Origin: Verrucomicrobiales bacterium
Lineage (GTDB): Bacteria; Verrucomicrobiota; Verrucomicrobiia; Verrucomicrobiales; SLCJ01
DNA length: 10,756 nucleotides
Assembly (NCBI GenBank): GCA_046075565.1
Contig: JBJTQJ010000076.1
Location: 1-10,756 of the forward strand
Reading direction: 5' to 3'
Shown here: one piece after another, positions 1 through 10,756 of the stretch
Numbering within the stretch: position 1 is the stretch's first letter
How the letters are laid out: every line of letters begins with the position of its first letter
The notes under the pieces: generated by a model
The model's database searches: none
Told to the model about the DNA's origin: nothing
What the model saw: the letters and a program-made list of their open reading frames with translations, nothing else
Program-made: the position numbers and the translations under genes

Positions 1-141
1 CGCCGTCCTTGTCGAAATCTCCGATGCCTGGGAATCCGGAAAATCCTACCTCAAACCACAAAGCTAACAGAACCAAAGAACCACAGCCCACACTTCAACT
101 ATAGGTCATGGTGACTTTTACAGAAAAAGTTTTGCACAGCC
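1..141 (+). mobile_element. Right end of an IS256-family insertion sequence; terminal inverted repeat at about 116-141
   Basis: The reverse complement of 116-141 is GGCTGTGCAAAACTTTTTCTGTAAAA. TGTAAA sits at positions 20-25 from the end, as in IS256-family termini, just downstream of the transposase stop. The left end and the target duplication partner lie outside the window. Confidence 0.7.
2..67 (+). CDS. C-terminal end of an IS256-family (mutator-type) transposase, truncated by the window edge
   Basis: Frame 2 reads AVLVEISDAWESGKSYLKPQS* (TAA at 65-67). This matches the typical IS256 transposase C-terminus (A-h-L-x-E-x-x-E/D-x-W-x-x-G-K/R-x-Y-L), and an IS256-like terminal repeat follows about 50 bp downstream. 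Confidence 0.75.
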   Translation, partial: AVLVEISDAWESGKSYLKPQS

Positions 142-437
142 CAAGGTCCATGGCCTCAGACGTTCGGGCGACTTCCGTGCAGCCGTAACCAATCTTCAGG
201 TTTTCGGGGATGTGGATGCTAGGGAAATTCGTACGAATCAATGGAATGCTTCGGATGAGCGTATTATGACCCTCGTTTAGAAATTTTAGCAAGTGATCAG
301 GCCTTTTTGCCCCCACAAATATGGTTTCTCCGGTCTTTTCCCTACAAATCGAACTCATTCCTACGAAAATTAAACGGATACTGAGAATTCTACCCCGGTC
401 GGACCACGCCTTCGCAAAAAGTTTGCCGAAGGATTGC

Positions 438-466
438 TTGTTGCGCCGACTTACGCGCGCTAGAAT
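438..466 (+). promoter_or_regulatory. Putative sigma70 promoter of the OB-fold gene
   Basis: TTGTTG (438-443), a 17-bp spacer, then TAGAAT (461-466), 22 bp before the ATG at 489. Confidence 0.4.
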
Positions 467-488
467 CCATAAATTAGCCGTTCACTCC

Positions 489-956
489 ATGAAACTTTTT
501 AGCCAAACCGTTATCATCGCCCTCTGTATCGCTGGTTTTGCCACCGCAGAGGAGCCCGCCGCCCAGGCTCCCGCCGAGGCCGCACCCGCACCAGTGGTCC
601 TCAAAGCCACCGACAGGGAAGGCCTCAAGGCGGCCGTGGATAAAACCGCCACCGTCACCGGCAAAATCCAGCGCGCCAACGCTTGGGACGGCGGCATCAC
701 CTTCCTGAACCTCGAAGGCGGCTTCACCGTCGTCTGCTTCAAGAAGAATTACGGCAAATTCCCCTCCCCTCCCGACCAACTCTTTGCCCAAGGCAAAACC
801 ATCGAGGTGACCGGCAAGGTGAAACTCCACAAAGATCGCCCGGAAATCGAAATCACCGGCCCGGATCAAATAAAGGTCATCGCCGACGCCCCCGCCGCTC
901 CGCCCGCCGCCGCCCCCGAGGCGCCGAAGGAGGAGAAGAAAGCGGAGAATCCGTGA
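489..956 (+). CDS. Secreted OB-fold (nucleic-acid/oligosaccharide-binding-like) protein, 155 aa
   Basis: The ATG at 489 is preferred over 321 because it begins a signal peptide (MKLFSQTVIIALCIAGFATA-EE) and GC3-rich codon usage. The core 'TATVTGKI...TFLNL..FTVVCF...GKTIEVTGKVKLHKDRPEIEITGPDQI' is an OB-fold strand pattern. Ala/Pro-rich linkers lie on both sides. Confidence 0.75.
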   Translation: MKLFSQTVIIALCIAGFATAEEPAAQAPAEAAPAPVVLKATDREGLKAAVDKTATVTGKIQRANAWDGGITFLNLEGGFTVVCFKKNYGKFPSPPDQLFAQGKTIEVTGKVKLHKDRPEIEITGPDQIKVIADAPAAPPAAAPEAPKEEKKAENP

Positions 957-1110
957 TTCGGATGTGCCAGTTCGCCGGAGACGCCCAGATCTTCGAGAAG
1001 CTCCTACATCCAGATCACCTCAAAATAGACGGCACCAACGCCGTGACGTGCCATATATATAGTCCGCAGGGCAACGGGCAACTGTCGTTTCCTCGACTGT
1101 AAGTTCATCC

Positions 1111-1632
1111 ATGCACACCCTCGGCGACATGGCGAAAGCCCTCAACCGCCCGCCGGTTTACCTCCACGGCTTGATGGCGCGATTTGTCTTACCCGTGCTC
1201 GAGGGCGCGGGTTATTCAGACGCCTATCTGGCTTTCCTGAGGACGCTTCTATATTTGCGCGTGCTAAACGTGAAAGAAGACACCTTGCGCGAGCTGTGGC
1301 ATCTGGAAAAGAAATTGCTCCAACTTCTGCATGTGGATTCCACCGGCTCGCCGACCTGGTTCCTTGATGCTTGCGGACAAACCACCAATCCGCGCCAAAG
1401 ACTCCTGTTGACGAATTTTGACATTGGCGTGGCCATTCCGTCCGGCGCTCTGCAACTCGGTTTGAATTTCGGGACGGACCTCCCTGAGCTTTTCGCCGGC
1501 TCGGACATGGGCGAAGACGCGCTCCGCATCCTACGTGATTGCCAGACGGTGATGACCCGCATCCAGAGCGATGTAAAAGCCGAACTTCCCCTGCTGCGCG
1601 GTGCGGCCCGTTGGTCGGCCCGTTTGGGGTAG
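1111..1632 (+). CDS. Hypothetical protein with MerR-like N-terminal helix-turn-helix, 173 aa
   Basis: Clean ORF. The N-terminus 'TLGDMAKALNRPPVYL...LP...GYSDAYLAFLRTLLYLRVLNVKEDTLRELW' parallels the MerR pattern 'TIGEVAK..GV....L...LLP...YS..DL..L..I..LR.LG.SL..I..LL'. The family assignment is by eye. Confidence 0.7.
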   Translation: MHTLGDMAKALNRPPVYLHGLMARFVLPVLEGAGYSDAYLAFLRTLLYLRVLNVKEDTLRELWHLEKKLLQLLHVDSTGSPTWFLDACGQTTNPRQRLLLTNFDIGVAIPSGALQLGLNFGTDLPELFAGSDMGEDALRILRDCQTVMTRIQSDVKAELPLLRGAARWSARLG

Positions 1633-1722
1633 CCATCGAGACCCCGTTGCCATTTATTGCCAGATAAAGCTGCAATTCCAGGGGAAATCACGCTGCCAGC
1701 CTTCTTCCAAAGTGGAAATCTT

Positions 1723-1797
<75 letters not shown>

Positions 1798-1812
1798 ATT
1801 CACGGGAGGAAA

Positions 1813-1840
1813 ACTGTATCCGGGACGGGTTTTTTGTCAA
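1813..1840 (-). promoter_or_regulatory. Sigma70 promoter of the tRNA
   Basis: On the minus strand: consensus TTGACA (1840-1835), a 16-bp spacer, then TACAGT (1818-1813), 15 bp upstream of the mature tRNA 5' end. A 16-bp spacer is typical of stable-RNA promoters. Confidence 0.7.
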
Positions 1841-1994
1841 GACGGGGAGGAATGTCGCCGGATGGCATGGGAACGCCCGTGAGGCTTTCCATGCTGACGG
1901 TTTCTCGACCCGGAGGGCAAAGGCAGATTCGCCGACGGCGTGCACCACCGGAAAACAGCAGGTCAAATGATCCGCGACGAGACCTTGTTTTCCC

Positions 1995-3380
1995 TCACGG
2001 CTCCAACTTGATCACGGAAACATCCGGGTCGGGCAGCTTGTCGCCGGTTTCTACGATGGTCGTTTCACCTTCAATGCGGATGGTGGCTGGCGTTCCCCCT
2101 TGCAGCCAGGTGGCGCGGGAGAATTTGCCCGGCACGGTGACTTCGGTGTTTCCCTTGAGGTCATGGAGGTGCAGGTAAAGCACGTCCCCTTTGCGGGTGA
2201 GGCGGGCATCGGCTTTCGGAATCACCGCTCCACCGGCCGTTGTTCCATAGATGGCCTCGCCGTTCACTTTCATCCATTCGCCCATGCGGCGGAGACTCGC
2301 CACCGATTCCTCCGGCACGGAACCATCGCCCTTCGGCCCGATGTTGAGGAGAAGGTTGCCTCCTTTGGAACTGATGTCGGAAAGAGTGCGGATGAGATCC
2401 GCGGCCGATTTCCATTTCTTATCGTGGATGCTGTATCCCCATGTGGTGTTCATGGTCATACACGTCTCCCAATCGGTGCCCGGCATGCCGGTGGGCGGCA
2501 CATGGTTTTCCGGCGTGATGAAATCGCCGTAGCGGGTATCGAGCGTGGTGGTGATATTGTGGGTGCCCATGCCATCGAACCCGGCTTCGGGCAAACGGTA
2601 GAGGCGGTTGTTCATGATGGTGGCGGGCTGGTGTTTCCGAACCATGGCCATGAGATCGCTTGCTTTCCATGCCTCGTCACCCTGGAAATCGGTGGCGCTG
2701 TAATCCCACCAGACCACATCCACCTTGCCGTAGTTCGCGAGCAATTCTCCGACTTGCTTGTGCAGGTATTCGATATACTTCGCGTGGTCCCGCGGGGCTG
2801 TGGCTTTTTCGCGTGCTTCTTTTGGATAAGGAAGTTTCGTGGATCGGGTGAAATCATATTCCGGATGATGCCAGTCGATGACGGAATGGTAATAACCGAC
2901 CTTCAGTCCGGCCGCGCGGGTGGCCTCGGTGATCTCCTTCACCAGATCGCGTTGCAAAAGATCTCCCGCGTCGAAATTCCCCGCCTTGCTATCGTGCAGG
3001 GAGAATCCTTCGTGGTGTTTGGTCGTGAAAACGAGATAGCGGCAGCCGGCTTCCTTGGCGAGATCGGCCCATTCGGTGGCGAAGCCCTGCTTCGGCTGGA
3101 ACTTCGGGGCAGCTTCGGCAAAATAGGTATTGGTATCCACCCCGACACGTTGCTGAATCCACTCCATGCCACCCGAGTCGGCGACTTTTTTCCCTTTCCA
3201 ATTGCCGGCGAGACCGGAATAGAGGCCCCAGTGCACGAACATCCCGAAGCGCGCCTCCCGCCACCACCCCATGCGGGCCTCCCGCGCCTCCGGCGCTTCC
3301 TTTTCCGCAAGCGCTGCGGAAATCTGGGATGGAATCAAGGCGGCCATAAGCACAACAGCGGAGAGATGGATCTTCGACAT
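1995..3380 (-). CDS. Alpha-L-fucosidase, glycoside hydrolase family 29, with signal peptide, 461 aa
   Basis: GH29 motifs: [29 protein letters not shown] (nucleophile Asp), [18 protein letters not shown] and [16 protein letters not shown]. The N-terminus is a hydrophobic signal peptide. Confidence 0.95.
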
Positions 3381-3422
3381 TGTGATTTGTTACGCGAAGG
3401 GGCCACGACCCCTTGCAGATTT

Positions 3423-4721
3423 TTACCTTCTTGACCGACCGCGCCCGGAGTTGGGGCGTCGATCCTGCGAGGAGGACGAACGTTCTCCGCGAGCCGAAAA
3501 TTGACCGCGACTGGAATCCTGCGCGCGACCTTGGCCCTGATTGCCGCCGCGCGTCCGCTGGGACTGCGGTGGTGGTGGCGGCGGCGTGCTCAGGTCGAGT
3601 CCGGCGCAGATGCGGTGGGGCAAACCGCGTCCGATGAAGCGCTCAAGCGAACGCAACGACGCACGATCATCCGGAGTGATGAAACTGATCGCGTCACCCA
3701 CCGCGCGGGCTCGACCGGTGCGTCCAATGCGATGCACGTAGTCCTCCGCCTGCGGCGGGAAGTCGTAGTTGATCACATGGGAAATGCCTTCCACGTCGAT
3801 GCCGCGAGCGGCAATGTCGGTGGCCACAAGCACACGCACCAGCCCGTCTTTGAATTCCTTGAGCGCGCGCAGGCGTTGGTTCTGCGAACGATTCGAGTGC
3901 AAGGTGCCGCAACGGATGCCCTGCACTTCGAGTTTTCTCGCGACTTTGTCGGCACCATGTTTCGTGCGGGTGAAAACGAGCACGCTGTCCATCACCGGAT
4001 CCTTGAGCAATTCCGAAAGCAAGGCAAGCTTGAGATGGGTTGGCACTTCATAGCCCCATTGGGCCACCGACTCCGCCGGGTTGGATCGTTTGCCCACCTG
4101 CACCACCTTCGGCGAGTGCTGGAACTCTTTGGTAAGCGCTTCAATTTCGGGCGACAAGGTGGCGGAAAACAAGAGAGTCTGTCGCCGCGTGGGCATGTGT
4201 TTCACGATCCGTTTGATCGATGGCAAGAAACCCATGTCGAGCATGCGGTCGGCCTCATCGAGCACGAGGCAATCGAGCCCGCGGAAGTCGCCATGCCCTT
4301 GGCCCATGAGATCGAGCAAGCGGCCCGGGCAGGCGATGATGATATTCGCACCGGCACGCAGCGCGTCGATCTGCGGGCGCTCCCCCACCCCGCCGAAGAC
4401 CGTGGCCACCCGGACAGGGAAATGGGCCGAATACTTTTTCACGTTCTCTTCGATCTGGGCGGCAAGTTCCCTCGTCGGGGCGAGGATCAAGGTGCGGATG
4501 CCAGGCTGGCGACGCCCTCCACTGGCCTTGGCCATACGGCTCAAGACGGGCAAGGTGAAGGCCGCGGTTTTGCCCGTGCCGGTCTGGGCAATGCCAATCA
4601 CGTCATGGCCGGTGAGCACCACCGGAATGGCGGCGGATTGGATCGGAGTAGGTTCGACATAGCCGGCGTCCTTGACGGCCTGGAGGATGGCGGGCTCGAG
4701 CCCGAGGGAGGTAAAAGGCAT
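3423..4721 (-). CDS. rhlE: DEAD-box ATP-dependent RNA helicase, RhlE-like, 432 aa
   Basis: Q motif GYVEPTPIQ, motif I AQTGTGKT, Ia PTRELA, Ib ACPGRL, II DEAD, III SAT, V ATDIAARGID and VI HRIGRTGRA. It has 'VFTRTKHGAD' and a basic, low-complexity C-tail with no DbpA domain, as in RhlE. Confidence 0.92.
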   Translation of the reverse strand: MPFTSLGLEPAILQAVKDAGYVEPTPIQSAAIPVVLTGHDVIGIAQTGTGKTAAFTLPVLSRMAKASGGRRQPGIRTLILAPTRELAAQIEENVKKYSAHFPVRVATVFGGVGERPQIDALRAGANIIIACPGRLLDLMGQGHGDFRGLDCLVLDEADRMLDMGFLPSIKRIVKHMPTRRQTLLFSATLSPEIEALTKEFQHSPKVVQVGKRSNPAESVAQWGYEVPTHLKLALLSELLKDPVMDSVLVFTRTKHGADKVARKLEVQGIRCGTLHSNRSQNQRLRALKEFKDGLVRVLVATDIAARGIDVEGISHVINYDFPPQAEDYVHRIGRTGRARAVGDAISFITPDDRASLRSLERFIGRGLPHRICAGLDLSTPPPPPPQSQRTRGGNQGQGRAQDSSRGQFSARGERSSSSQDRRPNSGRGRSRR

Positions 4722-4785
4722 GGACCGGAAGTTTACACCAGATCGAGGAAGCGTGCTTGAAAGATTTCAGGGCTGAGGGAAAGAC

Positions 4786-4811
4786 GGCAAAAAGATGGTT
4801 GGCAAAAAGAT
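4786..4811 (+). repeat. GGCAAAAAGAT doublet (15-bp period), left arm of an inverted pair
   Basis: GGCAAAAAGAT at 4786-4796 and 4801-4811. The inverted counterpart is at 5783-5808. Confidence 0.85.
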
Positions 4812-4942
4812 TTTCAGCAGCATGCGGAATGATGAAATGCTCACCCGCAGGAAACCAAGTCAAGTGCTCGGTAACGTCGCGAAACTAGAGGAGACGGGAA
4901 AGCCAGGAAGGCCAGTCAAAAGCCAGCAGGAGGTTTGCGGAC

Positions 4943-4964
4943 AGGAGAACTGAAGGAGAACTGA
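4943..4964 (+). repeat. Perfect 11-bp tandem duplication AGGAGAACTGA x2
   Basis: Copies at 4943-4953 and 4954-4964, directly abutting the stop codon (4965-4967) of the minus-strand ORF. Confidence 0.8.
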
Positions 4965-5450
4965 TCATTCCGAGAGAATTTCCTTCACGAGTTCTAGAGT
5001 CATCGTGGGGGAGCCGAGCGGGGCGTCCAGCGCGATGGAATCGCTCTCGACAACATTACGGGCTTGCACCACCCGCTCGATGACATCGTTCAGGGTAACA
5101 AATTCTTCAGCATGGAATCCACTAGTTCCCGAATTCAACTCAAATTCCAGCCAGTCGGATAAGTTTTCCAATTCGGCATGAACGCCAAGACAACCATCGC
5201 GACTGGAAAGCTCTTCGCAAAGCCGATCCTGTGGCCGAAGTTTCCCCGGCTCTACCCCTAGATTGTGAGCAGCCGCAATCCAGACGGATTGCCACGCTTG
5301 CAAGGATACACTTGAGCCAGATTGCTCATGAAGAATGTCAAGACCGACCGACGGGCGGGACAAAAATCGCTCGGCCAAACTCTCTCCGAATAGCCTCTTC
5401 TTGAGGCCTTTCCAAATTGGGTTGCTATCAATTTTAGCTGGTCCGTGCAT
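4965..5450 (-). CDS. Hypothetical protein with acyl-carrier-protein-like fold pattern, about 161 aa
   Basis: ORF with ATG at 5450 (alternative TTG at 5459) and less GC-biased codon usage than its neighbours. 'AHNLGVEPGKLRPQDRLCEEL...LSDWLEFEL...AEEFVTLNDVIERV' follows the ACP helix pattern but has no DSL phosphopantetheine motif. Confidence 0.6.
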   Translation of the reverse strand: MHGPAKIDSNPIWKGLKKRLFGESLAERFLSRPSVGLDILHEQSGSSVSLQAWQSVWIAAAHNLGVEPGKLRPQDRLCEELSSRDGCLGVHAELENLSDWLEFELNSGTSGFHAEEFVTLNDVIERVVQARNVVESDSIALDAPLGSPTMTLELVKEILSE

Positions 5451-5568
5451 ATTCAGCAATTCCCGAATATGCCCGCTTTTTTAAAGAAAGACAGGGGCAT
5501 TGAGAATTCGTTCGCAAAAAAGTCCCTGGCGAGCGCCTCCGCCCAACACTGTCTGCTTTGCACCAATC

Positions 5569-5784
5569 TTAATGGATGAATGCCTGTTCCCAAGGCAAGA
5601 CCGGGACGGTCTTGCTACCACTCTGATAGATGCTACCAGGCCAAATCCCTTTGGGTTTCCGGGTTAATCGCAAGAGCGTCTCGCTCTCGCCCCCAAGGAA
5701 TGGGTCAGAGGCGCAGCAAAAGCAATCGCAAATTGCGCTATAGAAGCCAGTATTAATCTCGTCCACCCGAACCCTTTCTCCCAT
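5569..5784 (-). pseudogene. Possible 5'-truncated gene fragment (Cys-rich, 71 codons)
   Basis: Open frame '...FYSAICDCFCCASDPF...' on the same strand, upstream of the ACP-like ORF. Its only ATG overlaps the flanking repeat (5782-5784), so the start looks artefactual. Confidence 0.3.
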
Positions 5785-5808
5785 CTTTTTGCCCCACGTC
5801 TTTTTGCC
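5783..5808 (-). repeat. GGCAAAAAGA(C/T) doublet (15-bp period), right arm of the inverted pair
   Basis: Plus strand ATCTTTTTGCC (5783-5793) and GTCTTTTTGCC (5798-5808), with a degenerate third unit ATCTCTTGGCG at 5813. Bases 5798-5829 can also fold as an imperfect hairpin just after the VC0807-family gene stop. Confidence 0.85.
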
Positions 5809-5847
5809 AAAAATCTCTTGGCGAAAGACATGGTTGCCAGATATCCC

Positions 5848-6627
5848 TCACCTCGGCACAAGCATAGAGTCGCGGTCGAGGCCGGTGAGTTCGGAGAGTT
5901 TTTTCAACATACGGTGGAGGGTGGCCATGAGCATGATCATGATAGGCACGCCAATAACGATGAATCCCCAGAAGGTTTGTTTTCCCACCGCCGCATTATA
6001 GGCCTCGCGGGCCCCCGGCGCGTTTGTATCCACCGAACCGAGGAAATACATGCCGAGGAAGAAATTGAGGGCGGTCGAAATGAGGAAGGATCCCCCGAAG
6101 GCGAGCGCAGCCTGCCAGAGCAATCGGTCGAACTCGGGGCGCTGGCCTTTTTCCGCGATGACCCGTTCGATTCTCGCGACGTCGAAGATGTCGGGATTGA
6201 AGAGCAGCACGCGTACGAGCGGCGAACGGGTCCGGTGCGAGAGGATGACACAAAGGCCGAGAACGAACGGGATGGATGCCTCTTTCAGCGCGAACATAAG
6301 TGCGGCTTTCGGATGGATGGTGCCATCGGGCCGCCAGGATAACAAAGTGATGCCACCGGTGAGCAGCACACTACCGAGTCCGATGAAAGAGAAGGCATTC
6401 GCTTTTTTCGTGCGCAAGTAAAACCAAATGCCGTAGCCGAGGGGAAAGAGAATGGCGATGGTCATCCCCCAAACCGGACCGATGTGCCATGGTCTTGTCC
6501 CTTCCTTGCTGAGCGCGCTCAAGGCCACCACCGGGATGATGACATTGAGGAGGAAGTTGTGAAGCGGGTTCTCCTTGGGAGGATTAGCCGCCGGCGTTGC
6601 GGGGGGAACTGTCATGCGTGCGGACAT
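5848..6627 (-). CDS. VC0807-family integral membrane protein, 259 aa
   Basis: About 6-7 hydrophobic segments. The motifs 'NPL.N.LLNVIIP.V.L..LS', 'ILFPLGYG', 'SVLLTGGI', 'ALKEASIP', 'SF.IS..LNF.L' and 'AYN...GK' match my recollection of the VC0807 family. An alternative start is at 6615. Confidence 0.8.
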   Translation of the reverse strand: MSARMTVPPATPAANPPKENPLHNFLLNVIIPVVALSALSKEGTRPWHIGPVWGMTIAILFPLGYGIWFYLRTKKANAFSFIGLGSVLLTGGITLLSWRPDGTIHPKAALMFALKEASIPFVLGLCVILSHRTRSPLVRVLLFNPDIFDVARIERVIAEKGQRPEFDRLLWQAALAFGGSFLISTALNFFLGMYFLGSVDTNAPGAREAYNAAVGKQTFWGFIVIGVPIMIMLMATLHRMLKKLSELTGLDRDSMLVPR

Positions 6628-6670
6628 GTTGCGCGGCGGAGGCCTGCGTGCAAGCGGGGAAAATGGGGAT

Positions 6671-6704
6671 AAGACTCAAGACGGCAAGACTCAAGACACA
6701 AGAC
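6671..6704 (+). repeat. Five-unit AAGAC short tandem array (7-8 bp period)
   Basis: AAGACTC AAGACGGC AAGACTC AAGACAC AAGAC, with units starting at 6671, 6678, 6686, 6693 and 6700. Confidence 0.85.
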
Positions 6705-6755
6705 CGGGAAGCACTCAATAGCGAAGCGATGAAGCGTATGGGCGGCCAAAGTGTC

Positions 6756-6803
6756 GGACTGCGCCGGCAGAGGGAGCCTTTGGCGACCAACGACGGCGCT
6801 TTC
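6756..6803 (+). repeat. REP-like palindrome (GGACT foot, GCGCCG...CGGCGC stem)
   Basis: GGACT GCGCCG (6761-6766) ... CGGCGC (6794-6799) TTTC. The foot-plus-stem layout resembles REP sequences. Only one copy is in the window. Confidence 0.4.
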
Positions 6804-6837
6804 GGGTCGTGGCGGTGCCGATGAATTCTCCAGCGGA

Positions 6838-6863
6838 GCCGAACTAGGGCTCGGCGTTCCCAG
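6838..6863 (-). repeat. REP-like palindrome (CTGGGAAC foot, GCCGAGC-CCTA-GTTCGGC hairpin)
   Basis: Minus strand CTGGGAAC GCCGAGC CCTA GTTCGGC, a 7-bp stem with one G-T pair, about 40 bp downstream of the DUF423 gene stop. There is no U-tract. Confidence 0.5.
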
Positions 6864-6902
6864 GGGGACCTGGCGACCACGGACTGAATAGACGCACCCC
6901 GG

Positions 6903-7292
6903 CTAATCTCCATCTCCCCTCCGTGCCGGAGATGGCATGAACGCCAGCGCGAGCCAGCCGGCGAGCAGGGCGGTGCCGCCGATGGGCGTGATGGCTCCGA
7001 GCCAGCGTTCGTTGGTCAGGGCCATGAGATAAAGTGTGCCGGAGAAGATCAGAATGCCAAAGAGAAACAAGACGATGGGGAGTCGGCGTGCCCCGAGGGC
7101 GAGGGCACCGAGGGCGGCGACGGTATGCGTGAGGTGGTACAGCGAAGCTTTTTGCCACCACTCGGCGTGGGTGGGATGGGCCGTGAAATAATCCTTCAAC
7201 CCGTGTGCTCCGAAGGCCCCGAGGGCGACACCGAGAAATCCCGAGAGGGCAATCAAACGCAACCAGAGCGGCGGCAATGCGGATTTTTCCAT
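6903..7292 (-). CDS. DUF423 (YgdD/TMEM256 family) small membrane protein, 129 aa
   Basis: Signature motifs 'GVALGAFGAHGL', 'YHL.H', 'GILIFSGTLY' and 'LGAITPIGG...LAGW'. Confidence 0.92.
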   Translation of the reverse strand: MEKSALPPLWLRLIALSGFLGVALGAFGAHGLKDYFTAHPTHAEWWQKASLYHLTHTVAALGALALGARRLPIVLFLFGILIFSGTLYLMALTNERWLGAITPIGGTALLAGWLALAFMPSPARRGDGD

Positions 7293-7322
7293 CGGCTAAA
7301 CTATCATTCTAAAGAGGAAAAT

Positions 7323-7468
7323 GGAACCACGAATGGACACGAAGGGGCACGAATTTTCAGAAGGTTATGACGAAAGACCTAATCACACTGCGGATGAGTG
7401 AAGCTGCTTCCATAAATCTCTGGTTTTCAATTTCTTATTCGTGTTTCTTAGCGTCCATTGGTGGTTTC
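7323..7468 (+). repeat. Fold-back element copy 1 (CACGAA-periodic inverted arms, central palindrome), MITE/REPIN-like
   Basis: Left arm GGAACCACGAATGGACACGAAGGGGCACGAATTT (7323-7356), centre GAAGCTGCTTC (7400-7410), right arm TTCGTGTTTCTTAGCGTCCATTGGTGGTTTC (7438-7468). It is homologous along its length to the reverse complement of 8552-8683. Confidence 0.85.
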
Positions 7469-7473
7469 TAGGA

Positions 7474-8505
7474 TCATTCGCGGGCGCGGATGGCCACGCG
7501 CAATTTCGCGGGCTGCGAACGTGGGTTGGCGCGGCGTTCCTCCGGTCCGGCGGTGATCACATCCTCATTTCCGTTCTCCCACTGGCCGAGGCGGCGTCCC
7601 TCGCGGAGCGCGAGTTTGACCCGCCGATCTTCCCCGGAATGAAATGTGAGGATCGCGACGCGTCCTCCGGGTTTGATCGCTTGCGGAAGGACGCGCAGGA
7701 ACGCATCAAGGGCTCCGAATTCGTCGTTAACGGCAATGCGGATGGCTTGGAAGACCCGCCGGATGCTTGACTCGATGGCCTCTTCGGATTGTCCGGGCAG
7801 AGCGGCGCGGATGGCACGGGCAAGAGCGAGGGTATCGGGAAAATCTTTTCCGGCGAGCCGTATGGCGAGTTCGCCAGCATGGGATTCGTCGGAATTTTCA
7901 CGCAGCACAGTGGTGAGGGTTTCCGCCTTGGCGCGGGACAGCCACTCGCGGGCGGAGAGTCCGCGTTCGGGGTTCATGCGCATGTCGAGCGGACCAGCGG
8001 CCTTGAAGGTAAACCCGCGGCCAGGATCATCGATTTGCATGGAGGAACATCCAAGATCGGCGAGCAGGAAATCGAATGGACCGGTCTCGGCCAGAACCTT
8101 GGACAGGCCCGCGAAATTCGAGCGAATGGCGCGGAAGGCCGGTTCCTCGTAACCGAGGGAACGAAGTCGTTCGACCGTGCGCGGCAACTGCACGGGATCG
8201 ACATCGAGTCCGATCAGCCTGCCCCCGGGTGCAAGGCGGGCGAGCAGGTTTTCCGCATGGCCGCCGTAGCCGAGGGTGGCATCAAGGCCGGCCTGGCCGG
8301 GTGCCGGTTGGAGGAAAGCGAGAATTTCCCCGACCATGATTGGCACGTGCATGCCGGCGGGGGTTTTACCGGAGGCAAAAACCTTCGCGACCGTGGCAGG
8401 GTCTCGGGCCGGATCGAGTTCCTTGTATTTTTCCCCGAATCGACGCGGGTGGGTTCCCCGGTAACGAAGGCGGCGGCGGTGGGGAGATGGTTCAGGGGCG
8501 TCCAT
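7474..8505 (-). CDS. rsmH: 16S rRNA (cytosine(1402)-N4)-methyltransferase RsmH/MraW family, variant with N-terminal extension, 343 aa
   Basis: Motifs HVPIM, DATLGYGGHA, LIGLDVD, LADLGCSSMQIDDPGRGFTF, PLDMRM, FQAIRIAVNDE, TFHSGEDRRVK and NPRSQPAKLR. The start is set at ATG 8505 (MDAPEP) because the longer upstream frame runs into the repeat element. Confidence 0.92.
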   Translation of the reverse strand: MDAPEPSPHRRRLRYRGTHPRRFGEKYKELDPARDPATVAKVFASGKTPAGMHVPIMVGEILAFLQPAPGQAGLDATLGYGGHAENLLARLAPGGRLIGLDVDPVQLPRTVERLRSLGYEEPAFRAIRSNFAGLSKVLAETGPFDFLLADLGCSSMQIDDPGRGFTFKAAGPLDMRMNPERGLSAREWLSRAKAETLTTVLRENSDESHAGELAIRLAGKDFPDTLALARAIRAALPGQSEEAIESSIRRVFQAIRIAVNDEFGALDAFLRVLPQAIKPGGRVAILTFHSGEDRRVKLALREGRRLGQWENGNEDVITAGPEERRANPRSQPAKLRVAIRARE

Positions 8506-8551
8506 GGGAAGCGAAACAGAGAAACCACGATGGCGAAGCCAGGGCCTCATC

Positions 8552-8683
8552 ATAGACACTAAGAAACACGAAAAATTGAAAAGCAAAGAATTGCGGGAAG
8601 CGCTTCACTGGGACGCAGGATACTGCAGCCATGATTCATAAACATTTTGAAATTCGTGCCCATTCGTGTCCCTTCGTGGTTCC
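8552..8683 (-). repeat. Fold-back element copy 2, inverted relative to copy 1
   Basis: The reverse complement of 8650-8683 matches 7323-7356 at 32/34. The reverse complement of 8552-8572 matches 7438-7458 at 19/21. The central palindrome GAAGCGCTTC is at 8597-8606. Confidence 0.85.
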
Positions 8684-8751
8684 GTTTTTCTTTCAAGGGT
8701 TCAAGTTTGTTTTTCATGGCGCGGGCGGGAATTGCCAGCATCATTAGCCCC

Positions 8752-9093
8752 GTGCCCCCCGCCCTGCAAACCATTCTCCTCCTTGTTGGCAGCAACATCT
8801 TCATGACCTTCGCCTGGTATGGCCACCTGCGCGCCCATACGGACAAGCCACTGTGGATTGTCATTCTGCTGAGCTGGGGGGTCGCGTTTTTCGAATACTG
8901 CCTCATGGTGCCGGCCAACCGCATCGGCCACATGTCAATGAATGTGGCGCAGCTCAAGATCCTGCAGGAGGTCATCACCCTCGGGGTCTTCATTCCCTTC
9001 GCCATGCTTTACCTTAAGGAGCCCTTCCGGCTGAACTTCGTCTGGGCCGGGCTCTGTATGGTGGCGGCGGTGTGGTTCATGTTCCGGAAATGA
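8752..9093 (+). CDS. Small DMT-family membrane protein (DUF486/DMT_6 type), about 113 aa
   Basis: Signature motifs 'LL..SN.FMTFAWYGHL', 'SWG.AFFEYCL.VPANRIG' and 'QLKILQEVITL.VF.PF'. GTG at 8752 gives a family-typical length. ATG at 8716 is the alternative start. Confidence 0.88.
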   Translation: MPPALQTILLLVGSNIFMTFAWYGHLRAHTDKPLWIVILLSWGVAFFEYCLMVPANRIGHMSMNVAQLKILQEVITLGVFIPFAMLYLKEPFRLNFVWAGLCMVAAVWFMFRK

Positions 9094-9165
9094 GGGGAAA
9101 ATAGGAAATTCGCGCTCCGGGAGCTAAAATTGTTCGATTTTGATCTTCAGTCCACGAAAGAACGC

Positions 9166-9195
9166 TTGACCCTCGGTCGTCTCCGACTGCATTAT
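9166..9195 (+). promoter_or_regulatory. Possible sigma70 promoter of the MFS gene
   Basis: TTGACC (9166-9171), an 18-bp spacer, then CATTAT (9190-9195), about 40 bp before the ATG at 9235. Confidence 0.35.
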
Positions 9196-9234
9196 CTGCA
9201 GGCATTCTCAGTTCACGAAAACATTCCGACACTC

Positions 9235-10704
9235 ATGACCCAGTCAATACCCTCAGCTGATGGATGGTGGGGCCGCTTGCAGCCCTACCAGAAGCTTGTT
9301 TTTGTCGTGGCCACGCTCGCATGGCTCTTCGACTGTTTGGACCAACAGCTTTTCAATCTGGCGCGGAACCCTGCCATGGCCGCGCTGCTGGCTCCCGGCC
9401 AGGACACCAAGTTTTACGGTGGCATTGCCACGGCCATTTTCGTTCTTGGATGGGCGACCGGTGGCATGATTTTCGGCTCGCTGGGCGATCGCTACGGCCG
9501 GGCCAAAATGCTTGCGGTCACCGTGCTGCTCTACTCGCTGGCCACCGGACTTTCCGCCTTGGCCGGATTCCCCAACCTGCCCACCATCTCCGGCGCGCTG
9601 ACGCTGAACAAGATTCCGGGGCTGCAGGATCTCTCCACCCACTATCTCGACTTCACGATTTTCCGTTTTATTACCGGCCTGGGCGTTGGCGGGGTCTTTG
9701 GATTGGCCGTGGCGCTCGTCGCCGATACGGTGCCGAATGAAGTCCGGCCTCGCGCGCTCGGCGTGCTCCAATCGTTCTCGGCGGTTGGTAACGTGGCGGC
9801 GGGACTCATTGGTATCACCATCGCCCTGACCGCCTTGGGCAAATCGCCGAACTACTGGATGTGGTTGTTTTTCATTGGCGCGCTCCCGGCATTCCTGGTT
9901 GCCACCATCCAGATGAAAATGAAGGAACCCCAGGCATGGATCGAGGCACGTGATAGGGCAGCCGCGCAGGGCAAAAAGGCAGGTTCCTACAAGGATCTCT
10001 TTTCCCATCCGGTGTGGAAACGGCACGCCCTGCTGGGCATGGTCCTTTCCTGCGCGGGGGTCATCGGTCTCTGGGGTATCGGCGTTTTCTCCACCGACCT
10101 CGTGGGCGACATCGTGGGTCAGAGTCTGACGGAAGCCGGCAAAGCCAAGGAGGAAGTGCTCAAGGGCAGACAGCTTTGGGGCTCGCTCAACCTCCTCTTC
10201 TTTAACATCGGGGCCTTTGTCGGCATGCTCGCCTTCACCCGCGTCACCGAAGTGGTGGGTCGGAAAAAAGCCTTCACTTTCTTCTTCATTGGGGCATTCG
10301 TGGTGACGATCGGTGTCTTCCAGATGATGGGCAAGGTCAGTGGTCGCTGGGACATCCTGTGGATGGCTCCTCTCATGGGCTTTTTCCACCTGTCGGTGTT
10401 CGCAGGGTTCTCCATCTATTTGCCCGAACTTTTCCCGACCCGCCTGCGCGCCACCGGTGTTTCGTTCTGCTACAACGTGGGCCGGTATCTGGCCGCGACA
10501 GGCCCGCTCACGCTGGCTCTGCTGGCCAAAAAGATGGCGGATAAGGCTGCCATCGAAGCCAAGGCCATCGGAGCAAGCGAGGCCATTGCCAAAATCGACG
10601 CCTTCCGCGACGCCGCCTCCCTGATGTGCGGCATCTTCCTGCTCGGCCTTGTCGTCCTCCCCTTCCTGCCGGAGACCAAGGGCAAACCGATGCCCGAGGA
10701 TTAA
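9235..10704 (+). CDS. Major facilitator superfamily transporter, 489 aa
   Basis: About 12 TM segments. Motif A 'GSLGDRYGRAK', 'FRFITGLGVGG', second-half 'EVVGRKK', 'LPELFPTRLRATG' and C-terminal 'LPETKG' are present. The acidic TM1 (FDCLDQ) suggests an H+-coupled organic anion or sugar-acid symporter. The substrate is unknown. Confidence 0.92.
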   Translation: MTQSIPSADGWWGRLQPYQKLVFVVATLAWLFDCLDQQLFNLARNPAMAALLAPGQDTKFYGGIATAIFVLGWATGGMIFGSLGDRYGRAKMLAVTVLLYSLATGLSALAGFPNLPTISGALTLNKIPGLQDLSTHYLDFTIFRFITGLGVGGVFGLAVALVADTVPNEVRPRALGVLQSFSAVGNVAAGLIGITIALTALGKSPNYWMWLFFIGALPAFLVATIQMKMKEPQAWIEARDRAAAQGKKAGSYKDLFSHPVWKRHALLGMVLSCAGVIGLWGIGVFSTDLVGDIVGQSLTEAGKAKEEVLKGRQLWGSLNLLFFNIGAFVGMLAFTRVTEVVGRKKAFTFFFIGAFVVTIGVFQMMGKVSGRWDILWMAPLMGFFHLSVFAGFSIYLPELFPTRLRATGVSFCYNVGRYLAATGPLTLALLAKKMADKAAIEAKAIGASEAIAKIDAFRDAASLMCGIFLLGLVVLPFLPETKGKPMPED

Positions 10705-10756
10705 GTGTCGACCCGTCTGTTAGATCACCTCAAGGTGCGTCGCTGATGCCGAACGC

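Follow-up and report, generated by a model that had tools for sequence, protein, structure and literature searches.

The window analysed here is a stretch of 10,756 nucleotides from a freshwater Verrucomicrobiales genome of 3.9 Mb, in which a paralog of rsmH is flanked by two look-alike hairpin elements in inverted orientation (Table 1). The paralog has a G+C content of 63.8%, while the canonical rsmH is located elsewhere in the genome, on contig C99. The paralog and the divergent DMT_6 gene are separated by 210 nt from start to start, of which copy 2 occupies all but about 28 nt. Comparison of 12 window ORFs with Pfam returned neither a recombinase nor a transposase family. Another ORF in the window is bracketed by arms of a second family.

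A first-pass annotation had described the two repeats as homologous, and this was borne out by a repeat search of the window, which returned three inverted pairs (7298-7370/8636-8708, 73 nt, 77%; 7388-7433/8573-8618, 46 nt, 72%; 7435-7458/8552-8575, 24 nt, 88%), as well as by blastn, with 73.8% identity over the 145 nt along which copy 1 and reverse-complemented copy 2 align. The 32/34 match it had counted between the outer arms was confirmed by eye, the 10-nt period of CACGAA/TTCGTG units was recovered at 7328-7333, 7338-7343, 7348-7353, 8653-8658, 8663-8668 and 8673-8678, and exactly one gene is enclosed, as it had stated.

Table 1. Features of the rsmH-paralog locus and of nuclease genes enclosed by the same arms
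Feature	Position	Strand	Evidence
DUF423 gene, downstream of rsmH	6903-7292	-	Pfam
Copy 1 target duplication, left ATCAT	7304-7308	.	sequence reading and family offsets
Copy 1, gene-less MITE-like element, 164 nt	7309-7472	+	nhmmer 165.3 bits
Copy 1 left arm, CACGAA units at 7328, 7338, 7348 (10-nt period)	7325-7355	+	
Copy 1 right arm, TTCGTG at 7438, degenerate TTAGCG at 7448, TTGGTG at 7458	7436-7466	+	
Copy 1 target duplication, right ATCAT, holding the rsmH stop (TGA, minus strand, 7474-7476)	7473-7477	.	
rsmH paralog (Methyltransf_5), single gene between the copies	7474-8505	-	PF01795, 6.5e-65
Copy 2, same family, opposite orientation, 182 nt	8517-8698	-	nhmmer 116.6 bits
Copy 2 right arm, split by hairpin module	8523-8575	-	
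21-nt hairpin module within copy 2 right arm	8531-8551	.	
Copy 2 left arm, plus-strand TTCGTG units at 8653, 8663, 8673	8651-8682	-	
DMT_6 (DUF486) gene, divergent from rsmH	8716-9093	+	Pfam
Nuclease-carrying element	G000:C124:69173-69613		PF13366 111.8 bits, TIGR04256 119.9 bits
Further nuclease genes between the same arms	G034:C95; L237 and L292 (two MAGs, other lineages)		

The limits of both elements, which had been drawn at 7323-7468 and 8552-8683, were moved outward to those of Table 1 on the evidence of 23 other full copies. The ends of copy 1 were set by comparison with a 96%-identical copy on contig C118 and with 21 other copies, and those of copy 2 were placed from family offsets. 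Copy 2 had been stopped at 8552 because a 21-nt insert splits its inner arm; with the corrected boundary, the distance to the rsmH ATG (8505) falls from about 45 nt to 11 nt, and 17 nt separate the other end from the DMT_6 ATG (8716). The insert is a hairpin module with a 4-bp stem, a GAA loop and a GGGCCTCATC tail, and it sits after the CACGA of the first unit; CACGA^AT, its point of insertion, is a candidate cleavage site. A regex search identified 12 instances in the genome with complementary 4-nt stem halves, and inspection of the stems by eye (3-4 bp) revealed four different base-paired sequences in use. A target-site duplication had also been overlooked: ATCAT lies on both sides of copy 1, the left-hand repeat at the offset seen for the perfect duplications of 7 other copies and the right-hand repeat containing the rsmH stop codon, while the flanks of copy 2 show no recognisable duplication (2/5 positions match). 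When copy 1 was removed in silico, the reconstruction read rsmH stop, 11 nt, DUF423 ATG.

Copy 1 is poor in G+C (42.7%, against 59.6% for the genome). The only ORF in the copies is a 26-codon remnant that starts with the ATG at 7321 of copy 1 and reads MEPRMDTKGHEF...; the corresponding remnant in copy 2 reads TEPRRDTNGHEF and has lost its ATG. Scanning of the elements for promoters revealed no promoter-like site, and an Rfam scan gave no match at E up to 1. Two terminator-like sites were detected, both within the rsmH coding sequence, which is no more than in shuffled sequence. The hairpin takes the expected fold, with modest z-scores (RNA minimum free energy -42.6 kcal/mol, z = -2.27; DNA z = -1.31).

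Throughout the genome, 86 nhmmer matches merge into 51 loci, 25 of them at 95 bits or more; the family has inverted arms, duplicates 5 bp of target and contains no long ORF. These loci lie mostly in short gene-to-gene gaps, often beside stop codons. Each arm consists of three CACGAA(T) units 10 nt apart, and in 23 copies the arms extend about 30-45 nt to the element tips (CCTWGAAA...). Perfect 5/5 flanking direct repeats were found at 8 of 23 anchored full copies, against 3.0% in controls that combined left and right flanks from different copies (binomial P = 2e-7; a small offset range was allowed, 4 left and 3 right). Five of the eight fall at one identical offset pair, and A or T accounts for 35 of the 40 duplicated bases, against a genomic G+C content of 59.6%; the other 15 copies, copy 2 included, have no perfect duplication.

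Since the family has 51 loci, the similarity between the two window copies, far beyond chance as it is, finds its origin there. Copy 1 matches copy 2 at 126 of 156 aligned positions (about 81%), whereas it matches the C118 copy at 158 of 164 (96%) with different flanks. The family has multiplied to about 50 loci in this lineage, recent copying included, as 96% identical copies at different sites attest. These observations support the assignment of both copies to a non-autonomous, MITE-like dispersed family. They also yield the high-copy dispersed intergenic repeat that the first-pass annotation had set against its own reading of a cassette.

The arms themselves behave unlike simple hairpin stems. 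The CACGAA units are common to left and right arms, while the second spacer is complementary in just 9-35% of the 23 copies, and at non-unit positions the left and right arms differ consistently. Because the units match between arms while the second spacer is seldom complementary, the arms would appear to be kept for something other than base pairing. This fits putative protein-binding sites, in keeping with the earlier suggestion of selection on such sites.

The same arms were subsequently sought in related genomes. Of 41 genomes of the order, 11 contain the arm pattern, with a patchy distribution (45, 35, 27 and 22 matches in four genomes, 1-3 in seven), and a reversed-pattern control gave 0 matches. 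Six element sites of genome G034 were searched in three genomes of the same genus that have no pattern matches; three had both flanks in at least one of these genomes, and two of the three were aligned. At both aligned sites, genes that lie 7-24 nt from each other in G018 and/or G022 are separated in G034 by about 290 nt, a stretch that includes the element. Of the remaining sites, L358 has both flanks in G018, only one flank of L357 was recovered, and nothing usable came from L355 or L356. Within a related genus, one and the same gene junction may thus carry a same-arm element or lack it. More widely, an exact 20-nt arm core was found in at least 128 stretches across many phyla, with hosts in Verrucomicrobiota, Planctomycetota, Kiritimatiellota, Lentisphaerota, Acidobacteriota, Armatimonadota, Hydrogenedentota, Proteobacteria and others.

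A longer, ORF-bearing version between the same arms, which the first-pass annotation had envisaged, was found; its gene is that of a nuclease and not of a known transposase. In four genomes, this one included, the arms enclose a gene for a 130-aa PD-(D/E)XK nuclease of the GxxExxY family (PF13366/TIGR04256). A wider survey covered the 88 PF13366 loci in the 31 genomes with a match among the 41 of the order that were searched: 51 of the 88 have inverted phased flanks that score higher than those of any of 42 control-gene loci, as did 18 of 27 in an earlier subset. The more alike two nuclease proteins are, the more alike their arms tend to be (Spearman 0.22, a value reached in 0 of 2000 permutations), a relationship that co-inheritance of linked DNA could also produce and for which related sequences inflate the permutation test. 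Among 80 multi-phylum loci with the exact 20-nt core, the ORFs of which were scanned for PF13366 alone within a limiting 650-nt flank, there are just two PF13366 matches, both inside arm pairs about 400 nt apart. The arms and the nuclease gene are physically linked.

The frame and residues of the copy 1 remnant match the N-termini of nucleases encoded between the same arms, and comparison of natural copies reveals that similarity between the gene-less copies and the gene-carrying elements runs only a short way, 10-20 nt, past the units on both sides. The function of the GxxExxY family is given as unknown in the entry of one review that lists it (PMC3424549). No published description was found, in the literature searched, of a GxxExxY gene paired with phased-arm elements. 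The nuclease sequence had no match in the PDB at E up to 1, and a fold search with it suggested only generic PD-(D/E)XK neighbours (lambda exonuclease, Cas4 and Hjc), at a TM of about 0.5. In an alignment of the nucleases, conserved acidic and lysine residues fall at E40, D79, position 89 and K91.

It is quite conceivable that the nuclease, alone or as a multimer, binds the phased units and cuts both donor and target. We further propose, tentatively, that the GxxExxY nuclease itself may mobilise one-gene elements of about 440 nt, recognising the three-unit arms, leaving a 5-bp duplication, spawning miniatures like the two window copies and crossing many phyla with the 20-nt arm core unchanged. 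We know of no strand-transfer chemistry for a 130-aa PD-(D/E)XK nuclease. Duplications of 5 bp usually point to a DDE transposase, and AT-rich ones such as those seen here are typical of DDE transposition. The principal competitor, which we hold to be unlikely, is that a conventional transposase of, for example, the DDE type, missed or lost, mobilises the elements in trans, the GxxExxY gene being a frequent passenger. Consistent with a passenger role, the same arms enclose an unrelated ORF in G040:C107; G008 has 27 arm matches and no PF13366 gene with matching arms, its single such gene having CACAGAT and not CACGAAT arms; and the structure search groups the nuclease with hydrolytic nucleases. 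Against it, 8 of 11 transposase gene matches in this genome (PF01609, PF00665, PF01797, PF13701) were examined and none has the family arms, the only PF13366 matches around the 80 core-bearing loci (scanned for that family alone) are the two genes inside arm pairs, and arms and nuclease genes diverge together across the 51 elements. No known transposase gene was found between these arms. An IS1380-type parent, considered as a candidate, was discarded, as the sole PF13701 gene of the genome, on contig C44, lacks such ends.

The bracketing of rsmH was then weighed against chance. With 47 occupied gaps among 3227, where gaps and gene calls are crude (longest non-overlapping ORFs), 0.65 doubly flanked genes are expected at random; the probability of at least one is 0.48, and one is observed. 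The first-pass annotation had proposed a composite cassette or an invertible segment, and neither proposal is supported in view of this result, the duplication of copy 1, the closer relationship of copy 1 to the C118 copy and the lack of any recombinase family among the ORFs scanned.

That copy 1, rsmH and copy 2 form a composite cassette moving as a unit by its outer arms is very unlikely. Inverted full copies do enclose exactly one gene, and the paralog is patchy: 15 of 40 relatives have an ortholog (54-62% identity), and none of the 3 same-family genomes does. Its neighbours are not conserved at all among the loci compared; DUF423 or DMT_6 lies beside it at 0 of 15 loci in relatives, which are distant, and at 0 of 80 metagenome loci (at most 62% identity), which have no common neighbour and no match to the element family. 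DMT_6 occurs in 24 of 40 relatives, plus one weak MFS match, and in none does it adjoin DUF423 or the rsmH paralog. The second arm family brackets an ORF of its own, and since the arms in G040 bracket cargo other than the nuclease, a small door is left open for the cassette idea. Nevertheless, the duplication carried by copy 1 alone implies that rsmH and DUF423 were already neighbours before it inserted, making their junction the older feature. Moreover, the outer flanks of the block do not match (left, ATCATT; right, GTTCAA), the copies belong to different sub-types at about 81% identity, bracketing at the observed frequency is expected by chance, and a second copy of the block is absent from the genome.

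Sequencing evidence was drawn from contigs alone, from four runs of one freshwater metagenome study, and no RNA run is listed as containing the stretch. These contigs break at the elements, and coverage of the organism always includes both copies; the elements fill gene junctions, with copy 2 occupying nearly the whole divergent promoter region, and short-read assemblies consequently break there. No empty allele at either window site, and no inversion or excision joint assignable to the rsmH locus, was seen in the contigs of the four runs. The joint 7353->8653 is an arm-to-arm palindrome (29 nt on either side) and is deeper than its flanks in three runs, so it derives from other copies or other organisms. 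The joint 6672->8652, which links opposite strands with 31 nt on either side, cannot be attributed to the locus either.

A further alternative, which we regard as highly improbable, is that the family is REP/REPIN-like, its hairpins being mobilised as single strands by a RAYT (Y1 HUH) enzyme. It would account for the fold-back form (RNA -42.6 kcal/mol, z = -2.27), and the genome has three full-profile PF01797 matches, one with an internal TAG stop. To our knowledge, REPINs generate no target duplication, whereas duplications are present here; the left and right arms also differ consistently at non-unit positions, and the two PF01797 genes examined both lack the family arms. The arms likewise carry neither a GTAG nor a CGTC tag, as these are defined in PMC3733652. 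Of the label MITE/REPIN-like used in the first-pass annotation, the first half stands on the 51 loci, the arms and the 5-bp duplication, and the second is disfavoured by the duplication, the missing tag and the lack of family arms at the two PF01797 genes examined. As for an invertible, phase-variable rsmH segment, two inverted repeats do lie about 1 kb apart, but the idea is scarcely credible given the lack of a recombinase family among the 12 window ORFs, a longest near-perfect stretch of only 17 nt common to the copies in the repeat search, a doubtful regulatory gain for a gene that keeps its own flanks when flipped, and contigs of the four runs that, weak evidence though they are, contain no opposite-strand joint between the copies.

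The two copies are thus most likely separate insertions of a small gene-less mobile element, and rsmH very probably belongs to neither a cassette nor a switch; a mobile repeat simply lies on each side. We are fairly confident of the whole explanation, comprising separate insertions of a MITE kind, the family and its origin by internal deletion. According to this history, a non-autonomous element of about 165 nt would insert by duplicating 5 bp of AT-rich target. Copy 2 would be the older copy, of a different sub-type, placed in the gap of about 30 nt between the divergent starts of rsmH and DMT_6. Copy 1 would have inserted at the stop codon of the paralog, within what had been an 11-nt junction between rsmH and DUF423, and the presence of a copy on each side of rsmH would be coincidence. 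The gene-less copies would have arisen as internal-deletion derivatives of nuclease-gene elements of about 440 nt with the same arms, the left arm still retaining the start codon and first ten codons of the nuclease gene.

Several known systems resemble the family in part. The ends of Tn7 (with its TnsB sites), Mu and IS21 carry several phased transposase sites, and Tn7 uses a PD-(D/E)XK nuclease, TnsA, and makes 5-bp duplications; these systems depend on a DDE protein for strand transfer and span kilobases. The likeness lies in several binding-site-like repeats per end, a 5-bp duplication and the precedent for PD-(D/E)XK enzymes in transposition, whereas no DDE strand-transfer protein was found in or beside the elements here. 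As in REP/REPIN-RAYT systems, a small gene lies within inverted repeat copies, the repeat is far commoner without the gene, and the distribution across genomes is patchy. In contrast to those systems, the enzyme has a PD-(D/E)XK and not a HUH Y1 fold, a 5-bp duplication is present, the arms consist of phased direct units instead of a single tagged palindrome, and left and right arms are distinguishable. Composite transposons and invertons resemble the locus in having a gene between inverted repeat copies; they differ in that the duplication flanks copy 1 alone and not the block and the copies encode nothing, and in that no recombinase and, in contigs, no second orientation or location was seen.

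Bacterial MITEs such as Correia/NEMIS of Neisseria, RUP, ERIC and Nezha, which are listed in PMC3733652, are likewise small (under about 300-500 bp) and non-coding, with terminal inverted repeats and a short duplication, and likewise occur in tens of dispersed intergenic copies, insert at gene boundaries and, as presumably here, are co-transcribed with their neighbours. Unlike them, the present family shares its arms with no insertion sequence that has a recognised transposase, the 130-aa nuclease being the only cognate gene found, and its arms consist of three phased 10-nt units and not of one continuous inverted repeat.

For the rsmH locus itself the outcome is a deflating one, and the element family matters more. 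Elements in gene junctions may alter operon expression; at this locus, the long hairpin, presumably now transcribed between rsmH and DUF423, may affect the expression of both genes. If the nuclease is not the mobiliser, an unseen transposase of very wide reach remains to be found. If the nuclease does drive mobility, the elements would constitute a new, very small kind of transposon, giving a role to a large protein family and using a chemistry of which the known DDE, HUH, serine and tyrosine enzymes offer no example.

The two fold-back stretches on either side of the rsmH paralog are homologous in inverted orientation, as the first-pass annotation had described: a repeat search recovered three collinear arm pairs, blastn aligned the stretches at 73.8% identity over 145 nt, and the outer arms of copy 1 and inverted copy 2 match at 32/34 positions. 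Both carry CACGAA units at a 10-nt period on one side and, opposite them, TTCGTG units. A copy on contig C118 that is identical to copy 1 at 158/164 positions (96%) and has unrelated flanks places the ends of copy 1 at 7309 and 7472. Copy 2, previously given an end at 8552 because its inner arm is interrupted by a 21-nt hairpin insert, spans 8517-8698 and leaves free only ~28 nt of the interval that separates the start codons of the divergent genes rsmH and DMT_6. The earlier statement that no target-site duplication is obvious holds for copy 2, at whose ends (8517 and 8698) none is recognisable, but not for copy 1, which is flanked on both sides by ATCAT, the right-hand one including the rsmH stop codon. 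Removal of this element and one ATCAT leaves the rsmH TGA, 11 nt and the DUF423 ATG, an ordinary operon junction. Since copy 1 has its own duplication, the rsmH-DUF423 junction is older than its arrival.

Coordinates of features in the window, with further sites of the short inserted module
Feature	Position	Strand	Source or remark
GGCAAAAAGA arm	4786-4811
164-aa ORF	4965-5459	-
GGCAAAAAGA arm	5784-5809
DUF423 gene	6903-7292	-	Pfam
Copy 1	7309-7472	+
rsmH/MraW-family methyltransferase gene	7474-8505	-	Pfam; ATG at 8505
Copy 2	8517-8698	-
21-23-nt module	8531-8551		Also on contigs C22, C13, C19, C90, C119, C3, C77, C81 and C82 of the source genome
DMT_6 gene	8716-9093	+	Pfam
MFS transporter gene	9130-10704	+	Pfam

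Membership in a dispersed MITE-like family is borne out by 51 loci, sharp ends and a 5-bp target duplication. The source genome comprises 3.9 Mb in 129 contigs, the window being the whole of contig C76 (10,756 nt), and the sequencing runs containing this stretch are labelled freshwater metagenome. Many copies were returned by blastn against the genome, and nhmmer with a profile built from 22 genomic copies gave 86 matches that merged into those loci, 25 of them at 95 bits or above. When 23 full copies were anchored on their outermost units, with a small range of offsets allowed, a perfect 5-bp direct repeat was found directly outside the ends of 8/23, five of these eight at an identical offset pair; pairing the flanks of different copies gave 3.0% (binomial P = 2e-7 for 8/23). 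The duplicated pentamers are A/T at 35/40 bases, compared with a genome of 59.6% G+C. Of 25 stop-codon-side flanks of full copies, 19 are no more than 30 nt from the stop or overlap the called ORF, distances that rest on crude ORF calls. The copies at C36:3108-3278 and C19:24989-25180 have flanking sequence in common on both sides, and are thus part of a larger duplicated unit.

We conclude that copy 1 and copy 2 are two independent insertions. The composite cassette suggested earlier, in which copy 1, rsmH and copy 2 would travel as one mobile unit, is highly improbable: copy 1 has its own duplication, the sequences bordering the block as a whole differ, and copy 1 has its 96% twin elsewhere, sharing only 126/156 aligned positions with copy 2, which is of a different sub-type. 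Random placement, estimated from 47 occupied gaps among 3227 crude gaps, gives an expectation of 0.65 doubly flanked genes, against one observed (P(>=1) = 0.48). An invertible switch of the rsmH segment is rated less probable still. The Pfam scan of 12 window ORFs contained no recombinase or transposase family, and the contigs of four public runs, which break at the elements, held no empty site or inversion joint assignable to the window locus.

The enclosed gene is regarded as a paralog because the canonical rsmH was found elsewhere, on contig C99; about 50 residues precede its Methyltransf_5 domain. Its distribution in the order is patchy, with orthologs in 15/40 relatives and in 0/3 same-family genomes. 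Orthologs from these 15 relatives and 80 metagenome loci reach at most 62% identity; at none of them does DUF423 or DMT_6 adjoin the gene, and no neighbour is conserved across the 95 loci.

Across 23 copies, unit positions are identical in the left and right arms. Consistent left-right differences are seen in the second spacer and at the positions immediately interior to the arms, which are complementary in just 4-35% of the copies. Because the units are common to both arms and the spacers are rarely complementary, what is conserved is the repeated word with its 10-nt phase rather than a hairpin. This pattern suggests that several protein contacts may be made on one face of the DNA.

Additionally, some arm units contain a module of 21-23 nt immediately following CACGA or CACGGA, made up in order of T, a stem of 3-5 bp with a loop of GAA or GCA between its complementary halves, and GGGCCTYATC. 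The module lies in the left arms of some copies, the right arms of others and twice within one C22 arm. Its 12 instances have four different base-paired stem sequences, and it looks like either an independent miniature insertion or a possible mark of the unit cut site. A second, unrelated phased-arm family, consisting of GGCAAAAAGA units with a ~15-nt period, is inverted in the window around a 1-kb segment holding a 164-aa ORF with no Pfam match. The source genome has 9 sites with at least two such units within 40 nt, ~7 of them clear two-unit arms, with a short hairpin at C82:86969-87058 among these.

Of 41 genomes of the order, 11 carry the CACGAA arm pattern, with 22-45 matches in four and 1-3 in seven; the reversed pattern gave 0 matches in the same 41. 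The genome G034, from another family of the order, has 35 matches versus 0 in its three congeners. Six of its sites were searched in these congeners; both flanks were recovered for three, two of which were aligned. At both, gene spacing is 7 to 24 nt in the congeners G018 and/or G022 versus ~290 nt in G034, with the element between, a comparison based on gene spacing, the nucleotide flanks being too diverged for a duplication to be read. One of these two junctions (L354, L360-L362) was compared in four same-genus genomes: it is empty in G018 (stop to start 7 nt), holds a CACGAAT-arm element in G034, and carries hairpins of CAGGAT units and other repeats in G014 and G022, so that elements of different arm families appear to have landed there repeatedly. 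In a species-level genome collection, at least 128 stretches from many phyla contain the exact 20-nt arm core, where ~1 is expected by chance (our calculation, from both strands of 596 Gb and 4^20 possible words). Among 80 core-bearing loci inspected, 38 have an inverted arm pair 47-234 nt apart and 2 have a nuclease gene. In MAGs labelled Nitrosomonas, Planctomyces and uncultured bacterium (L235, L263, L271, L275), the core forms arrays of 4-8 direct tandem copies spaced by 35-175 nt instead of inverted pairs. Another genome of the order holds a CACAGAT-arm element nested within a CACGAAT-arm element (G008:C11:431700-432450, L222).

The first-pass annotation had proposed seeking a longer form of the element whose arms enclose an ORF, and such a form was found. 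At C124:69173-69613 in the source genome, the arms enclose a single 134-codon ORF that matches PF13366 (PDDEXK_3, 111.8 bits) and TIGR04256 (GxxExxY, 119.9 bits). The same arms surround a PF13366 gene in G034 and in two MAGs located via the exact 20-nt core. Elsewhere in the source genome, PF13366 genes on C82 and at C124:34850 have phased CACGGAT and CACAGAT variant units on both flanks, the one on C77 has TTCGTG-type units upstream only, and the one on C68 has a separate hairpin element ~600 nt upstream. PF13366 genes occur in 31/41 genomes of the order, and at 51/88 loci (18/27 in an earlier subset) their inverted flanks outscored all 42 control-gene loci. Nuclease protein identity correlates with arm similarity (Spearman 0.22, reached by 0/2000 permutations); as relatedness inflates such tests, this indicates co-inheritance rather than binding. 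CACGAAT arms can also carry other cargo, since those at G040:C107:27600-28750 (L221), ~510 nt apart, enclose an opposite-strand ORF without a PF13366 match.

The left arm of copy 1 reads MEPRMDTKGHEF and its counterpart in copy 2 reads TEPRRDTNGHEF, both in the frame of nuclease N-termini. Alignment between natural copies and gene-carrying elements continues 10-20 nt past the units and takes in the final codon of the G034 gene together with its stop codon. Such remnants are expected of internal-deletion derivatives of gene-carrying elements, although the matching stretches are short. In alignment, the nuclease retains the acidic residues and the lysine of the PD-(D/E)XK site, and the predicted fold is confident (pLDDT 92.9), with lambda exonuclease, Cas4 and Hjc-type resolvases as the nearest solved folds (TM ~0.5). 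No family arms were present at known-type transposase genes in the 8 inspected of 11 hits to four Pfam families in the source genome.

By the working definition these elements are MITEs, apart from a cognate gene that is not a known transposase. Their layout, a single small gene enclosed by repeats that occur far more often in gene-less form, resembles that of REPIN/RAYT systems, but the enzyme fold differs, a target duplication is present and the two ends can be told apart. A full-text literature search, with subscription journals outside its coverage, returned no description of repeats around a GxxExxY, PDDEXK_3, PF13366 or TIGR04256 gene; nothing closer emerged on MITEs in Verrucomicrobia or REPIN/RAYT with nucleases, including in portions of PMC3733652. 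The function of the GxxExxY family is given as unknown in the part of one review that lists it (PMC3424549). The main interest lies in this tiny GxxExxY nuclease as a candidate for the enzyme that moves these elements.
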